From Minisyncoccota bacterium (lineage in GTDB: Bacteria > Patescibacteriota > Minisyncoccia > Phycocordibacterales > Phycocordibacteraceae): a DNA stretch of 56,358 bases. Shown piece after piece: positions 1 to 56,358 of the stretch. The notes under the pieces were generated by a model. That model saw nothing but the letters and a program-made list of their open reading frames with translations. It searched no databases and was not told where the DNA came from. Location of the stretch: positions 1 through 56,358 of the forward strand of contig JBAYJU010000001.1 of the NCBI GenBank assembly GCA_041664865.1. The letters are read 5' to 3'. The position numbers were made by a program, and so were the translations under genes. Position 1 is the stretch's first letter, and each line of letters opens with the position of its first letter.

Positions 1-122
1 TCAAACTCCTGTACATCAGCGCGTTTTCTCTTCCCTTTCACGAAATCTTTCCACGCATCAAGAAGATTCTCGACTGAGATGATATGCTCGTATGTATGAA
101 TGAATCGGATTCTTTGAGGCGA
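1..122 (-). CDS. Reverse transcriptase, N-terminal fragment (DGR-type; continues beyond window start; start codon unresolved)
   Basis: The minus frame with codons 3-5, 6-8 ... 120-122 reads SPQRIRFIHTYEHIISVENLLDAWKDFVKGKRKRADVQEF. This is the ENLLxAWxxxxKGKR-type N-terminus I recognise from DGR / group-II-like RTs. It sits next to avd and a TR/VR pair. This frame has no ATG/GTG/TTG between the stop at 189-191 and the motif. Confidence 0.6.
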
Positions 123-131
123 CCCCCCCCC
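123..131. repeat. C9 (G9 on minus strand) homopolymer at the RT 5' end, directly upstream of avd
   Basis: Read directly: ga-ccccccccc-gaggatg. It is the only long homopolymer I noticed in the window. Confidence 0.9.
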
Positions 132-135
132 GAGG

Positions 136-507
136 ATGTTGCCGGTGCTTGAGTGGATTAAACATGCGTATATCTTGTGGTATGGATTCTATCAGACCAT
201 ACCGAAGACCCATCGACACACTCTTGGCGGGAAAGTAGATGCGGAGTTTGTGGGACTTATCGAAGCGGTCGCGAGTGCCAGCTTCCTGTCGCGAGGTGAG
301 AAGCAACCATGGGTGCGACTCGCCATACGCAAGCTCGATACCCTAAAGGTGTTTTTGCTCATACTCTGGGAAACCAAATCACTTGATACAAAAAAATACA
401 TCGCGCTGTCTATGCCGCTTGATGAAGTCGGCAGAATGCTCGGCGGATGGAACGGGCAACTCACAAAGCAAAACTCGCCAGCGCAACAAGGCGCGGGCGA
501 GAAATGA
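136..507 (+). CDS. avd: DGR accessory variability determinant (Avd), four-helix-bundle / 23S-rRNA-IVS protein family
   Basis: 123-aa ORF with ..YQTIPKTHRHTLG.. and a C-terminal ..EVGRMLGGWNGQLTKQN.. basic tail, the pattern of Avd-type four-helix-bundle proteins. It lies between the RT and the TR. A GTG at 145 is an alternative start (GAGG at 132-135). Confidence 0.75.
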   Translation: MLPVLEWIKHAYILWYGFYQTIPKTHRHTLGGKVDAEFVGLIEAVASASFLSRGEKQPWVRLAIRKLDTLKVFLLILWETKSLDTKKYIALSMPLDEVGRMLGGWNGQLTKQNSPAQQGAGEK

Positions 508-513
508 AGAGAT

Positions 514-625
514 TTGCGGGAAGCAGGTACACCGGCAAGGAACCAATTGTCGTTCCAGTCGTTGTCGTTGCGATTGCAATTCACGTTCCGCTCGTCGTTC
601 CAGCGGTTGAACGTGAGGTAGCAAT
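514..625 (-). repeat. DGR template repeat (TR)
   Basis: 112 nt, identical to 975-1086 (offset 461) except at 12 positions. At all 12 this copy has T on the plus strand, i.e. A on the sense strand. The sense strand is AAC/AAT-rich (FNRWNDERNVNCNRNDNDWNDNW) and is preceded by in-frame TAG TGA. Confidence 0.85.
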
Positions 626-647
626 GTGTGGAGTGCCATCTATATCA

Positions 648-854
648 CTACCCATTGAAGCCTTGTGCGATCTCAGAGTTGTCTGCGGTGGTTCCGCGGT
701 CTTCGGCATCATAATGCCAGAGCACTTCACACCAAGTATCTTCATTTTTTGAAGTGTCTGCGTGCATCCTCCATTTGAAACCATAATCACAAATGTTCTC
801 AATGCACGGATACTGGGTTCGGTAGCGGGAAACCGTAATCGCCCGCGTATTCAC
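648..854 (-). CDS. Small hypothetical ORF (68 aa, GTG start) upstream of TR; possibly a decayed copy of the target C-terminal domain
   Basis: ORF track. The Cys/Trp pattern YPCIENICDYGFKW..W..W loosely parallels YPNCTQWGDNCYLTFDRW..W..W of the target. It ends with tandem stops TAG TGA (648-650, 645-647), and the same frame continues into the TR. Confidence 0.25.
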   Translation of the reverse strand: MNTRAITVSRYRTQYPCIENICDYGFKWRMHADTSKNEDTWCEVLWHYDAEDRGTTADNSEIAQGFNG

Positions 855-874
855 CTACTACCAATCACAGTGTA

Positions 875-912
875 CCAAAAGAAAACAGCATATCGCAGAG
901 CGATATGCTGTT
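875..912 (-). terminator. Rho-independent terminator of the DGR target gene
   Basis: 13-bp perfect stem aacagcatatcgc / gcgatatgctgtt (884-896 / 900-912) with loop aga. On the minus strand it is followed by ttttcttttgg. Confidence 0.7.
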
Positions 913-970
913 GAAAGAAGAAAGGGTTAAGAATCCAAGGGCAAGTTCTAAGTTGCCAGAGGTACAAGTA

Positions 971-1564
971 CTACTTGCGGGAAGCAGGTACACCGGCAAG
1001 GAACCAATAGTCGTCCCAGTCGTGGCCGCTGCGATCGCAACACACGCGCCGCTCGTCGTCCCAGCGGTCGAACGTGAGGTAGCAATTGTCACCCCACTGC
1101 GTACAGTTAGGGTACGCATCGGCGAATGCCGAATCGGCTTCGTTCACGGCCGCTGTAGCTCGCGGATCCGGTACGAGTCCGTACTGCGCGAGGAACGCAG
1201 GGACATCTTTCGCCGGCACAAAGCGCTTGGTCGGGACGAAGTGGACATCCACTTCCTCGCCCTCTCCAATCGGCATCGTGGCTAGCACATCTTTGTCGAC
1301 ATACTGCTTACGGCCCGTGGCGTCAATGACTTTTTGCGGGGTGCGAGTGCGGTCGACGCGAACATGGCGTTTGATGGTTCCCTCCGGGAACGCCATTGCA
1401 TGAACCGAAGACGCCCGGTTCTTCACCGCTTCGGCGAAAAGTCTGATTGCATCTTCTGTGTTCTGGATCGCCCATTGGCGACACTCAGTCGACATGATGC
1501 AGAAGTGGTGTTGATGTTCAGTTAATGCCCCAGCCAACTTGGAAATCTGTTGTTGTTCACTCAT
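971..1564 (-). CDS. DGR target (variable) protein, 197 aa, no signal peptide; fold unassigned
   Basis: Intact ORF with AAGGAG upstream of the ATG at 1562-1564. Its last 37 codons are the VR (..CYLTFDRWDDERRVCCDRSGHDWDDYWFLAGVPASRK). Confidence 0.85.
   Translation of the reverse strand: MSEQQQISKLAGALTEHQHHFCIMSTECRQWAIQNTEDAIRLFAEAVKNRASSVHAMAFPEGTIKRHVRVDRTRTPQKVIDATGRKQYVDKDVLATMPIGEGEEVDVHFVPTKRFVPAKDVPAFLAQYGLVPDPRATAAVNEADSAFADAYPNCTQWGDNCYLTFDRWDDERRVCCDRSGHDWDDYWFLAGVPASRK
975..1086 (-). repeat. DGR variable repeat (VR), 3' end of the target gene
   Basis: Partner of 514-625. There are 12 substitutions, all opposite TR adenines, changing 10 codons (TR N,N,N,N,N,N,D,N,N,N -> VR D,D,R,C,D,S,G,H,D,Y). 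The sense-3' 32 nt (975-1006) are invariant. Confidence 0.85.
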
Positions 1565-1621
1565 GGCTTTCTCCTTTATGAGAGTGTTTTTACAACGCTG
1601 TTCAAGCTAGCCCGAATGGGT

Positions 1622-1690
1622 TTCGCCACAGCAGAAAATCCCTAGGGCTGCCTGCCCCGAGCTAGTCGAGGGGCTTTCTGCTGTGGCGAA
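1622..1690 (-). promoter_or_regulatory. Long hairpin in the 5' leader of the DGR target gene
   Basis: 16-bp perfect stem ttcgccacagcagaaa (1622-1637) / tttctgctgtggcgaa (1675-1690) with a 37-nt GC-rich apical part. It lies between the putative promoter and the ATG at 1564. Confidence 0.4.
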
Positions 1691-1726
1691 TGCAAGCTTA
1701 GTCTCAAAGAGCTATGTACTGAGTGT

Positions 1727-1755
1727 ATTATTGCACGATACTATATTTCTGTCAA
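1727..1755 (-). promoter_or_regulatory. Sigma70-like promoter for the DGR target gene
   Basis: Minus strand TTGACA (1750-1755), 17-nt spacer, AATAAT (1727-1732). Confidence 0.4.
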
Positions 1756-1775
1756 ACTCACCCGAAGCGCTACAC

Positions 1776-2843
1776 CTATTCAAGCTTCCGTAATGCGAGG
1801 CCTACTGCTACCGCAAACTCAGGACCTATCTCCTCGAGTATTGGGCGCATGAATGCTGGCGCTGAAGTCTTCACAAAAGGGTCTGCCACTCGCACGTCAA
1901 TTGAGAATATCTTTTTCGCATATGCCCCGAGCGACTTCGTGACGCCGCCACCTCCAGTGAGCACGATCGAGCTGATCGACTTATTGTGCGATGTCTCATA
2001 CTGCGTCACCACTCGATGCGCCTCTGTGAAAATGCGAGAGAACACTAGCTCTAGGCTCTCATGCGCACCATCACCCTCCATCCCTTTCTCTTTCTTGACT
2101 GCCTCGGCTCTAGGAATAGAAACCCCGCTCGATACGGAAATAGCACGCGTTATGTCCTGACTACCGACACTGATAGAGTGCGAAAGCGCCACGATGCCAT
2201 GCTCGACTACATAAATCTTTGTCGATGCAGCACCAATATCGAGCACCATGACAGGCTTCACTGGCTCGTCTACCACGGCGCGTATGGTACTGAATATCTC
2301 TATCTCGTAGAAACTTGAAGAGAGTCCAGCGCCTGCAACTACCGACTGCAGGAGAGAAAGCTCGTCGTTGTGAACCGCAACAATAAGTACATCGACGGTA
2401 CTCTGTCGTTCAACATTCTCCTGAGGGCCGATTTTGGGCACGATGAACCAATCCAGCTGCACTTCGCTTATAGGCACAGGGATATATTTCCTAGCCTCTA
2501 GCTCGATGACCGTCTTCTGCTCTTTTGGGTCCTTCCGATACGGAAGTTCCACAAGAGAGAGTAGAGAGCGCGAGAATGGGATCGAGACTCCGCAACTCGT
2601 CGTAGTCACTTTCGCTTCACGCAAGAGATCCTTCAATGTCTCGACGACTTGCTCTTGCGAGAGACTCGTCGCCTGACCTACGTCGCCGCCGGCATATGGG
2701 CCGAGCGCGAGCTCGCCATATGTCTCGAGAACCGCCTGCCCCTTTTCCTTACGGAGCTGTACGACCTTCAGTGATGAAGATCCTATGTCCACACCCAAAA
2801 CACTCTTCTCCTGTTTAGAAAATAGAAAATCTAGGAACGCCAT
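1776..2843 (-). CDS. pilM: Type IV pilus assembly protein PilM (actin-like ATPase)
   Basis: N-terminus ..SVLGVDIGSSSLKVVQL.. and overall actin/FtsA-like PilM pattern; 355 aa. Confidence 0.8.
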   Translation of the reverse strand: MAFLDFLFSKQEKSVLGVDIGSSSLKVVQLRKEKGQAVLETYGELALGPYAGGDVGQATSLSQEQVVETLKDLLREAKVTTTSCGVSIPFSRSLLSLVELPYRKDPKEQKTVIELEARKYIPVPISEVQLDWFIVPKIGPQENVERQSTVDVLIVAVHNDELSLLQSVVAGAGLSSSFYEIEIFSTIRAVVDEPVKPVMVLDIGAASTKIYVVEHGIVALSHSISVGSQDITRAISVSSGVSIPRAEAVKKEKGMEGDGAHESLELVFSRIFTEAHRVVTQYETSHNKSISSIVLTGGGGVTKSLGAYAKKIFSIDVRVADPFVKTSAPAFMRPILEEIGPEFAVAVGLALRKLE

Positions 2844-2857
2844 GGGAAAATGATACC

Positions 2858-3487
2858 ATGTTCCGACTCATCGACATCATATTCCCGCCCCGCGCGGATG
2901 AGATCGTAATGCGAGACACTTCTGATGATGACTTCCTCTCGCTCGTCTCTCCACGGCTCGTGCCGGCTACACGACCTGGGACAGTAGCGCTACTACCCTT
3001 CTATCACCCGTCTGTTCGATCCGCAATTCACGAAGCGAAATATCATGGCAATGAACGCGCGCGTCGGCTCCTAGCGCTCGCTCTTGCCGAATATCTGTGC
3101 GATTCCGACGATGTAGGACATCGGAAGTCCTACATCGTGCCGGTGCCACTCGGGAAAGCTCGGCGCAGAGAACGAGGATTTAATCAGGCAGAGGAGGTCG
3201 CGCGGCGTGCAATCCATAACCTCGGGAAAGAAAGCACACAGAGATTCAAACTCGATACCAGCCTGCTCGTGCGCACTCGCGAGACTGTCTCTCAAGTCTC
3301 GCTACCGAGACTCGAGCGCGAAGAAAACATGCGCGGCGCCTTCGGCGCCGCGCATCCCGCCGACCCTACCAGCACATATCTGATTATCGACGACGTGCTC
3401 ACCACAGGTGCCACGCTCCAAGCAGCAATCGACGCGCTCAAATCTGCTGGTGCCACCAATATCATCCCGCTCGCCTTAGCGCACTAG
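2858..3487 (+). CDS. ComF-family phosphoribosyltransferase-like protein
   Basis: C-terminal PRTase motif YLIIDDVLTTGATL and GFNQAE, typical of ComFC; 209 aa. Confidence 0.75.
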   Translation: MFRLIDIIFPPRADEIVMRDTSDDDFLSLVSPRLVPATRPGTVALLPFYHPSVRSAIHEAKYHGNERARRLLALALAEYLCDSDDVGHRKSYIVPVPLGKARRRERGFNQAEEVARRAIHNLGKESTQRFKLDTSLLVRTRETVSQVSLPRLEREENMRGAFGAAHPADPTSTYLIIDDVLTTGATLQAAIDALKSAGATNIIPLALAH

Positions 3488-3504
3488 GATGCTAGAATGG
3501 AGAT

Positions 3505-4506
3505 ATGGCTGAGATGTTTAAAGGTAAACGCGCAGTGTTCCCTGCTGGAGAACAGAGAAAATTTCTAGATGGAATCTGCCAAAAAGAAACACTCGCTCGC
3601 ATTGCGCTTATCTGCAAATGCTCCGAGCGCACGGTTCGCGATTGGCGCAGAGAGAAATTCTCCATGCCGCTTGGCGCCACACACGCACTATCTACTCATT
3701 TTAACGTACCGATTTCTGAAAAGATGTGCATTCGTGATGCGTATGCACATATTCCAAGAGCAAGCCGTATGGGAGCTGCAGCAACAATCAAGAAATACGG
3801 AAGCATCCCTCGCAACGAAGAACACCGGAAGAAGCAGTGGAGACTGTGGTGGGAATCGACAGGCAAACTTGCCAAAAATCCAATTCTCGAATCAAAAATC
3901 GTTTATAGACCGAAGCATGGCGCGAAGCTCGCTGAATTTATCGGCATCATGATGGGCGATGGAGGTCTCACCATGTATCAAGCCATAGTCACACTTCACC
4001 ATGTGGATGATTTAGAATACGCTTCATTTGTGAAAGGCCTCATCAAGAGACTTTTCAAAATCGAACCAAAAATGTATCACTCTCCGAAAAATTCGGTGAA
4101 TGATATTGTCGTGTCCAGAAAAAAATTGGTTATATATCTGCATGAACTAGGGCTACCAATTGGAAACAAGATCGACCAGCGACTAGATATACCTTTGTGG
4201 ATTAGATGTAACCGAACTTTCGCGATTGCATGCTTGCGCGGACTAGTTGATACGGACGGATGTGTCTTTACGCATCGTTACCGGGTAAAGGGCACGTGGT
4301 ACGCCTACAAGAAACTCTCCTTCACGAGCGCATCGAAACCATTACTGGAATCCGTGCATGATTTATTACAAGAACTAGGATTCCATCCCAGAACAACAGC
4401 GAAAGACGTACGCCTTGATAGGACAGAAGACATAAGACGCTATTTCAAGATAATCGGAAGCCACAATCCGAAACATTTGAGAAGATACGAAAATACGCTA
4501 GGATAG
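3505..4506 (+). CDS. LAGLIDADG-family homing-endonuclease-like protein with N-terminal HTH-like region (free-standing)
   Basis: Two LAGLIDADG motifs: FIGIMMGDGGL and LRGLVDTDGCV; 333 aa. Not embedded in a recognisable intron or intein. Confidence 0.8.
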   Translation: MAEMFKGKRAVFPAGEQRKFLDGICQKETLARIALICKCSERTVRDWRREKFSMPLGATHALSTHFNVPISEKMCIRDAYAHIPRASRMGAAATIKKYGSIPRNEEHRKKQWRLWWESTGKLAKNPILESKIVYRPKHGAKLAEFIGIMMGDGGLTMYQAIVTLHHVDDLEYASFVKGLIKRLFKIEPKMYHSPKNSVNDIVVSRKKLVIYLHELGLPIGNKIDQRLDIPLWIRCNRTFAIACLRGLVDTDGCVFTHRYRVKGTWYAYKKLSFTSASKPLLESVHDLLQELGFHPRTTAKDVRLDRTEDIRRYFKIIGSHNPKHLRRYENTLG

Positions 4507-4513
4507 CGATACA

Positions 4514-4603
4514 GGATGGGTGACTGAGTGGCCGAAAGTACCACACTGCTAACGTGGCAGGAGCGAAAGCTCCTCGAGGGTTCGAATCCCTCCCCATCCG
4601 CCA
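4514..4603 (+). tRNA. tRNA-Ser (anticodon GCT), CCA encoded
   Basis: Acceptor GGATGGG/CCCATCC, 3-bp D stem, anticodon loop CT-GCT-AA, long variable arm AGGAGCGAAAGCTCCTC, T arm GAGGG-TTCGAAT-CCCTC, G-CCA. Confidence 0.9.
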
Positions 4604-4702
4604 GTAGTTTTGAAAAGCGAGCAGTGAAATCCCCTTATTTTAAGGGCCCATCTTAAAAACGAAATTTATAAAAACAGCTGAACCAGCAAGGGATTCGAAC
4701 TT

Positions 4703-5194
4703 ATGAAAATAATGATTTTTACAGAAGGTACGATTTTGATGCATAAAAATGCTTCGGGTTTGACGCGGGAAGAAATCGTTAAACAAGTTCAAGACGAAGA
4801 ATCCTCAGTTCATGATTATAGTTTTTATATACCAGTTGGTAACGCCGTTAATAAAATTAAATTATGGCAAGACCAAGGTGCTGAGATTTTGTATCTAACA
4901 TCCCGAAAGCGACAAGAAGAAATTAAAGAGATATCAGGAGTGTTAAAGAAATACGATTTTCCTGAGGGCAAGCTTCTGAGCAGAAAAGATGAGCAGGAAT
5001 ATAAGGATGTTGCAGAGGAGACGGTGCCAGACATATTTATAGAGGACGATTGTGAAAGTATCGGTGGTATCAATGAGATGACCTACACGCATATAAGCTC
5101 TGACTTAAAGGGCAAAATCAAATCAATACCCGTAAAGGAATTTGGAGGAATTGATTATTTGCCCGATTCAGTTAAAGATTTAAAAACGTTATAA
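4703..5194 (+). CDS. Hypothetical protein in an AT-rich islet (vaguely HAD-like, lacks the DxD nucleophile motif)
   Basis: 163-aa ORF. It is visibly more AT-rich than its surroundings, lies immediately 3' of tRNA-Ser and is closed by a terminator. Confidence 0.55.
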   Translation: MKIMIFTEGTILMHKNASGLTREEIVKQVQDEESSVHDYSFYIPVGNAVNKIKLWQDQGAEILYLTSRKRQEEIKEISGVLKKYDFPEGKLLSRKDEQEYKDVAEETVPDIFIEDDCESIGGINEMTYTHISSDLKGKIKSIPVKEFGGIDYLPDSVKDLKTL

Positions 5195-5233
5195 ACCTCT
5201 AACTTCGGGACATCATCACCGCAAAATCAAAAC

Positions 5234-5270
5234 ACAATCGCCGGCGCGAAGCGCCGGCGATTGTTTTTTG
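5234..5270. terminator. Bidirectional terminator hairpin
   Basis: acaatcgccggcgc-gaa-gcgccggcgattgt followed by tttttg, with an A-tract upstream. It sits between convergent genes. Confidence 0.75.
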
Positions 5271-5293
5271 ATTTGTAACAAAAACAGTGACGC

Positions 5294-5512
5294 CTATACC
5301 TGACACGAGTTGCACTGCCCTTTGCTTGTGAACACAAGCATAAGTGCCGAGAGACCTACGAGCAAGTAGACGAAAGTCTCTACTGATGGCCATGAACCGA
5401 GAAGAAGATTGACTACATTCCAATTGCCGCCCATATAAGAACCGAGCGCTACGAGCCCCCAGTTGAGCCCGCCGATGATGACGAGCAAGAACATTATGCA
5501 ATGCATTTTCAT
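5294..5512 (-). CDS. DUF378-like small membrane protein
   Basis: ..IIGGLNWGLVALG..NLLLG.. pattern; 72 aa, two TM segments. Confidence 0.6.
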   Translation of the reverse strand: MKMHCIMFLLVIIGGLNWGLVALGSYMGGNWNVVNLLLGSWPSVETFVYLLVGLSALMLVFTSKGQCNSCQV

Positions 5513-5631
5513 GCTAGATGAGAATTATTATCGCGGTGGATAACCCGCTCACAACAGTATGGCTCATTTATTGCGACCGAAAAGACACCCTGTGCAAAAC
5601 TCTCTTACAATTCAGCTATACTGACTACATC

Positions 5632-6342
5632 ATGTTTCCATCACCAATCTACGTCTCGCTGGCCGTCCTCGTTATTGTGCTCGTATTGATTCTTATGCGA
5701 CCGCGGCGATTCTTCTTCGTACGCCATGGTGAGACACTTCTGAACTCAGAGCATATCCGGCAAGGCGAAGACGGCAATCTTTCAGAAAAAGGGCGGCGGC
5801 AGGCAGCACAAGTCGGTGCAGCACTCAAGAGCCTGCCCATCGAACGCATCATCTCGAGCACCTACCCACGCGCTAGAGAGACTGCGCAGATTATCAATAC
5901 GTATCTGAATGTGCCAGTGATTTTCTCAACGCTTCTCACCGAGCGCCGCAACCCGAGCGAAATTATCGGCAAGAAGACTCATGACCCTGATGTCATACGA
6001 ATAGTTGATGCGATGGATCTCGCATATCACGATGATGACTATCGCATCTCAGATGAAGAAAATTTCTCTGATGAGAAAGAGCGTGCGCGCAAATGCCTGA
6101 ACATCCTTGCGAGCCAGGGAGCGCACGAAACAGTCGTAGTCACGCACCACCATTTTCTCAAGATGCTCATCGCGTATGCGCTATACCATGAGCGACTCCA
6201 TGCAGGTGATTTCATCAAGCTGTCGTTCTTCAACGTATCAGATAACGCCGGTATAACAGTGTGCGAATATCACCCATGGAAGATGTTCTCCGCGACTCGC
6301 GGCTGGCAGATCGTGAGCTTCAACGAAATTCCAGAAGGATAA
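5632..6342 (+). CDS. Histidine phosphatase (phosphoglycerate-mutase family), N-terminal membrane anchor
   Basis: FVRHGET motif. I placed the start at the internal ATG 5632 (MFPSPIYVSLAVLVIVLV..), because the longer ORF from 5518 abuts the divergent gene. Confidence 0.7.
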   Translation: MFPSPIYVSLAVLVIVLVLILMRPRRFFFVRHGETLLNSEHIRQGEDGNLSEKGRRQAAQVGAALKSLPIERIISSTYPRARETAQIINTYLNVPVIFSTLLTERRNPSEIIGKKTHDPDVIRIVDAMDLAYHDDDYRISDEENFSDEKERARKCLNILASQGAHETVVVTHHHFLKMLIAYALYHERLHAGDFIKLSFFNVSDNAGITVCEYHPWKMFSATRGWQIVSFNEIPEG

Positions 6343-6346
6343 AAAA

Positions 6347-6387
6347 CCAAAACACACACGGCGCTTTTGGCGCCGTGTGTGTTTTGG
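6347..6387. terminator. Bidirectional terminator hairpin
   Basis: ccaaaacacacacggcgc-tttt-ggcgccgtgtgtgttttgg, between convergent genes. Confidence 0.8.
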
Positions 6388-6392
6388 TCATC

Positions 6393-8347
<1,955 letters not shown>

Positions 8348-8462
8348 ATTGTTCTATATATAAATGAATAAACGCCCGCGCACCTGTAGGGGGAGTATAG
8401 AGAAACGCACACCTATACGCAACTTGCGCGCGGGTGTGGGTATGCTATCTTTACATGTACAG

Positions 8463-8702
8463 ATGGAGGCACTCGTATCGGCACTACCGTACGCGGAAAT
8501 AATCCTCTCAATACTCCTCATAGTCGGCATCGTGCTCCAGCAGCGCGGCGCAAACCTAGGAGGGGCCTTCGGAGGCGATAATTTCGCATCAACATTTTAC
8601 AAGCGCCGTGGCGCCGAGAAATTTCTATTCAATGCGACAATACTCACAGCGGTGCTCCTCGTACTCGCGGCGATAGCGAACTTCCTTCTGGCAGGATCAT
8701 GA
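8463..8702 (+). CDS. secG: Preprotein translocase subunit SecG
   Basis: ..LLIVGIVLQQRGANLGGAFGG.. signature. Internal ATG 8463 chosen (79 aa). Confidence 0.7.
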   Translation: MEALVSALPYAEIILSILLIVGIVLQQRGANLGGAFGGDNFASTFYKRRGAEKFLFNATILTAVLLVLAAIANFLLAGS

Positions 8703-10426
8703 CCGACGAGACTCGTTCTCCATGGAGAGAACAGCTTGCACGCACTCGTACTATACCGGCATTCGACCGTCTGCGCGTTTACGTTCGCGGGCTTTCGCTC
8801 GGTGATCGCGTAATATTCTATGCTCTAGCTGGAATCGTAGGCATTGTCTCCATCACTAGCCTGTTCGCACTTGAGCAGTCGCTCCTTGAAAAGATACCGA
8901 CATACGGTGGCTCTCTGGTCGAGGGCACTGTAGGTAGTCCGCAATTCATCAATCCGCTCCTCGCGATTAGCGATGCAGACCGAGACCTTGCGACACTTAC
9001 ACACAGCGGCCTCATGAGACTCTCTGGTTCCGGTACACTAGTCCCTGAACTTGCGGAGAACTACACCATAAGCGCCGACGGCAAGACGTACACATTCGCT
9101 CTGCGCAAAGGCATGAAATTCTCAGACGGAACGCCAGTTACTGCAGATGATGTCGTGTTTACAGTAAAGAAAGCTCAAGACCCAGCACTGAAGAGCCCCG
9201 AATACGCGGACTGGTCTGGAGTGAATGTGGTCGCCGTTGATTCACAGACCGTGCAATTCACACTCTCAAAACCATACGCACCGTTCTTAGGTCTCACGAC
9301 CATGGGTATTCTCCCGTCGAGACTATGGCAGGGCATCTCAGATGCGGAGTTTCCATTCTCTTCGCTTGAGACAAGCCCAGTCGGCACCGGACCATTCAAG
9401 GTAGCGAGCGTCTCGCGCAATGCATCAGGACTCATACAGAGTGTGTCTCTCATTGGGAATCCGTATTACATTTCTGGCAAGCCCTATCTCGACAGCATCC
9501 GATTCAACTTCTACTCTAATACCGAAGATCTCGCACGTGCGCTGACTAGTGGCGCGATTGAAAGTGCCTACGGAGTGACTACGCCAGGCGCCATGACGGC
9601 ACCATATGCTCGAGTGTTCGGCGTATTCTTCAACCAAAGTGAGAACCCGGTCTACGCTCGTACCGAAGTCCGCAAGGCTCTCTCGCTCGCGATTGACCGG
9701 CAAGATATCATCTCTTCGATGCTTAGCGGCAATGCAACACCAATCATGGGGCCAGTTCCGCCAGGCGGAGGGGTGATACAGGCTCCAGTGCCACAACCGA
9801 ATATCCCGTCTGCTTCAGCGGCGATACTCAGGGCGGCAGGGTGGACATACGACGGGGATGCGCGCGCATGGAAAAATGCGAAAGTGCCACAGACACTTGA
9901 TAAAGTCACCATCCGCACCTCAAATGTCCCTGAACTGAAGAACGTCGCTGGCGCTGTGAAAGCAAGCTGGGAAAAGCTAGGCATCTCAGTCACCGTAGAG
10001 CTATACGAGCCGGGTGACCTATCTCAGAACGTAATCCGTCCTCGCAAGTATGAAGCTCTACTATACGGCATGGTAATCGGGCGCGACCAAGATCTATACG
10101 CCTTCTGGGACTCGCAAGAGCAGAATGACCCCGGCCTCAACATCGCGCTCTATGCGAACAAGACCGTCGACACCCTACTTGAGCGCGCGCGAGGCACTAC
10201 AGACGATGAGGCTCGCCTGGCAGACCTACAGAAGATTGAAGACACCGTCGCTAGAGACTATCCAGCAGCATTCCTCTACGCACCGAATTTCATCTACTCC
10301 ATGCCCAGTGAGGTACGCGGCGTCTCGCTCCCGCAGATCATCACTCCAGCAGATCGCTTCGCAACTGTGACAGAGTGGTATCGTTATACCGATTCCGTCT
10401 GGCCATTCTTCGCTCCAAAAAAGTAG
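8699..10426 (+). CDS. ABC-transporter substrate-binding protein, family 5 (peptide/nickel type), membrane-anchored; no permease or ATPase nearby
   Basis: ..YTFALRKGMKFSDGTPVTADDVVFT.. motif; 575 aa. ATGA overlap with secG. Confidence 0.8.
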   Translation: MTDETRSPWREQLARTRTIPAFDRLRVYVRGLSLGDRVIFYALAGIVGIVSITSLFALEQSLLEKIPTYGGSLVEGTVGSPQFINPLLAISDADRDLATLTHSGLMRLSGSGTLVPELAENYTISADGKTYTFALRKGMKFSDGTPVTADDVVFTVKKAQDPALKSPEYADWSGVNVVAVDSQTVQFTLSKPYAPFLGLTTMGILPSRLWQGISDAEFPFSSLETSPVGTGPFKVASVSRNASGLIQSVSLIGNPYYISGKPYLDSIRFNFYSNTEDLARALTSGAIESAYGVTTPGAMTAPYARVFGVFFNQSENPVYARTEVRKALSLAIDRQDIISSMLSGNATPIMGPVPPGGGVIQAPVPQPNIPSASAAILRAAGWTYDGDARAWKNAKVPQTLDKVTIRTSNVPELKNVAGAVKASWEKLGISVTVELYEPGDLSQNVIRPRKYEALLYGMVIGRDQDLYAFWDSQEQNDPGLNIALYANKTVDTLLERARGTTDDEARLADLQKIEDTVARDYPAAFLYAPNFIYSMPSEVRGVSLPQIITPADRFATVTEWYRYTDSVWPFFAPKK

Positions 10427-10490
10427 TTTCTATTTTCGTACGGGTTTCAGTTTCGATTTATTAAATTACCCGAACAATTAATCAACAATT

Positions 10491-12431
10491 ATGCAACCAT
10501 CACCAGCACCGGCTCCAGCGCCGATCCATCCTACAGAGCCAGACACCAGCCCGCGACAAGCGGCGCCGAGAAGTGGCGCACGCCCTCCTCGCCCATTCGA
10601 TCGGAGCGGCCCACGCCCCTCTCGCTCGCCTGCCGGAAGCAGGCAGGGAGCAGCACGCCCAGGCAGCGCGACACGACGCATCCAGCGGATACTCCGCCGC
10701 CCCACACCTACACGAGTTCGTGCCTCTGTGGACTACTTCCCTGAACCAGCAGGGCCTACTACCGTGCGCATCATCCCACTAGGTGGTGTCGAGGAAGTCG
10801 GCCGCAACATGACAGCAGTCGAGATAGGCGCAACTGGCGACATCATCGTGTTCGACGCTGGATTCCAATTCGTCTCTGAAGATTCCGCACCAGGAGTCGA
10901 CTACATACTCCCGAACACGAAATATCTAGAGAAGAACGCTTCGCGAGTTAAGGGAGTCATCATCACACACGGGCACCTCGACCACATCGGCGGGATTCCA
11001 TTCCTACTTCCCCGCTTCGGCACACCACCTATCTACACACAGAACCTCACGTCGATCATGATCCAGCGCCGCCAGGAAGAATATCCAGACGTTCCCAAAT
11101 CTGAAATGGTCATCGTAGAAGCCGGGCAGTCTGTCACGATCGGCTCGACGCGTGTTAAGTTCTTCCCTGTAACACACTCGATCCCAGACTCGATGGGCGC
11201 ATCTGTGGAAACACCACAAGGGAACGTCATCGTCTCTGGAGACTTGAAACTCGACCACGAAGACGGAATACCGTCTGAGCGCGAACAGAAGACCTGGGGA
11301 GATCTCGGCAAAGACAAGAATATATTCATGGTCGCCGACTCGACCAATGCCGAACGAGACGGGTTCTCTATCCCTGAAGCGCGCGTAATCCAGACACTCG
11401 AAGATATAATCAAGACTGTCTCTGGACGCCTAATCATCGGCACATTCGCGTCACAGTTCGAGCGCATGATTCACATTATGGAATCCGCTGAGAAGCACGG
11501 AAAAAAGATTATCCTAGAGGGGCGATCTATCAAGACCAATCTTGAGATTGCCGAGAAGACAGGTCTCCTCAAGGTGAAGAAGGAGACGTTCATCCAGTCG
11601 CAAGACATCGGCAATTATTCGCCAGACAAGATAGTCATACTATCGACCGGCGCGCAGGGGGAGGAATTCGCAGCGCTCATGCGCATCTCGACCGAACAGA
11701 ACAAATACATCACGCTAAACGATCGCGACACTATCGTGCTCTCATCGTCTGTCATCCCTGGAAACGAAATCTCCGTGCAGAAGTTGAAAGACAATCTCTA
11801 CCGACACAACGTGACGCTCATACACTATCGCTCATCAGACGTGCACTCGACTGGCCACGGGAACTCGGGCGAGCTCGCCTGGATAAACAAAATGGTGCAT
11901 CCGACATTCTTCATGCCAGGCTACGGCTACCGATCTATGACTACCTGCCACGCAAAGGCTATCGAGCAGTCTGGCTTCCCGCGCGAGAATATAATTATCG
12001 CGGACAACGGCTTCGTCATCGACATCGAGAATGGCGACAAGCTGAATGTGCACAAGCAACGAGTGCCTTCCGCTCCTATGGTCGTCGACGGATTCACTAT
12101 TGGCGACATACAAGAGGTCGTGATACGCGATCGCCAGTCGCTAGCCAAGGACGGCATGTTCGTAATCATCGCGAGCGTGAACCTGAAGACCGGCAAACTC
12201 CGCAAGTCGCCAGATATCATCAGTCGCGGATTCGTGTACCTACGAGAGTCACAGGACCTCTTGAATGAGGCGCGACTTCTGATCAAGAAGACGATTGAAG
12301 ACTCGACGCACAACATGAACCCTATCGACCTCGACTATGTGAAAAACAACCTCACCGACGTCATGGCGGGGTTCCTCTTCGCCCGCACCAACAAAGCCCC
12401 GATGGTGATTCCTGTCCTCATCGGTCTTTAG
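10491..12431 (+). CDS. rnj: Ribonuclease J with Pro/Arg-rich N-terminal extension
   Basis: Metallo-beta-lactamase HGHLDHIGG plus beta-CASP and C-terminal domain pattern. The first ~90 aa are low complexity (PAPAPAP, RPPRP). Confidence 0.85.
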   Translation: MQPSPAPAPAPIHPTEPDTSPRQAAPRSGARPPRPFDRSGPRPSRSPAGSRQGAARPGSATRRIQRILRRPTPTRVRASVDYFPEPAGPTTVRIIPLGGVEEVGRNMTAVEIGATGDIIVFDAGFQFVSEDSAPGVDYILPNTKYLEKNASRVKGVIITHGHLDHIGGIPFLLPRFGTPPIYTQNLTSIMIQRRQEEYPDVPKSEMVIVEAGQSVTIGSTRVKFFPVTHSIPDSMGASVETPQGNVIVSGDLKLDHEDGIPSEREQKTWGDLGKDKNIFMVADSTNAERDGFSIPEARVIQTLEDIIKTVSGRLIIGTFASQFERMIHIMESAEKHGKKIILEGRSIKTNLEIAEKTGLLKVKKETFIQSQDIGNYSPDKIVILSTGAQGEEFAALMRISTEQNKYITLNDRDTIVLSSSVIPGNEISVQKLKDNLYRHNVTLIHYRSSDVHSTGHGNSGELAWINKMVHPTFFMPGYGYRSMTTCHAKAIEQSGFPRENIIIADNGFVIDIENGDKLNVHKQRVPSAPMVVDGFTIGDIQEVVIRDRQSLAKDGMFVIIASVNLKTGKLRKSPDIISRGFVYLRESQDLLNEARLLIKKTIEDSTHNMNPIDLDYVKNNLTDVMAGFLFARTNKAPMVIPVLIGL

Positions 12432-12436
12432 CCGAT

Positions 12437-12459
12437 TGTGGGGTTTCGTAAACCCCACA
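12437..12459. repeat. Palindromic unit (TGTGGGG..CCCCACA family), copy 1
   Basis: tgtggggttt-cgt-aaaccccaca. Its reverse complement matches 13368-13390 at 22 of 23 positions. Confidence 0.8.
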
Positions 12460-12479
12460 TAGCAGAGTGAAAGCAGAAA

Positions 12480-12511
12480 GACCCAGCAACCTAAAGGTTG
12501 CGGGGTCTTTT
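12480..12511. terminator. Bidirectional terminator hairpin
   Basis: gacccagcaacc-taaa-ggttgcggggtc followed by tttt; between convergent rnj and the membrane-protein gene. Confidence 0.65.
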
Positions 12512-12538
12512 CGTAAAGAGCGAGCGCAAGAACATTGT

Positions 12539-13264
12539 TCAGCTTGCAAGAAATGCCAGCAGACTGACCACCATGCAACCGAAATAGATACACTTCCCGA
12601 TGCAGTTTAGTTTCTCTTTCTTCTCTTTTCCTACCGCGTTTACCTCAGCGCTAAGACATAAAGGAATAGAAATTCCAGCAACAACACCGGCAGTAGCAGC
12701 CATGACACTGAAGGGAGAGAAAACCAAAGTGGTATAAGTCCATGTGAATATCGGGCAAACAAAAGCAATAAGTAAAAGTATGAAACCTACTAGACATACC
12801 CAATCATGCACTTTCTCCTTCTGAGCTAAATTGAACACCAGAACCAGGAACAACTCTTCCGCCAGAAACGCTACCAACCACAACAGAAAAAACGGATTAA
12901 AACCAATCTGTGGTCCTAGATTTAGGTCGCGCACCAGATGTATGCCTGCAGCATCTTTAATGACACCAATGTCAACAATGTCCTCTGTTCTGACATGAAG
13001 CATCCCGACCCGTTCACCGTGCGTACTGTGTGTCTTTATCGGCACCACTGTGTCAGGATTGTTGTACGCCTCCTTCCATTTGTCGCCGTAATCGAGCACG
13101 CCCGTATCGAACACTTGTTCGATACGTATGGTGTTTGGCGACCGCGGATACACGATCATCAGCTCGCCAGTCCCCAATTCCTCAACGATTACAGTTTCGG
13201 CAAACGCCACCCACGAAATCATAAGGGCGGCAAACGCCCCCAACAACACCATGATTTTCTTCAT
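12539..13264 (-). CDS. Hypothetical membrane protein (signal peptide, extracytoplasmic domain, about 4 TM)
   Basis: Start at ATG 13262-13264 behind GGGAGG. Begins MKKIMVLLGAFAALMISWVAFA. GC looks lower than in the neighbours. Confidence 0.6.
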   Translation of the reverse strand: MKKIMVLLGAFAALMISWVAFAETVIVEELGTGELMIVYPRSPNTIRIEQVFDTGVLDYGDKWKEAYNNPDTVVPIKTHSTHGERVGMLHVRTEDIVDIGVIKDAAGIHLVRDLNLGPQIGFNPFFLLWLVAFLAEELFLVLVFNLAQKEKVHDWVCLVGFILLLIAFVCPIFTWTYTTLVFSPFSVMAATAGVVAGISIPLCLSAEVNAVGKEKKEKLNCIGKCIYFGCMVVSLLAFLAS

Positions 13265-13367
13265 CTCTTTTCCTCCCAATATTCTGTTTGAAAGACCAAA
13301 ATCGGCTCGCGCCAATCGTTTAATTTCTGATTTTAAGATACCACGCTTTGCGTAGCCTGTACAGAGA

Positions 13368-13390
13368 TGTGGGATTTACGAAACCCCACA
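13368..13390. repeat. Palindromic unit (TGTGGG..CCCCACA family), copy 2, inverted relative to copy 1
   Basis: tgtgggattt-acg-aaaccccaca. Confidence 0.8.
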
Positions 13391-13447
13391 TCCCCCGCGG
13401 CGCCTTCGGCGCCCCACTGTATTCTGCATGTGTTATTCTCATATAAA

Positions 13448-14602
13448 ATGTACGCGCGGAATAGTCTCACTATCGCCAACTTCTTCGTCGCCATCTCATC
13501 GACACTTGTTAGCTACACACTGCTCTCCTATCTATCAACATTTATCTCTGGCGTAAACATCGGCTTCGCTATCGCAGCCGGCGGAGTAGTCGCAGTCGTA
13601 GCGTTCTTGTTCCTACCGCCTCTAGTAATGCGATATGGCCCACAACAACTCGCACTCTTTGTTACTTTCATAGAAATGGTCATGCTTTTCGCTGTGGCCG
13701 CATCGCCAGGCACAATAGCAAGCGCAATTCTAGTCATTTTAGTATTGGCTCTCCAGCCTGTCGTCTACTACCAACTAGACCTATTACTTGAAGCGACAGT
13801 CAGCAATGAGGGCACTACCGGGCGTGTGCGCACTTTCTTCCTCACTGGTGGAAACGTGGGGGTGCTTGTCGCGCCCCTACTAATAGGAGCCTTGATGGCA
13901 AGCGGCGAAAACTACACAATAATATTCATGTCTGCGGCAGCAGTCCTTATGCCGCTCGTAGTCCTCTTCGCAATGCGACGCCTACCACAAGGAGAGACAC
14001 CAGAACGTTTTCCGATACGAGACACAATCAGGCACATCGCGCACGACCGCGACTTGGCAGCCGTAACAATCGGGCACTTTATTCTGTACCTATTTTACAT
14101 ATGGGCGCCGCTATACATACCAGTATATTTGCACTCAGTGCTCGGTATTCCATGGTCGACACTCGGCTGGATGTTCTCTGTAATGCTCCTGCCGTATGTG
14201 ATCATTGAATATCCTGCCGGCTGGGTCGCTGACCGAATCCTGGGAGATAAAGAAATGATGCTAGCTGGGTTCATAATCGCCGGCAGTGCACTTGCCGCTG
14301 TGAGCTTGCTCACTGCAACCTCTACACCGTTCATAATTCTCTCCGTACTCGTCGCCACGCGCGTTGGCGCTGCACTCGTAGAGAGCATGACCGAGGGGCA
14401 TTTCTTCCGACGCGTTTCTGAGAAGGACATCGTCTCGGTGAGTGTCTTCCGCGGCGTCTGGCCGCTCACTGATGCACTAGCGCCGCTCATCGGAAGCGCG
14501 ATTCTTATATTTGGCAATTATCAGCTCTTCTTCGTGGTAACCGGCGGCTTCGTCCTCGTCACAGGCGTCGTCTCTACGCTCTTCATAAGGGATTTCCGCT
14601 AA
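13448..14602 (+). CDS. MFS transporter
   Basis: About 12 TM segments with MFS-like topology. Internal ATG 13448 chosen, because the longer ORF begins inside the palindromic unit. Confidence 0.7.
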   Translation: MYARNSLTIANFFVAISSTLVSYTLLSYLSTFISGVNIGFAIAAGGVVAVVAFLFLPPLVMRYGPQQLALFVTFIEMVMLFAVAASPGTIASAILVILVLALQPVVYYQLDLLLEATVSNEGTTGRVRTFFLTGGNVGVLVAPLLIGALMASGENYTIIFMSAAAVLMPLVVLFAMRRLPQGETPERFPIRDTIRHIAHDRDLAAVTIGHFILYLFYIWAPLYIPVYLHSVLGIPWSTLGWMFSVMLLPYVIIEYPAGWVADRILGDKEMMLAGFIIAGSALAAVSLLTATSTPFIILSVLVATRVGAALVESMTEGHFFRRVSEKDIVSVSVFRGVWPLTDALAPLIGSAILIFGNYQLFFVVTGGFVLVTGVVSTLFIRDFR

Positions 14603-14672
14603 AGTAGCGTGCACCCAAAAAAGGTTAAACCTTGTCCCAAACAACGGCGTATATACAATCTGCTGTGTAGCC

Positions 14673-15329
14673 TTACTTCGCCTTCGGCCAGTGGAGCGCG
14701 GCAGGCGGCCAGAGCTTGGTGAGCGGATGATCGGAGCAATCGTGTTTGCGAGCTGGGCAGACATAGCGGCCATAGAGCACCAGACCGTTGTTCACATATT
14801 TCCAATCTTTCTTCTGGATGAGATCCTCTAGATCTTTTGAGATCTTGGTCGGGTCTGTGTTGTCTGTCAGGTCGAAGCGAAGCGCGAAGCGCTTCACATG
14901 CGTGTCTGTCGCTATTCCCTCCCACACATTGAAAAGCTCCCCGAGCACGACATGCGCGGTCTTATAGCCGATACCCGGGAGCGTGACAAGCTCTGCTTCT
15001 GTGCGTGGCACGGCTCCGCCGTGCAACTTTTGTATCTCTTGCGCCGCAGCTATTATGTTCTTCGCTTTGTTACGAAAAAATGGAATTGAAGAAATCTCTT
15101 TCGTAAATGTCGCCAGATTCGCCTCTGCAAAATCTTTGGGTGTCTTGTATTTCTCAAAAATCGTCTCTGTCAGTTTGTTCACAGCTCTGTCGGTGCACTG
15201 TGCCGACAGAATGACGGCGACGACAAATTGAAAGGGTGTCTTGTATGCTAGCTCGCTCTTCGGCTCCGGATACGCCTTCTTCAGATACGCTACGATCTCC
15301 TTCGCCCGCCGCCCTCGTTCATCACTCAT
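14673..15329 (-). CDS. nth: Endonuclease III (HhH-GPD glycosylase/AP lyase) with a degenerate Fe-S cluster loop
   Basis: ..LSAQCTD.., HhH LPGIGYKTAHVV (catalytic Lys) and ATDTHV (Asp). The C-terminus is C-x6-C-x2-H-x5-W instead of C-x6-C-x2-C-x5-C. The start has an 8-nt overlap with the upstream gene. Confidence 0.85.
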   Translation of the reverse strand: MSDERGRRAKEIVAYLKKAYPEPKSELAYKTPFQFVVAVILSAQCTDRAVNKLTETIFEKYKTPKDFAEANLATFTKEISSIPFFRNKAKNIIAAAQEIQKLHGGAVPRTEAELVTLPGIGYKTAHVVLGELFNVWEGIATDTHVKRFALRFDLTDNTDPTKISKDLEDLIQKKDWKYVNNGLVLYGRYVCPARKHDCSDHPLTKLWPPAALHWPKAK

Positions 15330-16491
15330 GGCCTTCGTCATATGGAAAAGCGAAACGGAAAAACGTCTGCAGAAGCGTCCCGGCCGCAAAAAGCGCGAGG
15401 AGTAGCACCACTGGCAGCCCTACAAATGGCACGAGCGATACGAGCGCAAGTATCGCCATGCCGGCCACGCCATCATGCCACAACACTTGCCTTCGCTTCA
15501 TGAATGTCCGCATAGCTATGCCGCCAGCCAATATTCCCGCATACATGACAGCCAGAAGGGCCAGTAGCGCATACAATATGAGCACCAATAGGGCGAGCCC
15601 GATGCCTACAAAAGTGAGCATGAGTAGCACAATCACAATCGGTGTGGCCACAAATATTGCGAAACCGAGCAGAGATGTGAGCAATATGTCACGCAAACGA
15701 TTCCTAGATACATTCTCGACAAGAGTTTCTGCAAACTTCGGAAACAATCCGGCAAGCAAACCAGCGAGGATGATGGCGCCTACGATTCGCGCAATGATGA
15801 AGAACCCGATACTCATGAACGCGAGCAGGCGCGATGTGCCTATATCTGGCAGATATGAAGCGTTCGTATATGTAACTCCTCCGGCTATCGTCGCAGAATC
15901 TGGAATCGTCGCCAAGTCTGGCGCTTCATAGGAAAGATTCCCGTGAATCGTCGTCCCAGGAGCAAGCGTCACGCGCCCACCAGCAACTACTGTTACGTCT
16001 CCAGCGAAATCACCGGCTAGCGATACATTGTTACCATAGATAGTGACCGGTCCCGATGCGCCTGCGTCGAGCTTCGTGTTCATCGCGATGATGAACACAC
16101 TCCCTTTTGTGTCGCCAGAGTCATGTACTGAGAGCCCGATTGCGACCAAGTCTCCCGCGACAGGTTTGCTGATATCAATGTTACCTCCGATACAACGGAA
16201 ATCCCCCTCAACGCTTGCTCGTGAATATATCGATCCGGCAAGTATGAGATTATCACCTGCCACAGGCGCAGCGGTTATGACGGAGCCGCCAAGAGCTGAG
16301 AAATCGCCTGCCACAGGCGCAGTCAATACAACAGATGCGCCAACCGCGTATGAATTCCCAGGAGATGAACTGGCAGCAATGAGCGATTGTGCCGCCTTAA
16401 AAGTCGCTGGCCCAACTACCGCCGAGTGAGCCGCCGACACGCTCACCGGTAGGAGAAAGGCGACGAGCGTGATGAGCAATGCGCGCGACAT
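15322..16491 (-). CDS. Membrane protein: signal peptide, repetitive bactofilin-like beta-helix region, C-terminal polytopic domain
   Basis: Recurring ..PVAGD..(L/I)xG.. repeats (APVAGDFSALGG, APVAGDNLILAG, KPVAGDLVAIG, LAGDFAGDVTVVAGG), followed by 5-6 TM helices. Confidence 0.6.
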   Translation of the reverse strand: MSRALLITLVAFLLPVSVSAAHSAVVGPATFKAAQSLIAASSSPGNSYAVGASVVLTAPVAGDFSALGGSVITAAPVAGDNLILAGSIYSRASVEGDFRCIGGNIDISKPVAGDLVAIGLSVHDSGDTKGSVFIIAMNTKLDAGASGPVTIYGNNVSLAGDFAGDVTVVAGGRVTLAPGTTIHGNLSYEAPDLATIPDSATIAGGVTYTNASYLPDIGTSRLLAFMSIGFFIIARIVGAIILAGLLAGLFPKFAETLVENVSRNRLRDILLTSLLGFAIFVATPIVIVLLMLTFVGIGLALLVLILYALLALLAVMYAGILAGGIAMRTFMKRRQVLWHDGVAGMAILALVSLVPFVGLPVVLLLALFAAGTLLQTFFRFAFPYDEGHE

Positions 16492-16497
16492 ACAGAA

Positions 16498-16977
16498 TTA
16501 CCCCGCAGGAGGCATCGATAGATGCTGCGTAGGAGTCTCATCTGGGTGCTGGCATGTCTTGCGAAGCGGCTCGATAAAACTTGCAAGAATGAGGACCAGT
16601 AGAGTAATACCAGCCGAAACGGCGCAATACGTACAAAATGCTCCTATGAAATATACCTGGATAGTTATGAAATACAGCGAAGCAAGAATGCCCAGAATCG
16701 CCATCAATTGAATGGCACGTCGCAATAGCCGATCGAAGAGAGCGAGCTCGAGAGCCGAGAGTACGAATAATATCCCATAGAAAAATACGCCATATTCTGC
16801 AAGCGATATGCCGAATAGATATGCATACGGACTGTTGGCGACCACATTACAACCGTCCAGATTCTGAACGGTACAGATTAGCGGTACACCATTTGCCTCG
16901 TGTTGAGCCAGATATGCTGAATCTGCAAGCCCGCAAAAAGCAAGCACCAAGATGAGCACCACCACAACACGTTTCAT
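16498..16977 (-). CDS. Vitamin K epoxide reductase (VKOR) family protein
   Basis: 4 TM, loop cysteines C-x7-C (LICTVQNLDGC) and the TM4 CxxC motif (CTYC). Start at ATG 16975-16977. Confidence 0.7.
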   Translation of the reverse strand: MKRVVVVLILVLAFCGLADSAYLAQHEANGVPLICTVQNLDGCNVVANSPYAYLFGISLAEYGVFFYGILFVLSALELALFDRLLRRAIQLMAILGILASLYFITIQVYFIGAFCTYCAVSAGITLLVLILASFIEPLRKTCQHPDETPTQHLSMPPAG

Positions 16978-17066
16978 ATCATCCAGAATACCCGTCTTGC
17001 CACCTCGGTGCAACAAAAGCTTTGTTATATTCCTGCCACACAAATCTGCTAGACTGAGATGATTCT

Positions 17067-17675
17067 ATGCATGTATTTCCTTTTGTGTATCACCTCATCG
17101 ACAGCTCTATCGGGAGCGCACTGTCCGTGTCACTTGCCATATTTTTCGGAGCCATATTTCTGGAAGACGTGACGACAGTAATAGTCGGTCTTCTCGCTGC
17201 CGACGGTGTAATCCCTATCCCTATTGCGATTGGCTCACTCTACGCCGGCGTTATCGCAGGAGACATTAGCTTCTATCTGATTGGCCTTCTGGCTAGCACA
17301 CACCGCCGATTCGGACGATATGTCGATCACGACCTCGTTGCGCCTATCCGTGCATGGCTCGAGACGCGTTTCATACTCACTGTATTTTCCGCGCGATTCA
17401 TACCCGGCACACGAGTGGCGACCTACACCGCAAGCGGCTTCTTCCGTTCTCGGTTTATCACATTCATTTGCACAGTAATTGTAGCTACGCTCATCTGGAT
17501 TACATTACTTTTCAGCGTGGCTTTCTGGTTCGGTGGAGCAACTGTGGCATGGCTCGGCCCAGTGCGTTGGGTCATCGCAGGAGTATTCCTACTCGCGCTT
17601 TTCTTCATCGGTCGGCACAATGTGCTCACCTACCGCGCCAAAAAGGACGAGATGTATTCAAAAAATATCTCCTAG
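17067..17675 (+). CDS. DedA / VTT-domain membrane protein
   Basis: ..FLEDVTTVIVGLLA.. and ..FSARFIPGTR.. motifs; 202 aa. Confidence 0.7.
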   Translation: MHVFPFVYHLIDSSIGSALSVSLAIFFGAIFLEDVTTVIVGLLAADGVIPIPIAIGSLYAGVIAGDISFYLIGLLASTHRRFGRYVDHDLVAPIRAWLETRFILTVFSARFIPGTRVATYTASGFFRSRFITFICTVIVATLIWITLLFSVAFWFGGATVAWLGPVRWVIAGVFLLALFFIGRHNVLTYRAKKDEMYSKNIS

Positions 17676-17712
17676 AAACGTTTCGTACAAAGTGTCCTGG
17701 TATACTTGACGC

Positions 17713-18630
17713 ATGAAAGCAAAACTTATTCGCGCAGGAGTAGCACTGATTCTTGTACTCGCTGCTGGCGGAATCGGATACATAGCTGGCGGGAGTGGTG
17801 CGCAATCCGCGCCAATGAGCATCCCTGCGCAGACAGTCACTGCCCCACCAGCTGGCTCGATACGCGCCGTGTACAGTCTCGACCAGAAGCAAAACGACAA
17901 AGAGATCATCGCGCTCATCGACGGCGCGAAGAGCCATATTTATTTTGCGATTTACACGTTCACTCTACCGAGCATAGCCGACGCGCTAGTCGCGGCAAAG
18001 AAGCGTGGTATAGACGTGCGAGGAGTGATGGATTCTGGGCAAAGTAGCAATAGTTATGGTGCACCAATAACCGATAAGCTCCTCTCTGCAGGAATTCCTA
18101 TTCTCGTCGAGAAGCACGCCACAGGCAACGGCATCATGCACATCAAGGCGCTCGTCACCGACTCGGCATATGCAATCGGCAGTTATAACTGGACCAGCTC
18201 GGCTACGACCATCAATGACGAGATTATCGAGATAGGCACCGACCCTACACTGCGGCAGACGTACGAAAACATATTGAAGAAATTACTGGATGCCTACAAA
18301 GGCAATACCGCGGCCGCTAACGCGGCCGCGTATGTTTCTATCGGCACCATCGACTATACAGAAGCCAGTTCACACGTAGGTCAGACTGCGAGCGTGCGTG
18401 GAACACTCGTCGAGGCATATACGAGCAAGAGTGGCACCGTCTTCCTCGACTTCTGCAAGAGCTACAAGTCCTGCCCGTTCTCTGGAGTCATATTCTCCGA
18501 TGATGCAAAGAAATTCGGCGACCTATCCAAGTATTCCGGAAAGACCGTCACTCTAACCGGCAAAATATCCTCCTACCAAAACAAAGCCGAAATCGTCCTC
18601 TCCGACCCATCCCAACTCGACCAAAATTGA
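17713..18630 (+). CDS. Membrane-anchored phospholipase-D-family (Nuc-like) nuclease with C-terminal OB-like domain
   Basis: Single HKD motif HIKALVTDSAYAIGSYN, an N-terminal TM helix, and a C-terminal ~100-aa beta-rich domain. Confidence 0.7.
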   Translation: MKAKLIRAGVALILVLAAGGIGYIAGGSGAQSAPMSIPAQTVTAPPAGSIRAVYSLDQKQNDKEIIALIDGAKSHIYFAIYTFTLPSIADALVAAKKRGIDVRGVMDSGQSSNSYGAPITDKLLSAGIPILVEKHATGNGIMHIKALVTDSAYAIGSYNWTSSATTINDEIIEIGTDPTLRQTYENILKKLLDAYKGNTAAANAAAYVSIGTIDYTEASSHVGQTASVRGTLVEAYTSKSGTVFLDFCKSYKSCPFSGVIFSDDAKKFGDLSKYSGKTVTLTGKISSYQNKAEIVLSDPSQLDQN

Positions 18631-18708
18631 CGCAACTATCACTTCGTGCTATTTTAATTTTCAGACCTGTTCCACACACATTCAACTTAAGACAAAGGAG
18701 GCCCGCCA

Positions 18709-19263
18709 ATGACTGGAACCCATCAAGATGTACCATGTAAACACAAGTTGTTGTTACCGTTTTTTCTTACCAAGGAGATTGCCGAAGAGGCTATGCGTAT
18801 GGCGCTTACTTCAGCGCTTTCCGAGGATTTCAAGCGACATTTGAGGCACCCGAACGAGCCTCAGTTCCACATCGTTATGCTGGTATCTGCTCTGGAGGCG
18901 AAGGCTATGGCGTGTTATCCGAACCTGCCGTTATACCCACACACACTCGCCGAGTACAGCTATGGTGACCGTGGGAAGTGGCGCTATGACTTCCGTCAAA
19001 TTGCCCGCTGTAAGACTTTGCAGCTCTGGCAAGAGCGAAACAATGGCGGGACCGACTCATCAGCGCATCTGCTGTTCCCGGGTGATACCCCTTTCTGGGG
19101 TGGCATTCTGCGCGAAGGAATTGCCGTCGGCTGTTCTGGTGACAAGCCCTGGATTGACCGAATGATTGCTGGCATAACCTCCGATATCGCAATCGCCCTT
19201 GCCCATGATGCAAAAGTCGAGTGGATAGAGGCAAATCCTGACGCCTGCTTCCTTCCTGAGTAA
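18709..19263 (+). CDS. Hypothetical protein, possibly GlcG/HbpS-like (DUF336)
   Basis: AAGGAGG 7 nt upstream. ..FWGGILREGIAVGCSGDKPWIDRMIA.. resembles the GG..G.iGaiGvSG motif. Confidence 0.35.
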   Translation: MTGTHQDVPCKHKLLLPFFLTKEIAEEAMRMALTSALSEDFKRHLRHPNEPQFHIVMLVSALEAKAMACYPNLPLYPHTLAEYSYGDRGKWRYDFRQIARCKTLQLWQERNNGGTDSSAHLLFPGDTPFWGGILREGIAVGCSGDKPWIDRMIAGITSDIAIALAHDAKVEWIEANPDACFLPE

Positions 19264-19283
19264 CCGCGACACTTCGCCGCACC

Positions 19284-19317
19284 CACGCCGACCCTCCGGG
19301 TCGGCGTGATTCTTTTT
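19284..19317 (+). terminator. Rho-independent terminator
   Basis: cacgccgaccc-tcc-gggtcggcgtg followed by attcttttt. Confidence 0.75.
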
Positions 19318-19362
19318 ACTTGCGCATCTTGGCCTTTTTGTGCTATATTCTAGGTACTTCCA

Positions 19363-19977
19363 GTGGCTACCGACCGACTTCGCATCAATAACGAAATACG
19401 CGCACAAGAGTTGCGCGTTGTTGGTGCAAAGGGAGAAAACCTGGGAGTTCTCTCGCTCGCTGACGCTCTAGTGGCCGCCAAGCAGGCCGGGCTCGATCTA
19501 ATCGAGATTTCGCCCTCTGCGCTCCCGCCCGTTGCGAAGATCATGGATTATGGTAAATTCGAATACGAGCGAAGCAAGAAGGAGAAGGTAGCCAAAGCCA
19601 AGGTCAAGATATCGGAAACAAAGGAAGTCCAGATCAAAGTGGGCACCGGCGATAACGATATGGCGCTCAAGGCTAAGAAGGCGGCCGAGTGGCTCTCTGA
19701 GGGCCACCGTGTGCGCGCAGAGCTCTTCCTAAAGGGTCGCTATAAGGGTATGAGCGAGGAGTTCCTCAAGACTCGCCTTGAGAAGTTTCTCACTCGTATC
19801 CCGTATGCATATAAGGTAGCCGAGCCTGTCGCTAGGAGCCCAAAAGGCTTTGCCGGAGTCATCGAGCGCGATCTGGTAGCCCAAGCAAAACGCGAGAAAG
19901 AGAATCCTTCGATGGATTCAACAAGCTCACCACAAGTGAACTCAGTGCAAGCAACTACAAAAAATGAAAACCAATAA
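19363..19977 (+). CDS. infC: Translation initiation factor IF-3 (GTG start)
   Basis: ..RINNEIRAQELRVVGAKGENLGV.. and ..PPVAKIMDYGKF..; followed by rpmI-rplT. Confidence 0.92.
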   Translation: MATDRLRINNEIRAQELRVVGAKGENLGVLSLADALVAAKQAGLDLIEISPSALPPVAKIMDYGKFEYERSKKEKVAKAKVKISETKEVQIKVGTGDNDMALKAKKAAEWLSEGHRVRAELFLKGRYKGMSEEFLKTRLEKFLTRIPYAYKVAEPVARSPKGFAGVIERDLVAQAKREKENPSMDSTSSPQVNSVQATTKNENQ

Positions 19978-20149
19978 ATCATATACAAAGAGAATTCGCG
20001 TAACCCGCTCGGGCAAGCTTATGGCGCGCAAGGCGGGTCAGAATCATTTCAATGCGAAGCAAAGCGGTAGCAAGCGCAGCGGTAAGCGCCGCGCAGTCGA
20101 GCTCTCGCTCACTGCGAAGGTGATCCGTCGCTTCCTCCCGGGAACCTAA
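19964..20149 (+). CDS. rpmI: 50S ribosomal protein L35
   Basis: MKTNKSYTKRIRVTRSGKL..; lies in the infC-rpmI-rplT order. Confidence 0.9.
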   Translation: MKTNKSYTKRIRVTRSGKLMARKAGQNHFNAKQSGSKRSGKRRAVELSLTAKVIRRFLPGT

Positions 20150-20171
20150 TTACTCTAATAATCATTTTCGT

Positions 20172-20519
20172 ATGGCAAGAATCAAAGGAGGAATGGCGGC
20201 GCTGAAGCGCAAGAGAAATATACTCGAGAGAGCGAAGGGCTATCGTGGCACCAGTTCCAAGAAGATTAAATCCGCTCATGAGTCGCTCATGCGAGCCGGT
20301 CGCTATGCATTCGCGCACCGCAAGGACAAAAAGACCGCATTCCGCCAGCTCTGGATTGTCCGCCTCAATGCCGCTGTACGTGAGAACGGCCACAAGTCAT
20401 ACAGCTCGTTCATCGACAAGATCAAGAAGCTCGGCTTCGGTCTCGACCGCAAAGTCCTCGCCGAGTTCGCCAGCGAGCGCCCGGAGGTCTTCTCTCGCAT
20501 CGCGAAGCAGGTAGCCTAA
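20172..20519 (+). CDS. rplT: 50S ribosomal protein L20
   Basis: MARIKGG..KGYRG..A..Y.FAHRKDKK..FRQLWI.R.NAA. Confidence 0.93.
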   Translation: MARIKGGMAALKRKRNILERAKGYRGTSSKKIKSAHESLMRAGRYAFAHRKDKKTAFRQLWIVRLNAAVRENGHKSYSSFIDKIKKLGFGLDRKVLAEFASERPEVFSRIAKQVA

Positions 20520-20536
20520 CAAGCAAACTCAAAAAC

Positions 20537-20569
20537 AAAACACGCGCCGGCTCCGCCGGCGCGTGTTTT
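20537..20569. terminator. Bidirectional terminator hairpin
   Basis: aaaacacgcgccggc-tcc-gccggcgcgtgtttt, between convergent rplT and the beta-CASP gene. Confidence 0.8.
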
Positions 20570-20577
20570 TGGTTCTG

Positions 20578-21969
20578 CTACTCCCCCACCCTCTTCACAC
20601 CCTCCTTCGTGATCTCCCATGTCTGACCGAACTCAGGGACAATGGTGCGAGCGCCAAGGTAGTCGTGGATGCGCTGTGCTAGGAATCGCTCTGTAGATGG
20701 CTCTCCGAGCGCGACGAAGATAGCTTTCGGGCGCTTCTCTGCGAGAGCCGCCTCTGCGAATTTCAATAGTCCGTCGCGATCAGCATGTGCTGACCACCCC
20801 TCGAGATTCTCCACTTTCGCATTGATGCGCACTTCAGCGCCATTTATCCGTACACTCTTCGCACCATCCACCATGCGCCGCCCAGGAGTACCAGGGGCCT
20901 GATATCCGACGATAAGGAGTGTAGAGGTCGGGTCGGGCAGATATCGCGCCTCCCAGTGGCCTATGCGCCCTCCGTGACTCATCCCAGCACCAGCGATGAT
21001 GATCTTCGGGCTCGGCTCTTTCTCTATAGACATCGAGTCTTCACGCGCGAGCGTCTTAGTCAGGAACGGAAATTCGAAGATGCTCCCTTCTCGTTTCATT
21101 TCGTCCTCGACCTCAGGCTTGAAATATGTCGGCCCCCACTTCTCGTATACCTCTGTCACATGTATCGCGAGCGGCGAATCGAGAAACACTGGAATCTTCG
21201 GCAGAGATCCATCTGCGAAGAAGTTCGATAGCTCATAGAGCATGAGCTGGGTGCGCTCCATAGAGAATGCAGGGATTAGGATCGCGCCACCGCGCTCTAT
21301 GGCTTTAGCGAGAGTGTCTCGAAGTAGCTCGACACGAGTCTGCTGACTCGGATGCAAGCGGTCGCCATACACGCTCTCAATAAGAAGTGCATCGGCATCT
21401 GTCACTTGCTCCCAGTCTGGCAAAAGTGGCGATGGTGAGTTGCCTATGTCGCCCGTGAGTGCGAGAGTAGTTCCATCTTCATCATGAATCCGCGCGCTCG
21501 CCGAGCCCATTATGTGCCCTGTGTTGCGCAGATAGACAGAGAGCCCTGGTGCGACTTCTTTCTCCACATGGTAGTCGAGTGTCTCGATAAGCGAAGACGC
21601 CGTCTCGACATCGTTACTGTCATATATTGGCATGCGCCCTAGGCGCGTAGCCTCTTCGGCGAGGATATGCGCAGAATCGAGCATGATAAGTATAGCCAAG
21701 TCTCTCGTAGGCGGAGTCATGTATATCTTCCCTCGGAAGCCATCGCGCACGAGCTTCGGTATGCGCCCGACATGATCGAGGTGCGCATGCGTGACGACGA
21801 GTGCGTCGATGGTAGTGACGTCATACGAGAACGGGCCGTAGATGTGTTCCTCGACGAGATCAGCGCCCTGCTCGATACCACAATCGACGAGCAACTTCCC
21901 GCGTGTACCCTCAACCAAGAAATTAGAGCCCGTAACTTTTCCGGCTCCGCCATAAAATGAAAGTTTCAT
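20578..21969 (-). CDS. MBL-fold beta-CASP ribonuclease (CPSF73/RNase-J-like)
   Basis: MKLSFYGGAGKVTGSNFLV.., VVTHAHLDHVGRIP, beta-CASP pattern. Start at ATG 21967-21969. Confidence 0.8.
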   Translation of the reverse strand: MKLSFYGGAGKVTGSNFLVEGTRGKLLVDCGIEQGADLVEEHIYGPFSYDVTTIDALVVTHAHLDHVGRIPKLVRDGFRGKIYMTPPTRDLAILIMLDSAHILAEEATRLGRMPIYDSNDVETASSLIETLDYHVEKEVAPGLSVYLRNTGHIMGSASARIHDEDGTTLALTGDIGNSPSPLLPDWEQVTDADALLIESVYGDRLHPSQQTRVELLRDTLAKAIERGGAILIPAFSMERTQLMLYELSNFFADGSLPKIPVFLDSPLAIHVTEVYEKWGPTYFKPEVEDEMKREGSIFEFPFLTKTLAREDSMSIEKEPSPKIIIAGAGMSHGGRIGHWEARYLPDPTSTLLIVGYQAPGTPGRRMVDGAKSVRINGAEVRINAKVENLEGWSAHADRDGLLKFAEAALAEKRPKAIFVALGEPSTERFLAQRIHDYLGARTIVPEFGQTWEITKEGVKRVGE

Positions 21970-21987
21970 ACACAAAATGTAACACAC

Positions 21988-22078
21988 GCAGGGCGCCGAC
22001 AAACCCGAAAATGGAGAGTAAAGACTTGGCCTTAGTGGCCCGGAACGCGCTCCATTTTCGGGTTTGTCGGCGCCCTGC
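21988..22078. repeat. Perfect 29-bp inverted repeat with a 33-nt spacer (91-nt hairpin)
   Basis: gcagggcgccgacaaacccgaaaatggag (21988-22016) is the exact reverse complement of 22050-22078. It lies 19 nt upstream of the beta-CASP ATG. Confidence 0.9.
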
Positions 22079-22088
22079 CAGAGTACGC

Positions 22089-22120
22089 AAAAAACCTCAT
22101 CCCGAAGGGTGAGGTTTTTT
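22089..22120. terminator. Terminator hairpin with A- and T-tracts on both sides
   Basis: aaaaaacctcatccc-gaa-gggtgaggtttttt. One pair is G-U on the plus-strand RNA and A-C on the minus-strand RNA. Confidence 0.75.
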
Positions 22121-22121
22121 G

Positions 22122-22380
22122 CGGAACTGTCCTCTCTGGCAACTTTTTCGTGCCAGGTGGGAAAGGTAACGGCTTCTGTCGGATTTCCTTACGGAATTCA
22201 CCAAGAATGCCTTAATGCCTATTTCCCTTGCTAGAAGCAAGTTGCAGTTTCAAGAACAGCTCCACTCACAATTATACCCGAGCACTAACTGGACGCCAGC
22301 ACTACATGTGGATACAAACTAACCACAACTACACACCGACCGTGCAGTTAGTGCTTGGGTATACACCCGGTATCAAGAAG
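22122..22380. ncRNA. Candidate structured non-coding RNA or long structured 3' UTR (unclassified)
   Basis: About 260 nt with no credible ORF. It contains a 19-bp helix 22273-22291 / 22345-22363 (tataccc-g-agcactaactg / cagttagtgct-t-gggtata), an internal hairpin and the ctggca..tgccag hairpin at 22135-22156. Confidence 0.25.
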
Positions 22381-22965
22381 CTAATCGCAATGACGTTTAT
22401 AACTGTGCAATTCTTTCGCCCCGAACCAGTGCTTAATTTCATGCTCTGCCTCCTCTGGGGTCTCAGATGCGTGAAGAATGTTCGCTACTGCGCGCTTCTC
22501 GGCATTCGCGAGCGCTGGAGAATCTACTGAGAAATCGCCACGAATGGTGCCCATATCAGCCAGATATGGCAGCGTCACTCCGCAGATCTTGCGCACCATA
22601 TCTACCGCATGCGTCCCTTGCACCACCATTTTAACGAGCGGCGCCGAAAGCATGTAATCAACAAGCCACTTGCGAATCTCTGGGCCTATTTTCGCAGGAT
22701 CATCAGTTCCGAAATCTTCCATCATGTCGAATCCATACTTCTCATACGTCGAGGCCGTCTTCCCGCCTAGTCTAGTAATCCACGCATCATCTTTCGGATA
22801 ATGATTATCAATCTCCTCACGCGTAGGCTGGAACATCTCAAGAGCCACGATCTTCAAATCACGCTGCTCGAATCGTTTTATAACCTCTCCAATGAGACCC
22901 TTCTGTACGCCATCTGGCTTGAGCATCACATACGTCCTCTCTTCTTTTGGATTCTTGTTTGCCAT
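22381..22965 (-). CDS. ndk: Nucleoside diphosphate kinase (long form with an internal insertion)
   Basis: ..ERTYVMLKPDGVQKGLIGEVIKRFE.. and ..NILHASE.. (active-site His); 194 aa. Confidence 0.8.
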   Translation of the reverse strand: MANKNPKEERTYVMLKPDGVQKGLIGEVIKRFEQRDLKIVALEMFQPTREEIDNHYPKDDAWITRLGGKTASTYEKYGFDMMEDFGTDDPAKIGPEIRKWLVDYMLSAPLVKMVVQGTHAVDMVRKICGVTLPYLADMGTIRGDFSVDSPALANAEKRAVANILHASETPEEAEHEIKHWFGAKELHSYKRHCD

Positions 22966-22996
22966 AGTTTTAAAAATAAATCCCCTGCAGGGGCTG

Positions 22997-23761
22997 TTAT
23001 GCAGTTACAATACGCGCCCCACCCTTTTCGAGCAAGATGGTGTGCTCGAAGTGCGCCGAACGCGAGCCGTCTTTGGTGCGATAGGTATATCCATCTGGAG
23101 CGATAATTACGGCTGCCTTCCCAGTGCTCGAGATAGGCTCAAGCGCGAGCACCATACCCTCCTCAAGCAATTCCCCTTCCCCGCGACGACCGAAGTTCGG
23201 TATGAATGGTTCCTCGTGCACAAGGTCGCCAACGCCATGACCGCCTAGCTCTTTAACTACAGTGAATCCTGCGTCCTCTATTTCTTTTTGTATAGCGTGA
23301 CTGATGTCGCCCAAATGCCCGCCGACTTTTGACGCCGCTATACCAGCAGCAAGCGCCTCTTCAGTCGCCCACATAAGCTTCTTAGATTCCTCGCTCACTT
23401 TGCCTACTGGCACTGTTATTGCAGCATCTACTATGATTCCCTCGTGTATGAGACCGAGGTCGAGACCTACAATGTCGCCCTCTTTCAAAACCTTCACCGA
23501 CTCATTCGGGATGCCATGCACGACTTCGTCGTTTATGGATACGCAGAGCGCGGCCGGGTACGGCCGCGCCGCCCCCTCAGGCGTGTAGCCCAGGAAGCAT
23601 GGCTCATCTCCACCATCACGGATCATCTGCTCAGCCAGATCATCGAGCTCTTCAGACGTCACACCAGGCGCGACTTTCGCACGCAGAGCAGCAAGTATTG
23701 CGCCGAGACGCTTCCCGCCTTCAATCAGATGCTCGCGCTCGGTGTCGGTCGTTATGATCAT
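22997..23761 (-). CDS. map: Methionine aminopeptidase, type I
   Basis: ..VHGIP.., ..DIVGLDLG.., ..GHGVG.., ..EPI.. metal-ligand pattern; 254 aa. Confidence 0.9.
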   Translation of the reverse strand: MIITTDTEREHLIEGGKRLGAILAALRAKVAPGVTSEELDDLAEQMIRDGGDEPCFLGYTPEGAARPYPAALCVSINDEVVHGIPNESVKVLKEGDIVGLDLGLIHEGIIVDAAITVPVGKVSEESKKLMWATEEALAAGIAASKVGGHLGDISHAIQKEIEDAGFTVVKELGGHGVGDLVHEEPFIPNFGRRGEGELLEEGMVLALEPISSTGKAAVIIAPDGYTYRTKDGSRSAHFEHTILLEKGGARIVTA

Positions 23762-24324
23762 TAGAGTTTGAGAATGCGTTTTATCTCCTCAGCGATAACC
23801 TCGGGGGGGCGCTGGCCATCAATCTCAGTAAGCATGCCGGTCTTACGATAGAGATCTATCGCCATTTCAGTGCTCGCATGATACTCCTCAAGCCGCTTGT
23901 CGACTGCGTTATCATCCTGGCGCGACTCCTTCTCCCTCCTCAGATCGATGCGCTTATGGACCTCGTCGTCGAGAACGTGCAGATAGAATATATAGTTCGA
24001 TCGCCCTAGCCATTTGAGCGATTCAGTGACAATCTCTGCCTCAGGCAGCTTACGGCCGACGCCGTCGAAAATAATACCCTCATCAATACCTACAGAAAGA
24101 AGCGTCTTTAGGTATAGGTATGAGGCAAGCCAGTATGGTTGCAGAAGGCCCGCATCATTAACCTCTTTTACCTTTCGTCCCACTGCCGTATCCTCAGCAG
24201 ATAAAGCTCGGAACTGCCCTCCTGTCGTAAATGTTTTCCAGCCGGTTATGTCTGCCAAGAGCTTGGCCTGCGTGCCCTTCCCGCTACCTGGTTTCCCGAT
24301 GAAGAATATAATTGGTTTTTCCAT
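23761..24324 (-). CDS. adk: Adenylate kinase-like nucleoside monophosphate kinase
   Basis: P-loop GKPGSGKGTQ and ..GIIFDGVGR... Lies in the secY-adk-map order. Start at ATG 24322-24324. Confidence 0.75.
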   Translation of the reverse strand: MEKPIIFFIGKPGSGKGTQAKLLADITGWKTFTTGGQFRALSAEDTAVGRKVKEVNDAGLLQPYWLASYLYLKTLLSVGIDEGIIFDGVGRKLPEAEIVTESLKWLGRSNYIFYLHVLDDEVHKRIDLRREKESRQDDNAVDKRLEEYHASTEMAIDLYRKTGMLTEIDGQRPPEVIAEEIKRILKL

Positions 24325-24360
24325 ATGATTCCACTTTAATGGCAAAGCGTTTTAAAAGCA

Positions 24361-24388
24361 AAACCGCCGCCCTTCGGGCGGCGGTTTC
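24361..24388 (-). terminator. Hairpin between secY and adk (terminator or attenuator)
   Basis: aaaccgccgccc-ttcg-gggcggcggttt, a perfect 12-bp stem, U-rich after it on the minus strand. Confidence 0.6.
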
Positions 24389-24396
24389 GCAAGTTT

Positions 24397-25683
24397 TTAA
24401 TACTCGCGAAGCGAGATCTGAGCATCGATTTTCTGTGTTAGGTCGAGGATGACCTGCACGGCTATGAGAAGTGCTGTACCGCCTAGCACGAGCGTTGTAA
24501 CGCCTGTGAGGCCCTGAATGATAGATGGCGAGACCGCAAGCAATCCTAGGAAACAAGCTCCGGGTAGCGTGATGCGATTCACAACATTGCCGATATACTC
24601 TTCTGTCTCGCGACCAGGGCGTACACCAGGCACGAATGCTCCGGTCTTCTGGAGATTCTCAGCAACGCGGTGCGGCTCGAATGTCACTGCAGTATAGAAA
24701 TAGGTGAAGAGCACCACGAGCACGAAGTAGATCGAGCCGTACTGCCAAGGATTGGATAGGAAGGCTGTGTACCAGGTCGACGCGCCTGCCGCAAATGAGA
24801 CATGAATAGCAGAAAGCATCGAGAGCGCCATTTGTGGAACAAGAAGTAGCGAAAGCGCGAAGATGATAGGAATCACCCCGGCCTGCAAGAGGCGGATAGG
24901 GAGATATGTCGCTGCGCCGTTCGCCATAGCCGCTCCGCGCATCGCTCGCGCGTAAGCGATTGGTATCGAGCGCTCTGCATCAGACACTACGACAACAGCA
25001 TAAATCATCGCTCCTGCCATGAGAACGAACGCTAGATACGCTGGGATATTTGCGGCAGACGCGGCAAAGATAGCGTGAGAAATGTTCGACGGTACAGCAG
25101 CAAGAATGCCTGCGAGAATTATGAGCGATATTCCATTGCCTATGCCGAATTCCGTCACGAGCTCACCGAGCCACATTAGAAGCATAGATCCCGCCGTAAT
25201 AATCGCTATATCAGTGATGAACATGAGGGTGCTCAAATTGCCAAGTACATTCTGGCTCTGAAGCAAGAACAAGAAGCCGACACCCTGAAGAATCGCTATC
25301 GGGATAGTGAAGAGGCGGCTCCATTGGATGAATTGCGCACGGCCAGCCTCACCATTCTCAGAATATGCTTGCTTCACTTGAGGGAATACTATTGTGGCGA
25401 GCTGCATAACGATTGAAGCGGTGATGTATGGGCTAACGCCGAGCATTACAATCGAGAGCTGCGAGAGACCGCCGCCAGAGAACATATTCAAAAGTCCGAA
25501 GAACTGGTTGCTTTCGAAGAACGATGCGAGCGCGCCAGTATTAACACCAGGAATCGGCAATACGGAAAGAAAACGGAAGATGACAAGCGCCCCGAGTAGG
25601 AAAAGAATGCGGGTGCGGATTTCGGAATCGCCGAAGGCGAGTTTGATTTTGCGGATGAAAGAATTAATCATGGCTAGTGCCAC
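24397..25683 (-). CDS. secY: Preprotein translocase subunit SecY
   Basis: 10-TM SecY pattern (..LGVSPYITASIVMQL..) at the end of the spc operon. Confidence 0.95.
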   Translation of the reverse strand: MALAMINSFIRKIKLAFGDSEIRTRILFLLGALVIFRFLSVLPIPGVNTGALASFFESNQFFGLLNMFSGGGLSQLSIVMLGVSPYITASIVMQLATIVFPQVKQAYSENGEAGRAQFIQWSRLFTIPIAILQGVGFLFLLQSQNVLGNLSTLMFITDIAIITAGSMLLMWLGELVTEFGIGNGISLIILAGILAAVPSNISHAIFAASAANIPAYLAFVLMAGAMIYAVVVVSDAERSIPIAYARAMRGAAMANGAATYLPIRLLQAGVIPIIFALSLLLVPQMALSMLSAIHVSFAAGASTWYTAFLSNPWQYGSIYFVLVVLFTYFYTAVTFEPHRVAENLQKTGAFVPGVRPGRETEEYIGNVVNRITLPGACFLGLLAVSPSIIQGLTGVTTLVLGGTALLIAVQVILDLTQKIDAQISLREY

Positions 25684-26116
25684 CGGCTGCCTGCACTGCA
25701 GAAAGCGCGGCTGCAGAAAGTGTACACCCTCTGATTACCAGCGCCTTGGTTAGAGTGCCTGTGCCGAGGATCTTCACCTCTGGAGCACGACCCTTCTCGC
25801 GGCGCACAAGCCCGCGAGCGACTAGTGATGCTGGAGAGACAGTCTCCCCGACCTTGTATGCAGCCTCGAGTGCCGCGAGATTCACGCCTGAGGTAGCAAT
25901 GCGGTTGGTGCGGACGGTACGCGCGCGATTCTTGCCGTGCCCTCGAAGTTTTGGAATCTTCTTGATTAGATCGCGCACCTCTGGACGGATCTTGTGCCCA
26001 GCGCGTGCCGTCTGGCCCTTACCTCCGCGACCGGATGTCTTGCCACGCGTGCCGCCACGACCGACTGGCGGGTTCTTCTTGTTCTTCGTGATAGGGGAAA
26101 TAGAGTTGAGTTGCAT
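25664..26116 (-). CDS. rplO: 50S ribosomal protein L15
   Basis: ..GRGGTRGKTSGRGGKGQ..AR.G..; operon position. Confidence 0.92.
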   Translation of the reverse strand: MQLNSISPITKNKKNPPVGRGGTRGKTSGRGGKGQTARAGHKIRPEVRDLIKKIPKLRGHGKNRARTVRTNRIATSGVNLAALEAAYKVGETVSPASLVARGLVRREKGRAPEVKILGTGTLTKALVIRGCTLSAAALSAVQAAGGTSHD

Positions 26117-26126
26117 GATAGGAAAA

Positions 26127-26750
26127 TTATACCGTGCGAAGCTTCTTCAAAGCCGCGACTGTCGCGCGCGCGATAGTGAGCTTGTTCTTCGAACGAGAGT
26201 GAATCTTGGTCACCACGTCGGTAACTCCAGCCAAGTCAAGCACTGTGCGTACCGCCGAGCCGGCGACAAGACCACGTCCGCGAGACGGAATGATCTCGAC
26301 AGTCGAAGACGCGTATTTAGTCATGACCTCATGCGGAATCGAGCCGGATGCCGTGCGAAGTACCGTGAAAAGATGCTTCTTGGCATCACGCGTCGCTTTG
26401 TCGATAGCTAGCGCTGTGTCGACGCCCTTGCCTAGACCCACGCCAACTCGACCCTTACGATCTCCTATGACGACTACAAGGCTGAAGTTGAAGCGTCGAC
26501 CGCCTGCCATGACGCGAGCCACGCGGCGAGCGTCGATGGTAACTGAGTCAAACTCTCCGCGCTCACGAGGAGGGCGGGCAGTTCGCGACCCTGGGCGTGC
26601 CGAGCGGCCACGAAGCGATCCTCGCGCGCCTGGGCGAGACGTCGCAGATACAGCAGCAGCGACTTCCGACGTCGGGGCCGACACCACCTCTGGTGCTACA
26701 GTCTCTGCGACCACATCCTCTGTTTTCTCCTGTTCCATCGTTGTAGTCAT
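26127..26750 (-). CDS. rpsE: 30S ribosomal protein S5 with a ~65-aa acidic/RG-rich N-terminal extension
   Basis: ..VVVIGDRKGRVGVGLGKG..A..KA.. core; operon position. Confidence 0.92.
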   Translation of the reverse strand: MTTTMEQEKTEDVVAETVAPEVVSAPTSEVAAAVSATSRPGARGSLRGRSARPGSRTARPPRERGEFDSVTIDARRVARVMAGGRRFNFSLVVVIGDRKGRVGVGLGKGVDTALAIDKATRDAKKHLFTVLRTASGSIPHEVMTKYASSTVEIIPSRGRGLVAGSAVRTVLDLAGVTDVVTKIHSRSKNKLTIARATVAALKKLRTV

Positions 26751-26755
26751 GAATA

Positions 26756-27106
26756 TTAAAATATGAGACCTCCCTCGCGCGCAGAATCGGCAAGCGTCTT
26801 CACTTGGCCACCATAGCGATACCCGGCACGATCGAAGACAATAGTACTAATTCCTGCTGCTTTTGCCTTTTCTGCTATTGCTGCGCCCACAGACTTAGCC
26901 TGCAAAGACTGCGGACCCTTGAACTCGCGGCCATGCGATGCGGCGATAGTCTTCCCTATAGTGTCGTCGATAAGCTGGGCAGCGACGAATCGGTTACTGC
27001 GATACACAGCGAGGCGCGGGCGCTCTGCTGTACCCTTGATGATAGAGCGTACGCGCGCATGGCGGCGATCGCGAAGTTCTTTTTTGGTTGTGAGTGCGTG
27101 AGTCAT
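26756..27106 (-). CDS. rplR: 50S ribosomal protein L18
   Basis: ..RPRLAVYRSNRFVAAQLIDD.. and ..VFDRAGYRYGG.V..LA..ARE.G..F. Confidence 0.93.
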   Translation of the reverse strand: MTHALTTKKELRDRRHARVRSIIKGTAERPRLAVYRSNRFVAAQLIDDTIGKTIAASHGREFKGPQSLQAKSVGAAIAEKAKAAGISTIVFDRAGYRYGGQVKTLADSAREGGLIF

Positions 27107-27111
27107 AGTTG

Positions 27112-27642
27112 TTATACGGCCTTCTTGCCCTGCTTACGGCGTACCACCTCGCCTTCGTAGTGGATACCCTTACCCAGGTACGGCTCCGGTGGCTTCACGC
27201 GGCGGATGTTCGCTGCAAATTGCCCAAGTGATTCTTTGTTGATGCTCTCGAGCTTGATAGTGTTCTTCTCGACTGTCGCGGTAACGTCTTCAGGAATAGC
27301 TAGCGGAACTGTGTGCGAGAACCCTACAGTCAGCACGACATCCTTCCCTTTGATTTCTATACGGTATCCGACGCCCTCGATGATGAGCTTCTTCGTGAAC
27401 GGCGTCTCGACGCCATGCACCATGTTCTTCACATGCGAAGCGAAAGTCCCTGTGAGCGCCTTGGCTAGTCGGGAATTATTCTTCGGCGCGATAGTTACGC
27501 CACCAGCATCGACAGAGATGTCTACTGCTGGGTGAATACGCTTGGTCAGCGTGCCCTTCGAGCCCTTGATGGTCAAGACTCCATGGGCGACCGATACATC
27601 GGTCTTTCCTGCTGCTGTCGGTTTTTTTGCAAGTCGGCTCAT
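27112..27642 (-). CDS. rplF: 50S ribosomal protein L6
   Basis: MSRLAKKP.. start at ATG 27640-27642; ..GVGYR...G..L.L.VGFSH.V.., ..EPY.GKGI.Y. Confidence 0.92.
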   Translation of the reverse strand: MSRLAKKPTAAGKTDVSVAHGVLTIKGSKGTLTKRIHPAVDISVDAGGVTIAPKNNSRLAKALTGTFASHVKNMVHGVETPFTKKLIIEGVGYRIEIKGKDVVLTVGFSHTVPLAIPEDVTATVEKNTIKLESINKESLGQFAANIRRVKPPEPYLGKGIHYEGEVVRRKQGKKAV

Positions 27643-27646
27643 AGTA

Positions 27647-28051
27647 TTACCAAATTTCAAACAGATTCTCTCCACCCACACGCTTCTGGCGCGCCTCTTT
27701 ATCGGAGATAATCCCGACCGAAGACGAGACGAGACGGACACCAGTGCCACCCTTCACAGTGTGCGCGGCTGTATGCGGAACATAGAGTCTGCGACCTGGC
27801 TTGCTAATGCGCTTCACACCGCGCAGCTTCGGCTGGCCTTTCTCGCTGTACGCGAGCGCCACGATGATCTCCTTCTTGATTTCACTATCCCCTACAGCCT
27901 TAACTTCGACAGAAGTGACAAAACCGAGCTCCTTGAGCTTCTTCGCAATAGCGAGAACATGCAATGAGTGCGGCATCGACACAATCGGCTTACCGATGCG
28001 AGCGGCATTCTGCAAACGAATTATGAAATCTCCGATGCGGTCAGTTACCAT
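27647..28051 (-). CDS. rpsH: 30S ribosomal protein S8
   Basis: [16 protein letters not shown]..; C-terminal ..GGE.L..IW. Confidence 0.93.
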
Positions 28052-28314
28052 GATGATTTCTTAACGCCTGGTATCTTTCCCTCGAGCGCGAGCTCGCGGA
28101 ACTGTATGCGCGATAGACCAAACGCGCGCATATACCCACGCGAGCGACCGGTAATCGAACAACGGCTCTTCAACCGGCCCGGAGCAGAGTTCCTCGGGAG
28201 CGCCTGCAGACCTGCAGAATCACCAGCCGCCTTGAGGGCTGCACGCTTGGTTGCATATTTAGCGACGAGTTTCGTCTTCTTGGCGAGTCGTGCGAGTTGT
28301 GATGTCTTTGCCAT
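28045..28314 (-). CDS. rpsN: 30S ribosomal protein S14 (long, non-zinc type)
   Basis: MAKTSQ..R......RC..TGR.RGY.R.FGLSRI.FRELA..G.IPGV.K.SW. Confidence 0.92.
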
Positions 28315-28350
28315 AAAAATAATAGCCCCGAAGAGCGTTCCTTGAGACTA

Positions 28351-28902
28351 TCAGCGTTTTACGCTCGAGTCAACGACGAGCGGGATTCCGATGTGGCGGA
28401 AGAACGCTTCTGCCTCTGCCTTCGACTTGGCTGAGGTTACAATAGTGACGGCGAGGCCGAAGACGTCCTTCAGGTCTTCATCACTCGTCTCCGGGAAGAT
28501 TGTGTTGTCCTTGATGCCAATCGTCATGTTCCCCATGTCGTCGATAGCAGATGCCTTGAGACCGCGGAAGTCGCGTGTGCGCGGGAGTGCGATGTGAATT
28601 ACCTTGTCGATGAAATCGAACATGCGGGCACCGCGAAGTGTCACCTGCATACCGACCGTGTCGCCCTCGCGCACCTTGAATGAGGCGATGGAAAGGCGCG
28701 AAGCACGCAATGACGGCTTCTGCCCTGTAATCTTCGCGAGACGGTTCTCGATGAGCTCGAGCTGTTTCTTATCGCGCTTCTTGCCGACGCCACTAGAGAC
28801 GATGACTTTCTGGATGCGCGCGCCCTGCATCGGGCTGGTGTAGCCGAACTTCTCCGCGAGCGCGAGATATGCTGTTTGCTGTTTTTGTTTGGTGATAGAC
28901 AT
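28351..28902 (-). CDS. rplE: 50S ribosomal protein L5
   Basis: Start at ATG 28900-28902, just after the L24 stop; ..V.LRG..M..F.D......LPR.RDFRGL... Confidence 0.92.
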   Translation of the reverse strand: MSITKQKQQTAYLALAEKFGYTSPMQGARIQKVIVSSGVGKKRDKKQLELIENRLAKITGQKPSLRASRLSIASFKVREGDTVGMQVTLRGARMFDFIDKVIHIALPRTRDFRGLKASAIDDMGNMTIGIKDNTIFPETSDEDLKDVFGLAVTIVTSAKSKAEAEAFFRHIGIPLVVDSSVKR

Positions 28903-28903
28903 A

Positions 28904-29152
28904 TTATTTTCCGTCAAGCGCAGATGTAAACTTCGCCGCTGAGACAAGTGTCACGTTCGATGCGCTGATAGGGCGTGGGCGCTCCGCGATGTGGCCCACC
29001 TTGCCTGCGCGACCCTTCACATGGCGCTTTGCAATTGCGACACCATCAACTATGACTTTGCCATCTTTCGGCAAGGCGCGCACGATTACGCCGGTCTTAC
29101 CTTTGTCCTTACCTGATATGACTTTAACTTTGTCTCCTTTTTTTACGTGCAT
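28904..29152 (-). CDS. rplX: 50S ribosomal protein L24
   Basis: [21 protein letters not shown] (KOW motif). Confidence 0.92.
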
Positions 29153-29162
29153 ACAAAAATAA

Positions 29163-29540
29163 TTAGACTACTTCTGGAGCGATAGCCACGATAGAGTGCC
29201 ATCCGAGCTCGGAGAGCTCACGTGGCACCGGACCGAAGACACGGTTCCCTTTCGGGCCCATCTCCTTACCCTGCTTCTCGACGAGCACGACAGCGTTCTC
29301 ATCAAAGCGGATATATGACCCATCCTTGCGACCGAAAGGCTTGGTCTGGCGCACTACAATCGCCTTGAAGATGTCTTTCTTCTTCACGGCCTTGCGCGGC
29401 TCAGCGGTCTGTATCGATACGACCACTGCATCACCAATCTCTGCATAGCGGCGCTTGCTGCCCCCGAGCACCTTGAAGACACGGGCGACCTTCCCGCCGG
29501 AATTATCTGCAACTTTTACGATGGATTGAGGTTGAAGCAT
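29163..29540 (-). CDS. rplN: 50S ribosomal protein L14
   Basis: [17 protein letters not shown]... and ..[10 protein letters not shown]... Confidence 0.94.
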
Positions 29541-29546
29541 GGTAGG

Positions 29547-29822
29547 TTATTCGTCTCCCTTATCTCCCGATACTGTCTTTGTCGCATCTATGATAAAGCT
29601 CTTGAGTTTAGAAATCGGCCTAGTCGCTACTATTGTCACCTTATCGCCCACTTGGGCCGCATTGCCTGGGTTGTGAACCAGGAATTTCTTAGAGCGTACG
29701 AAGTACTTCTTGTACTTCTCGTTTTTCACGTAGCGATCGACCTGGACAGTGGCTGTGTCAGTCATTGCCGTCTTCACGACGACTCCGACGAATGATTGTG
29801 GGCGGGATGTTTTTGTTTCCAT
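29547..29822 (-). CDS. rpsQ: 30S ribosomal protein S17
   Basis: ..GVVVKTAMTDTATVQVDRYVKNEKYKKY...K.LVHNP......GD.V.I...RPISK. Confidence 0.92.
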   Translation of the reverse strand: METKTSRPQSFVGVVVKTAMTDTATVQVDRYVKNEKYKKYFVRSKKFLVHNPGNAAQVGDKVTIVATRPISKLKSFIIDATKTVSGDKGDE

Positions 29823-29825
29823 AGG

Positions 29826-30026
29826 TTAAATAGCGCTGAGCACACGAGAGTGCTGTTCGGTGAGCACGCGAGCGACAACTGCACGAAGCTTCTTCGGTGA
29901 GTTCGAATCCTTGGCGCGGGCACCGGTAGCGGCAAAGCGTTCCGTCCGTAGGAGCGCGCGCGTATCCACTAGGAGCTTCACCAGCTCCTGATCAGTCTTC
30001 GTAGTCATTACTTCTCTTTTTGCCAT
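29826..30026 (-). CDS. rpmC: 50S ribosomal protein L29
   Basis: 66 aa, ..ELVKLL.D.R..L...RF........N....LR...AR.LT.; operon position. Confidence 0.88.
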   Translation of the reverse strand: MAKREVMTTKTDQELVKLLVDTRALLRTERFAATGARAKDSNSPKKLRAVVARVLTEQHSRVLSAI

Positions 30027-30045
30027 AAAAATATAAAAAAAGCAA

Positions 30046-30468
30046 TTACTGACGAGTTACGATGGCCGTCCTGACAGGCAATTTCATGCCGGCCTGGCGC
30101 AAGTGCGCGCGAGCGATATCCTCAGGAACGCCGTCCATTTCGAAGAGTACTCGACCTGGGCGGACCTGGAACACATAGTGATCCGGGTCGCCCTTACCCT
30201 TACCCATGCCCACCTCTGCCGGCTTCTGCGTCACAGGGCGGTCTGGGAAGATACGAATCCAGAGCTTGCCAGTCTTCGCGGTCGCGCGCGTGAGCACCTT
30301 ACGAGCCGACTCGATCTGATTGCTCGTTACGCGAGAAGCAGTGAGTGCCTTTAGCCCGAATGAGCCGAATGACACCTCTGTGCCACGCGTATCAGGGCGA
30401 CTACGACGCTTCTCGCTCAAGCGCTGCGTCTGCCACTTGCGGTGTTTTACTTTTTTAGGGAATAGCAT
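30046..30468 (-). CDS. rplP: 50S ribosomal protein L16
   Basis: [12 protein letters not shown]......G....FG.FGLKAL......S.QIE..R... Confidence 0.94.
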
Positions 30469-30479
30469 ACAAAAATATA

Positions 30480-31184
30480 TTAGCCGCGCATCGAGGTGCT
30501 CTCTGGCGTGTGCACGGATGTCTTCTTATCCTGGTATACATTACCGCGGAAGATCCACACTTTGATGCCGATGACACCATACGGGAGATATGCCTTCTCA
30601 CTGGCGAAGTCGATGTCAGCACGGAAAGTCTGGAGCGGTACGCGACCCTTCTTCAGCTCCTCCTTGCGGCTCATTTCTGCACCGCCTAGGCGTCCTGAAA
30701 TCGCTATACGCACACCGTCGACCTCCCTTACAGCTATGACCTTCTCGATCGTCTGCTTCATGACACGCCGGAAAGGCATACGCTTCTCGAGCCCCTCGAC
30801 GATCATATAGGCGACGATAGCCGCGTCCGTCTCAGGCTGGCGAATCTCGTTAATATCTAGCTTGAGAGTACGGTGATCCCCTGGCGCAGCCTTGCGTACC
30901 ACTTCTGCTACCTCGGCGCGCAACTTGACTGAATTCTCGCCTGAACGGCCTATCACGAGCCCTGGGCGTGCAGTCGCGATGATTACGCGCAGCTCGTTTG
31001 CCGAGCGCTCGATCTCGATGCCGCTCGTGTATGTGCCGCGCAAGCGCTTAGCAAGAAAACGGCGAATCGATTCATCGACCTTTATGTTCTCGCGATAGCT
31101 CTTGCTGTCTGCAGCGAACCAACGGCTCTTCCAGTCTCGGATGATTCCGAGGCGATGTGCGTAAGGATGTACGGTGTGTGTCAT
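30480..31184 (-). CDS. rpsC: 30S ribosomal protein S3
   Basis: ..HPYAHRLGIIRDWKSRWFA.. and KH-domain ..RPGLVIGRSG... Confidence 0.94.
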   Translation of the reverse strand: MTHTVHPYAHRLGIIRDWKSRWFAADSKSYRENIKVDESIRRFLAKRLRGTYTSGIEIERSANELRVIIATARPGLVIGRSGENSVKLRAEVAEVVRKAAPGDHRTLKLDINEIRQPETDAAIVAYMIVEGLEKRMPFRRVMKQTIEKVIAVREVDGVRIAISGRLGGAEMSRKEELKKGRVPLQTFRADIDFASEKAYLPYGVIGIKVWIFRGNVYQDKKTSVHTPESTSMRG

Positions 31185-31188
31185 AGGA

Positions 31189-31509
31189 TTATGCGAGTGT
31201 CACGATGATGCGGCTCTTGCGGCGACGGATAGGCGCGGCACGACCGAAGGCACGTGGCATGAATTTCTTAATCATTCCGGCGCTCTCGACGATAATCGAC
31301 TGTATAGTCAGGTCATCTGGATTCTTGCCCTGCTCCTTCGCATTCGCTACTGCACTCTTTATGAGCTTCTCAACAGGCTCTGCGGCGCGACGCGGGAGGA
31401 ACTCAAGCGCCTTGAGAGCCACGGAGATCTTCTTACCCTTCACAAGGTCAGTCACAAGACGGACCTTGCGTGGAGACTGGTTATAGCTTTTGAGAGTTGC
31501 GTTTGCCAT
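31189..31509 (-). CDS. rplV: 50S ribosomal protein L22
   Basis: ..SPRKVRLV.DLV.GK.....L..L.F.P.RAA..V.KL..SA.ANA... Confidence 0.92.
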   Translation of the reverse strand: MANATLKSYNQSPRKVRLVTDLVKGKKISVALKALEFLPRRAAEPVEKLIKSAVANAKEQGKNPDDLTIQSIIVESAGMIKKFMPRAFGRAAPIRRRKSRIIVTLA

Positions 31510-31512
31510 AGA

Positions 31513-31863
31513 TTATTTCTTCTTCGCAGGAGCAGCAGGCGCTGCCTTTGCAGACTTCGCAGCTGTTATCTCAGCCTGCTGACGCTTAGACTCGAGCTCC
31601 TTCTGCATCTTGCCTCCATGACGAACGAACTTCTTTGTTGGCGAGAATTCGCCAAGGCGGTGGCCGACCATCTCTTCTGCAATCGTAAACTCTATGTGCG
31701 ACTTGCCATTATGCACGCCAAATGTGAAACCAATCATTTCCGGGCTGATCTGGCTGCGGCGCGCCCACGTCTTAATCACGCCAGCTTCTGCCGGTTTCTT
31801 ATCGAGAATCTTCTTGAGGAGTTTGACGTCCACAAAGGGTCCTTTTTTGAGTGATCGTGACAT
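31513..31863 (-). CDS. rpsS: 30S ribosomal protein S19 with a Lys/Ala-rich C-terminal tail
   Basis: [12 protein letters not shown].. start at ATG 31861-31863; ..VHNGK....I...[10 protein letters not shown]... Confidence 0.93.
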
Positions 31864-31900
31864 AGTAAGTAATGAAAAGCCCGCACAACGGGATACATGA

Positions 31901-31929
31901 AAGATACACGAAGCAATCTCTGGCGTCAA
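31901..31929 (-). promoter_or_regulatory. Sigma70-like promoter for rpsS and downstream genes
   Basis: Minus strand TTGACG (31924-31929), 17-nt spacer, TATCTT (31901-31906). Downstream of the rplB terminator hairpin. Confidence 0.45.
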
Positions 31930-31994
31930 CTGTACCGTCCCAAAACACCCTCATAAATCCTAATCCATTCCAGAACCTTGACATATCTGTGAAT

Positions 31995-32039
31995 CAATAC
32001 AAAACACCCGCGGCCTTCGGCCGCGGGTGTTTTGTATTG
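31995..32039 (-). terminator. Strong hairpin between rplB and rpsS (operon-internal terminator or attenuator)
   Basis: caatacaaaacacccgcggcc / ggccgcgggtgttttgtattg: 21-nt arms that are exact reverse complements, with the central ggccttcggcc folding as a UUCG-type tetraloop. Confidence 0.7.
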
Positions 32040-32048
32040 ATTGTGAAA

Positions 32049-32897
32049 TTAGCCCTTCCGTTTCTTGCCGACTTTGCGGCGAGAGACAATGAAGACGTTT
32101 GAGTACTTCTTCGGGGTGCGGGTCTTCTGCCCCTTGCCTGTCGGCTTGCCCCACATACTCTTCGCACGGCGCAGACCTCGTCCCTGGCGACCCTCACCAC
32201 CACCGTGTGGGTGATCAACAGGGTTCATCACGGAGCCACGCACAGTCGGGCGGATACCCAACCAGCGGTTGCGGCCAGCCTTGCCGATGACGACGAGATT
32301 GTATTCTTCATTACCCACAGCACCGATAGACGCCCATGCGAGATCAGACACTCGTCGAATCTCTGTCGAAGGGAGCTTGATCTGCGCGTAGCCAGCATCA
32401 TGCGCGACCACTTCTGCGAAGTTCCCTGCAGAGCGCACTAGAGACGCGCCTGTGCCTGGAGCAATTTCGATGTTGTATACAGATGTACCGACTGGAATCG
32501 AGCCGAGTGGGAGTCGATTGCCAGCAGTCAGTGGCGCATCCTCAGCGACCACGAAGGTACTACCCACCTTCACATCCTTCGGAACAATCACATAACGGCG
32601 CTCGCCATCCTTATAAAGCGCGAGTCCGATGAAAGCGCTGCGAAATGGATCATACTCGACCGTCTCTATAATCGCAGGAATGTTCTTCTTGTTGTATGAG
32701 AAGTCTATTTCGCGCAAACGGCGCTTGTGTCCACCGCCCTGGTGACGAGTCGTAATGCGCCCGTCTGCATTGCGCCCGCCACGACGGCCCTTCTTCACGA
32801 GCAAAGGCTTGTGCGGTGCATCGCCAGAAAGAAGCTCCTTGTATGGGAGTGTCGTCATCGCGCGTCGGCTCTTGGTTGTTGGTTTGTACGTTTTCAT
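32049..32897 (-). CDS. rplB: 50S ribosomal protein L2
   Basis: ..RHQGGGHKRRLR.IDF.. and ..GSVMNPVDHPHGGGEGR... Confidence 0.96.
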   Translation of the reverse strand: MKTYKPTTKSRRAMTTLPYKELLSGDAPHKPLLVKKGRRGGRNADGRITTRHQGGGHKRRLREIDFSYNKKNIPAIIETVEYDPFRSAFIGLALYKDGERRYVIVPKDVKVGSTFVVAEDAPLTAGNRLPLGSIPVGTSVYNIEIAPGTGASLVRSAGNFAEVVAHDAGYAQIKLPSTEIRRVSDLAWASIGAVGNEEYNLVVIGKAGRNRWLGIRPTVRGSVMNPVDHPHGGGEGRQGRGLRRAKSMWGKPTGKGQKTRTPKKYSNVFIVSRRKVGKKRKG

Positions 32898-32906
32898 ACT
32901 GAAATG

Positions 32907-33272
32907 TTATGCAAATTGAATGGTGTCACCCGCATTGAGGTAGACATACGCCTTGCACCGCGCAGCGCGTGCTCCGATTCCACGACGTGTGCGCATCGCT
33001 TTGTGCTTCGCTGGGAGATTCACGATACGGATAGCACGAGGCGTAACGCTATAGATCTCCTTGATTGCACCAGCAATCTCCGGCTTTGTAGATCGAGGAG
33101 AGACAGCGAAAGCGTATACACCCTTCTCAGTAGAGAGAAGTGCCTTCTCAGAGAACCACGGGGCTCGGATGATGTCGTGCGCCTTGCCATTGAGCGACAC
33201 GGTCGCATGCGCGTGGTGCTTTACCACTACTTTCTCCTTCTTCTCTTTCTTTTTGTCGCCGAAAATTGCCAT
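32907..33272 (-). CDS. rplW: 50S ribosomal protein L23 with a Lys-rich N-terminal extension
   Basis: ..I.AP..SEKA.......YAF.V....K.EI..A....Y.V.....R..N.; operon position. Confidence 0.88.
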   Translation of the reverse strand: MAIFGDKKKEKKEKVVVKHHAHATVSLNGKAHDIIRAPWFSEKALLSTEKGVYAFAVSPRSTKPEIAGAIKEIYSVTPRAIRIVNLPAKHKAMRTRRGIGARAARCKAYVYLNAGDTIQFA

Positions 33273-33278
33273 ATATGA

Positions 33279-34025
33279 TTATTTAGTCTTGGTGCGAGCA
33301 ATAAGTGCAGCGAATGACTCTTCAGGCTTCTCGATGACGAGGTACTTAGCAGTCATCACGCCAAGCGGGTTGAGATTGCGCACCTCTTCGGTCATCACGT
33401 TGCCGAAATTGCTGAAGCTCTTGATAGTGTTCGCATCATGCGAGGCAAGCACTACCAGCGCAGCATTCTTCCTCTTCGACACCAGCTGTGCTGCAGAAGC
33501 ACCGGCAGACAGCTTCGCTAGGGCCGACTTAGCGACTTTTGTCTTCGGCTCTGCGAAGACGAATTTGTCGACGAGGATTAGCTCTCCATCCTTCGCTTTA
33601 CGCGAAAGTACCGATATAAGCGCGCCCATACGCATCTTCTTGTTAATCTTCTCGCTATAATCGCGCTCGTTGCGAGGACCGAAGGTGATTCCGCCATGGC
33701 GCCAAATAGGAGAACGCGTAGAGCTGTGGCGCGCCTGGCCAGTTCCCTTCTGCTTCCACGGCTTCTTGCCGCCTCCAGATACTTCAGAGCGGTCTTTGGT
33801 GTGTGCGCGGTTCTGGCGTGCATTGGCCTGCATCGCGGTCGTCACCTGGTGCACTAGATCAGAACGCCAAGGCGCGGTGAAAAGGCTCTCTGGGAGAGTA
33901 AATGTCCCGACCTTTGCGCCATCCATAGAGAAGACAGGCATCTCAAGCGAGACGACCTTCTTTTCCTTCGCGACTTTTGTAGTAGCGACTGTTTTCTTTA
34001 TTGTCTTCTTTTCAGTAGTAGTCAT
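33279..34025 (-). CDS. rplD: 50S ribosomal protein L4 with a Lys/Thr-rich N-terminal extension
   Basis: Start at ATG 34023-34025; ..VSGGGKKPWKQKGTGQARHSSTRSPIWRHGG..FGP... Confidence 0.93.
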   Translation of the reverse strand: MTTTEKKTIKKTVATTKVAKEKKVVSLEMPVFSMDGAKVGTFTLPESLFTAPWRSDLVHQVTTAMQANARQNRAHTKDRSEVSGGGKKPWKQKGTGQARHSSTRSPIWRHGGITFGPRNERDYSEKINKKMRMGALISVLSRKAKDGELILVDKFVFAEPKTKVAKSALAKLSAGASAAQLVSKRKNAALVVLASHDANTIKSFSNFGNVMTEEVRNLNPLGVMTAKYLVIEKPEESFAALIARTKTK

Positions 34026-34035
34026 GGTATGGAAA

Positions 34036-34650
34036 TTATGCAGACACCACTTCGAGTAGTGTTCCGCGGCGACCTGGGACCGCACCCGAGATGACGATGT
34101 GTCCGGCCGCCTTATCGACAGCAAGAACCTTGAGGTTAGTGACAGTCACACGGTCTGAGCCCATACGACCAGCCATCTTCAAGCCCTTGGCGACTCGACC
34201 GCCAGCGCGACCGCCGGAGCCGCCGATAGAACCAGGGGAACGCTCAGTGTGCTTCTGGCCATGAGAGCGAGGGCCACCATGGAACCCGTGACGCTTCACA
34301 ACGCCAGTGAAGCCGTGACCCTTCGTGAGCCCAGAGACACGCACAGTGTCGCCCACCTCAAATATAGACACATCAATAGTCGCGCCGACTTCTGTAGCAT
34401 CGTCAGTGCGAAACTCACGAATAGCCTCATACCCCTTTCCGCCAGTATGCCCGAGTACAGGCTTGGTGATGTTCTTGGTCTTGCGTGTGCCCGTGCCGAC
34501 CTGGACAGCCGCGTAGCCATCCTTCCCTTCTACAGTCTTCACCTGGGTCACAATGACAGGCTGGACGCTCAGAATAGTACCCGCGTAGGCACGACCATCA
34601 TCCGCGAAGACGCGGATCATATTTTCTTTGGTTGCTAGGGTGAATTTCAT
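34036..34650 (-). CDS. rplC: 50S ribosomal protein L3
   Basis: Start at ATG 34648-34650 (MKFTLATKENMIRVF..); ..GLTKGHGFTGVVKRHGF.GGP.SHG....R.PGSIG... Confidence 0.94.
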   Translation of the reverse strand: MKFTLATKENMIRVFADDGRAYAGTILSVQPVIVTQVKTVEGKDGYAAVQVGTGTRKTKNITKPVLGHTGGKGYEAIREFRTDDATEVGATIDVSIFEVGDTVRVSGLTKGHGFTGVVKRHGFHGGPRSHGQKHTERSPGSIGGSGGRAGGRVAKGLKMAGRMGSDRVTVTNLKVLAVDKAAGHIVISGAVPGRRGTLLEVVSA

Positions 34651-34660
34651 TTTTGATAAA

Positions 34661-34698
34661 GCAAATCGCGCGACAGCAAATCGCGTCGCGCGAATTGC
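34661..34698 (-). promoter_or_regulatory. Hairpin in the rplC 5' leader
   Basis: gcaaatcgcgcgac (34661-34674) pairs with gtcgcgcgaattgc (34685-34698) with one mismatch. It ends 10 nt upstream of the rplC ATG, and no SD is visible. Confidence 0.4.
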
Positions 34699-34738
34699 CA
34701 TAGGACCGGTCACTGGCGCCGTTCGTAGCTTTAGAGGC

Positions 34739-34767
34739 ACTCTACACGAACCCTCAAAAAGATGCAA
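34739..34767 (-). promoter_or_regulatory. Sigma70-like promoter for rplC
   Basis: Minus strand TTGCAT (34762-34767), 17-nt spacer, TAGAGT (34739-34744). Confidence 0.45.
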
Positions 34768-34781
34768 GACGATCACGGCGC

Positions 34782-34810
34782 TTGCGCATTGAGAGTAGTT
34801 CAGGTAAGGT
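34782..34810 (+). promoter_or_regulatory. Sigma70-like promoter for rpsB (would give a leaderless or near-leaderless mRNA)
   Basis: TTGCGC (34782-34787), 17-nt spacer, TAAGGT (34805-34810). The ATG at 34819 lies 8 nt after the -10. Confidence 0.35.
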
Positions 34811-34818
34811 AGCAGGAA

Positions 34819-35517
34819 ATGACGACAGTAAAAGATACGGCAGATTTGCAGCGCCTCTTCGACACGGGGGCGCATTTTGCGCATGTGAAAGCGCGCCGCC
34901 ACCCTACGATGAAGCCATTCTTGGTTGGCACAAAGGGCCGACAGGAAATTATCGACCTAGCACAGACGGCTGACCAGCTTGAAGTCGCCAAAAACGCGAT
35001 GGCGACACTCGCAAAAGAAGGTAAGACCGTTCTATTTGTGGGCGGGAAAGTCGAAGTTGCTGCATTGGTGAAGAAAGCTGCACAAGATATCAACGCTCCA
35101 TACGTAGCGACACGCTGGCTCGGCGGCACAATCTCTAACTGGGCAGAGATTAAGAAGCGCATCGACCGCCTCGCTGAGCTCGAGGACACTTCGGCAACGG
35201 GCGCAATGGCCAAGCAGCACACTAAGCTCGAGCTGGTGAAAATGGGCCGTGAGAAGGCGCGCCTTGAAGAGCGCCTAGATGGCATCACGACACTGACTAA
35301 ACGCCCCGACGCGCTCTTGGTCGTCGACACAAAGCACGAGAAGTATGCGGTAAAGGAAGCGAATGAGTCCGGTATACCAGTCATCGCCATCATGAGCTCA
35401 GACTGCAATATAAAAGAATCTGCGTATCCAATCGTCGCAAACGACGCTTCCCGAGAGACCGTGCGACTCGTGCTATCTGACCTGGTCGAGGCGTTCAAGA
35501 AGGGGCAGGTTGCTTAA
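34819..35517 (+). CDS. rpsB: 30S ribosomal protein S2
   Basis: ..LFDTGAHFAHVKARRHPTMKPF.. and ..RWLGGT.SNW..; followed by tsf. Confidence 0.94.
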   Translation: MTTVKDTADLQRLFDTGAHFAHVKARRHPTMKPFLVGTKGRQEIIDLAQTADQLEVAKNAMATLAKEGKTVLFVGGKVEVAALVKKAAQDINAPYVATRWLGGTISNWAEIKKRIDRLAELEDTSATGAMAKQHTKLELVKMGREKARLEERLDGITTLTKRPDALLVVDTKHEKYAVKEANESGIPVIAIMSSDCNIKESAYPIVANDASRETVRLVLSDLVEAFKKGQVA

Positions 35518-35559
35518 ACGAGCATACGCCTTATAGGCATGTGTTAATATTTTTACTAT

Positions 35560-36141
35560 ATGGAAATCACGACTACCATCATAAAAGAGCTGCGCGACCG
35601 GACCGGAGTGTCTGTCATGCAGTGCAAAAAGGCGCTTGAAGAGGCTGGCGGCGACCTAGCAAAGGCCGAGGTCATCTTGAAAAAGCATTCCGCCGCTTCT
35701 GCCGACAAAAAGGCTGACCGCTCGCTTGCTGCAGGCACTATCGGAAGCTATGTCCACGATGGTGCTGTCGGGGCTATGGTAATCCTCTCATGTGAGACAG
35801 ATTTCGTCGCCAAGAACCCTGACTTCATAGCTCTGGCACGCGATCTAGCAATGCAAGTAGCCGCTACAAGTCCATCCTATACGACCACGGACGAGATCTC
35901 TACAGATGCCAAGGATGCCGCAACCTCAGTCTTCGAGAAAGAAGTCGCTGACAAACCGGCAGATATGCAAGCGAAGATTCTCGCTGGCAAGATTGCGAGC
36001 TATTTCCGAGACCAGGTATTACTTGAACAGCCATTCATCAAAGATGAGACCAAGACAGTCCATGATCTCTTGAATGAAGCTACGCAGAAATTCGGTGAGC
36101 GTGTCGAGCTGAGTCGCTTCGCGCGCCTCTCCACACGCTAA
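35560..36141 (+). CDS. tsf: Elongation factor Ts (short form)
   Basis: ..IKELRDRTGVSVMQCKKALEEAGGDLAKA.. (UBA domain); 193 aa. Confidence 0.92.
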   Translation: MEITTTIIKELRDRTGVSVMQCKKALEEAGGDLAKAEVILKKHSAASADKKADRSLAAGTIGSYVHDGAVGAMVILSCETDFVAKNPDFIALARDLAMQVAATSPSYTTTDEISTDAKDAATSVFEKEVADKPADMQAKILAGKIASYFRDQVLLEQPFIKDETKTVHDLLNEATQKFGERVELSRFARLSTR

Positions 36142-36146
36142 CCATC

Positions 36147-36563
36147 GTGGCCTACCTCATTGCGATACTAGTCTCGCTCGCACTTCTCATAGGATTCGTC
36201 GTTCTAACCAGGTATGAGGCACGGCTTGGTAGGCACTTCTTCGCCACAGAGCGAGCAGAGCTAGATAAGTCTGCCAAACGCATCGCGTTCATCATCGAGC
36301 ATGTCGACCTAGCTGCGTTCGTGCAAGACGAGGTCCATCACGCGGCGAATACTGTAGGGCACACCGTCGCCAACCTCTCGTTACAAATGGTGCGCGCAGT
36401 CGAGCGACTGCTCACGCGCGTCGTCCGTCATTTGCGCATCCGAAATGAGGGTATGTCCGCGCCACGTGAGAACGCACGAGAATTCGTGAAAACCCTTTCC
36501 GAGTTCAAAGAGACGATAAACGCGACGCATCCAGAAGTTTCTGGTATAAATAAGCCTGAGTAG
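36147..36563 (+). CDS. Hypothetical protein with an N-terminal TM helix (GTG start)
   Basis: ORF track only; MAYLIAILVSLALLIGFVVL... Confidence 0.45.
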   Translation: MAYLIAILVSLALLIGFVVLTRYEARLGRHFFATERAELDKSAKRIAFIIEHVDLAAFVQDEVHHAANTVGHTVANLSLQMVRAVERLLTRVVRHLRIRNEGMSAPRENAREFVKTLSEFKETINATHPEVSGINKPE

Positions 36564-36585
36564 GAGTTTGTGCGCTCAATAACAT

Positions 36586-36661
36586 GCCGCCTTAGCTCAG
36601 TTGGTAGAGCAACGCTTTTGTAAAGCGAAGGTCCCCAGTCCGAGTCTGGGAGGCGGCTCCA
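36586..36661 (+). tRNA. tRNA-Thr (anticodon TGT), CCA encoded, unusual T-loop
   Basis: Acceptor GCCGCCT/AGGCGGC, D arm GCTC-AGTTGGTA-GAGC, anticodon loop TT-TGT-AA, T arm CCCAG-TCCGAGT-CTGGG (C at position 55), T-CCA. Confidence 0.85.
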
Positions 36662-36667
36662 AATAAA

Positions 36668-37339
36668 CTATCTCGCGATTGCCTTAGTAGATGTAGCAAG
36701 AGCGCCTTTCGGAAATTGCTTCTCCAGGTCAGCAAGCGTGGTGAAGCCATTGTAGTGCTTGCCGTTTATCACGAATGCCGGTAGTGGAGCCTTTATTTTG
36801 TTTAGAGCGATAAGCGTCTTCAGAGCACCGAGGTCTAGATTGTAGTCGAACGAATATACACGAAGCGTTGGATAGGTCGTGCGCAGGTAGGAGAGAGCGT
36901 AGCCAGCCTTGTCGCAATCGGCACAATCTCCAGCGTTGCTATAGAAATACAACACCGTTACAGGCTTTGTGCCGCATGCCTTAGCGATCTGTTTTGTGAG
37001 CATGTAATCGCGAATCTCGATCAGAGAATACTGCTCTTTCAGCCGGACTACTTGCGCATTGTCTGTGCCGAGCTGACCTTCTGCGTATGAAAGGCGGTTG
37101 CCGAGATCAGAAAGATCGCTCATAAGCATCGTCGATGAGGCGATACTTTCGCATGGAGCAGATGATAGAAGCGAGAACTGCGTGTCTAGAGAAATTATAT
37201 CGATGGAGAGCTGGTCTTCCATCGTCGAGAGCTCTGCGATGCGCGCATTGTTCAAATAGTTGACGGCATAAGCGACCGTACCAGCAAGAGCGACGGTGAT
37301 TAGGAGTGCTATGAGTACATTTCGGGTGACGAGTGACAT
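36668..37339 (-). CDS. Membrane-anchored thioredoxin-fold protein (CxxC = CADC)
   Basis: N-terminal TM helix, ..VLYFYSNAGDCADCDKAG.. and a glutaredoxin-like ..LPAFVINGKHYNGF... Confidence 0.6.
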   Translation of the reverse strand: MSLVTRNVLIALLITVALAGTVAYAVNYLNNARIAELSTMEDQLSIDIISLDTQFSLLSSAPCESIASSTMLMSDLSDLGNRLSYAEGQLGTDNAQVVRLKEQYSLIEIRDYMLTKQIAKACGTKPVTVLYFYSNAGDCADCDKAGYALSYLRTTYPTLRVYSFDYNLDLGALKTLIALNKIKAPLPAFVINGKHYNGFTTLADLEKQFPKGALATSTKAIAR

Positions 37340-37352
37340 AGATCAGAGTGTA

Positions 37353-38591
37353 TCACCAACGCCAATCACGACTCTTGCCGAGAGTAACGTCTGCTGTGGA
37401 TCGTATTAGCCACAATGGCGCTATTAAGCCATACAGGAAGGTGTAAGAGAGTATGCCAACCCCGAGAGGGCCTGGCATTCTCGATAAACGCTTCCCTATT
37501 ACAATAAGTGACAACGAAGCGAGAAGTGTCGCGAGACCTAGGATGATGAAAAAATTAACTGGTACATAGAACATGTCGAATGATCTATGCGGCAAGAATA
37601 TATAAGATAGCGGAATACCCATACGAACCTGAATCGCCGTAACGATGCTCTGTGCAAGCGTAAAGATTGCATAGGAAAAGAGAAGGATGCTGCTCCAGAT
37701 CGAAATGATGGCTGTGGGGAGTACGAGCATTCCAAGTACCCCATACCGGCGGTTTCCGACAAGGTCTCGGTATTCGCCGAAAATATTACGTAGGAATCCG
37801 CTTGTCCAACGGGTGCGCTGTTTGATCAGTTTCAAAACCGTGTCTGGCGACTTGGTGTAGACAAGTGCGCGCGGCGCATTCTCAATCTCATAACCTGCAC
37901 GCTGGATACGAAGCGCCATCTCCATATCTTCTGTCTGATGGCCGTGAAGGAATTCCCCGAGCTCCTTGAGGGTGCTGTGTCGATAGAAAGAAAACGGCCC
38001 GGGAGTGACGTAGAGACCATTGATAGATGCCATGGTGTGGCGAATAGTGATGCCGAATGCGTATTCGGCATGTTGCATGTGCTGGATCAAGTTCCCAGGA
38101 CGGTGCACTGCCATAGCCGCGGTGACGGCTGCCACGCGCTCGCTAGCGAAGCACGGGATGATCTCGCGCAACGCGTCTGGCGCGACAAAAGAGTCGGCAT
38201 CAAGGCAGCCGATGAACTCCGCACTGGTTGCGGCAATGCCAGCATTAAGCGCTGTATGCTTCCCGCCGTTTTCTTTGCGTATGATGCGCACCTGCGGACG
38301 CTCCGCAAATGGGGCCATAGCTGCCGGAGTCGCATCAGTGGAACCGTCATCAACTAGGATAATCTCGAGCTTGTCTGCGGGATAATCGAGCGCTAGCAAT
38401 GACTCGCAGGTGGCAGCGATGGTCGCCTCCTCATTCCAACATGGCACGATTATAGCTACAGACGGGGTCTCCTCGACCGGACCACGCCCGCGCGCGGAGC
38501 GCGCGGGCTTCGAAAGAAGCGTCACCAAGACAAAAGCCTCGAAGAATATAGCGAGGAAAATGAATGGGTATGTTAGTGCATCTAAGCCCAT
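37353..38591 (-). CDS. Family-2 glycosyltransferase, processive membrane type (QxxRW)
   Basis: ..VAIIVPCWNEE.., ..ILVDDGSTD.., ..DADS.., ..QRTRWTSG.., flanking TM helices. Start at ATG 38589-38591, because the longer ORF would overlap pheS. Confidence 0.8.
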   Translation of the reverse strand: MGLDALTYPFIFLAIFFEAFVLVTLLSKPARSARGRGPVEETPSVAIIVPCWNEEATIAATCESLLALDYPADKLEIILVDDGSTDATPAAMAPFAERPQVRIIRKENGGKHTALNAGIAATSAEFIGCLDADSFVAPDALREIIPCFASERVAAVTAAMAVHRPGNLIQHMQHAEYAFGITIRHTMASINGLYVTPGPFSFYRHSTLKELGEFLHGHQTEDMEMALRIQRAGYEIENAPRALVYTKSPDTVLKLIKQRTRWTSGFLRNIFGEYRDLVGNRRYGVLGMLVLPTAIISIWSSILLFSYAIFTLAQSIVTAIQVRMGIPLSYIFLPHRSFDMFYVPVNFFIILGLATLLASLSLIVIGKRLSRMPGPLGVGILSYTFLYGLIAPLWLIRSTADVTLGKSRDWRW

Positions 38592-38633
38592 ATATGGCGT
38601 AACTCTAGCATAATCTGCTATATTTGTAGCATT

Positions 38634-39404
38634 ATGACAATAAAAGGCCGTCTGCACCCTATTACCATCGCTACACGCGAGATTGCCGACATATTCGGCC
38701 GTATGGGCTTCGGCATCGCCTACGGCCCTGAGCTCGAGGACGAGGACCACGTATTCAACGGGCTAAACATACCTCCCAATCACCCGGCTAGAAGCATGCA
38801 GGACACCTTCTGGGTGAAGGATGCAGTGGGCAAGCTCCTGCGCACGCACGCGACCTCGGTTTCATTCCGTGAGCTCGAGCGACTAGCGAAAGAGGGTGGC
38901 ACCGAGCTCAGGCGTATCATGCCTGGTAAAGTCTTCCGCAATGAAGCGACTGACGCGACCCACGAAGCGCAGTTCTACCAGATCGACGGATTCGCAGTCG
39001 GGCCGAAGGGTACGGTCACTCTCGCCCACTTGAAAGGAACGCTTGAGCGATTCTATCGCGAGTACCTAGGATCTAATGCCCAAGTACGATTCCGTCCCAG
39101 TTTCTTTGGGTTCACCGAGCCGTCTGTTGAGGTGGATGTGTGGTTCCAGCCGGCTGGCAAAGAAGGAAAGTGGCTTGAAGTCGCTGGCGCTGGCATGTTC
39201 CATCCGAATGTTATCAAGAACGCCGGGCTAGATCCGGAAAAGATTGCCGGGTTTGCCTTCGGCGGCGGGCTCGAGCGCCTGATTATGGTAAAGCATGGTG
39301 TACCAGACGTGCGACTCTTCCACTCGGGCGACATCCGTTTCATCTACGGATTTGATCAGAAATGTAGGACTTCCGATGTCCTACATATAGAAAATAAAGT
39401 ATGA
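38634..39404 (+). CDS. pheS: Phenylalanine--tRNA ligase alpha subunit, catalytic core only (256 aa)
   Basis: ..NIPPNHPARSMQDTFWV.., ..FR.E..DATH..QF.Q.DG.., ..FAFGGGLERL.M... Confidence 0.9.
   Translation: MTIKGRLHPITIATREIADIFGRMGFGIAYGPELEDEDHVFNGLNIPPNHPARSMQDTFWVKDAVGKLLRTHATSVSFRELERLAKEGGTELRRIMPGKVFRNEATDATHEAQFYQIDGFAVGPKGTVTLAHLKGTLERFYREYLGSNAQVRFRPSFFGFTEPSVEVDVWFQPAGKEGKWLEVAGAGMFHPNVIKNAGLDPEKIAGFAFGGGLERLIMVKHGVPDVRLFHSGDIRFIYGFDQKCRTSDVLHIENKV
39362..39386. repeat. Palindromic unit (ATGTAGGAC..GTCCTACAT) forming the 3' tail of pheS
   Basis: atgtaggac-ttccgat-gtcctacat, translated as ..CRTSDVLH.., 15 nt upstream of the pheT ATG. Confidence 0.8.
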
Positions 39405-40579
39405 AAGTAACCCGAGAACAGTTGCAGAAATATTTCAAAGCGCCACTTCCGAGTGTCGAGGCGCTTGCTGAGGCGTTCACATTTCATGCGTTCGAGCTCG
39501 AAAGCATCGATGGAGACATGCTCGATATTAAAGTGTTGCCGAACCGTGTTGCCGACTGCGCCACAGCAGAAGGCGTAGCGAGCGAGCTAGCGGCTATACT
39601 CGATGTGCCACTCAAGGGAACTGCGACTCCAGATTACTCGGAATCGCCGACTGTCGCAGTAACTGTCGCAGGAGTGAACGCAATACTCGGGTCCGATTTC
39701 TCTAGCGAGGAATTGCTCGATGTGTTTCGCCGATTACAGTTCCGTGTCGAAGTCGACGGCGAAACACTTAGCGTTTCTGCTCCAGCACCACGCACAGACA
39801 TCTCGATTCTGGAGGATGTAGCCGAGGAGGTCGGCCAGATACTCGGATATGATCGAGTTGTGGCAAAGGAGTTGTCCATGTGGGACATATCATGTCCCAC
39901 ATCAGATGTAGGACATGATATGTCCCACATGCCCGACCAGGCGCGGTATCGTGGCATCGAGAAGGTAAAAGACTTTCTGGTTGAGCGAGGCTTCACAGAG
40001 ATTTCAACACAGTCTTTCGCCAAGAAGGGCGATATCGTGCTCGCGAACCCGCTAGACAAGAGCAAGCCGGCGCTCCGCACAAATCTAGACGAGAATATGG
40101 CAGACGCACTAGTGCGTGCGAAACAATATGCCCCTCTAGTGCTCGAGCCTGGGCAGAAACCGAAGCTTTTCGAGATTGGTACTGTATTTACGAAAGACGG
40201 CGAGCATATTGTTGTTAAGACATCAGAACCTGTTTCCGACTTGCCTGAAATTAAAGACGCACCGGACTACGTGCCAGTGCCGTATGAACTAGGCGCATAC
40301 AAGCCATTCTCCCTATACCCTTTCATCACGCGCGATATCGCATTCTGGGCTCCGTCTGGCACTGATGTTCGACTTACGAAGTCGAACATCGAGAAAGAGG
40401 CTGGTGAGCTTCTGGTGCGCCTAGACCAATTTGATACGTTTGAAAAAGACGGCCGTACGTCATACGCATTTAGGCTCGTATTCCAGTCGATGGAGCGCAC
40501 ACTTACAGACGACGAAGTGAATCCTGTTATGGACACCATCTACGCGGCGCTTCGCGCCGCGGGCTTCGAGGTCCGATAG
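39401..40579 (+). CDS. pheT: Phenylalanine--tRNA ligase beta subunit, strongly reduced (392 aa)
   Basis: B5-like ..PRTDISILEDVAEEVGQILGYDRV.., a catalytic-like core, and a C-terminal FDX-ACB-like ..YPFITRDIAFW... ATGA overlap with pheS. Confidence 0.85.
   Translation: MKVTREQLQKYFKAPLPSVEALAEAFTFHAFELESIDGDMLDIKVLPNRVADCATAEGVASELAAILDVPLKGTATPDYSESPTVAVTVAGVNAILGSDFSSEELLDVFRRLQFRVEVDGETLSVSAPAPRTDISILEDVAEEVGQILGYDRVVAKELSMWDISCPTSDVGHDMSHMPDQARYRGIEKVKDFLVERGFTEISTQSFAKKGDIVLANPLDKSKPALRTNLDENMADALVRAKQYAPLVLEPGQKPKLFEIGTVFTKDGEHIVVKTSEPVSDLPEIKDAPDYVPVPYELGAYKPFSLYPFITRDIAFWAPSGTDVRLTKSNIEKEAGELLVRLDQFDTFEKDGRTSYAFRLVFQSMERTLTDDEVNPVMDTIYAALRAAGFEVR
39877..39931. repeat. 55-nt near-perfect palindrome (two tandem 25-nt units) inside the pheT coding sequence
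   Basis: Unit A 39878-39902 atgtgggacat-atc-atgtcccacat; unit B 39906-39930 atgtaggacat-gat-atgtcccacat. Both strands translate to ..WDISCPTSDVGHDMSHM... Confidence 0.9.
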
Positions 40580-40592
40580 CGAACCAGATGCA

Positions 40593-40624
40593 AAAAACAA
40601 CCGCCCTTTCGGGCGGTTGTTTTT
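40593..40624. terminator. Bidirectional terminator hairpin
   Basis: aaaaacaaccgccc-tttc-gggcggttgttttt, between convergent pheT and rpsJ. Confidence 0.8.
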
Positions 40625-40642
40625 GTATCTTGGCGATAGTCT

Positions 40643-41020
40643 TTAGACCATCTTGACGTCAATCGTCACTCCAGAGGGAAGATTGAGGTTCGTGAGGGCC
40701 TCGATCACCTTAGGCGACGGGTTCATGATGTCGATTAGGCGCTTGTGGATGCGCATTTCGAACTGTTCGCGCGCGTCCTTGTGGACGAATGTCGAACGGT
40801 TCACAGTCCAGCGCTTGATCTCGGTCGGGAGCGGGACAGGGCCTACTACGACAGCATCGAAGCGTGCAGCAGTGTCCATTATCTGCTTCACCGACAGATC
40901 GAGAATCTTGTGCTCATAGGCACGGACTCGGATCCGTAGCTTGTGCTCCACAGGAGCGGCCACTGCCGCCTTCTTCGAAACACGCTTTGCTTTTGGTTTT
41001 GTCTCCGTTTCTGTTTCCAT
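40643..41020 (-). CDS. rpsJ: 30S ribosomal protein S10 with an N-terminal extension
   Basis: ..LRIRVRAYEHKILD......I...A.......GP.PLPT......V.RS..V.K......FE.R.HKRLIDI..; directly downstream of tuf. Confidence 0.93.
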   Translation of the reverse strand: METETETKPKAKRVSKKAAVAAPVEHKLRIRVRAYEHKILDLSVKQIMDTAARFDAVVVGPVPLPTEIKRWTVNRSTFVHKDAREQFEMRIHKRLIDIMNPSPKVIEALTNLNLPSGVTIDVKMV

Positions 41021-41043
41021 ATGAGTATAGATTCAATCCGAGC

Positions 41044-42249
41044 TTATTTCGTGATCTTGGTCACGACTCCGGCACCGACAGTCTTGCCACCCTCGCGGAT
41101 AGCGAAGCGCTGCTGCTCTTCGAGAGCGATAGGCGCAGTGAGCTTCACCTTGAAGGTGACTGTGTCGCCCGGCATAACCATCTCCTTACCTTCTGGGAGG
41201 GTGACTTCGCCAGTCACGTCCGTAGTACGGATGTAGAACTGCGGCTTGTAACCTGAGAAGAATGGAGTGTGACGGCCACCCTCGTCCTTGGAAAGAATGT
41301 ACACCTCAGAGTCAAACTCTGTGTGTGGCGTGACTGCGCCAGTCTTCGAGAGCACCTGCCCACGATGCACGTCTTCCTTCTTTGTACCACGGAGGAGGAT
41401 TCCTGCGTTGTCGCCAGCTTGACCTTCCTGTAGTTGCTTGTTGAACATCTCGATGCCTGTGACAGTCGTCTTCATAGTCGGCTTGATACCGACTATCTCG
41501 ACATCTTCACCGACCTTCACTGTTCCGCGCTCGATGCGGCCAGTGACAACGGTACCGCGACCTTCAATCGAGAAGATGTCCTCGATTGGCATAAGGAACG
41601 GCTTGCTCACTTCGCGATCAGGCATGTCGAAGTATGTGTCCATCGTGTCGACGATCTCTTTGGCCTTCTGTGCGTATGGGTCGCTGACATCCTTCGCTTC
41701 GAGAGCCTTGAGACCCGAACCGCGGATAATCGGCGTATTCGCACCGTCGTAGCCCTGCTTGGTGAGGAGCTCGCGGATTTCCTCTTCGACTAGGTCGATG
41801 AGATCCGGTTCGTCCACCATATCTACCTTGTTCAAGAAGACGATAAGCTTCTTGAGGCCCACCTGCTTGGCAAGGAGGATGTGCTCACGAGTCTGAGGCA
41901 TCACGCCATCAGTAGCAGCGACCACGAGGATAGCTCCGTCCATCTGGGCGGCACCAGTGATCATGTTCTTGATGTAGTCCGCGTGCCCTGGAGCGTCGAT
42001 GTGCGCGTAGTGGCGGTTTGGCGTCTCGTACTCCGAGTGGTGGAGCGCGATAGTGATGCCACGCGCCTTCTCTTCTGGTGCGCTGTCGATCTTATCGACA
42101 TTCTCGACACGAGCCGAGTAGCCCTCGCCAGTCAACATCGAGAGGACGTTGAGCATACCTGCGGTGAGAGTCGTCTTTCCATGGTCCACGTGACCGATGG
42201 TGCCCACGTTCATGTGGGGCTTGCTGCGATTGAATTCTGCTGCTGCCAT
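41044..42249 (-). CDS. tuf: Elongation factor Tu
   Basis: ..[17 protein letters not shown].., [12 protein letters not shown]. Confidence 0.97.
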
Positions 42250-42365
42250 ATATCGGATAATTAATTATTAATTCACGATTAACTCCGACTGAGTCGGATA
42301 AGCTCCGGCCAGCTGATTACAGAAAGCAGACAAGCCAAAGAGCGACGCCAAGATGCGTTATGGGT

Positions 42366-42394
42366 ACTATACGAGAGCACGTGTATAAATGCAA
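42366..42394 (-). promoter_or_regulatory. Sigma70-like promoter for tuf
   Basis: Minus strand TTGCAT (42389-42394), 17-nt spacer, TATAGT (42366-42371). Downstream of the fusA hairpin. Confidence 0.5.
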
Positions 42395-42407
42395 CCTGCC
42401 CTGGAAA

Positions 42408-42443
42408 GAAAACCGCCGCGGCTATGAAGCCGTGGCGGTTTTC
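42408..42443. terminator. Hairpin between fusA and tuf
   Basis: gaaaaccgccgcggc-tatgaa-gccgtggcggttttc, 15 bp. One pair is G-U on the plus RNA and C-A on the minus RNA. Confidence 0.55.
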
Positions 42444-42491
42444 TTTTCTTTACAAAGTTCTACAAGGTTTAACCTTGTCCAAAACTATGAC

Positions 42492-44639
<2,148 letters not shown>

Positions 44640-44697
44640 GAGGGATAAATAAAAAAATAAAGCGCCTAGGCGTTAGGTAGAGAATAGCTCAAAGCAG

Positions 44698-44748
44698 AGA
44701 AAATGCAAAGAGCGCGGCACCTTCGGTGCCGCGCTCTTTGCATTTTCT
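44698..44748. terminator. Perfect 23-bp hairpin between rpsG and fusA
   Basis: agaaaatgcaaagagcgcggcac-cttcg-gtgccgcgctctttgcattttct. Confidence 0.6.
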
Positions 44749-44760
44749 GTCTAAGCTTAC

Positions 44761-45225
44761 TTACCAAGCAAAATGGGCGAAGGCCTTGTTGGCATCGGCC
44801 ATGCGGTGCATCTCATCCTTCTTCTTGATAGCGTCACCCTCATTCTTAGCTGCGAGGAGGAACTCTGCTGCGAGCTTCTCTGCCATCGGCTTACCCTTCT
44901 TGTTGCGAGCTGCATTGATAATCCAGCGGAACGAGAGAGCTAGGCGGCGGTTCTGCGGCACCTCGCGCGGAACCTGGTAGTTAGCTCCACCGACACGGCG
45001 GGAGCGCACTTCCATGAGTGGAGACGCATTGCGAAGGGCCGTCTCAAACGTCTCAAGCGGGTCGGCACCACCCTCTTTGATCACGTCGAGTGCGCCATAT
45101 ACGACCGAGCGGGCGGTATCCTTCTTGCCATCCCACATGACAGCATTGATGAAACGCGTGAGCGTCTCAGAGCCGTACGTGAGGTCCGGTCGCCAGGTTC
45201 GCTGTTTTTTAAGGGGTCGGCGCAT
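44761..45225 (-). CDS. rpsG: 30S ribosomal protein S7
   Basis: ..MWDGKK..A.......AL.......P...F..A..N..P..EV.SRRVGGANYQVP.EV... Confidence 0.94.
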   Translation of the reverse strand: MRRPLKKQRTWRPDLTYGSETLTRFINAVMWDGKKDTARSVVYGALDVIKEGGADPLETFETALRNASPLMEVRSRRVGGANYQVPREVPQNRRLALSFRWIINAARNKKGKPMAEKLAAEFLLAAKNEGDAIKKKDEMHRMADANKAFAHFAW

Positions 45226-45248
45226 AGAGAAAATTAAATATGTAAACG

Positions 45249-45656
45249 TTACTTAGGACGCTTCGCGCCATAGCGAGAGCGAGATGATCGGCGCTTGTCG
45301 AGACCAGCGGTGTCGAGCTTGCCGCGTACGATCGTGTACTGCACGCCGATATCCTTCACGCGACCACCGCGTAGCAAGACGACAGAGTGCTCCTGGAGGT
45401 TGTGCCCCATACCAGGGATGTATGCAGTGACCTCCATGCCATTAGTGAGGCGGACGCGGGCAATCTTACGGATGGCGGAGTTCGGCTTACGCGGGGTCTT
45501 CGTGGTCACCTTGGTGCAGACACCTCGCTTGAATGGGGACGCATAGGCCGTCGGGCGGTTCTTAAGCGCATTGAAGCCACGGGCAAGCGCAGGCTTGCTC
45601 GTCTTAGACGTCTTGTTCTTGCGCCCCTTTCTTGAGAGCTGATTGATGGTTGCCAT
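45249..45656 (-). CDS. rpsL: 30S ribosomal protein S12
   Basis: MATINQL.RKGR.., ..[51 protein letters not shown]... Confidence 0.96.
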
Positions 45657-45688
45657 TTAGAAAAAGAAGACCCGCTAGGGTCAGATGT

Positions 45689-45717
45689 AATATAAAGGAA
45701 TACTGGCAGAAACGCAA
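45689..45717 (-). promoter_or_regulatory. Sigma70-like promoter for rpsL (str operon)
   Basis: Minus strand TTGCGT (45712-45717), 17-nt spacer, TATATT (45689-45694). Confidence 0.5.
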
Positions 45718-45724
45718 CTACGCA

Positions 45725-46498
45725 CTATTTGATCTCGTCAATTGGCTCGCGGTATGGGTCTGCAGCATAGGAAGTGATTGGTGCTGATTTTTGAGATTCG
45801 ACACTTGGAATCACTGCAGAAGATTGGGCGCCTGGCATCATACCAGGCAGATTAGACGGGGGCGCAGATGGCTGCAATTTTACTCGTCCACCCACATTCG
45901 AAGCTGCGGCAGGACGCGATAGGGACGGTATCTTATTGATCTCCATATGAGGCTCTTCGTGATCTTCTAACAGCTTGCTGGCATCGAGAGAGCCTGGCTT
46001 CGCGAGCGCTGCGCGCACGACATCACCTAGAGTCCCTACCGAGCGAGTAGGCATCACAACCTTTGGTGGCAACGGTGCGATGTGCGGAGGGGCGATTTTA
46101 TTCACCAAATGGAAATGGCTCGTTGATGGCTGAATTTGAGGTTCGACCTTGGGAATTTCGGGCGAAGGTCGAACCTCGGGTACGGTCGGCCCATTCTCCT
46201 CCTCTTTGCGAAGTGGGACGAAAATCTTCTGATTGATTTCAGACATAATATCGCGTGCATCTTTGTCTGAAATGCCAGACGCAATCAGTTCTTTGAAGAA
46301 ATCCTCAGGCCCAATAAGCCCAAGAAGGGTCTGCACATTCAATTCTGCAATCAATCCAATTTGGTCGATATGTAATTGAAATTTAGCTCCCAAACCTGAA
46401 ATGGTCGATACAATCAGGTCAGATGATAAGGCTTCCTGGATTGGAAGAGGTACTTTCTTGCTTGCGTCTAACAATTCCTGAGTCGAGTAATGTTTCAT
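45725..46498 (-). CDS. Hypothetical protein: helical N-terminal domain plus Pro-rich C-terminal half (4th gene of the unknown operon)
   Basis: ORF track. Its start lies 3 nt after the stop of the upstream gene. No motif recognised. Confidence 0.6.
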   Translation of the reverse strand: MKHYSTQELLDASKKVPLPIQEALSSDLIVSTISGLGAKFQLHIDQIGLIAELNVQTLLGLIGPEDFFKELIASGISDKDARDIMSEINQKIFVPLRKEEENGPTVPEVRPSPEIPKVEPQIQPSTSHFHLVNKIAPPHIAPLPPKVVMPTRSVGTLGDVVRAALAKPGSLDASKLLEDHEEPHMEINKIPSLSRPAAASNVGGRVKLQPSAPPSNLPGMMPGAQSSAVIPSVESQKSAPITSYAADPYREPIDEIK

Positions 46499-46501
46499 AA
46501 G

Positions 46502-48616
46502 CTATGGAAGATTGTAATAGGCTCTGAAAGCAGGAGCAGCGGAAGCGACGGTTAGATTCGCAGGGGCCGGAACACCAGGATTAGTAAGGACGCCTAATAT
46601 ATAAGTACCCATTGCTGCGCGCTGGGCCGGAGCCAGTTGCCCCCTGCGCTGTATAGCATTGAAATCAGACGCATCAAGTAACGGCATTACATTTGGCTGT
46701 GTGAGTATGTTTCCGCCAAGTTGAGAACGCTGATCGGTTGACATGCCTGCTAGTGTGCCAGCGACATTTGCCGCAGCAAATCTGGGATCGTTTGCACGAG
46801 CTGTTCGAAGCCTAGCCTTGTCATTGTCGCTGATATTTTCGCTTTGTATAAGGGCATCGAAACGATTCTGCGGGAGCAATGCTACTGCTAGAGCATTGTC
46901 TGCTAACAGCCCTACTATTTGACTGCCTTCCGCTTCTTGGTTGCTCATCGAGCCTAATGCCTGTGTTATTTGCTGCGCATTACCTGTTTGGATCGCTTGG
47001 GTGAGACGCGTAATTAACGGTACTCGCGTCTCTCGTTCATATTGGCGATTCGCCTCTCGGCCTGCGCTCCTGAATCCCTCGACTCCTTGGCGAATCTGTC
47101 CAACAGCAGATCTCTCTATTGGGTTCGCTGCAGCACCCGCACCAACCGCCGTAAGTCCAGCTCTTACTCCAGGGATAGCGCGAATATCCATCCGGGCATT
47201 TTCAGCAGGGCGCAATACGCGCGATGCAACACGAGAAACCCGACTATTCGGCGCATATCGCTGAAGCGCTCTGCGAGCACCAAGCGCGCCAGTGTTAAGA
47301 ATGGAGCTCATGCCATACGCAGTAGCTCCAAGCGTAAGCGCCCCTGCAGTCGCGGTGGCCCAGCCGGCGCCAAAGGCAGACATGCTCCTCGCTTTGATGA
47401 CAACTACCATCAAGAGCCCCATTGCCACAAGGAAGGAGAGCAGCATACCCGCAAAGCCAGTGATGTCTCCACTATCAAGCCCGAGCCATCCGTTTGAAGA
47501 CGAGTTAAATCCTGTTAGGAACTGTGCATCTGTGATGACAGTGAGCGCCACATAGAGCAGAAGGAGTAGGACTGGCGCTGTAATTATCTGTTGTAGAAAA
47601 TTTTTCCACCACTGACCTGCCCGATACTGCATCAGCGGCAACGCCCACCCCGTAAAACCGATTGGGGAGAGAAGTATGAAGAATATCAACGAGACGAAAC
47701 GCGCTATGAGTATGAACGAGAGCGAAAACAAGACGAACGCAGTAATCATGAAAAGTATGATACCCATGAAACCGACGAACCAAGTGTGTCCTCCATCTAG
47801 AGCTTTCGGGTTCTTGTTCACATCATAAATGGTCTGGAGTCCAAGCTGACCCATGATTGCGTTAGAGATAGGCTCATTAGCTGTATTTAAATTGACTCCG
47901 TTTATAGCTAGCCCTGTCCCACCTGTTCCTGTCATCGTCGGAAGAGCTCCGCCGCTAATCTGCGTGTAAAACTGCGTTGCGATGAGGTTTGTGCCGTCAA
48001 TCATCGCTTCGCATATGAAGAGAGAGAAGTTGATGAGTACAGCAGCAATGACAAGCTTCGGGAGCAGTTGCTTGGCACTGCCATACCAATCCACGTTCAG
48101 GATGGTTGTGATGCCTATGGCGAGGAATCCGAATATGAGCATGATATTCGCAGCATCACGTATGATGCGCCACGCTACGCCGACGGCGGCGATGTCTTTC
48201 ACATAGTTCCCCATCGTGACGACTGTGTAATACACCACATAATCAAGCAGAAGCGCAGCCACGCCGACGAGCCATGCAAATAGGCTCATGATCCATGTCA
48301 TGACCGTGCCCATCTGGGAAGCAGTGTCTCCTCCAAGATTTGGATCATTTGGTGCTGTTGAGCCTGGGGCCGGCAAGATAGTGACTGTCGAAGCGGATTG
48401 CGCAGTAGCACCTGCACCAGTAATCGGAGATGGCGTATAGTAGGAAGATACGTCTGGTGTGCTCGCTGAAGCGGCTCCTGCTTCCGGAGTAACGTAATTG
48501 GTCGGCTGTGTCTGAGCCGTCATGTTGAAATCCTGAGCATGCGCGACGGGCGCAGCTCCCATCGCGCATATCATGAGCGCGAGTGCTACGAATGAGGCTG
48601 AGATGAAGCGCCGCAT
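46502..48616 (-). CDS. Polytopic membrane protein (~8 TM, signal peptide, ~290-aa hydrophilic C-terminal tail); VirB6/TrbL-like topology only
   Basis: Start at ATG 48614-48616 (MRRFISASFVALALMICAMGAAPVAHA), 4 nt after the upstream stop. Hydrophobic segments read from the translation. Confidence 0.65.
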   Translation of the reverse strand: MRRFISASFVALALMICAMGAAPVAHAQDFNMTAQTQPTNYVTPEAGAASASTPDVSSYYTPSPITGAGATAQSASTVTILPAPGSTAPNDPNLGGDTASQMGTVMTWIMSLFAWLVGVAALLLDYVVYYTVVTMGNYVKDIAAVGVAWRIIRDAANIMLIFGFLAIGITTILNVDWYGSAKQLLPKLVIAAVLINFSLFICEAMIDGTNLIATQFYTQISGGALPTMTGTGGTGLAINGVNLNTANEPISNAIMGQLGLQTIYDVNKNPKALDGGHTWFVGFMGIILFMITAFVLFSLSFILIARFVSLIFFILLSPIGFTGWALPLMQYRAGQWWKNFLQQIITAPVLLLLLYVALTVITDAQFLTGFNSSSNGWLGLDSGDITGFAGMLLSFLVAMGLLMVVVIKARSMSAFGAGWATATAGALTLGATAYGMSSILNTGALGARRALQRYAPNSRVSRVASRVLRPAENARMDIRAIPGVRAGLTAVGAGAAANPIERSAVGQIRQGVEGFRSAGREANRQYERETRVPLITRLTQAIQTGNAQQITQALGSMSNQEAEGSQIVGLLADNALAVALLPQNRFDALIQSENISDNDKARLRTARANDPRFAAANVAGTLAGMSTDQRSQLGGNILTQPNVMPLLDASDFNAIQRRGQLAPAQRAAMGTYILGVLTNPGVPAPANLTVASAAPAFRAYYNLP

Positions 48617-48620
48617 AATA

Positions 48621-50423
48621 TCAATTACCGATATTCCAGAACATACTCGGATGATACGTACAAACAGACGTCTTAAGCGCCTGCGCATTTGTACTGATGA
48701 GATTCATACGATCTATAATGGTGGCAGAATTGTCTGCAGTAACCTTAAGTGAACCTGGTGGTGTTGCGACCGCCGAATTAAACACTTCCGCGCTTATCAG
48801 TGCGTCTGCTATGTCAGACTGCGTAGGTGGCATAAGCTGAAGCGCCTGCAAGTCGGCGACATATGCATCACTACCGGAACTTAAGTCAGTTTGCACTTTC
48901 TGAGCCATCATGATTGTCGATGCAAACTTCTCAGGTGCCGTGTTAGCGGTAGCCTGCGAGATTATCGGAGCAATCTCGGTCGCTAGTACAGATGGAGTCT
49001 CTGCAGCTTGCGCGAGTGCTTTGGATACAAAGATGGAGTGTGCATCTCCTGACTCGTCATTCCAAGATGGAGACCATGGAGCATTGGCGGCGGCTGTGCA
49101 GAATGTGGCGAGAGACGTAACGCTGGTCGATGCGGTATTCGCCGCGACCAAGATCGTGTTCCATGCAGCCTTGTATTTATTGACTCTATCAACCACACTA
49201 GCTCCAGTAACCAATTCGTTAGTATCGGATGCAGACGCCGATTGTACGACGCCAGACTCACTGAGACCCATAGTGGACATGTCTTGCAGCTGCGAAAGTG
49301 CCTCTGACGAACCAGAAGGTGAAGGTGCTCCCGCAGATATCAAGCCACCTGAACTGCCGCCGCCGAGAAGCTGGCCAGCGAAGTTTACAGTATTAAAGAC
49401 TGTCGCGATATTTCCCAATATGCCATTGATCTGCCCACTGACGTCGCCCATACGGACTATCTGGTCTTGCTGAGCGCCAAGCACCTTGTCGAGCGTCGCC
49501 TTGATAAGCGATCCTGGAGTTTGAATAGAGCCAGGCGTACCATCACTCTTCATACAAGGATCTCCCGGGTTAATACCACCACCAGGAAGAGCCAGTGCCG
49601 TACCAGCTGGCGCAGGAGCCGCAACTCCCACTGGGATACCGTCGTTTAGCGTACCGGTCGCACCGCACCAAGATAAGAATCCTTGACCCCAGCTAAGCTG
49701 CGCCGCGCGTGCGCCGGTTACACCTCCTACACCGGGGCCAATGACCGTGCCGAGACGATTCTTAGCATTACTGTAGAGCATGTATGGGTTGTTCTGTGTC
49801 TGAGTGGTGAGTGCGAACCATGCTCCAACACCACCCTGCGACCAGTCACCCGCGAGATATGCCGGCACGTTTTGAGACGATCTTTCAAGTGTGCACATAT
49901 TCGCCGCCCAGAATCCCTCAAGACTCGACCCGGTGAGATAGTCGGTACTAAGTGCTGACGCGATCGATCCTGAGAATGGAGATCCCGTGTTCCCTATCTG
50001 TTTTAGGTATGCGAGCGCAGCGCCATCTGAGACTCCACGGACAGACTTCTGCACATCAAGCACAAACTGCGGTATGCCCGTGCCGTTTGCCTTACCTATG
50101 ACATAGGCGATTACACCAGCGGTCATCATCTTAATCAGCTTCCCTGACATGATAAATGCGAGTGGCTTGAGGATGTAATTCATGACCCAGTCTGCATTCG
50201 CCGCCCACGCGCTCGTATGGGCGCTCACCTGTATTAGGGTAGTCCTTATTGCCGTAATAGTGGTCTCGAGAGTCCTCTTAATGCTCGTTGGTGAAGAGTC
50301 GCCCACTATTTGTACAGCATATTGAGCGTGCACCCGTTGCGGCACTATGAGAAACGCTGATGGCGCCACGACAGCCCACATAAGAAATATCGCGAGAGCC
50401 GAGGTGAGACGCCTAGTGTTCAT
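48621..50423 (-). CDS. Hypothetical secreted / membrane-associated protein, 600 aa, Gly/Ala/Ser/Thr-rich
   Basis: Signal-peptide-like MNTRRLTSALAIFLMWAVVAPSAFLIVPQRVHA. ATGA overlap with the upstream gene. Confidence 0.65.
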   Translation of the reverse strand: MNTRRLTSALAIFLMWAVVAPSAFLIVPQRVHAQYAVQIVGDSSPTSIKRTLETTITAIRTTLIQVSAHTSAWAANADWVMNYILKPLAFIMSGKLIKMMTAGVIAYVIGKANGTGIPQFVLDVQKSVRGVSDGAALAYLKQIGNTGSPFSGSIASALSTDYLTGSSLEGFWAANMCTLERSSQNVPAYLAGDWSQGGVGAWFALTTQTQNNPYMLYSNAKNRLGTVIGPGVGGVTGARAAQLSWGQGFLSWCGATGTLNDGIPVGVAAPAPAGTALALPGGGINPGDPCMKSDGTPGSIQTPGSLIKATLDKVLGAQQDQIVRMGDVSGQINGILGNIATVFNTVNFAGQLLGGGSSGGLISAGAPSPSGSSEALSQLQDMSTMGLSESGVVQSASASDTNELVTGASVVDRVNKYKAAWNTILVAANTASTSVTSLATFCTAAANAPWSPSWNDESGDAHSIFVSKALAQAAETPSVLATEIAPIISQATANTAPEKFASTIMMAQKVQTDLSSGSDAYVADLQALQLMPPTQSDIADALISAEVFNSAVATPPGSLKVTADNSATIIDRMNLISTNAQALKTSVCTYHPSMFWNIGN

Positions 50424-51460
50424 GGATTCTTGGTGGCCGTTTGCTTGGCGGCATTGACCTCCGAAATCATATTCACGAATGACGCGCCCTCCACACCCTT
50501 TGGGAGAGTGACATTGGCAGTTGCATACACTTTGCCAATGGCGACGAATGCCTCACCAAGCGCCGCAGTCACCTGGCCATATTGCTGCACAGCGAGTATC
50601 GCCGTGAGCGGGTCAGTATCCACGCGCGTGAAGTCGGCATCTATTTCACTCAAACGCATGAGAGTGTTTATGAGCGCCAAATCAGCCGTGGCCAGCTCTT
50701 TCGGCACAGAGAGCGCAGCAAGACCAGCGGCAGAGCCCCGATACATCTTCGCTATCGAGGCGATATGCCCCATCGCCGCAGTATCATTATTCTCAAGTGC
50801 GGCCTTGAGGTAGTTGATATCGGTATCCGTTGCGTCACTCGTATTCTTGAGGAGCACCGCCTCTGCACTCGCGGCAAACTTTTTTAGAGCCTCTGCGCCA
50901 GAGCCTGAGACTGTCAGATCTGAAGCTGATTTGAAGTCTGACGCTGGCTTGATAGACGAGGATAGTTGGCTTATCGCTTGTGTTGCTACATTCTGCAAAT
51001 CAGTCTCAGAAAGACCAGCACTCCCAGCGTTCTGATTTGCTGTTAGATAGAGTGAGAAGAAGCTCTGTGCGAATTGCGCAGTGAGCGTCCCGTCCGCAGG
51101 AGCTTGCGGGAGACCTGCTGCATCAAAAGAGGTTGGGGACGATGTCGCTATCGGCACATTCGCAATCGCCTTAGGCACGATTAGTCCCTGCGCGACTGCA
51201 GCACCATCGGTCATACCGAGCTTGAAAGTATCTACGACATGCGAATCAGTGCCATAGAGCGCCTCTTCCCAGTCAGGGAGACCATCACTGTCGGAATCTT
51301 TCTTCGCGATAGCCTGTAGGAGTGCACTCTCATCTGATGCTTGTGCCACTTGCGGAGACTCTACGCCTCGAGCGAACATAAATGCACCGACGACAAGCAC
51401 TATCGAGAACAGTGTCGCTGCTATGACCTGCCAGTGTCTAGAAATTTTCCCCCACATCAC
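50420..51460 (-). CDS. Membrane-anchored protein with a thrombospondin-type-3-like Ca-binding motif
   Basis: N-terminal TM helix (VIAATLFSIVLVVGAFMFA) and DSDSDGLPDWEEALYGTD. First gene of the four-gene operon. Confidence 0.6.
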   Translation of the reverse strand: MMWGKISRHWQVIAATLFSIVLVVGAFMFARGVESPQVAQASDESALLQAIAKKDSDSDGLPDWEEALYGTDSHVVDTFKLGMTDGAAVAQGLIVPKAIANVPIATSSPTSFDAAGLPQAPADGTLTAQFAQSFFSLYLTANQNAGSAGLSETDLQNVATQAISQLSSSIKPASDFKSASDLTVSGSGAEALKKFAASAEAVLLKNTSDATDTDINYLKAALENNDTAAMGHIASIAKMYRGSAAGLAALSVPKELATADLALINTLMRLSEIDADFTRVDTDPLTAILAVQQYGQVTAALGEAFVAIGKVYATANVTLPKGVEGASFVNMISEVNAAKQTATKNP

Positions 51461-51511
51461 TCATTAGTATATCACCACTACTCTTACACGAGAGATGCTA
51501 TTGGTGATATG

Positions 51512-52255
51512 TCAGCATAGTGAAAGCCAGTCCGAGAGTGTCAGATCCTCGGCACGAGCTTTCTCAGGTATATCGCCACTTGGAAGTCCTACTTCCAAGA
51601 GATTGTTACGCACGAATTTGCGCTTATGCGCGAAGCCAGCATGCAAGAGCGCGAAAAACTTTTTTTCTTCTTCGGTAGTCGTGAAATTATGTCGTGAAAT
51701 GCCGCGGACAGTGAGCACTGCCGAGTCTACATTCGGCGCAGGACGAAATGCGCCTCGTGGAACTGTGAACTCATACTTCGGGGTGCCATACGCCTTCACG
51801 GAGAGCGAGAGTATGGATTCTTTTTTTGACCGTGCGATGCGCTCAGCGACTTCTTTCTGCACCAGGAGCGTCATAGCGCCAGGCTGATTTGTCGCAGTGA
51901 GAAACATCCTGAATATCTCGCCAGTGAGGTAGTATGGGATATTGGCGACGAGCACGTAACCATTCGGAAGTGAGGCAATATCGAAAGTGCGAATGTCTCC
52001 GTGATTGAGCTCGAGCTGGCCGGTCGCGATTTCGCTTACGAAATCGTCCTGCAATTTTTCAAAAAGCTCATAGTCTGCCTCTAGAGCAACCACTTTTCTA
52101 GCAACCTTGAGTAGTTCTCGAGTGAGCATGCCGGTGCCAGGGCCTATTTCGAACACGACAGAGTCGCTCGTGAGCCCAGCAACCATCGCGATGCGCTCAG
52201 CAATGCGCGCATGCATCAAGAAATTCTGCCCTAGTGATTTCTTAGCGAGTGTCAT
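51512..52255 (-). CDS. rsmA: 16S rRNA (adenine1518/1519-N6)-dimethyltransferase RsmA/KsgA
   Basis: ..KKSLGQNFL.. and the SAM motif VFEIGPGTGMLT. Confidence 0.9.
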   Translation of the reverse strand: MTLAKKSLGQNFLMHARIAERIAMVAGLTSDSVVFEIGPGTGMLTRELLKVARKVVALEADYELFEKLQDDFVSEIATGQLELNHGDIRTFDIASLPNGYVLVANIPYYLTGEIFRMFLTATNQPGAMTLLVQKEVAERIARSKKESILSLSVKAYGTPKYEFTVPRGAFRPAPNVDSAVLTVRGISRHNFTTTEEEKKFFALLHAGFAHKRKFVRNNLLEVGLPSGDIPEKARAEDLTLSDWLSLC

Positions 52256-52257
52256 AT

Positions 52258-54240
52258 TTATATAATATACATATCATCATCCAATAGAGACCTGGCTCGA
52301 TCACGGGCGGAAATGAAAGAGTCAGTCTCGTCATATAGCAAAAGCGAGTTGTCTATGTCGGCTAGGAATGACGACGGCTCTGCGAAAGTATCCGCACCAT
52401 AGATCTTGCGCACGCGCGCAAGTGTGAGGAAAAGTCGCGTTTTGGCGCGAGTAACCGCCACGTAGAAGAGCCGCCGCTCCTCTTCGTCATCTCGCTTGCC
52501 ATCGCCCATTGCAGAGTGCGGGAAGAGTCCCTCCTCCATTCCCGTCACGAATACTGTGTCGAACTCAAGCCCTTTTGCCGCATGCACCGTCATTAGTGTA
52601 ACGCCTGTCTTCTCACCCTGATCGAGCTCGTCCTGGTCGCTAGCGAGAGCCGCTTCAGCGAGGAAAAGCGAAATGCTTTCTTTGCCAGGATTGGCGTCAT
52701 AACGCGCCGCAACCGAGGCAAGCTCTTCTATATTCTCGAAACGCTCTCTATCTTCTTCTGTACCCTCATCTACAAGCGCTCGCCGCATCCCACTCTTCTC
52801 GATGACTAGCTTTACGAATTCAGACGGAACGCATGCGTCTGCCGCATCGGCAAGCTCCTCGATGACACGCTCGAATTGCTCGACCTTTGCTAGGTTTGCA
52901 GGGCCAAGCGTCGAGCGCTGTCCTGCAGCGAGCTTGCCGAGAGTGACCGCGCCGATGCCACGCGGCGGCGAAGCCGCCGCGCGTATCTTATCGACCTCTC
53001 GCGTAGGATCCATAGCGAGTCGCATCCACGCGAGAGCGTCTTTCACTTCTTTGCGCCCGAAAAAGCGAGTTCCGAGGAGCTTGTATGGCACGCCAGCATG
53101 AAGAAGGCCTTCCTCGAGCGCACGTGATTGGAAGTTGGTGCGGAAGAGTATCGCTATCTCCTCTGGTCGCGTGCCATTCTTGACCAATTCCTTGATTTTC
53201 TGAGCTACCCAGCGCGCCTCGCCCTCGGCGCTCCCTGCGATATGCATGACAATCGGCTCGCCAGCACCCTGCTCCGTCGTCGAGCGCTTATCCTTGCGGT
53301 TCTTGTTCTTCGCGATAATCGCATTCGCAGCATCGACCAGGTTCTTCGTCGAACGATAGTTACGTTCCAGGATTACTGTCTGCGCCTCTGGGTACTTCTT
53401 ATCGAAGTTCAATATGTTCTCCATTTTTGCCCCTCTCCATCCGTATATTGCCTGATCTCCATCTCCCACAACGAAAAGATTACGATGTTTTTCTGCAAGA
53501 AAACCTGCCAGCCGCTCCTGTAATCCATTCGTATCCTGATATTCATCTATATGAATGTACTGCCACCGCTTCTGAGCAGCTTCGAGAACTTCTGGATGTT
53601 CCTCCAGAAGCCTAACCGGCTCTGCTATGAGATCGTCGAAGTCGAGCGCCTTTTCCGCCTTAAGTGTTTTCTCATAACGGAGCCATACATCTGCTACGAT
53701 GCGGCCACCGAAGCTCGACCGGCCGTATTTCTCACTGAATTCGCCAGCACGCACACCCTCCCCTTTCGCTCTAGAGATGCGGCCGAGCACGGCACGTGGA
53801 GATAGCTCCTTAGTCGACACATCTAGCGCTTTCAATGCACCAGCAATAGCCTTCTCAGAGTCATCACGGTCATACACACTGAAGAAGCGCGGTATCCCGA
53901 TAACCAATCCATAGCTCTCGAGCAATTCTCTACCTAGACCATGAAAAGTCGCAATGAATGGTATCCCATCGCTTGATGACGCTTGCTGCCCGCAACTTAC
54001 AGCCTCATGAGGAACAGAAAGCATTGCTCGCACCCGCTCGCGCATCTCGCGAGCAGCCTTGTTGGTGAAAGTGACGGCGAGTATCTGGTCTGTTGGCACA
54101 CCAGAGCGTACTAGGTGATAGACACGCGTCGCGAGGACGCGTGTTTTTCCACTCCCAGCTCCCGCGAGCACAGAGACTGGGCCGTCGGTAGCGAGCACCG
54201 CCCGCCTCTGCGCATCATTTAATCCTTCGAGGTATTTCAC
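52258..54240 (-). CDS. pcrA: ATP-dependent DNA helicase, UvrD/PcrA family (GTG start)
   Basis: ..LNDAQRRAV......VLAGAGSGKTRVL.., ..IHIDEYQDTN.., ..LERNYRST.., ..TVHAAKGLEFD.VF... Confidence 0.9.
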   Translation of the reverse strand: MKYLEGLNDAQRRAVLATDGPVSVLAGAGSGKTRVLATRVYHLVRSGVPTDQILAVTFTNKAAREMRERVRAMLSVPHEAVSCGQQASSSDGIPFIATFHGLGRELLESYGLVIGIPRFFSVYDRDDSEKAIAGALKALDVSTKELSPRAVLGRISRAKGEGVRAGEFSEKYGRSSFGGRIVADVWLRYEKTLKAEKALDFDDLIAEPVRLLEEHPEVLEAAQKRWQYIHIDEYQDTNGLQERLAGFLAEKHRNLFVVGDGDQAIYGWRGAKMENILNFDKKYPEAQTVILERNYRSTKNLVDAANAIIAKNKNRKDKRSTTEQGAGEPIVMHIAGSAEGEARWVAQKIKELVKNGTRPEEIAILFRTNFQSRALEEGLLHAGVPYKLLGTRFFGRKEVKDALAWMRLAMDPTREVDKIRAAASPPRGIGAVTLGKLAAGQRSTLGPANLAKVEQFERVIEELADAADACVPSEFVKLVIEKSGMRRALVDEGTEEDRERFENIEELASVAARYDANPGKESISLFLAEAALASDQDELDQGEKTGVTLMTVHAAKGLEFDTVFVTGMEEGLFPHSAMGDGKRDDEEERRLFYVAVTRAKTRLFLTLARVRKIYGADTFAEPSSFLADIDNSLLLYDETDSFISARDRARSLLDDDMYII

Positions 54241-54290
54241 CTATCGAATATACCCCATAAACCGTTCTCCACAGGCATCCCCTGAATGGG

Positions 54291-54318
54291 TTGACTATCA
54301 TCCCTGCTCCGCTATACT
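54291..54318 (+). promoter_or_regulatory. Near-consensus sigma70-like promoter
   Basis: TTGACT (54291-54296), 16-nt spacer, TATACT (54313-54318). Confidence 0.5.
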
Positions 54319-54351
54319 CCGTCTATCGACTGATACGGAAGCATTCAAGAA

Positions 54352-54385
54352 ACAGCTTATATACTCTGTATATAAGCTGTTTTTG
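54352..54385 (+). terminator. Terminator-like hairpin in the leader downstream of the 54291 promoter
   Basis: acagcttatata-ctctg-tatataagctgt (perfect 12 bp) followed by ttttgt. Confidence 0.5.
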
Positions 54386-54648
54386 TACTCGAAAGACCCA
54401 CCGACTCACCACGTTTTTACATTACACCAAACCTTAAATCTCTAATACTCGGGATTGCTTTTGTTGCCCTAGCGGCGACAACCATACCAAACCGCGCGAG
54501 CGCGTTCTGGTTTTTTTCAGTACAAGCAAACGCATCTACTGGTGGACTCACACCAAGCTCAGCAACTCCGACCCTAAAAGCCGCTGTCAATTTCGACCCA
54601 AACCCAGACAAGGGTCTCGGATACGGCATACAGACCAGCGACAATGCC

Positions 54649-55494
54649 ATGATCGCCTACTCAGGCCCTTCTGGCACAATGGCCGACGTCGCAATCTCGA
54701 CTCCTTCTGACCGCATTTCTGTCTATGTCGTGCGCCCAGGCGATACCATTTCTGATATTTCAGACATGTTCGGCGTCTCAGCGAATACCATAATCTGGGC
54801 GAACAATCTAAGTGGTGCGAAGGACGTGCACCCGGGCGATACGCTCGTAATCCTCCCTATCTCAGGCGTTACGCACACCATCGTGAAGGGTGACACGCTC
54901 AAATCTATTGCAAAGAAATATAACGGCGACGCAACTGAAATAGCTCAGTACAATGGCCTCGATTCTGGAGAACCGCTCGATGTCGGATCATCGGTTATTA
55001 TCCCAGGCGGCGACATCACTCCGATAAAAGCGGTCACCCCAAAGAAAAACATATCTAGCTCCAGCAAAATCACGAGTGAGCCATACCTAGGCGGTAGCGG
55101 CTCTGCCCAGTCTGGATTCTATATAAACCCAGTCCCAGGCGCGCTACTCACACAAGGCATTCACGGATGGAACTCTGTAGACCTTGGTGCAGCTCGTGGC
55201 ACACCAATACGTGCCGCTGCTACTGGCACCATCATCATCGCGAGAAATAACGGCGCGTGGAACGGCGGGTACGGAAATTACGTCGTAATCACACACAGCA
55301 ATGGCTCACAGACGCTCTATGCGCACATGACCAGAACGACAGTATCCGCAGGACAATACGTATCCGCAGGACAGATCATCGGATACGTCGGCTCGACCGG
55401 CAAATCAACCGGCTCACATCTCCACTTCGAAGTCCGCGGTGCCGCAAACCCCCTACGCAGCTGTCGAGCCGGCTCGGTCTGCTCGGCGCAATAA
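54649..55494 (+). CDS. LysM-domain M23 metallopeptidase (ORF probably extends upstream to about 54421 with a non-canonical start)
   Basis: Two LysM repeats (YVVRPGDTISDISDMFGVSANTIIWANNL; HTIVKGDTLKSIAKKYNGDATEIAQYNGL). M23 motifs ..HGWNSVDL.., ..GYGNYVVITH.., ..GSTGKSTGSHLHFEV... Confidence 0.85.
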   Translation: MIAYSGPSGTMADVAISTPSDRISVYVVRPGDTISDISDMFGVSANTIIWANNLSGAKDVHPGDTLVILPISGVTHTIVKGDTLKSIAKKYNGDATEIAQYNGLDSGEPLDVGSSVIIPGGDITPIKAVTPKKNISSSSKITSEPYLGGSGSAQSGFYINPVPGALLTQGIHGWNSVDLGAARGTPIRAAATGTIIIARNNGAWNGGYGNYVVITHSNGSQTLYAHMTRTTVSAGQYVSAGQIIGYVGSTGKSTGSHLHFEVRGAANPLRSCRAGSVCSAQ

Positions 55495-55527
55495 GCTCGC
55501 AATCCGACCCGGCTCTCTTAGTAGCAA

Positions 55528-55749
55528 TTATTTTCCCTTATCCCAATCTTCCCTGCGTATACCCGCTTGCCTGAGGATTCTTGAAATTAAATCCGGACTT
55601 ATGTCTTTCTTGTGAGGATTCGGAATAGTGAGACCGAGCTCGCCCTTGGTCATATATGGATGACCATTCTCTTGAAACGGTCCCTCAAAACCAAATGCGC
55701 GAAGTCGCTGCACGAGCGCCCGATTAGAAATCGAACCGAGCTTAGGCAT
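55528..55749 (-). CDS. hicA: HicA-family mRNA-interferase toxin
   Basis: ..LVQRLRAFGFE......GHPYM......LTIPNPHKKDISPDLISRILRQAGI.. pattern; 73 aa. Confidence 0.75.
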   Translation of the reverse strand: MPKLGSISNRALVQRLRAFGFEGPFQENGHPYMTKGELGLTIPNPHKKDISPDLISRILRQAGIRREDWDKGK

Positions 55750-55990
55750 ACACCCGTTCCCTTGTCTTCAAACGTGGCAATTTGAATCCGGGAATGGGCC
55801 TGTTATTCCTGAGACGAAGTATAATCCAGCCTTCCAAAGTGCTCGCCAACTCCTTGCGACATCCTTCGAGAGTTTTTCCAGTAGCCCACACGCCCTTAAG
55901 AACAGGGATTTCTGCATAAAATGTCTTCCCGTCGTCTATTATTTCATAGCGGGCTTTCTCCAGAAAAGACTGTATATAGTCGTTAATCAT
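55742..55990 (-). CDS. hicB: HicB-family antitoxin (short, UPF0150-like)
   Basis: Start at ATG 55988-55990 (MINDYIQSF..); ..FYAEIPVLKGVWATGKTLEGCRKEL...LEGWI... 8-nt overlap with hicA. Confidence 0.7.
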   Translation of the reverse strand: MINDYIQSFLEKARYEIIDDGKTFYAEIPVLKGVWATGKTLEGCRKELASTLEGWIILRLRNNRPIPGFKLPRLKTRERVYA

Positions 55991-56128
55991 GAAATTTAAT
56001 ATACCACAATAATTGGTAAGCGCCCCGCTTCGGGGTCCGTGGCTCCGCAAACCCTCTCCGCAATTGCAAACTCAATTCCGTCTGCGGCTATTATCCTCAG
56101 TAATTTTTTAGCGTATTATAATATCCAT

Positions 56129-56358
56129 ATGGTCGTGGTCCCATTGCTGTACGCATATTTTGTATTGGTAATCCCATTTTTGGTAGTTTGGCTTATCCTT
56201 TTCGTTTTCAATAAAACTCTTAGACAGAAACAGTGGCTCACAAGTATTGCTGGAGCCATTCTAGGCCCAATAAGTGAAGTGGCTTATTTCAAGGATTACT
56301 GGCACCCTCTCAGCATATTTAGTATCAACATATATGGCTTCAATATTCTTGTTGAGGA
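56129..56358 (+). CDS. Hypothetical membrane protein, 5' partial (runs off the window)
   Basis: An ATG at 56129 opens a frame to the window end: MVVVPLLYAYFVLVIPFLVVWLILFVFNK... AT-rich region. Confidence 0.45.
   Translation, partial: MVVVPLLYAYFVLVIPFLVVWLILFVFNKTLRQKQWLTSIAGAILGPISEVAYFKDYWHPLSIFSINIYGFNILVE

Follow-up and report, generated by a model that had tools for sequence, protein, structure and literature searches.

The 56,358-nt stretch of DNA analysed here (the window) is the whole contig of a Candidatus Paceibacterota MAG and ends at an assembly fork within a reverse transcriptase (RT) gene. Next to this end lie two near-identical repeats, which raise the question whether they are the template repeat (TR) and variable repeat (VR) of a diversity-generating retroelement (DGR) and, if so, which RT would serve them. 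Our preferred reading, to which we assign a probability of about 0.7, is that positions 1-1755 hold a chromosomal DGR cassette of the CPR type, made of a target gene (with VR), TR, a reversed avd and RT, in which the RT is a remnant at this locus and its activity would be supplied in trans.

Two repeats that differ only at template adenines

514..625, minus strand: TR, non-coding and rich in AAC/AAT codons, with in-frame TAG TGA ahead (repeat search and alignment)
975..1086, minus strand: VR, the last 37 codons of the target gene (repeat search and gapless alignment)

The two segments align without gaps at an offset of 461 over 112 nt, and an independent repeat search recovered the same pair. 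They differ at 12 sites (548, 554, 563, 565, 568, 575, 580, 581, 586, 587, 599 and 608 in the coordinates of the first copy), at all of which the first copy has T on the plus strand, that is A on the minus strand, and the second has A, C or G. Re-alignment reproduced what the initial annotation had claimed, namely a gapless pair with 12 differences that are all at adenines of the first copy, and no mismatch fell on a non-adenine TR base. The first copy has 29 A per 112 nt on its minus strand, so that 12 of 12 mismatches would fall on A by chance with p = 1.2e-8 (hypergeometric). An ordinary duplicated gene fragment or an assembly duplication, with a fortuitous adenine bias, is therefore extremely improbable: nothing beyond the bare existence of the repeat speaks for it, the same TR/VR pair is present in three independent assemblies, and the pattern recurs in ~35 related loci beside Avd and RT.

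The roles assigned to the two copies also held. The first, AAC/AAT-rich and preceded by in-frame stop codons, is the TR, all nine AAY codons of which are kept, while the second ends an intact 197-aa ORF and has ten codons changed relative to TR (N,N,N,N,N,N,D,N,N,N to D,D,R,C,D,S,G,H,D,Y). The identical, IMH-like sense-3' end, originally put at 32 nt, measured 34 nt; divergence begins right after ...CGCAA, and no IMH/IMH* difference lies inside the repeat. On the 3' side of VR there are just short AT-containing inverted repeats (GTAC TT GTAC; GGCAA...TTGCC), and the terminator is 60 nt off. Identical IMH and IMH* are known to occur, and a GC-rich repeat is present in just 34% of DGRs (Wu et al. 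2018, PMC5758913). TR is located 349 nt downstream of VR on the same strand, the reading frames flanking it are not conserved among relatives, and the 56-kb window holds no further TR/VR copies or target paralogues served by this TR.

An intact target gene from a family that varies at the templated codons

971..1564, minus strand: DGR target gene, 197 aa, intact, with VR at its end (ORF)
1727..1755, minus strand: target promoter of sigma-70 type (TTGACA, 17 nt, AATAAT, with TG; 11 of 12 positions match)
1622..1690, minus strand: hairpin in the target 5' leader (arms 1622-1643 and 1669-1690), a conserved inverted repeat
884..912, minus strand: intrinsic terminator of the target, a 13-bp stem followed by a T-run

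Judged from its promoter sequence, the target gene is predicted to be strongly promoted. The leader hairpin stands upstream of targets in many loci, and RNAalifold gave it 21 pairs, 11 with compensatory changes. The protein is modular, with a helical N-terminal module (residues 1-53) and, at 64-193, a conserved C-terminal alpha/beta domain that bears VR, and AlphaFold2 modelled it at pLDDT 92.7 over the full length and 95.6 for the C-terminal domain (residues 61-197, pTM 0.90). Its family comprises 1,681 cluster representatives at E <= 0.001, with members of ~200 aa that have neither a signal peptide nor a Pfam domain. Family entropy reached 3.0-3.3 bits at AAY-templated columns vs 0-0.4 bits at scaffold residues, and the hypervariability of the family coincides exactly with the AAY codons of TR.

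Foldseek searches of PDB and BFVD with the full-length and C-domain models gave no match at E < 0.05; C-type lectins recur among the sub-threshold matches, at TM 0.3-0.45. A profile search of PDB sequences with the target returned nothing meaningful, and PADLOC and PHROG searches gave no match, so that no defence or phage affiliation was seen.

The ~35 related loci come from diverse Patescibacteria and share the order target(VR)-TR-avd(reverse)-RT, and nearly all of their TR/VR mismatches fall on TR adenines (20/20, 17/17 and 16/16, for instance). Between the sister lineages P0006 and P0014, 8 of 202 residues differ, all inside VR, and over 7.3 kb the differences between L045 and L065 are confined to two VRs, two poly-G tracts and one hairpin patch. 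An exact-pattern scan of public metagenome contigs for VR/TR with N at adenine-templated sites returned 0 matches in a collection that does not contain the sample of contig L001, introduced below.

avd and a conserved structured RNA around TR

136..507, plus strand: avd (accessory variability determinant), 123 aa (Pfam, NCBIfam and PHROG matches)
762..807, minus strand: upstream hairpin of the TR RNA, a stem that covaries in alignment A6 and is present in the window MFE fold
747 to 739, minus strand: upstream duplex strand AAAUGAAGA, pairing with 502..510
618..758, minus strand: structured domain abutting the 5' side of TR, a three-way junction (RNAalifold, covariance model)
732 to 721 with 637 to 626, 718 to 705, and ~690 to 645, minus strand: helices P1, P2 and P3 of the three-way junction
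502..510, minus strand: 3' strand of the long-range duplex, UCUUCAUUU, overlapping the avd stop codon
464..501, minus strand: GC-rich stem-loop (501 to 474) followed by UUUUGCUUUG (473 to 464), 3' of TR and antisense to the avd 3' end

HMM searches bore out the Avd gene proposed at 136-507. The ORF matches Pfam bAvd (5.9e-10, 40.0 bits, equal to the cut-off), NCBIfam DivGenRetAVD (1.8e-14, 53.9 bits, under the 80-bit cut-off) and PHROG 3206 'Avd protein of DGR' (2e-13), and a PDB sequence search with Avd gave no match. Its strand is opposite to that of TR, VR, target and RT, an orientation that is conserved in all relatives and had not been mentioned in the initial annotation.

From comparative and single-sequence folding, TR appears to be embedded in a conserved structured RNA of ~340 nt. 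In the 5' domain RNAalifold found 23 pairs, 19 with compensatory changes; 96.1% of cells were paired, vs 79.1% in shuffled controls (0 of 500 reached the observed value) and 34-53% with slid partners. The covariance model R1 had exactly one match per TR-bearing cassette across 870 kb, with a match of 95.8 bits (E 4e-18) in the window. For the duplex between 747 to 739 and 502..510, RNAduplex gave a mean of -7.9 kcal/mol for cognate strands vs -4.1 kcal/mol for shuffled partners; compensatory variants occur in L026, L033, L034, L042 and L073, and the duplex forms in the window MFE fold. On the 3' side of TR, a hairpin with GAGTTTTGTTT is conserved in ~30 loci, the consensus pairs carry compensatory changes, and the stem-loop is predicted also by the single-sequence fold.

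The stem-loop at 464..501 resembles an intrinsic terminator and is also a candidate for Avd binding; stem-loops are predicted just downstream of TR in 207 of 278 Avd-containing DGRs (Handa et al. 2024, 10.1101/2023.10.23.563531). Given the terminator-like form of this stem-loop and its U-tract, the TR RNA is probably transcribed as a separate unit, without a need for read-through of the reversed avd. Co-transcription of TR and RT through the antisense avd is less likely, given the conserved terminator-like stem-loop and U-tract ~50 nt after TR. Between 760 and 884 there is no convincing consensus for a promoter of the TR RNA. Rfam, including the RT-1 to RT-19 motifs (Weinberg et al. 2017), gave no match at E <= 1 in window 1-1800 on both strands, and over the entire window it found two tRNAs only.

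We also considered a 68-aa ORF (648-854, minus strand) as coding content of the conserved block and rejected it, because indels shift the frames in close relatives and the helices covary.

A probable reverse transcriptase remnant and an intact copy at a proposed twin locus

1..125, minus strand: N-terminus of the DGR RT, 41 codons GSPQRIRFIHTYEHIISVENLLDAWKDFVKGKRKRADVQEF (translation of 125-3), at which the contig ends
123..131: tract of 9 bases, poly-C on the plus strand and poly-G on the RT strand, between the divergent avd and RT

The fragment previously read as a conserved RT N-terminus running off the window is indeed one: over its 41 codons it matches residues 1-41 of a full DGR-type RT, encoded on contig L001, at 100% identity; this RT has the motifs LGNLTSQ and YADD, a Pfam RVT_1 match and, as best PDB match, the Bordetella bRT (8ub7, E 1.3e-49). 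A different continuation is present in the sister assembly L002, which has the same flanks as the window and is identical to it over 11.5 kb with the tract length as the sole difference (9 in the window, 11 in L002; L001 has 9). There, residues 1-67 of the RT are joined to ~291-323, and ~68-290 are missing together with all catalytic motifs. Position 1 of the window is the exact point where L001 and L002 begin to diverge. TR, VR, Avd and the RT N-terminus, described at first as a complete set, are thus all in place, but the RT may be a remnant, as L002 indicates; an RT without DGR motifs, named beforehand as evidence against the element, is found in the L002 remnant and not in the full RT of L001.

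L001 shares window positions 1-1307 at 100% identity, and this 1,307-nt core contains the RT 5' end, avd, the TR RNA, VR and the target C-terminal domain; outside it the paralogues are ~15-20% diverged. A folD-side contig from the same MAG and the same ENA sample as the window ends ~106 nt inside the core, and the Logan contig carrying the full RT begins 30 nt inside it. With four flanks around a 1.3-kb exact repeat, phasing is beyond the reach of short reads. From the join seen on L002, the RT at the window's locus is probably an internally deleted remnant. The genome would then have two cassettes, the window locus on the pilM side with the RT remnant and a twin locus on the folD side with the RT intact, and the window TR and VR would most likely be served in trans.

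This arrangement can be set against one in which two strains co-exist, the core having been exchanged recently between them and L001 and L002 possibly being chimeric, a possible but doubtful explanation that affects only the twin-locus part of our reading and is compatible with the identity of the element as a DGR. It draws on the gene order around the core: in the window pilM adjoins the target, in L001 and L084 the intact RT is followed by genes like pilN, pilO and pilB, and joining the pilM side with the pilN/pilO/pilB side would give a normal pil operon with the DGR inserted in it. Three assemblies, moreover, break at core edges, and the window has 9 C as in L001, not 11 as in L002. The independent contigs that cross the core are nevertheless complementary and consistent (folD...full RT...pilN in L001; pilM...RT remnant...secD in L002), the four flanks hold different single-copy-type genes with no mutual homologues, which fits two loci and not alleles, and the pilM-side and folD-side contigs were binned in one MAG. 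Joined the other way, as pilM-DGR-full RT-pilN-pilO, the pil operon would be contiguous again and the window locus would have an intact RT.

With two strains, the RT at the window locus may itself be intact, the genes there running pilM-target-TR-avd-RT-pilN-pilO-pilB.

The window, L001 and L002 all have the same VR. Were two targets diversifying independently, their VRs should differ, so that this identity counts against our preferred reading; it could alternatively reflect recent gene conversion or assembly collapse. The same identity, which extends over three assemblies and both loci, would also fit a decaying DGR relic, with the RT deleted, VR frozen and the adenine pattern left as a fossil of earlier homing. 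The L002 remnant without any catalytic motif is in line with such decay, and comparable remnants recur in relatives: the fragments in L072 cover RT residues 11-70, 227-266 and 305-326, L076 and L021 have the RT C-terminal third only, and L006, L015 and L055 have TR without avd or RT. In addition, the intact RT copy, at 9 G, has no in-frame canonical start codon. Against decay, however, stand the intact target ORF, avd, TR with its nine AAY codons, flanking RNA structure and promoter, as well as the presence, in the same bin and sample, of an intact RT whose avd and TR are identical to those of the window; 1,307 nt at 100% identity within paralogues that are otherwise so diverged argues for recent exchange over neglect, and close relatives are demonstrably diversifying. 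On balance we consider a relic unlikely.

In the cassette served in trans that we favour, and by homology to the Bordetella system, the RT-Avd complex would bind the TR RNA and prime in cis, TR would be copied to cDNA with random nucleotides opposite adenines, and the cDNA would replace VR, with the 34 nt common to both 3' ends acting as an IMH-like homing segment.

A poly-G tract at the avd/RT junction

The tract at 123..131 is the sole G/C homopolymer of at least 8 in the 56-kb window, and a G8-G12 tract occupies the equivalent position in 29 of 29 related avd/RT junctions. Between it and the conserved RT N-terminus there is no in-frame ATG, GTG or TTG. In many relatives the poly-G lies between -35-like and -10-like hexamers, which are perfect in one neighbouring gene (TTGCCA, 17 nt, TATAAT), while in the window's subgroup it lies within the only reading frame able to supply an RT start codon. 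'In-frame' poly-G states account for about one third of cases, which is the chance expectation.

Phase-variable homopolymers are known from the poly-G in the porA promoter spacer and the opc poly-C of Neisseria, and from the poly-C of Bordetella fim promoters. Like those, the tract described here has 8-12 G and is polymorphic in length between otherwise identical sequences. We tentatively propose, as a reading that we think rather less probable than its negation, that the tract may be a slipped-strand contingency switch turning the RT on and off, a hypermutable switch gating a hypermutator. The switch could function as the spacer in a leaderless promoter of the RT, which the sequences of about half the relatives suggest. 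In the window's subgroup it could instead determine the reading frame from the sole start codon at hand, so that 8 or 11 G would mean on and 9 G off. Two observations accompany this reading: in the template RNA peculiar to this lineage, a three-way junction is inserted so as to separate TR from the upstream duplex strand, and satellite cassettes without an RT seem to be held identical to the master copy through gene conversion. The length differences could partly be sequencing or assembly error, and the tract could instead serve as a ribosome-binding or RNA element.

Significance

The element itself adds little, DGRs being known as enriched in CPR and its layout being standard there. Its template RNA, however, can be defined from sequence, and a covariance model with one copy per cassette could improve DGR detection in CPR and guide reconstitution. 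A length-varying homopolymer at every avd/RT junction of a clade offers a testable hypothesis for DGR regulation, which is poorly understood, and if the poly-G switch, the RNA and the satellites all held true, CPR bacteria would have a DGR system that is regulated and spread over several loci. The target family, with >1,000 cluster representatives and a confidently predicted C-terminal domain without significant structural match, bears on the binding partners of CPR DGR targets. Finally, RT-less cassettes whose core is identical to that of an RT-bearing twin suggest that an RT in trans should be looked for before 'incomplete' DGRs in MAGs are called dead.

Comparison with known systems

In CPR, architecture B3, TR-(avd)-RT, accounts for 90% of DGRs (Wu et al. 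2018, NAR, PMC5758913). The window has this layout, with TR at 625 to 514 (minus strand), avd at 136-507 (plus strand), RT at 125 to 1 (minus strand) and no other accessory gene; TR, reversed avd and RT are ordered and oriented as in B3, and the element is likewise chromosomal in a Patescibacteria genome. It is a DGR of the CPR-standard kind, ordinary in layout, and nothing contradicts B3 membership. B3 is equivalent to 'DGR clade 2', which is restricted to Patescibacteria (Roux et al. 2021, PMC8144416); the window, a candidate member of this clade, has a small target with no recognisable transmembrane or Pfam domain, as described for clade-2 targets. The G8-G12 avd/RT tract, the three-way-junction RNA, the leader hairpin and the RT-deleted twin are undescribed in the literature searched, the scope of which did not include Paul et al. 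2017 (PMC5436926); a search for DGR-associated homopolymers or covarying TR-flanking RNA in CPR, the scope of which included neither that paper nor one 2026 preprint, found nothing relevant.

The DGR of Bordetella phage BPP-1 has the order mtd-avd-TR-brt and works through a bRT-Avd-RNA ribonucleoprotein (Handa et al. 2018, PMC6182149; Handa et al. 2024; PDB 8ub7 series). The RTs are homologous, the L001 copy being the one compared, and have the motifs (I/L)GxxxSQ and YxDD in both systems, which also share an Avd partner and adenine-specific mismatches. The two differ in that the window DGR is chromosomal, whereas that of BPP-1 is on a phage, and in that the window target is not a tail fibre, its fold having no significant match to Mtd or other solved variable proteins. 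In the window, avd stands on the opposite strand between TR and RT, and the 3' RNA elements are antisense to it, whereas in BPP-1 they lie in a free spacer; the downstream duplex strand comes 3-4 nt after TR, as against ~59 nt into the spacer in BPP-1; and, unlike in BPP-1, a three-way junction of ~110 nt stands between the upstream strand and TR. In both, nonetheless, upstream and downstream strands pair with each other and a stem-loop directly follows TR on its 3' side, and this predicted conserved 3' stem-loop and duplex agree with the RNA requirements of the Bordetella ribonucleoprotein.

The repeat pair and its neighbours form a genuine DGR cassette

The initial annotation had read the copies at 514-625 and 975-1086 as the template repeat (TR) and variable repeat (VR) of a diversity-generating retroelement (DGR), and a repeat search returned the same ungapped 112-nt direct repeat. 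Our own tabulation gave exactly the 12 mismatches originally listed (548, 554, 563, 565, 568, 575, 580, 581, 586, 587, 599 and 608 in the first copy), all of them adenine-specific, the first copy having T on the plus strand, that is, A on the minus strand. This minus strand holds 29 A in 112 nt, and the probability of 12 out of 12 mismatches falling on A was 1.2e-8. Ten codons were altered from TR to VR (nine AAY, encoding Asn, and one GAC), the 3' 34 nt were the same in both copies, an in-frame TAG TGA preceded the TR, and the VR ended an intact 197-aa minus-strand ORF (971-1564). The repeat observation held in each detail.

Profile searches likewise identified the ORF at 136-507 as Avd (Pfam bAvd, 5.9e-10; PHROG 'Avd protein of DGR', 2e-13; NCBIfam DivGenRetAVD, 1.8e-14, with a score under that model's curated cut-off); avd lies on the plus strand, opposite all other cassette parts. 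The proposed N-terminus of a reverse transcriptase (RT) was recovered at the window edge (minus strand, 125-3, 41 codons running to …IRFIHTYEHIISVENLLDAWKDFVKGKRKRADVQEF). In L001, a JGI contig with an identical Avd, the same reading frame extends to a 341-aa RT with LGNLTSQ and YADD motifs and a Pfam RVT_1 match. Among solved structures this RT is closest to bRT, the DGR enzyme of Bordetella (PDB 8ub7 series, E 1.3e-49), the alignment beginning at the same N-terminal motif. The TR/VR pattern, Avd, the RT N-terminus and the relatives described below show that the DGR reading was right and that the cassette is genuine.

Related loci share the cassette architecture

A target-family profile run against GTDB species representatives yielded 80 loci, all of them in Patescibacteria-type MAGs. 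About 35 had the order target(+), TR(+), avd(-), RT(+), with avd reversed in every one and the TR 313-425 nt downstream of the VR, while about half were target-only loci (for instance L005, in the same MAG as the complete locus L004). TR/VR mismatches in the relatives fell overwhelmingly on TR adenines (20/20 in L059; 17/17 in L024, L026, L039 and L045; 16/16 in L020 and L073). Since architecture B3, 'TR-(avd)-RT', makes up 90% of the Candidate Phyla Radiation (CPR) set (Wu et al. 2018, PMC5758913), the reversed avd is the known CPR norm and no oddity. Locus L045 (8280-12000), like L065, also carries a second DGR in canonical same-strand order (target with a DUF1566-like VR, avd, TR, RT), and the gene of a secreted 292-aa protein sits between the two DGRs of L045.

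The target family varies at the templated positions

Clustered at 50% identity, the target family comprised 1,681 representatives at E <= 0.001, and a cut-off of E <= 1e-30 left 442. Almost all were about 200 aa long, and no member from the first family search had a Pfam domain; CPR clade-2 targets are described as lacking recognisable domains (Roux et al. 2021, PMC8144416). Members combine one of three or more mutually unrelated N-terminal modules, each roughly 65 aa long, with a C-terminal domain of roughly 130 aa that is conserved. AlphaFold2 modelled the window's target as a helical N-module and an alpha/beta C-domain (pLDDT 92.7; 95.6 for the C-domain alone). Foldseek searches of the models against PDB and BFVD returned nothing significant, C-type lectins recurring at TM 0.3-0.45, and on these models a divergent C-type lectin fold is possible for the C-domain. 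In the NCBI annotation the target begins at Met24 and is 174 aa long. A Shine-Dalgarno sequence, AAGGAG, lies 6 nt before the start of the 197-aa form, whose N-terminus homologues P0002-P0004 conserve, so that this longer form is probably the right one.

Columns templated by AAY showed an entropy of 3.0-3.3 bits, with 11-14 residue types, against 0-0.4 bits for the scaffold W, R, G and F columns. Target proteins P0006 and P0014, from two Minisyncoccota MAGs, differed at 8 of 202 residues, all within 174-191, and when L045 was compared with L065 over 7,357 nt, every difference lay in VR1 (12 sites), in VR2 (23 sites), in two poly-G tracts or in a single hairpin patch. Such sequence differences are evidence that points to activity in sister lineages.

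An identical core is shared by twin cassettes

The window spans the whole of a 56,358-bp contig from the NCBI MAG 'Candidatus Paceibacterota bacterium', in which the target is annotated as WCW36_00015. Outside the cassette, a free-standing 333-aa LAGLIDADG_3 homing-endonuclease-like ORF (3505-4506, plus strand) lies outside any obvious intron, and a tRNA gene (4514-4600) begins 8 nt on. The ENA contig L002 matched window 1-11564 with a sole difference, in the homopolymer at 123-131, and continued past position 1. There, at the pilM-side locus, its RT (11442-11736) consists of residues 1-67 followed by a jump, in another frame, to about residues 291-323, with all catalytic motifs deleted and secD and secF after the remnant. 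RT remnants keeping the N-terminal ~70 residues and/or the C-terminal third were also seen in L072, L076 and L021. Their recurrence across unrelated MAGs shows that cassettes of this kind commonly lose the RT.

L001 (5604-6910) was 100% identical to window 1-1307, after which 9 mismatches in 33 nt were followed by loss of the alignment. This 1,307-nt core spans the RT 5' end, avd, the TR RNA, the VR and the target C-terminal domain, whereas the 203-aa L001 target has an N-terminal module unlike the window's. The L001 cassette lies between folD and a set of pilN-, pilO- and pilB-like genes, and neither the window nor L002 has homologues of these flank genes. The MAG of the window (WCW36_03475) and the ENA sample of L002 also contain the folD-side flank, together with the first 127 codons of the 203-aa target. 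The folD-side contig ends 106 nt into the core, a Logan contig with the full RT and pil genes begins 30 nt into it (k-1 for its assembler), and the window ends at the final shared base, so that three assemblies break at the core edges (window 1-1307 compared with L001, L003 and L084).

In our reading, the 1.3-kb core would be an exact repeat in two contexts. The simplest view of these is a single genome with two loci, of which one has a dead RT and the other a live one. As the RT remnants beyond the core are only ~85% identical, the identical core looks recently homogenised by gene conversion. Short reads are unable to phase a 1.3-kb exact repeat, and an alternative joining in the order pilM, DGR, full RT, pilN would give back a normal pil operon, for which reason we retain it as a live rival to the two-locus reading. 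The window's copy may be active at present or frozen, and its RT may act in cis or in trans.

Possible N-module exchange between a conserved leader and a conserved C-domain

The same phenomenon as in the window and L001 is found in targets P0007, P0008 and P0009: their last 128-134 aa, which contain the VR, are identical, yet each has an N-module of its own. Conversely, the type-1 N-module (MSEQQ...) was also observed on P0104, P0118 and P0120, with quite different C-termini. Upstream and downstream of the window's target coding region we located:

1755-1727, minus strand: near-consensus target promoter
1690-1622, minus strand: hairpin of about 20 bp in the target 5' leader (core GCCAYAGC...GCURUGGC)
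912-884, minus strand: target terminator

In many loci the leader hairpin is found again upstream of the target, also where TR, avd and RT are absent. Compensatory changes were present in 11 of its 21 pairs, with 7-12 double changes per pair at positions unused in selecting the sequences. N-modules may be a unit of exchange between conserved leader and conserved C-domain; recombination of modules onto C-terminal VR domains has been proposed (Roux et al. 2021, PMC8144416).

A length-variable poly-G tract marks the avd/RT junction

The C9 at 123-131 is the window's sole G/C run of at least 8. Among 38 such runs in 808 kb of related loci, at least 29 lie exactly at the avd/RT junction (G8 in five, G9 in seven, G10 in ten, G11 in four and G12 in three), and a G8-G12 tract is present at every avd/RT junction of the DGR clade (including L001, L002, L004, L007 and L016-L077). 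Its length is polymorphic, with 9 G in the window and L001 and 11 in L002 (the sole difference between window and L002 in 11.5 kb), and 9 in L045 against 11 in L065.

TAnnnT directly follows the tract in 15 of 29 loci, and seven have an in-frame RT ATG 5-9 nt, usually 7, after this hexamer, an arrangement that looks like a leaderless-mRNA promoter with the tract in its spacer. An ideal version precedes the secreted-protein gene of L045 (TTGCCA, 17 nt ending in G9, TATAAT, 6 nt, ATG), with a tract length different from that in L065. In the window's subgroup a -10-like hexamer is missing, and the stretch from the tract to the conserved RT N-terminus holds no start codon; the sole canonical RT start, an ATG located 34 nt upstream, falls in frame when the tract has 8 or 11 G. 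About one third of the subgroup loci are in frame, which is the chance expectation, so the data fit a phase-variable state and, equally, no role in translation. The tract may be a phase-variation switch; a literature search, which covered papers other than Paul et al. 2017, turned up none that connects DGRs with a tract of this kind.

The template repeat lies within a structured RNA

In about 30 loci the repeat terminates in …CGCAA and is followed by CUCUCUUCAUUUCUC, a GC-rich stem-loop of 7-12 bp and GAGUUUUGUUU, and about 170 nt are conserved 5' of the TR. The window's elements are:

807-762, minus strand: further part of the conserved structured TR RNA
758-618, minus strand: structured RNA domain 5' of the TR (RNAalifold three-way junction)
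510-502, minus strand: CUCUCUUCAUUUCUC
501-474, minus strand: stem-loop
473-464, minus strand: GAGUUUUGUUU

The 3' elements are antisense to the avd 3' end, with UCA corresponding to the avd stop codon, and the stem-loop with GAGUUUUGUUU looks like an intrinsic terminator.

In the 5' domain, RNAalifold placed a 12-bp long-range helix, P1, stopping one base before the TR, from which P2 and P3 branch. Compensatory changes were found in 19 of 23 pairs, and 96.1% of the junction's alignment cells were paired, against 79.1% in column shuffles (0/500 as high) and 34-53% with the partners slid. A covariance model of this domain, R1, gave 41 matches in 870 kb, every TR-bearing cassette having precisely one and the TR strand carrying it in each case. 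Eight of the matched loci lay outside the seed alignment; the same 870 kb yielded none in target-only loci. A small protein 5' of the TR was rejected, since reading frames are not conserved there. Public gene calls for L001 and L002 contain an 82-aa ORF (504-752, plus strand) antisense to the TR and the structured domain, which is most likely spurious.

Just 5' of P1, AAAUGAAGA (747-739, minus strand) is complementary to UCUUCAUUU 3' of the TR (510-502), and the long-range duplex encloses the three-way junction and the TR. Cognate duplexes had a mean of -7.9 kcal/mol, against -4.1 with shuffled partners, and several loci carried compensatory variants (GAAGC/GCUUC, GAAGU/ACUUC, GGAGA/UCUCC). 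The window's minimum-free-energy fold (z = -2.7) contains the duplex, P2, part of P1 and the 3' stem-loop.

Comparison with known systems

The cassette is a standard CPR-type DGR. What might be new are by-products of the comparison, namely the poly-G tract, the three-way-junction template RNA, the leader hairpin and the identical-core twin cassette. An Rfam search of the cassette gave no template-RNA match. An Avd-binding stem-loop just downstream of the TR has been predicted in 207 of 278 Avd-containing DGRs, CPR included (Handa et al. 2024, 10.1101/2023.10.23.563531), and the window's 3' stem-loop fits this prediction. The long-range duplex parallels in topology the 'cPRT Stop' duplex of Bordetella, where an upstream strand likewise pairs with a downstream strand and encloses the template; unlike in Bordetella, the upstream strand is followed here by a three-way junction before the TR begins, and the TR runs almost directly into the downstream strand.

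Follow-up and report, generated by a model that had tools for sequence, protein, structure and literature searches.

DGR Template RNAs and Gene Orders Described Previously

The element order of the template RNA from the DGR of Bordetella phage BPP-1 has been described (Handa et al. 2024, bioRxiv 10.1101/2023.10.23.563531; also Handa et al. 2018, PMC6182149). In this RNA, the template repeat (TR) is looped out between two duplexes with adjacent partner strands separated by 2 nt; the spacer between the TR and brt, on the 3′ side of the TR, holds the primer, Stop, and RT-binding elements. A stem-loop directly follows the TR, the first templated base adjoins the primer-type duplex, a Stop-type duplex is located just upstream of the TR with its strand adjacent to the primer strand, and two stem-loops joined by a single-stranded stretch come after the Stop strand. 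The avd gene of BPP-1 is co-directional and upstream. In the survey by Handa et al., only 40 nt upstream and 100 nt downstream of the TR were folded.

A different gene order has been catalogued for the CPR (Patescibacteria). In the cassette classification of Wu, Gingery, Zimmerly et al. [quoted passage not shown] The sections of that paper that classify cassettes do not describe an RNA leader, a terminator, or a G/C tract like those of the present locus.

Layout of the Locus

The window, the whole stretch of 56,358 nt that was analyzed, from a Minisyncoccota bacterium (GCA_041664865.1, contig JBAYJU010000001.1), contains a functional-looking DGR of the CPR/Patescibacteria clade, with the order target/VR, TR, inverted avd, and RT.

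1..122, minus strand: 5′ end of the DGR RT gene (translation ...HTYEHIISVENLLDAWKDFVKGKRKRADVQEF); the remainder is on contig C5 of the same genome
123..131, no strand assigned: homopolymer, C9 on the plus strand and G9 in the RT sense, where avd and RT meet head to head; its first base is the last of contig C5
136..507, plus strand: avd, 123 aa, matching Pfam bAvd and NCBIfam DivGenRetAVD; inverted relative to TR and RT
512..625, minus strand: TR, with 89% identity to VR and differences at TR adenines only
884..912, minus strand: intrinsic terminator of the target gene, a 13-bp stem followed by UUCUUUUGG; an equivalent hairpin and T-run are present in relatives
971..1564, minus strand: DGR target gene, 197 aa, with VR (975-1086) at its C terminus

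The repeats are those of a genuine DGR: window positions 514-625 and 975-1086 are 89% identical, the homology continues to about 512 (112-114 nt), and every mismatch falls on a TR adenine when read on the minus strand. VR forms the last 37 codons of the target open reading frame; the target protein has no sequence match in Pfam, NCBIfam, or PDB, and homologs of its gene adjoin 9 related DGRs. The RT gene is split over two contigs, the window beginning at a contig end and its positions 1-123 being 100% identical to the last 123 bases of contig C5. The RT body on contig C5 matches Pfam RVT_1 (E 1e-22), and its translation contains YADD and LPLGNLTSQ, the YxDD and [I/L]GxxxSQ motifs of a DGR-type RT; an NCBIfam search with the RT gave non-DGR RT models only, all below their own cut-offs. 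The avd product is recognizable as an Avd accessory protein through matches to Pfam bAvd PF22296 (E 5.9e-10, 40 bits, exactly the gathering score) and to DivGenRetAVD (E 1.8e-14, profile positions 3-102 of 104), the latter at 53.9 bits, which is below the curated cut-off of 80 bits.

The original prediction gave the coordinates and strands correctly: the target gene, VR, TR, and RT 5′ end are all on the minus strand and avd, on the plus strand, is placed between TR and RT, with its stop codon (505-507) 5-7 nt from the TR end. The convergence of TR and avd and the divergence of avd and RT were likewise stated correctly. The term non-canonical, however, is apt only against the Bordetella textbook case, since Architecture B3, the CPR norm in the classification of PMC5758913, has a reverse-strand avd as the sole accessory gene between TR and RT. 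The gene order itself is therefore not new, and the interest lies in why the layout works.

This layout recurs far beyond chance. Among 80 related loci, all from Patescibacteria MAGs, an avd homolog is antisense to and directly upstream of RT in 75, and the remaining 5 are cut off upstream, so that the inverted avd is conserved in all 75 informative loci; about 62 loci combine the order VR-gap-TR-(avd)-RT with mismatches that are specific to adenines. The start of the window inside RT, and the end of contig C5 exactly at the homopolymer, might suggest a local misassembly or inversion, with avd truly co-directional and the contig break at the C-run marking a chimeric join. However, contig C1 holds the RT 5′ end, avd, TR, and VR contiguously, and the same order is found in 75 independent assemblies and is the published CPR norm in the cassette classification (PMC5758913). 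The co-directional homologs that the original prediction named as the mark of such an artifact were not seen, either in the 75 related loci or beside leader matches in other genomes, where avd is antisense and placed alike in 52 of 67 (see below), and we consider a misassembly to be next to impossible.

Structure and Covariation of the Leader RNA

The interval between VR and TR and the first ~45 nt after the TR, where it overlaps avd, contain conserved structure. The elements are given in the direction of the minus strand, together with the predicted ends of the RNA.

869..877, minus strand: extended -10 promoter-like element TGGTACACT; predicted transcription start at ~860-862 (GGUAGUAGG)
772..846, minus strand: leader 5′ domain, two hairpins (825-846 and 772-795) with GAUUA(C/U)GGUU loops
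739..747, minus strand: H1 5′ strand AAAUGAAGA, primer-like, 6 nt upstream of the H2 5′ strand
722..732, minus strand: H2 5′ strand GUGUGAAGUGC, Stop-like, preceded by a nearly invariant ACUUGGU
705..718, minus strand: stem-loop SL1, 91% and 81% of cells paired in two alignments
650..679, minus strand: stem-loop SL2, with 92% and 97% paired cells and compensatory changes in 5 of 5 pairs
626..636, minus strand: H2 3′ strand GCACUCCACAC, directly 5′ of the TR, pairs with 722-732; partner of the Stop-like duplex
502..510, minus strand: H1 3′ strand UCUUCAUUU, directly 3′ of the TR, pairs with 739-747; primer-binding-site-like, holds the avd stop
474..501, minus strand: terminal GC-rich hairpin, ΔG −18.4 kcal/mol here, of intrinsic-terminator form with the U-tract
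465..473, minus strand: U-tract UUUUGCUUU following the terminal hairpin; the template RNA is predicted to end here (3′ end)

In an alignment of 52 sequences, 90.1% of the cells in the whole structure are paired versus 36-52% when the partner strand is slid, and the covariation score is 0.61 versus 0.10-0.17 in the slid-partner controls; 0 of 500 shuffles reached the observed pairing and covariation values, but the shuffle controls overstate significance because the aligned sequences are related, and the slid-partner controls are the fairer comparison. Replication with 20 further genomes gave 87.8% paired cells (39-51% in controls) and a covariation score of 0.627 (controls ≤0.188); the H1 3′ strand and the hairpin were unfitted in this set because the genomes were found with the leader-core model only. 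For H2, 96% of cells are paired and 10 of 11 pairs have changed on both sides, in both alignments, and the corresponding pairs of SL1 are 5 of 5 in the 52-sequence and 3 of 4 in the 20-genome alignment. H1 is short and A/U-rich, with ~15% of its cells unpaired and an outermost pair that fails in 19 of 52 sequences. When RNAalifold was run on an early alignment with many gaps, it found H2, SL1, SL2, and the hairpin but missed H1, which was then tested explicitly; taken alone, H1 has 84.8% of cells paired versus 46-57% with the partner slid, a covariation of 0.312 versus ≤0.095, and 45 cells changed on both sides versus 6-18, and it was reproduced in the 20 further genomes. The loop of SL2 is of a conserved GAGAGUAUUCAA type, with an inserted hairpin in the present window, and both hairpins of the 5′ domain recur with their loop motif across loci.

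Column identity in the leader ranges from 0.55 to 0.87, and the H1 5′ strand is the most conserved noncoding block (0.84-0.87). An open reading frame of 68 aa (648-854) in the present window, and tblastn similarity in many loci, could indicate that the VR-TR gap encodes a small accessory protein instead of an RNA. However, the matches switch reading frame inside a single locus, the frame is not kept open across relatives, the core has a constant length of ~107 nt with insertions that respect the structure, and the region forms helices with compensatory changes. The frame-jumping matches and the covariation led us to reject the protein-coding reading, which is extremely improbable; because its conservation outlasts frame-breaking indels, the leader is an RNA.

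A 107-nt leader model, R1, matched 55 of 401 genomes drawn evenly from the phylum (14%), covering 44 of 320 genera. Of the 67 R1 matches, 52 have an avd homolog on the other strand, 123-206 nt downstream, and none has one on the same strand. An Rfam scan of window positions 1-1700 (E ≤ 1) gave no family; the leader is a widespread structured RNA without an Rfam family.

Predicted RNA Ends and Their Overlap with avd

Both ends of the template RNA are predictions from motifs. In 35 of 52 loci, versus 10.9 expected from shuffles, the leader core is preceded at a constant spacing (median 118 nt) by the motif TGNTANNNT, and most of the others carry TATACT or TATAAT variants at the equivalent place. 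The terminal hairpin has 7-11 bp and a median ΔG of −15 kcal/mol across the 52 loci; each of its 6 pairs has changed on both sides, 85% and 78% of its cells are paired, and at least 4 T are found within 8 nt after the hairpin in 47 loci. In the window it is followed by UUUUGCUU, giving the sequence of an intrinsic terminator, at which termination is predicted; the combination is one-directional because the opposite strand has no U-tract. It should be noted that a generic promoter and terminator scan called only the terminator of the target gene, missing the -10 element here (TACACT) and also the post-TR hairpin, the latter because of its internal loop; the family-specific -10 element and the hairpin emerged only by comparison among loci.

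The original prediction that two constraints are placed on one sequence at the avd 3′ end is upheld by the position of the stop codon within the H1 strand UCUUCAUUU (502-510) and by the synonymous sites. Over codons 1-110, synonymous identity is flat with no excess conservation, and it is raised only at codons 112-113 (0.90-0.92 versus ~0.5 expected), so that synonymous constraint is confined to the last ~12 codons. The two raised codons, CAA AAC, are the antisense of the U-tract after the terminal hairpin, and the last ~14 codons are the antisense of the hairpin plus U-tract; the Avd fold ends at about residue 106, and it is the tail, codons 110-123, that overlaps these RNA elements. The avd stop shifts among loci, between −24 and +39 nt with respect to the hairpin, while the hairpin itself is retained.

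Proposed Structure and Function of the Template RNA

By position and order only, H1, H2, SL1, and SL2 can be equated with the primer, Stop, and RT-binding elements of the Bordetella RNA. In both systems the TR is looped out between two duplexes with adjacent partner strands, separated by 6 nt here, and a stem-loop directly follows the TR, in this family the 7-11-bp hairpin of at least 47 of 52 loci. The first templated base would adjoin a primer-type duplex, if priming occurs at H1, and H2 fits the Stop-type duplex, with a putative stop function; the succession of stem-loop, single strand, and second stem-loop after the Stop strand is also shared. For the Stop duplex of Bordetella, compensatory restoration has failed. 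In contrast to BPP-1, the putative primer, Stop, and RT-binding elements are 5′ of the TR, the apparent end of the RNA follows the first stem-loop, and the interval between TR and RT is filled by the inverted avd. The leader has no sequence similarity to the BPP-1 RNA, and its 5′ domain, which holds two GAUUAYGGUU hairpins, is additional. With these putative elements upstream, the CPR RNA can be read as a circularly permuted form of the Bordetella DGR RNA, the break lying between the primer strand and the Avd-binding stem-loop. Neither a permuted DGR RNA nor a homopolymer between avd and RT was reported in the literature searched; the leader strands of H1 and H2 are 97-122 nt upstream of the TR, outside the range folded in the Handa survey.

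We propose that the template RNA starts at its own -10 promoter, near 862 and just past the terminator of the target gene, and that a structured leader of ~235 nt precedes the TR. On the 3′ side of the TR there would be a 9-nt helix strand and then the GC hairpin and U-tract, with an end near 465-473 in the last ~14 avd codons. Two long-range helices would loop out the TR, H2 (722-732/626-636) at its 5′ end and H1 (739-747/502-510) abutting its 3′ end, with their leader strands, 6 nt apart, forming one continuous strand. H1 may be the template:primer duplex, with cDNA starting at C511; this fits the end of TR/VR homology at 512, 1-2 nt from H1, and the mutagenesis of A513 in VR. H2 would stop cDNA synthesis, SL1, the single strand, and SL2 would bind RT, and the terminal hairpin would bind Avd, with transcription ending there. 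The inverted avd would be tolerated because a self-contained template RNA need not reach the RT gene. We assign a probability of about 0.7 to the reading that a self-contained RNA of ~390 nt, the clamping of the TR by H1 and H2, and the permuted element order explain the inverted avd in this CPR-type DGR.

By analogy with Bordetella, where a spacer follows the TR, the original prediction held that the TR RNA has to run on toward RT in antisense to all of avd, with the spacer or priming structure opposite avd. A conserved structure does follow the TR on the minus strand, made up of the H1 strand, terminal hairpin, and U-tract, and the ~45 nt that these occupy overlap avd. However, the partners of both TR-flanking helices are upstream of the TR, a strong terminator-type hairpin and U-tract follow the TR in 47 of 52 loci and are kept while the avd stop shifts, the RNA has its own conserved promoter-like element, and avd codons 1-110 are free of antisense constraint; transcription antisense to all of avd as the route to a functional spacer is quite improbable. 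The predicted end at ~465-473 comes close to the early end, before 507, of an RNA acting in trans, which the original prediction regarded as incompatible with its model, but does not precede 507. It may also be envisaged that the hairpin is mainly an Avd-binding stem-loop and a leaky terminator, and that read-through antisense to avd serves as the RT mRNA; in that case the TR RNA, RT, and avd would be expressed in a coupled manner, with avd dampened by convergent transcription. In keeping with this, no RT promoter was identified, any conserved promoter sought by eye in the avd 5′ region being inseparable from avd coding constraint, RT starts immediately past avd, the hairpin occupies the place of the Bordetella Avd-binding stem-loop, and a low RT dosage would suit a mutator. 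On the other hand, the hairpin and U-tract have the strength of a canonical terminator, and the avd synonymous sites carry no sign of a selected antisense message, although a plain read-through mRNA needs none. Some read-through of the hairpin could be the route of RT expression, but we consider this combined model unlikely overall and prefer the self-contained template RNA.

If priming and stop elements can sit on either side of the template, surveys that are restricted to downstream sequence, such as the published folding of 40 nt upstream and 100 nt downstream, will assign RNA elements wrongly in the DGR clade that is the most numerous in nature. In that case, a template RNA of ~390 nt that runs compactly from promoter to terminator and is separable from the proteins would also be attractive for engineered targeted mutagenesis.

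The G/C Tract between avd and RT

Homopolymeric G/C tracts form simple-sequence contingency loci in phase-variable genes of Neisseria, Haemophilus, and Campylobacter. In the present locus only the C9/G9 run divides the avd start from the RT 5′ end, and at the equivalent position all 77 loci examined have a repeat, which is (GT)n in L058, (GA)n in L060, and a G-run of 6-14 in the others. The resemblance to contingency loci lies in a G/C run whose position, where two genes start, is fixed and whose length differs among close relatives; the differences are that the variation is seen here between relatives and that, in about three quarters of the loci, the tract is in an untranslated leader instead of an open reading frame because RT has a normal start past the tract. 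In 20 of the 77 loci, including the present one, RT has no start after the tract, and in 15 of these 20 it is out of frame with any upstream start; a start codon scan of the present locus found no in-frame ATG, GTG, or TTG from the G-run to the conserved RT N terminus. Programmed frameshifting at the G-run was considered and rejected, as the frame relation varies among loci with no consistent rule.

If the tract switches, targeted hypermutation would itself be a stochastic trait. A broader reading, in which an autonomous permuted template small RNA, present in about one-seventh of Patescibacteria genomes, serves a mutator that is gated by a hypermutable G/C tract and is phase-OFF here (G9 in the assembled consensus), is tentative and in our view rather doubtful. 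In the present window, with G9, a change to G8 or G11 would join RT to the ATG at 164-166, and the same changes would also bring the upstream ATGs at 84-86 and 96-98 into frame with avd.

Organization and Conservation of the DGR

ORF analysis, repeat comparison, and Pfam/NCBIfam searches bear out the coordinates and strands originally assigned to the target, VR, TR, avd, and RT in this 0.68-Mb, 97% complete genome, whose contig C1 begins with the window.

971-1564, minus, target-gene ORF (197 aa; its 3' end is the VR)
975-1086, minus, VR (112 nt, 89% identical to 514-625)
512-625, minus, TR, repeat partner of VR
136-507, plus, avd (Pfam bAvd, E 5.9e-10, score exactly equal to the gathering score)
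1-122, minus, RT N terminus of typical DGR type, from translation

All differences between TR and VR are at adenines of the copy at 514-625, and therefore 512-625 is the TR and 975-1086 the VR. The avd ORF also matches NCBIfam DivGenRetAVD (E 1.8e-14) over profile positions 3-102 of 104, and the RT body (RVT_1, with YADD and LPLGNLTSQ) is located on contig C5 of the same genome.

An RT search yielded 80 related loci, all from Patescibacteria/CPR MAGs and with RT identities of 61-74%. The inverted avd is conserved among them: an avd homolog lies immediately upstream of the RT on the opposite strand in 75 of the 80, and in the other five the upstream sequence is cut off. Misassembly as the cause of the inversion is excluded by the same order in these 75 loci. 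About 62 loci have the series VR, a gap of ∼300-480 nt, TR, (avd), and RT, the TR/VR mismatches being adenine specific. The layout was initially regarded as non-canonical, but the gene order is already known, appearing as Architecture B3, "TR-(avd)-RT," in the definitions of Wu et al. 2018 (PMC5758913), and is ordinary in this phylum; it is the template RNA and the avd/RT junction tract that deserve follow-up.

A Conserved Leader Pairs with the Flanks of TR

Nucleotide sequence in the VR-TR gap is conserved (column identity 0.55-0.87). Treated as protein, its 68-aa ORF gives tblastn matches that switch frames, and the gap is therefore non-coding; an Rfam scan of window 1-1700 (E ≤ 1) found no family like the leader, the RNA region upstream of TR. 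Directly 3' of TR, all loci have the pyrimidine motif CUCUCUUCAUUUCUC, followed by a GC-rich hairpin of variable sequence and then GAGUUUUGUUUU. The leader block of highest conservation, AAAAAAUGAAGAU-ACUUGGU, is complementary to this motif, and the two change together (CUUGG/CCAAG in locus L005, AAACC/GGUUU in L022, and G-C or C-G swaps in L045, L058, and L083). The 11 nt following ACUUGGU pair with the 11 nt immediately 5' of TR, through sequences that are wholly different between loci. Five helices were specified for scoring on A2, an alignment of 52 sequences.

739-747 with 502-510, minus, H1, long-range helix flanking TR
722-732 with 626-636, minus, H2, long-range helix flanking TR
714-718 with 705-709, minus, SL1, leader stem-loop
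675-679 with 650-654, minus, SL2, leader stem-loop
496-501 with 474-479, minus, terminal hairpin

Of the cells in the five helices, 90.1% are paired, whereas sliding the partners leaves 36-52%; the covariation scores are 0.61 and 0.10-0.17, respectively, and both sides have changed in 33 of 36 pairs. For H2, pairing reaches 96% and 10 of the 11 pairs are compensatory. For H1 taken alone, 84.8% of cells are paired (46-57% slid) and 45 cells are changed on both sides (6-18 slid). A covariance model, R1, built from the 107-nt leader core only, has a single match in the genome of the window, the leader itself, and 67 matches in 55 of 401 genomes drawn evenly from the phylum. When the whole RNA was aligned in 20 of the matched genomes, 87.8% of cells were paired (39-51% slid) and the covariation score was 0.627 (at most 0.188 slid); because the 3' strand of H1 and the hairpin lie outside R1, this replication is an unfitted test for both. 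The five helices themselves are shown by the alignments.

An avd homolog is found on the opposite strand, 123-206 nt downstream, for 52 of the 67 R1 matches and on the same strand for none; none was detected within 600 nt for the other 15, some of which are at contig ends, and those that are not may be orphan template RNAs or accompany divergent avd genes. Some genomes have two or three leader copies (three in G075; G224 contig C77, 548-653 and 1892-2017).

The 5' domain of the leader (window 772-846, minus) contains two hairpins with the identical loop motif GAUUA(C/U)GGUU, separated by conserved UACCGAACCCAGUAUCC; both recur in relatives, and the description of the Bordetella RNA that was consulted includes nothing equivalent. 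An extra small hairpin, GCGG-AACCA-CCGC (686-697, minus), is present in the SL1-SL2 single strand of the window and L011, and a hairpin is inserted in the SL2 loop of the window, L013, L020, and L025; the leader core tolerates insertions at defined points.

Predicted Ends of the RNA and Overlap with avd

In 52 loci the post-TR hairpin has 7-11 bp and a median ΔG of −15 kcal/mol, and in 47 of them at least 4 U occur within the following 8 nt; hairpin and U-tract are predicted to act as an intrinsic terminator in one direction only, that of TR transcription. Upstream of the leader core, at a constant spacing (median 118 nt), is an extended −10 element, TGNTANNNT, present in 35 of the 52 loci compared with 10.9 expected; most of the others have a variant, TATACT or TATAAT, in that position, and a conserved GGUAGUAGG lies downstream.

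884-912, minus, terminator of the target gene, directly before the −10 element
869-877, minus, −10 element of the window, TGGTACACT

This −10 element and the post-TR terminator therefore delimit a predicted RNA from ∼862 to ∼465, roughly 390 nt.

The original prediction had any TR RNA extending toward the RT antisense to the whole of avd, with two constraints on one sequence. In 72 avd genes, compared with the expectation from codon degeneracy, synonymous identity over codons 1-110 is at the expected level, giving no signal of selected antisense, and is raised only at codons 112-113 (0.92 and 0.90), antisense of the U-tract. By this profile the double constraint holds over ∼45 nt at the avd 3' end and not beyond. 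By the Pfam/NCBIfam profiles, the Avd fold extends to about residue 106, and the overlap with the RNA is limited to the avd tail. The position of the avd stop relative to the TR end varies from −24 to +39 nt across loci with the hairpin kept; in the window, the stop codon (505-507) is inside an H1 strand.

Comparison with the Bordetella RNA

The order of elements in the Bordetella RNP RNA is known from Handa et al. 2024 (bioRxiv 10.1101/2023.10.23.563531): Stop partner strand (avd 369-379); TR with primer-binding TR117-129; Avd-binding stem-loop Sp3-33; primer strand Sp47-56; Stop strand Sp59-70, 2 nt past the primer strand; short stem-loop and adenosines; single-stranded Thumb Ring; and RT-binding stem-loop. 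By analogy, the window RNA would consist of a primer-like strand, a Stop-like strand 6 nt later, SL1, the conserved single strand GAAUACGAUACAG, SL2, a single strand, the Stop partner strand, TR, the primer-binding strand, and the hairpin with U-tract. Cutting the Bordetella order between its Avd-binding stem-loop and its primer strand and joining the old ends gives this arrangement, so that the window RNA is apparently a circular permutation of the Bordetella RNA. The positions of the helices suggest their roles in priming, stopping, and protein binding. TR and VR are homologous as far as 512, with A513 mutagenized in VR; a cDNA start opposite C511, adjoining H1, would be consistent with this. 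By being self-contained and apparently permuted, the template RNA largely removes the mechanistic difficulty raised by the inverted avd.

The literature searched, which was that available without journal subscription, did not describe any DGR RNA that is leader-borne or permuted, although an earlier report may exist. The survey of Handa et al. folded only 40 nt upstream and 100 nt downstream of TR; the leader strands of H1 and H2, 97-122 nt upstream, were therefore outside its reach.

The avd/RT Junction Tract

A G-run of 6-14 (RT sense) separates the avd and RT starts in each of the 77 loci examined, with substitute repeats at the same position in L058 (∼32 nt of (GT)n) and L060 (∼32 nt of (GA)n); the feature kept seems to be a simple repeat as such, not specifically poly-G. 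An in-frame ATG, GTG, or TTG for the RT is present downstream of the tract in 57 loci, often 13-22 nt past it. The other 20, the window included, have no start there, and in 15 of these no upstream start is in frame with the RT either. In the window (97-191, minus), the RT frame has no ATG, GTG, or TTG from the stop (189-194) to the conserved HTYEHIISVENLL. The missing start is common to its closest relatives (L005, L006, L007, L009, and L011), and in L005, L009, and L011 an out-of-frame CTCATGGA is retained directly past the tract.

A tract of G8 or G11 in the window would fuse the RT frame to the ATG at 164-166 and would also bring the ATGs at 84-86 and 96-98 into the avd frame; avd has ATG, TTG, and GTG at 4, 7, and 13 nt past the tract regardless. 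Slippage-based switching, homopolymer assembly error, or non-canonical initiation could each explain the junction pattern. The RT gene is split over two contigs (window 1-131 and 5334-5457 of L004, the locus on C5), with an overlap of exactly 123 nt, window 1-123 recurring without a mismatch as the last 123 bases of C5. That C5 stops at the first C of the C9 run suggests that the assembly graph branches at this homopolymer, through either heterogeneous run lengths or poor coverage. The same literature yielded no description of this tract, which may likewise have been reported before.

Genomic Neighborhood

The DGR cassette is located within a type IV pilus cluster. Upstream of the target gene is pilM (PF11104, E 3e-41; window 1779-2843, minus), and after the RT, at 1079-4390 (minus) of L004, are two ORFs without annotation (215 and 186 aa) and a PilB-type ATPase (T2SSE, E 2e-115). 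In L016, L022, and L025, pilM, the two ORFs, and pilB have homologs that are contiguous directly after the RT, and the window cassette therefore appears to part pilM from the rest of the cluster. A 333-aa ORF at 3505-4506 (plus) contains a LAGLIDADG_3 domain (E 5.9e-12) and matches HTH weakly; this homing-endonuclease-like gene is free-standing and adjoins an ORF for a ComF-like phosphoribosyltransferase (2858-3487).

Follow-up and report, generated by a model that had tools for sequence, protein, structure and literature searches.

The reverse transcriptase (RT) gene of a diversity-generating retroelement (DGR) cassette from an uncultured groundwater bacterium is separated from its only canonical start codon by a homopolymer, C9 on the plus strand and G9 in the sense of the RT. 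This tract is real, conserved and length-unstable. We propose that it acts as a slipped-strand on/off switch for the RT, which would be phase-OFF as assembled, and we hold this reading with about even confidence. The anatomy of the junction, the frame arithmetic, the conservation of the tract, the length differences between identical relatives and the occurrence of an ON form in a relative are direct observations. From these sequences we infer that the tract switches in this population and that no RT is made in the OFF phase.

The DGR occupies the start of the window, i.e. the whole stretch of 56,358 bp that was analysed, in the order VR, TR, inverted avd and RT (Table 1). Within the 112-nt repeat, the TR and the VR of the window differ at 12 positions, all 12 of which are TR adenines. 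The avd gene is located between the TR and the RT, on the strand opposite to the RT, as in architecture B3. This TR-(avd)-RT architecture represents 90% of the DGR set of the candidate phyla radiation (CPR) (Wu et al. 2018, PMC5758913).

The remainder of the RT was taken from the JGI contig L001, with which the window part of the RT is 100% identical. Over window 1-1360, the two sequences are 99.3% identical with no gaps. In L001, the RT exhibits an intact ORF of 340 codons after the tract that contains both DGR RT motifs, LGNLTSQ and YADD, and an RVT_1 domain is recorded for the RT in the database annotation. Gene callers shorten it to 182 aa (JGI) or 296 aa (Logan), and the Logan contig encoding the shortened RT call ends before reaching the tract. 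As gene callers shorten or miss the RT and avd, such cassettes may be mistaken for defective ones in DGR surveys.

Table 1 Features of the DGR cassette and of the avd/RT junction in the window.
Feature	Position	Strand	Comment
DGR reverse transcriptase (RT), N-terminal 40 codons (SPQRIRFIHTYEHIISVENLLDAWKDFVKGKRKRADVQEF...)	1..122	-	gene continues past the window start
35-codon ORF from ATG 165-163	58..165	-	crosses the tract out of the RT frame; joins the RT at G8 or G11
Upstream ORF from ATG 84	84..152	+	crosses the tract; 22 codons at C9; in frame with avd at C8 or C11
ATC (Ile of conserved R-I), candidate non-canonical RT start	108..110	-	12 nt after the tract
Ser codon (TCG) immediately following the tract	120..122	-	TTG in sister lineages
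C9 (+ strand) / G9 (RT-sense strand) homopolymer	123..131		avd/RT head-to-head junction
avd, 123 aa	136..507	+	Pfam bAvd, E = 5.9e-10; own ATG 4 nt after the tract
Template repeat (TR)	514..625	-	112-nt repeat; sense strand same as RT
Target gene	971-1564	-	carries the VR
Variable repeat (VR)	975..1086	-	at the 3' end of the target gene

On the minus strand, the RT frame reads *NPYHKIYACLIHSSTGNILGGGSPQRIRFIHTYEHIISVENLLDAW..., with the upstream stop at 191-189, and no ATG, GTG or TTG is present in this frame between the stop and the conserved IISVENLLDAW motif. Translation from the minus-strand ATG at 165-163 would use the neighbouring frame, reading MFNPLKHRQHPRGGVASKNPIHSYIRAYHLSRESS* through the G9 tract to a stop at 60-58. 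In silico, a tract of G8 or G11 leads the same ATG to read MFNPLKHRQHPRGG(G)SPQRIRFIHTYEH... (SPQRIRF...) into the RT, while with G7, G9, G10 or G12 it is not joined to the RT. The first-pass annotation of this DNA had described the C9/G9 tract, the RT frame lacking a canonical start before the conserved motif, the ATG in the neighbouring frame and its stop, and the joining of both frames by removal of one G. All of this was confirmed on recheck, with G11 as a second joining length. Frame arithmetic likewise bears out its statement that, as assembled, the only canonical start of the RT is offset from the RT frame by one base. The GAGG (132-135) and the ATG (136) of avd adjoin the tract, as it had also noted. 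As avd has its own ATG after the tract, its frame in the window is independent of the tract. Two properties of a contingency locus are found at this junction: a G/C run of at least 7-8 nt in the 5' coding region, here between ATG 165-163 and the RT core, and, in silico only, a run length that alters the frame.

In the mechanism that we propose, the tract would be one copy of a conserved, slippage-prone simple repeat located in the short avd/RT junction of the TR-(avd)-RT Patescibacteria DGRs. In the sub-lineage of the window, the RT would have lost the start codon on its own side of the tract (TCG for TTG). The only remaining canonical start would be the upstream ATG at 165-163, and the tract would then be read as Gly codons. 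With G8 or G11, the full RT would be produced. With G9, as assembled, or G10, as in another assembly, the canonical start would yield a peptide of 35-42 residues and no RT. Replication slippage that adds or removes one G:C pair would toggle RT synthesis and, along with it, adenine mutagenesis at the target gene, and each change would be heritable yet reversible.

The relatives compared were 80 RT loci of 61-74% identity from species-representative genomes, all of them Patescibacteria-type MAGs, which together with L001 make 81 loci. A run of G6 to G14 is present at the same head-to-head avd/RT junction in 74 of the 81, with a mode of 10 (length 6 in 1 locus, 7 in 5, 8 in 8, 9 in 16, 10 in 28, 11 in 11, 12 in 2, 13 in 2 and 14 in 1). 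In the window, C9 is the only G or C run of at least 8 nt, and about 0.5 runs of at least 9 nt are expected by chance. The single tract is therefore within chance, but its presence at the same junction in that many homologous loci is beyond it. The order VR, TR, inverted avd, tract and RT is common to all tract-bearing loci, and in about 70 relatives the VR/TR mismatches are located almost only at TR adenines. Seven loci do not present a G run. Three of these (L052, L055 and L057) have (GT)n or (GA)n at the same spot, and such a replacement by other repeat types argues, at the level of sequence comparison, for selection on repeat instability and not on a G-specific motif. Two others (L040 and L070) show poly-C/N junk at the contig end, which is typical of assembly trouble seeded by the run. 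Two paralogous DGR cassettes of one Kaiserbacteria MAG (L012 and L026) share the same sequence after the tract and carry G10 and G9, respectively.

In the literature searched, we found no paper naming a repeat or homopolymer at the DGR avd/RT junction, or linking DGRs to a repeat switch. The word 'homopolymer' occurs 0 times in Wu et al. 2018 (PMC5758913), in which no repeat at the avd/RT junction is mentioned, and a homopolymer or repeat at this junction is likewise unmentioned in Roux et al. 2021 (PMC8144416). As far as this search reaches, the pairing of a DGR with a contingency repeat appears to be new.

In most relatives, the RT has a start codon of its own after the tract. An in-frame ATG, GTG or TTG follows the tract in 56 of 74 loci, and consequently the tract cannot gate the RT frame there, which counts against a switch family-wide. 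In 19 loci, an ATG or GTG is present exactly 13 nt after the tract. The earlier claim that the tract marks the point where RT translation must start does not apply to the family, where most RTs start after the tract, at an ATG 13 nt downstream or at a TTG directly after it. The comparison of orthologous DGRs, which the first-pass annotation had called for, gave a two-sided outcome: the tract is widespread and a G8 form exists in one relative (L108), but most relatives have a canonical RT start after the tract.

The tract could instead be a non-coding regulatory element of the RT, i.e. a promoter spacer, a part of an extended -10 or an SD-like G-rich site. The RT would then start after the tract, in the window most likely at ATC 110-108, and the tract length would tune transcription or initiation and not the frame. 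Such an element is consistent with the presence of TANNNT directly after the tract in 25 of 74 loci, compared to a background of 1.4%, with 13 different hexamers, and with the exact 13-nt spacing of ATG or GTG in the 19 loci mentioned above, which is the geometry of leaderless or short-leader promoters. In addition, five loci devoid of a canonical start (L005, L010, L012, L026 and L029) present a homologous ATT or ATC at exactly 13 nt after the tract, the corresponding distance being 12 nt in the window. The frame relation between the upstream sequence and the RT is not conserved, and G9 is common to several diverged lineages, which also fits such an element.

However, in the window the tract is followed by TCGCCT, with no -10-like box, and a sigma-70 scan of window 1-1700 gave no promoter. 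A sigma-70 promoter of the porA, opc and fim type, with the repeat in its spacer (-10 beside the tract, -35 at 16-18 nt), was not found in the window, nor was a consistent -35 at a fixed distance. The TGGTAA and TGGCAA words, considered as a fixed -35 box upstream of the tract, were rejected, since they encode Leu-Pro in avd and their distance varies. Translation initiates very weakly at ATC and ATT, and AUG is required on leaderless mRNAs, which counts against a start at ATC. The (GT)n or (GA)n in place of poly-G at three loci is at odds with a G-specific motif, and L052 has a normal GGAGG site ahead of the ATG after its repeat. We consider a purely regulatory, non-coding tract unlikely, though not negligible, as an explanation for the window. 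Apart from this, L034, L064, L067 and others, about a quarter of the related loci, exhibit a common design made of the G-run, TANNNT, 7 nt and ATG. Its sequence suggests leaderless RT mRNAs with a putative -10 box abutting the repeat.

The switch, which remains our preferred reading, was examined in the sub-lineage of the window. A pattern scan with 'G-run T[CT]G CCT CAA AGA AT' yielded seven contigs, which were analysed with five further loci. In L100-L103 and L106, a TTG is present directly after the tract, so that a canonical start is available, and the tracts vary from G7 to G11. In the window/L001, L104, L105, L107, L108 and L109, this codon is TCG. Owing to the TCG in place of the TTG of its sisters, the RT of the window depends on a start upstream of the tract. 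Among the loci with TCG, L108 has a G8 tract and the homologous ATG in frame with the RT, MLNSFQDWQKSRGGSPQRIRL; the G8 in-frame fusion predicted by the first-pass annotation thus exists in a relative. In L104/L086 (G9), an own in-frame ATG is located 18 nt before the tract, and the protein P0014 is in frame from an upstream ATG through GGGSPQRIRF. The window/L001, L107 and L109, all with G9, and L105, with G10, have no in-frame RT start. The RT ORF is intact in all complete contigs of the sub-lineage. Genes that are intact across diverged lineages, in frame in some and out of frame in others, are the picture expected of a phase-variable gene, and our best reading is therefore a tract that gates the RT and that was assembled in the OFF state. 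Against this, G9 is common to three diverged lineages (the window, L107 and L109), a sharing that would be surprising if the tract drifted freely.

The same data bear on a decay of the RT, in which the start would have been lost by the change from TTG to TCG, the tract being an inherited relic with no switching. The lack of an in-frame canonical start would agree with decay, and so would the shortened products given by the JGI and Logan gene callers. However, the 340-codon ORF is intact with both of its motifs, the TCG is common to at least six diverged lineages with an intact RT ORF in each complete contig, and every difference between the VR and the TR is at a TR adenine. Because the ORFs are intact and the VR changes are adenine-only, we judge decay to be very unlikely.

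Tract length differs between relatives that are otherwise identical. Six contigs from different assemblies (L094-L099), with an identical RT (P0076) and identical flanks, have tracts of G11, G10, G9, G10, G11 and G10, respectively. In this P0076 lineage, tracts of C9 and C11 each place an upstream ATG in frame with avd, and C10 leaves avd with no upstream start. In the same way, L100 and L101, which both represent the nearest sister lineage of the window and have identical flanks, carry G10 and G11. In the G11 form of the L101 type, both upstream ATGs are in frame, giving MLNPLKHRQKSRGGGLPQRIQF for the RT and MRELDSLRQPPPPRLLPVL for avd. It was also observed that in L094-L099 the RT start codon lies within a CATG palindrome, and that the opposite-strand ATG, which overlaps it by two bases, opens avd at C9.

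For the population of the window itself, the lengths were obtained from contigs and not from reads: C9 in the window, C9 in L001 and C10 in a Logan contig from run X1 with a depth of 14. Run X2 has two contigs whose ends coincide with the tract, and the following contig starts 8 nt further on. As these lengths come from contigs, they represent a disagreement between assemblies and not a proof of within-sample heterogeneity, and the difference between C9 and C10 could be assembler noise at a homopolymer. A 9-long tract is also present in L107, L109 and a contig of a relative in run X6. The idea, already put forward in the first-pass annotation, that slippage would switch RT and mutagenesis on and off is consistent with the length variation of relatives between identical flanks and with the G8 ON form of L108; for the own population, the comparison is one of contigs. 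Three further look-ups concerned the tract. The P0003 contigs were uninformative on its length, the look-up being by exact protein and P0003 including the tract; a first metagenome pattern scan with the exact tract flanks gave no match; and a single RNA run gave no sequence covering the avd/RT junction.

A consensus error, with a true tract that is uniformly G8 or G11 and an RT starting at ATG 165-163, was considered in view of these lengths. Homopolymers of 9-10 nt are error-prone, the assemblies of the own population disagree (C9, C9 and C10) with a fourth one breaking at the tract, and the junk sequence of L040 and L070 is at the tract site. On the other hand, C9 was obtained in two independent assemblies from different samples, no assembly has C8 or C11, and the length of 9 recurs in L107, L109 and the run X6 contig. 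Since two assemblies give 9 and none 8 or 11, and since diverged relatives also have 9, such an error is highly improbable. The first-pass annotation had considered that a homopolymer sequencing error explains the tract equally well, which does not hold for a conserved feature of the family that is C9 in two independent assemblies and C8 in none.

The tract can also affect the avd side of the junction. Among 72 loci, the avd start on its own side of the tract is ATG in 2, GTG in 6 and TTG in 37 (the Leu of the conserved L-P-V), and 27 have none. Family-wide, avd lacks a start on its own side more often than the RT does, and at least one of the two genes is without such a canonical start in 43 of the 72 loci. 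We tested upstream ORFs at the tract for in-frame enrichment, for both the RT and avd, and found none: of the 18 loci needing an upstream RT start, only 4 have an upstream ORF that enters the tract in the frame of the RT. The phases of avd and RT in the 72 loci are distributed as 17 with both in frame, 37 with one base too many and 18 with one too few. Given this lack of in-frame enrichment, a simple model in which both genes always read through the tract is unsupported. The low proportions of in-frame states, for the RT (4/18) as for both genes together (17/72), count against the switch as well.

The predominant phase raises the question of a programmed recoding. At G9, the ribosome would shift +1 on GGG-G, or the RNA polymerase would drop one G, and a small constant fraction of the translation from ATG 165-163 would enter the RT; the same state could serve avd in relatives at CCC-C. 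The phase needing exactly +1 on both strands is indeed the commonest one, in 37 of 72 loci and in 19 of the 28 G10 loci, and the window, L107 and L109 are all in the +1-requiring phase at G9. Reading of CCC-C by tRNA-Pro is a textbook case of +1 slippage, and ribosomes stall at Pro-Pro-Pro. However, the remaining two phases make up half of the loci, so the offset is enriched and not fixed. GGG-G and CCC-C are slippery, but no stimulator is evident (rare or stop codon in the A site, upstream SD-like site), the next codon being GTC. Polymerase slippage is weaker on G/C runs than on A/T runs, and DNA-level length differences between identical relatives offer a simpler route to expression. Recoding of the RT at G9 appears quite improbable to us.

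A more extended form of the switch would be a DGR master switch selected across the clade, in which one unstable junction repeat would gate both Avd and RT and render hypermutation stochastic and heritable. The tract would perhaps also act as a two-way +1 recoding site, CCC-C for avd and GGG-G for the RT, giving a low constant level of both proteins. We advance this form as a speculative proposal to which we attach little credence.

The closest known systems are the poly-G/C contingency loci of Campylobacter jejuni, Neisseria, Haemophilus, Helicobacter and Bordetella. In these loci, as here, a G:C run of 8-11 occupies the 5' end of a gene or lies within a divergent promoter region, sequences that are otherwise identical differ in its length by plus or minus one, and frame arithmetic sets the on/off state. 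They differ in that the genes that they gate are surface or restriction-modification genes, whereas here it would be a targeted hypermutation enzyme, for which switching is predicted. In addition, the tract described here lies between two head-to-head genes, can affect both, and is conserved throughout an entire clade of DGR cassettes from uncultured Patescibacteria. The DGR of the Bordetella phage BPP-1 (mtd-avd-TR-brt) shares with the window the (I/L/V)GxxxSQ and YxDD motifs of its RT, Avd as a partner and the adenine mutagenesis from TR to VR. However, its avd is codirectional, its TR adjoins brt, it lacks a repeat tract where the RT begins, and no stochastic switch is known for it. As for the +1 frameshift sites at Pro codons (CCC-U/CCC-C; CUU-UGA in prfB), the P-site tRNA can re-pair one base forward, and the commonest phase in the family needs +1. 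In contrast to these sites, neither an A-site pause codon nor another stimulator was seen here, and the phase is not fixed across the family.

To our knowledge, DGRs are the only natural machines for targeted protein hypermutation in prokaryotes. If it is a switch, the conserved slippery repeat at the RT and avd starts would offer a simple answer to how DGR activity is restrained in the largest environmental DGR clade. The mutator would be off in most cells and turned on by rare slippage. In that case, the phase of the tract should correlate with VR heterogeneity within populations.

Other features were observed around the cassette. Rfam and tRNA scans of window 1-3000 gave no match. On the minus strand at window 884-912, a 13-bp GC-rich hairpin followed by a T run is located 59 nt 3' of the stop of the target gene, and it is likely a terminator separating the target transcript from the TR transcript. 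In runs X1 and X2, the region 703-864 between this hairpin and the TR is covered at a word depth of about 200, compared to about 14 nearby. It matches the same site, just upstream of the TR, in other DGR loci with 81-87% identity, higher than that of the RT gene, and relatives of it occur in an aquifer metatranscriptome at a depth of about 38. This region may represent a conserved 5' portion of the DGR RNA or a small conserved minus-strand ORF at 648-854.

At window 1-30, run X1 presents contigs of 5360 nt (with the RT) and 1257 nt, each at a depth of about 8, which join a contig of depth 14. From these contigs, the window start is probably a fork of the assembly graph, and the RT region probably occurs in the sample as two strain variants. 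At the other side of the cassette, the identity with L001, which is 99.3% through the RT, avd, TR, VR and the 3' part of the target gene, drops to 80% or becomes unalignable in window 1360-1760 (L001 6963-7370). The neighbour genes beyond this divergence point also differ, pilM being present in the window and a folD-like gene in L001. Judging from this comparison, either the DGR cassette would be present in two different contexts or the 5' half of the target gene would have been exchanged between the window and L001.

Follow-up and report, generated by a model that had tools for sequence, protein, structure and literature searches.

GTAG-type palindromic units in frame within pheS and pheT of a Minisyncoccota bacterium probably belong to a REP/REPIN-RAYT system of Patescibacteria

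Transposases of the IS200/IS605 family are established to act by recognizing DNA hairpins at the ends of the element, and in this family the transposase gene moves together with its ends as a multicopy IS. The literature on the other system to be considered here, the GTAG-type REPs and REPINs with their RAYTs, reportedly includes the work of Nunvar 2010, Bertels and Rainey 2011, and Ton-Hoang 2012. REPINs have been described almost exclusively from extragenic DNA. Nevertheless, in-frame intragenic REPs of other phyla have already been catalogued by Di Nocera et al. 2013 (PMC3733652); they include dimers with spacers of 1 to 2 bp and copies in tRNA synthetase and replication and repair genes, and GTGG variants are known in O. 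terrae (PMC3733652). Because these intragenic exceptions are documented, we treated extragenic location as typical of REPs and not as defining them. A further precedent for palindromic repeats that lie in frame in essential genes and are tolerated as extra peptide is given by the Rickettsia palindromic elements (RPEs). The short intragenic repeats of R. conorii (RPE-4 and RPE-6) belong to a CGTC-tagged class with no known dedicated transposase, and other genes of that species carry longer palindromic RPE-1 insertions (PMC3733652).

The DNA analyzed in this work (the window) is a 56,358-nucleotide (nt) stretch of a Minisyncoccota bacterium contig, and its features are listed in Table 1. The repeated unit fits the canonical model ATGTRGGAC-N7-GTCCYACAT, with a stem of 11 bp, a loop of 3 nt, and a GTAG or GTGG tetranucleotide within the stem. 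Four canonical units were found in the window, two in pheT, one in the tail of pheS, and one in a ComF-like gene, along with three degenerate ones. The half-site ATGTRGGAC occurs 8 times against an expectation of 0.43, a number that was reached in none of 100 shuffles.

Table 1. Palindromic units of the window and the genes that host them
Feature	Position	Strand	Sequence	Remarks
ComF-like phosphoribosyltransferase ORF	2858-3487	+		hosts unit 3111-3135
REP unit in ComF-like ORF	3111-3135		ATGTAGGACATCGGAAGTCCTACAT	in frame, peptide DVGHRKSYI
Variant unit, intergenic	12436-12460		TTGTGGGGTTTCGTAAACCCCACAT	directly past stop codon of ORF 10491-12431
Variant unit	13367-13391		ATGTGGGATTTACGAAACCCCACAT	inverted relative to unit at 12436
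pheS	38634-39404	+		256 aa, class II core domain; Pfam tRNA-synt_2d, E = 8e-80; REP unit among last 13 codons
Single REP unit, pheS tail	39362-39386		ATGTAGGACTTCCGATGTCCTACAT	read as CRTSDVLH(I)
pheT, short form	39401-40579	+		392 aa: B5, catalytic-like module, FDX-ACB; hosts REP doublet and one degenerate unit
REPIN-like inverted doublet	39877-39931			encodes M160-M177 (MWDISCPTSDVGHDMSHM), linker after B5 domain of PheT
pheT unit 1	39878-39902		ATGTGGGACATATCATGTCCCACAT	
pheT spacer CAG	39903-39905			separates pheT units 1 and 2
pheT unit 2	39906-39930		ATGTAGGACATGATATGTCCCACAT	
Degenerate unit in pheT	40365-40389		ATGTTCGACTTACGAAGTCGAACAT	peptide DVRLTKSNI, start of FDX-ACB domain

An earlier note on this DNA had described a 55-nt near-palindrome composed of two units inside pheT and a related unit forming the last codons of pheS, and both were recovered in the sequence. 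As that note also held, the palindrome leaves the 392-aa pheT frame open, and the opposite strand (ORF 39634-40080) encodes nearly the same peptide, containing WDISCPTSDVGHDMSHM; its estimate of about 19 codons is corrected to 18. The two arms of the palindrome, each 27 nt, are 96% complementary. The two units, separated by the 3-nt spacer, are reverse complements of each other, which is a REPIN feature. L001 and L002 show the same arrangement, and another 11 neighboring units stand at a 28-nt offset. When folded as single-stranded DNA, the 55-mer reached −26.3 kcal/mol (z = −9.4), and the single units of the window fell between −7.5 and −12.3 kcal/mol (z between −4.7 and −7.0), the pheS hairpin being the weakest (−7.5 kcal/mol, z = −4.7) and the ComF-like unit the strongest (−12.3 kcal/mol). 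The search for further copies that the note had proposed yielded the ComF-like unit, which matches the pheS copy at 25 of 25 positions in opposite orientation (an exact reverse complement), the degenerate unit of pheT, the two variant units, and at least 115 loci in the species genomes scanned. The segment of about 900 bp between the two variant units is missing from L026. In 52% of copies, the symmetry continues outside the 25-nt unit, and in 28% it does so over 3 bp or more, against about 1.6% expected by chance according to our own calculation; the pairs most commonly flanking the 25-nt unit are C...G and A...T. This extension suggests, without settling the matter, a true unit of at least 27 nt.

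Chimeric reads can give perfect palindromes, and the structure could in principle be a product of assembly or foldback. Two independent assemblies, ENA ERZ27249449 and JGI 3300037810, are 99.99 to 100% identical to the window over all pheS and pheT units, which rules out a foldback or chimeric artifact as far as assemblies can show. Moreover, the three assemblies that share this sequence come from different samples and pipelines, the same architecture occurs in many public MAGs, and the reading frames are intact, so that the probability left to an artifact is negligible. These two assemblies, the only close relatives compared, being identical to the window, no transposition, excision, or filled/empty polymorphism was seen among them.

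Comparison with orthologues bore out the view of the earlier note that the residues in PheT and PheS are insertions, since they are extra relative to most orthologues. Of 108 orthologues, 95 have a PheT linker of 13 aa. That of the window has 26 aa, and in it the doublet supplies 18 codons in place of 5 (54 nt for 15 nt; net gain, 13 codons). Likewise, the pheS unit adds a net 9 codons, and orthologous C termini are 9 to 11 residues shorter. Residues 156 to 178 of PheT, which cover the insert, have AlphaFold2 pLDDT values below 50 and lack secondary structure, and the linker carrying the doublet is thus predicted to be disordered. A peptide predicted for the insert is SMWDISCPTSDVGHDMSHMPDQAR, and an example of a predicted tryptic peptide across it is ELSMWDISCPTSDVGHDMSHMPDQAR. 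At the DNA level, filled linkers (the window, L001, L002, L032, and L123) differ from empty ones (L120, L121, and L122) by the replacement of 9 to 15 nt, and this comparison of five filled and three empty linkers revealed no shared target, target-site duplication, or microhomology rule. As judged from the sequences compared, the linker has been hit independently at least five times, and the boundaries of these independent gains are identical. Where the family consensus would put an in-frame TAG, unit 1 of pheT has TGG, and two orthologues have TCG and TGT.

Not every site has gained length. The ComF-like gene shows no net gain from its unit, and an orthologue (L086) carries a unit with another inner stem at the same site. 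The second pheT site, which holds the degenerate unit, shows zero net length change in a region that is well folded in the AlphaFold2 model; the unit is perfectly self-complementary (−12.2 kcal/mol, z = −7.0), and canonical units occupy this site in L041, L090, and L102 as well as in six proteins (P0004, P0010, P0012, P0026, P0033, and P0040). Simple insertion as the origin of every copy fails at these two sites. A 25-nt unit alone cannot keep the frame. At filled sites, units stand in place of resident codons instead of being cleanly inserted, an outcome not expected from a simple cut-and-paste model.

The distribution of the unit was examined by scanning the contigs of 185,579 species genomes. 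At least 115 loci in at least 55 assemblies were found, nearly all of them from Patescibacteria among the matches listed; four obvious singletons outside the CPR in that list have unrelated inner sequences, as expected by chance. Up to at least 12 units per MAG occur among the matches listed, with one or two inner-stem variants per genome. For the units in these matches, positions 5 and 21 are paired as A-T in 84 and as G-C in 56, with 3 mismatches, and all four Watson-Crick pair types are used at positions 10 and 16 (128 of 143 units). This covariation supports the hairpin. Of 137 units in the listed matches, 94 (69%) fall within ORFs of 150 aa or more, versus 85% of random positions, and 78 of these 94 share one reading frame (78:10:6, p = 5e-17), which indicated that the units are under coding constraint. 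The host ORFs sampled are real essential genes, coding for PheT, Pol III subunits, AlaRS, a class I aminoacyl-tRNA synthetase (aaRS), TsaD, TrmD, UvrC, and Mur ligases. Units were also found between genes, in each of the three frames, and on either strand. On the sequence evidence, then, the repeat occurs widely among Patescibacteria, where most of its copies are in-frame parts of essential genes and not, as is usual, intergenic.

The strong preference for one frame, together with the similar peptide that several PheT orthologues carry at the linker site, could mean that it is the inserted peptide that is selected, for instance as a Cys-, His-, Met-, and Asp-rich loop that binds metal or mediates an interaction, and that the palindromy of the DNA is incidental. 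Yet this DNA is also found between genes, in every reading frame, and on either strand, and the peptide, for which disorder is predicted, is absent from most orthologues. The inner stem bases vary between genomes while the units of a doublet stay mutually reverse-complementary, which points to a constraint at the nucleotide level; the pattern is the opposite of a conserved peptide whose palindrome is destroyed by synonymous recoding. The earlier note would have given up its idea had orthologues shown the same residues over nonpalindromic DNA. A similar peptide was indeed found at this site in several orthologues, and palindromic DNA of the same kind underlies each case examined, so the idea stands. 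We consider selection for the peptide very unlikely; the palindromy belongs to the element, not to the protein.

A clue to the nature of the element came from its neighborhood in related genomes. A gene of about 220 aa related to that of L004 (2853-3533) is present at 18 of the at least 115 loci, among the matches listed, and is flanked by one unit about 40 nt upstream and another about 10 nt downstream. These two are inverted in the majority of loci for which both were recovered. At many loci, a third unit lies in frame within the gene. This arrangement was seen in L004, L063, L094, L058, L076, L071, L084, and others, with one locus per contig set, except for one MAG that has two divergent paralogues, and the inner-stem variants of the units of a genome match those flanking its RAYT-like gene. 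All 13 aligned members match NCBIfam REP_Tyr_transpos (best E = 2.9e-13), with scores under the curated cut-off of 80 bits, and 12 of the 13 match Pfam Y1_Tnp (best E = 2e-8); H75, H77, and Y134 are invariant in all 13 sequences. The protein also has a C-terminal region of about 90 aa that is conserved. A profile search of the PDB returned only Y1 transposases at E <0.1, and these matches are weak (E = 0.006 to 0.02). The best of them, ISDra2 TnpA and TnpArep, suggest a likeness to the IS200/IS605 family (IS608, ISDra2), with the HUH and Tyr motifs aligned; in TnpArep (4er8), EHMHCI falls against NHYHLL and DYIYINP against HYIHLNP. The window itself yielded no RAYT gene by tblastn and profile search of all six frames. 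Neither did the neighboring LAGLIDADG ORF (3505-4506) prove to be associated with the units, as no such association was found at other loci.

Since the units flank a RAYT-like gene in related Patescibacteria, we assigned them to a REP/REPIN-RAYT system. With good confidence, we regard them as copies of a GTAG-type REP, that is, nonautonomous DNA elements linked to a RAYT-like gene in relatives and tolerated in frame, the 55-mer of pheT being an inverted REP doublet (a REPIN). The RAYT would recognize the hairpin of the unit in single-stranded DNA, cut and rejoin it, and by acting in trans would spread and refresh the copies. Most landing sites in such gene-dense genomes would be coding, and the copies that persist would be those with an open frame in a tolerant place, such as an interdomain linker, a variable loop, or a C-terminal tail. 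The host reading frames do remain open through the units. For unit 1 of pheT, this would have involved loss of the in-frame TAG of the consensus. Persisting copies are presumably translated as parts of proteins, here as 18 residues in the PheT linker, a PheS tail longer by 9 residues, and a variable linker in the ComF-like protein.

The assignment rests on several features shared with GTAG-type REPs and REPINs: a short palindromic unit that falls within the 20- to 40-bp range of REPs and bears a GTAG or GTGG tetranucleotide, with covarying stem variants; inverted doublets folding as one long hairpin; and tens of copies in each genome, which belong to one or two families. As in a REPtron, a gene resembling a Y1 HUH transposase lies between inverted units in the related genomes. 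There are also differences. Unlike in the classic REP, GTAG lies inside the stem of the CPR unit with its CTAC mirror at the 3′ end, so that the whole 25-mer is palindromic and its orientation is set only by the 3-nt loop. Whereas REPINs are extragenic as a rule, about two thirds of the CPR units among the matches listed fall within ORFs of 150 aa or more, and they strongly prefer one reading frame. The CPR RAYT-like ORF often contains an in-frame unit, and its proteins are divergent, falling under the NCBIfam cut-off. In contrast to IS200/IS605, where gene and ends travel together, short hairpins have been dispersed here.

The earlier note had named the Rickettsia palindromic elements as the precedent. 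The analogy is fair as far as in-frame location goes, but the closest system is the GTAG-type REP/REPIN with its RAYT. Actual homology to RPEs, without a dedicated transposase, might be read from the shared in-frame palindromic inserts in essential genes, which are often dimers and encode short peptides. However, the CPR units measure 25 nt (55 nt for the doublet), carry GTAG or GTGG, and are physically tied to a RAYT-like gene, and they have no sequence likeness to the CGTC repeats. Such homology is accordingly improbable to a high degree, and the likeness is functional only.

A cellular role of the hairpins, as cis-acting DNA or RNA structures kept by selection, could coexist with a REP/RAYT origin. 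Functions that come to mind are a protein-binding site, a pause in transcription or translation, and a signal for mRNA stability or processing. The same sites (the pheT linker, the second pheT site, the ComF-like gene, a Pol III subunit gene, and the RAYT gene) are filled in distant genomes, and the degenerate unit of pheT is self-complementary despite changes in both arms. Besides, some intergenic copies stand between A-runs and T-runs in the manner of bidirectional terminators (L054 and L067), and RNA-level and gyrase-related roles of REPs are discussed in the literature. Against this, most orthologues keep a fixed 13-residue linker without the pheT insert, which marks the insert as dispensable, and units lie in dozens of unrelated genes in three reading frames. 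Template switching in quasi-palindromes, furthermore, can yield perfect symmetry without selection. Taken together, such a role appears unlikely. At gathering thresholds, the only Rfam families in the window were two tRNAs; a known RNA family at the palindrome was dismissed, as there were just generic hairpin matches to miRNA models far under threshold. No rRNA or ncRNA was found at three-unit loci.

Returning to the REP/REPIN-RAYT reading, a more specific form of it may be considered, although we hold it to be doubtful. REP/RAYT in Patescibacteria would have shifted to a largely intragenic life, with a restricted number of in-frame "landing pads", in essential genes such as those for PheT, AlaRS, and Pol III subunits and in the gene for the RAYT, repeatedly overwritten in situ by the RAYT, hairpin for hairpin. 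If true, this would explain the identical boundaries, the frame-neutral replacement of codons, and the genome-specific variants at orthologous sites. Co-option of the hairpins, or of the encoded x-V-G-x-x-x-S-Y-I/M peptides, is a further possibility.

In-frame REPs are thus known from other phyla. The earlier note was not aware of a description for CPR genomes, and we likewise found no relevant report on REPs or RAYTs in Patescibacteria or CPR in the literature searched, which was limited in extent. The units account for odd, low-complexity-looking inserts in CPR proteins, with consequences for annotation, alignments, phylogenomic markers, and structure prediction. The canonical unit model is also a DNA signature nearly specific to Patescibacteria, and it flags MAG contigs labeled Planctomycetia, Chloroflexota, or Omnitrophota as possibly misbinned. 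REPIN-RAYT is a model for the persistence of mobile DNA in gene-dense genomes. Here, in bacterial genomes that are among the smallest and densest, the element seems to survive chiefly through translation inside essential genes, with the same linkers of aminoacyl-tRNA synthetases and of replication proteins occupied repeatedly, and it offers a natural test of cost-benefit theory for elements of the REPIN-RAYT type.

Palindromic 25-nt units are present inside pheT and at the end of pheS of the window, as the earlier note had described. The two pheT units, separated by the spacer CAG, form a 55-nt palindrome whose 27-nt arms are 96% complementary. When the window was searched for the half-site ATGTRGGAC, 8 occurrences were found versus 0.43 expected, and none of 100 shuffled sequences reached 8. 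This search surfaced a unit absent from the earlier note; it is located in a ComF-like gene and matches the pheS copy exactly when reverse-complemented. A relaxed scan, in which self-complementary arms were required, yielded three degenerate units (about 0.03 in shuffled sequences); thus, further copies do exist beyond pheT and pheS. The same population is represented by two further, independent assemblies, L118 (ENA ERZ27249449) and L119 (JGI 3300037810); both are 99.99 to 100% identical to the window over all pheS and pheT units, which excludes an artefact at the level of assemblies. The antisense ORF with nearly the same peptide, also pointed out before, is present, but it owes its open frame solely to the palindrome, which reads alike on both strands, and it was treated as spurious.

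Palindromic units and neighboring features in the window
Feature	Position	Sequence	Remarks
pheS	38634-39404		last codons contain a unit
pheS unit	39362-39386	ATGTAGGACTTCCGATGTCCTACAT	
pheT	39401-40579		392 aa; hosts two 25-nt units
pheT unit 1	39878-39902	ATGTGGGACATATCATGTCCCACAT	
pheT unit 2	39906-39930	ATGTAGGACATGATATGTCCCACAT	
Antisense ORF	39634-40080		minus strand, 148 aa
ComF-like unit	3111-3135	ATGTAGGACATCGGAAGTCCTACAT	in frame in phosphoribosyltransferase ORF; peptide DVGHRKSYI
Degenerate unit	40365-40389	ATGTTCGACTTACGAAGTCGAACAT	start of pheT FDX-ACB domain; perfectly self-complementary
Degenerate unit	12436		arms ..GGGGT/ACCCC..
Degenerate unit	13367		arms ..GGGGT/ACCCC..
Segment bracketed by variant units	12436-13391		about 900 bp
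Predicted membrane ORF	12539-13315		minus strand, 258 aa
LAGLIDADG_3 ORF	3505-4506		333 aa, free-standing; N-terminal HTH
tRNA	4514-4600		

Two other features of the window were recorded. The variant units bracketing the segment with the membrane ORF carry the loops CGT and ACG and are inverted; at the syntenic locus L026 the segment is missing and only one unit, ATGTAGGGTTTCGTAAATCCTACAT, marks the junction, which suggests gene gain or loss at a site of a repetitive palindromic element (REP). The LAGLIDADG_3 ORF lies between the ComF-like gene and the tRNA, adjoins a low-GC stretch (0.44 at 4001-6000), and showed no link with the palindromic units.

Homologues of PheT put the organism in Patescibacteria (Minisyncoccota/Paceibacteria; CPR). 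The PheT linker from GYDR to DQxR is exactly 13 residues long in 95 of 108 orthologues and 26 in the window, where 18 unit-encoded codons stand in place of 5. The extra residues claimed before are therefore there (net 13 codons), although the unit-encoded codons number 18 rather than about 19. In an AlphaFold2 model built on a 26-sequence alignment, residues 156 to 178, which follow the B5 domain and precede the next helix, show pLDDT below 50 and no secondary structure, placing the insert in a predicted disordered linker. Orthologous PheS proteins end with GFDEKKV* or GFDTKEKTA*, and that of the window with GFDQK-CRTSDVLHI-ENKV*; by this comparison the tail gains 9 codons, with the ATGA stop/start overlap with pheT kept. 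Both PheRS subunits are short forms here, PheS (256 aa) being reduced to the core domain and PheT lacking the B3/4 domain of its ~590-aa relatives, and both length classes were found among close Patescibacteria homologues.

The pattern ATGTRGGAC-N7-GTCCYACAT was scanned over 185,579 species, each represented by one genome, and at least 115 loci from at least 55 assemblies matched. Nearly all listed loci carry the label Paceibacterota, Kaiser-, Nomura-, Staskawicz- or Portnoybacteria, 'Saccharibacteria', Patescibacteria, or unclassified metagenome-assembled genomes (MAGs). The four obvious outsiders among the matches listed (Streptomyces, Lentzea, a cyanobacterium and a deltaproteobacterium) are all singletons whose inner sequence is unrelated, as expected of chance matches. 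Canonical units also occur on MAG contigs labeled 'Planctomycetia' (L008 and L009, CAZSRG01), 'Chloroflexota' (L094, DASVZE01) and 'Omnitrophota' (L005, JADGBR01), which may be mis-binned CPR contigs. The unit consists of an 11-bp stem and a 3-nt loop, and covariation supports the stem: among the matches listed, 84 units have A-T at positions 5/21, 56 have G-C and 3 a mismatch, and all four Watson-Crick pair types occur at positions 10/16. In 52% of the copies listed, the palindrome reaches past 25 nt, mostly by C...G or A...T; a unit length of 27 nt (nine codons) would account for the in-frame single copies, and 54 nt for the doublets.

Three-unit loci at fixed spacing led us to a candidate mobilizing gene. 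At L004, a locus from another genome, a 226-aa ORF (2853-3533) is preceded by a unit 37 nt upstream and followed, about 10 nt past its stop, by an inverted one; a third unit lies inside, in frame, encoding LHVGRTTSYI. The ORF contains NHYHLLL and HYLHLNP, and relatives occur in 18 of the 115 listed loci, usually in the same arrangement. All 13 aligned members matched NCBIfam REP_Tyr_transpos (best E = 2.9e-13, short of the curated cut-off), and 12 of them matched Pfam Y1_Tnp (best E = 2e-8). The PDB matches at E below 0.1 were solely ISDra2 TnpA and E. coli TnpArep, with the HUH/Tyr motifs NHYHLL and HYIHLNP aligned to EHMHCI and DYIYINP. These data are evidence for a Y1 transposase resembling the REP-associated tyrosine transposases (RAYTs). 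Moreover, inner-stem variants number one or two per assembly and match the units beside that assembly's RAYT-like gene. Eight RAYT-like ORFs (L004:2853-3533, L063, L094, L076, L058, L071, L083 and L015) carry an in-frame unit about 140 to 170 nt from the start, in a frame that differs by lineage (NVGRTTSYI versus MWDFVSPT). The ORFs share a conserved C-terminal region of about 90 aa (YRWSS..DY...NFPS) beyond the stretch aligned to solved Y1 transposases, and the REP-flanked gene of L094 is 75% identical to a Nomurabacteria one. No RAYT-like gene is present in the 56-kb window. By the signature found in related genomes, we regard the units as members of a REP/REPIN-RAYT system of the GTAG type, with the pheT 55-mer being a REPIN-like inverted doublet.

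Among the matches listed, ORFs of 150 aa or more hold 94 of 137 units (69%), versus 85% of random positions at the same loci, and units between genes are about two-fold enriched; most units are nonetheless intragenic because the genomes are so dense. Some intergenic copies have flanking A-runs and T-runs and resemble bidirectional terminators. Each of the ten longest ORFs hosting a unit is a real gene (DnaE, four AlaRS, two class I aminoacyl-tRNA synthetases, ArgRS, an FAD oxidase and a Mur ligase). The commonest among 90 host ORFs are PheT (10), Pol III delta'/tau-type subunits (8), AlaRS (4) and class I synthetases (3), followed by TsaD, TrmD, UvrC and Mur ligases. Besides an intein bearing a LAGLIDADG domain, a DnaE fragment of a Paceibacterota MAG (L006:865-3726) contains a REP doublet around residue 711, within the match to the helix-hairpin-helix domain. 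As for the reading frame, 78 of the intragenic units listed are read as nAT-GTR-GGA, giving x-V-G-x-x-x-S-Y/H-I/M, versus ten as ATG-TGG-GAC and six as nnA-TGT-RGG (p = 5e-17). Since the other two frames bring Trp, Cys or a stop codon, we infer that selection acts on the encoded peptide.

Several PheT orthologues only 58 to 64% identical to the window protein share a similar peptide at the same linker, and their DNA proved to be a palindromic doublet of like design: ATGTCGGACCTACGAGGTCCTACAT-CGA-ATGTAGGACCTCGTAGGTCCTACAT at locus L001 and ATGTGTGACGTACGACGTCCCACAT-TGG-ATGTGGGACGTCGTACGTCCCACAT at L002. The inner bases vary by lineage, with unit 2 the reverse complement of unit 1 within each doublet. 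Position 5 of unit 1 is off-consensus in all three genes (TGG, TCG and TGT), which removes the in-frame TAG of ATG-TAG-GAC. The nearest relatives of each unit-bearing PheT (70 to 81% identity) have the canonical 13-residue linker; thus, the linker was hit in at least about five independent events, four of which share their boundaries. A second recurring site lies around residue 81 of long-form proteins, and a third at the FDX-ACB start, where other genomes have canonical units, without length difference versus unit-free orthologues, and the window a degenerate one. Orthologues from different assemblies also share a unit site in an ORF of about 385 aa (L020, L075, L055 and L100; around residue 157 to 162) and at one position in AlaRS (L066, L046 and L112); in each case the unit shows the inner-stem variant of the genome it sits in, a pattern also seen in pheT and the ComF-like gene.

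The definition of the GTAG and CGTC super-families of REPs comes from Di Nocera et al. 2013 (PMC3733652), who also described REPtrons, GTGG variants, dimers with 1- to 2-bp spacers, and intragenic in-frame REPs, including examples in tRNA synthetase and replication/repair genes, so the phenomenon was already known. The same work assigned short intragenic R. conorii repeats (RPE-4/6) to CGTC repeats. The earlier reading of in-frame palindromic repeats with more copies thus stands, whereas the Rickettsia palindromic elements it invoked serve as a functional analogy rather than as the family, the closest system being REP/REPIN-RAYT. Its remark that it was not aware of such insertions being described for CPR genomes agrees with our limited literature search, which turned up no report on CPR. 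Compared with known GTAG REPs, the host clade is new and the unit is fully palindromic, with GTAG within the stem. REPINs are described as almost exclusively extragenic, in contrast to the 69% intragenic units listed here; one reading frame is strongly preferred, and an in-frame unit often lies within the RAYT-like ORF as well.

The unit family is dispersed. Its members are physically linked to a Y1 HUH/Tyr gene in related genomes, appear as extra or replacement codons within intact essential genes, and avoid an in-frame stop codon. By analogy with RAYT and IS200/IS605 enzymes, the transposase would see the unit as a single-stranded hairpin and mobilize it in trans; purifying selection would then leave only in-frame copies in tolerant segments, which would be translated. 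Resident codons, however, were replaced (54 nt for 15 nt, and 27 nt for 9 nt), and net length did not change at the FDX-ACB site of pheT or at the ComF-like gene, whose unit lies in a variable linker and gives no gain over a unit-free orthologue. Such codon replacement, the identical boundaries among independent gains, and the orthologous sites holding each genome's own variant are not accounted for by simple insertion, and they allow for RAYT-mediated in-situ hairpin exchange at fixed landing pads or for selection that favors the hairpins as such. The arms could also stay symmetric without selection, by template switching within quasi-palindromes. Should a distinct mechanism underlie the recurrent, frame-specific and genome-homogenized use of fixed sites in essential genes, the finding would matter more.
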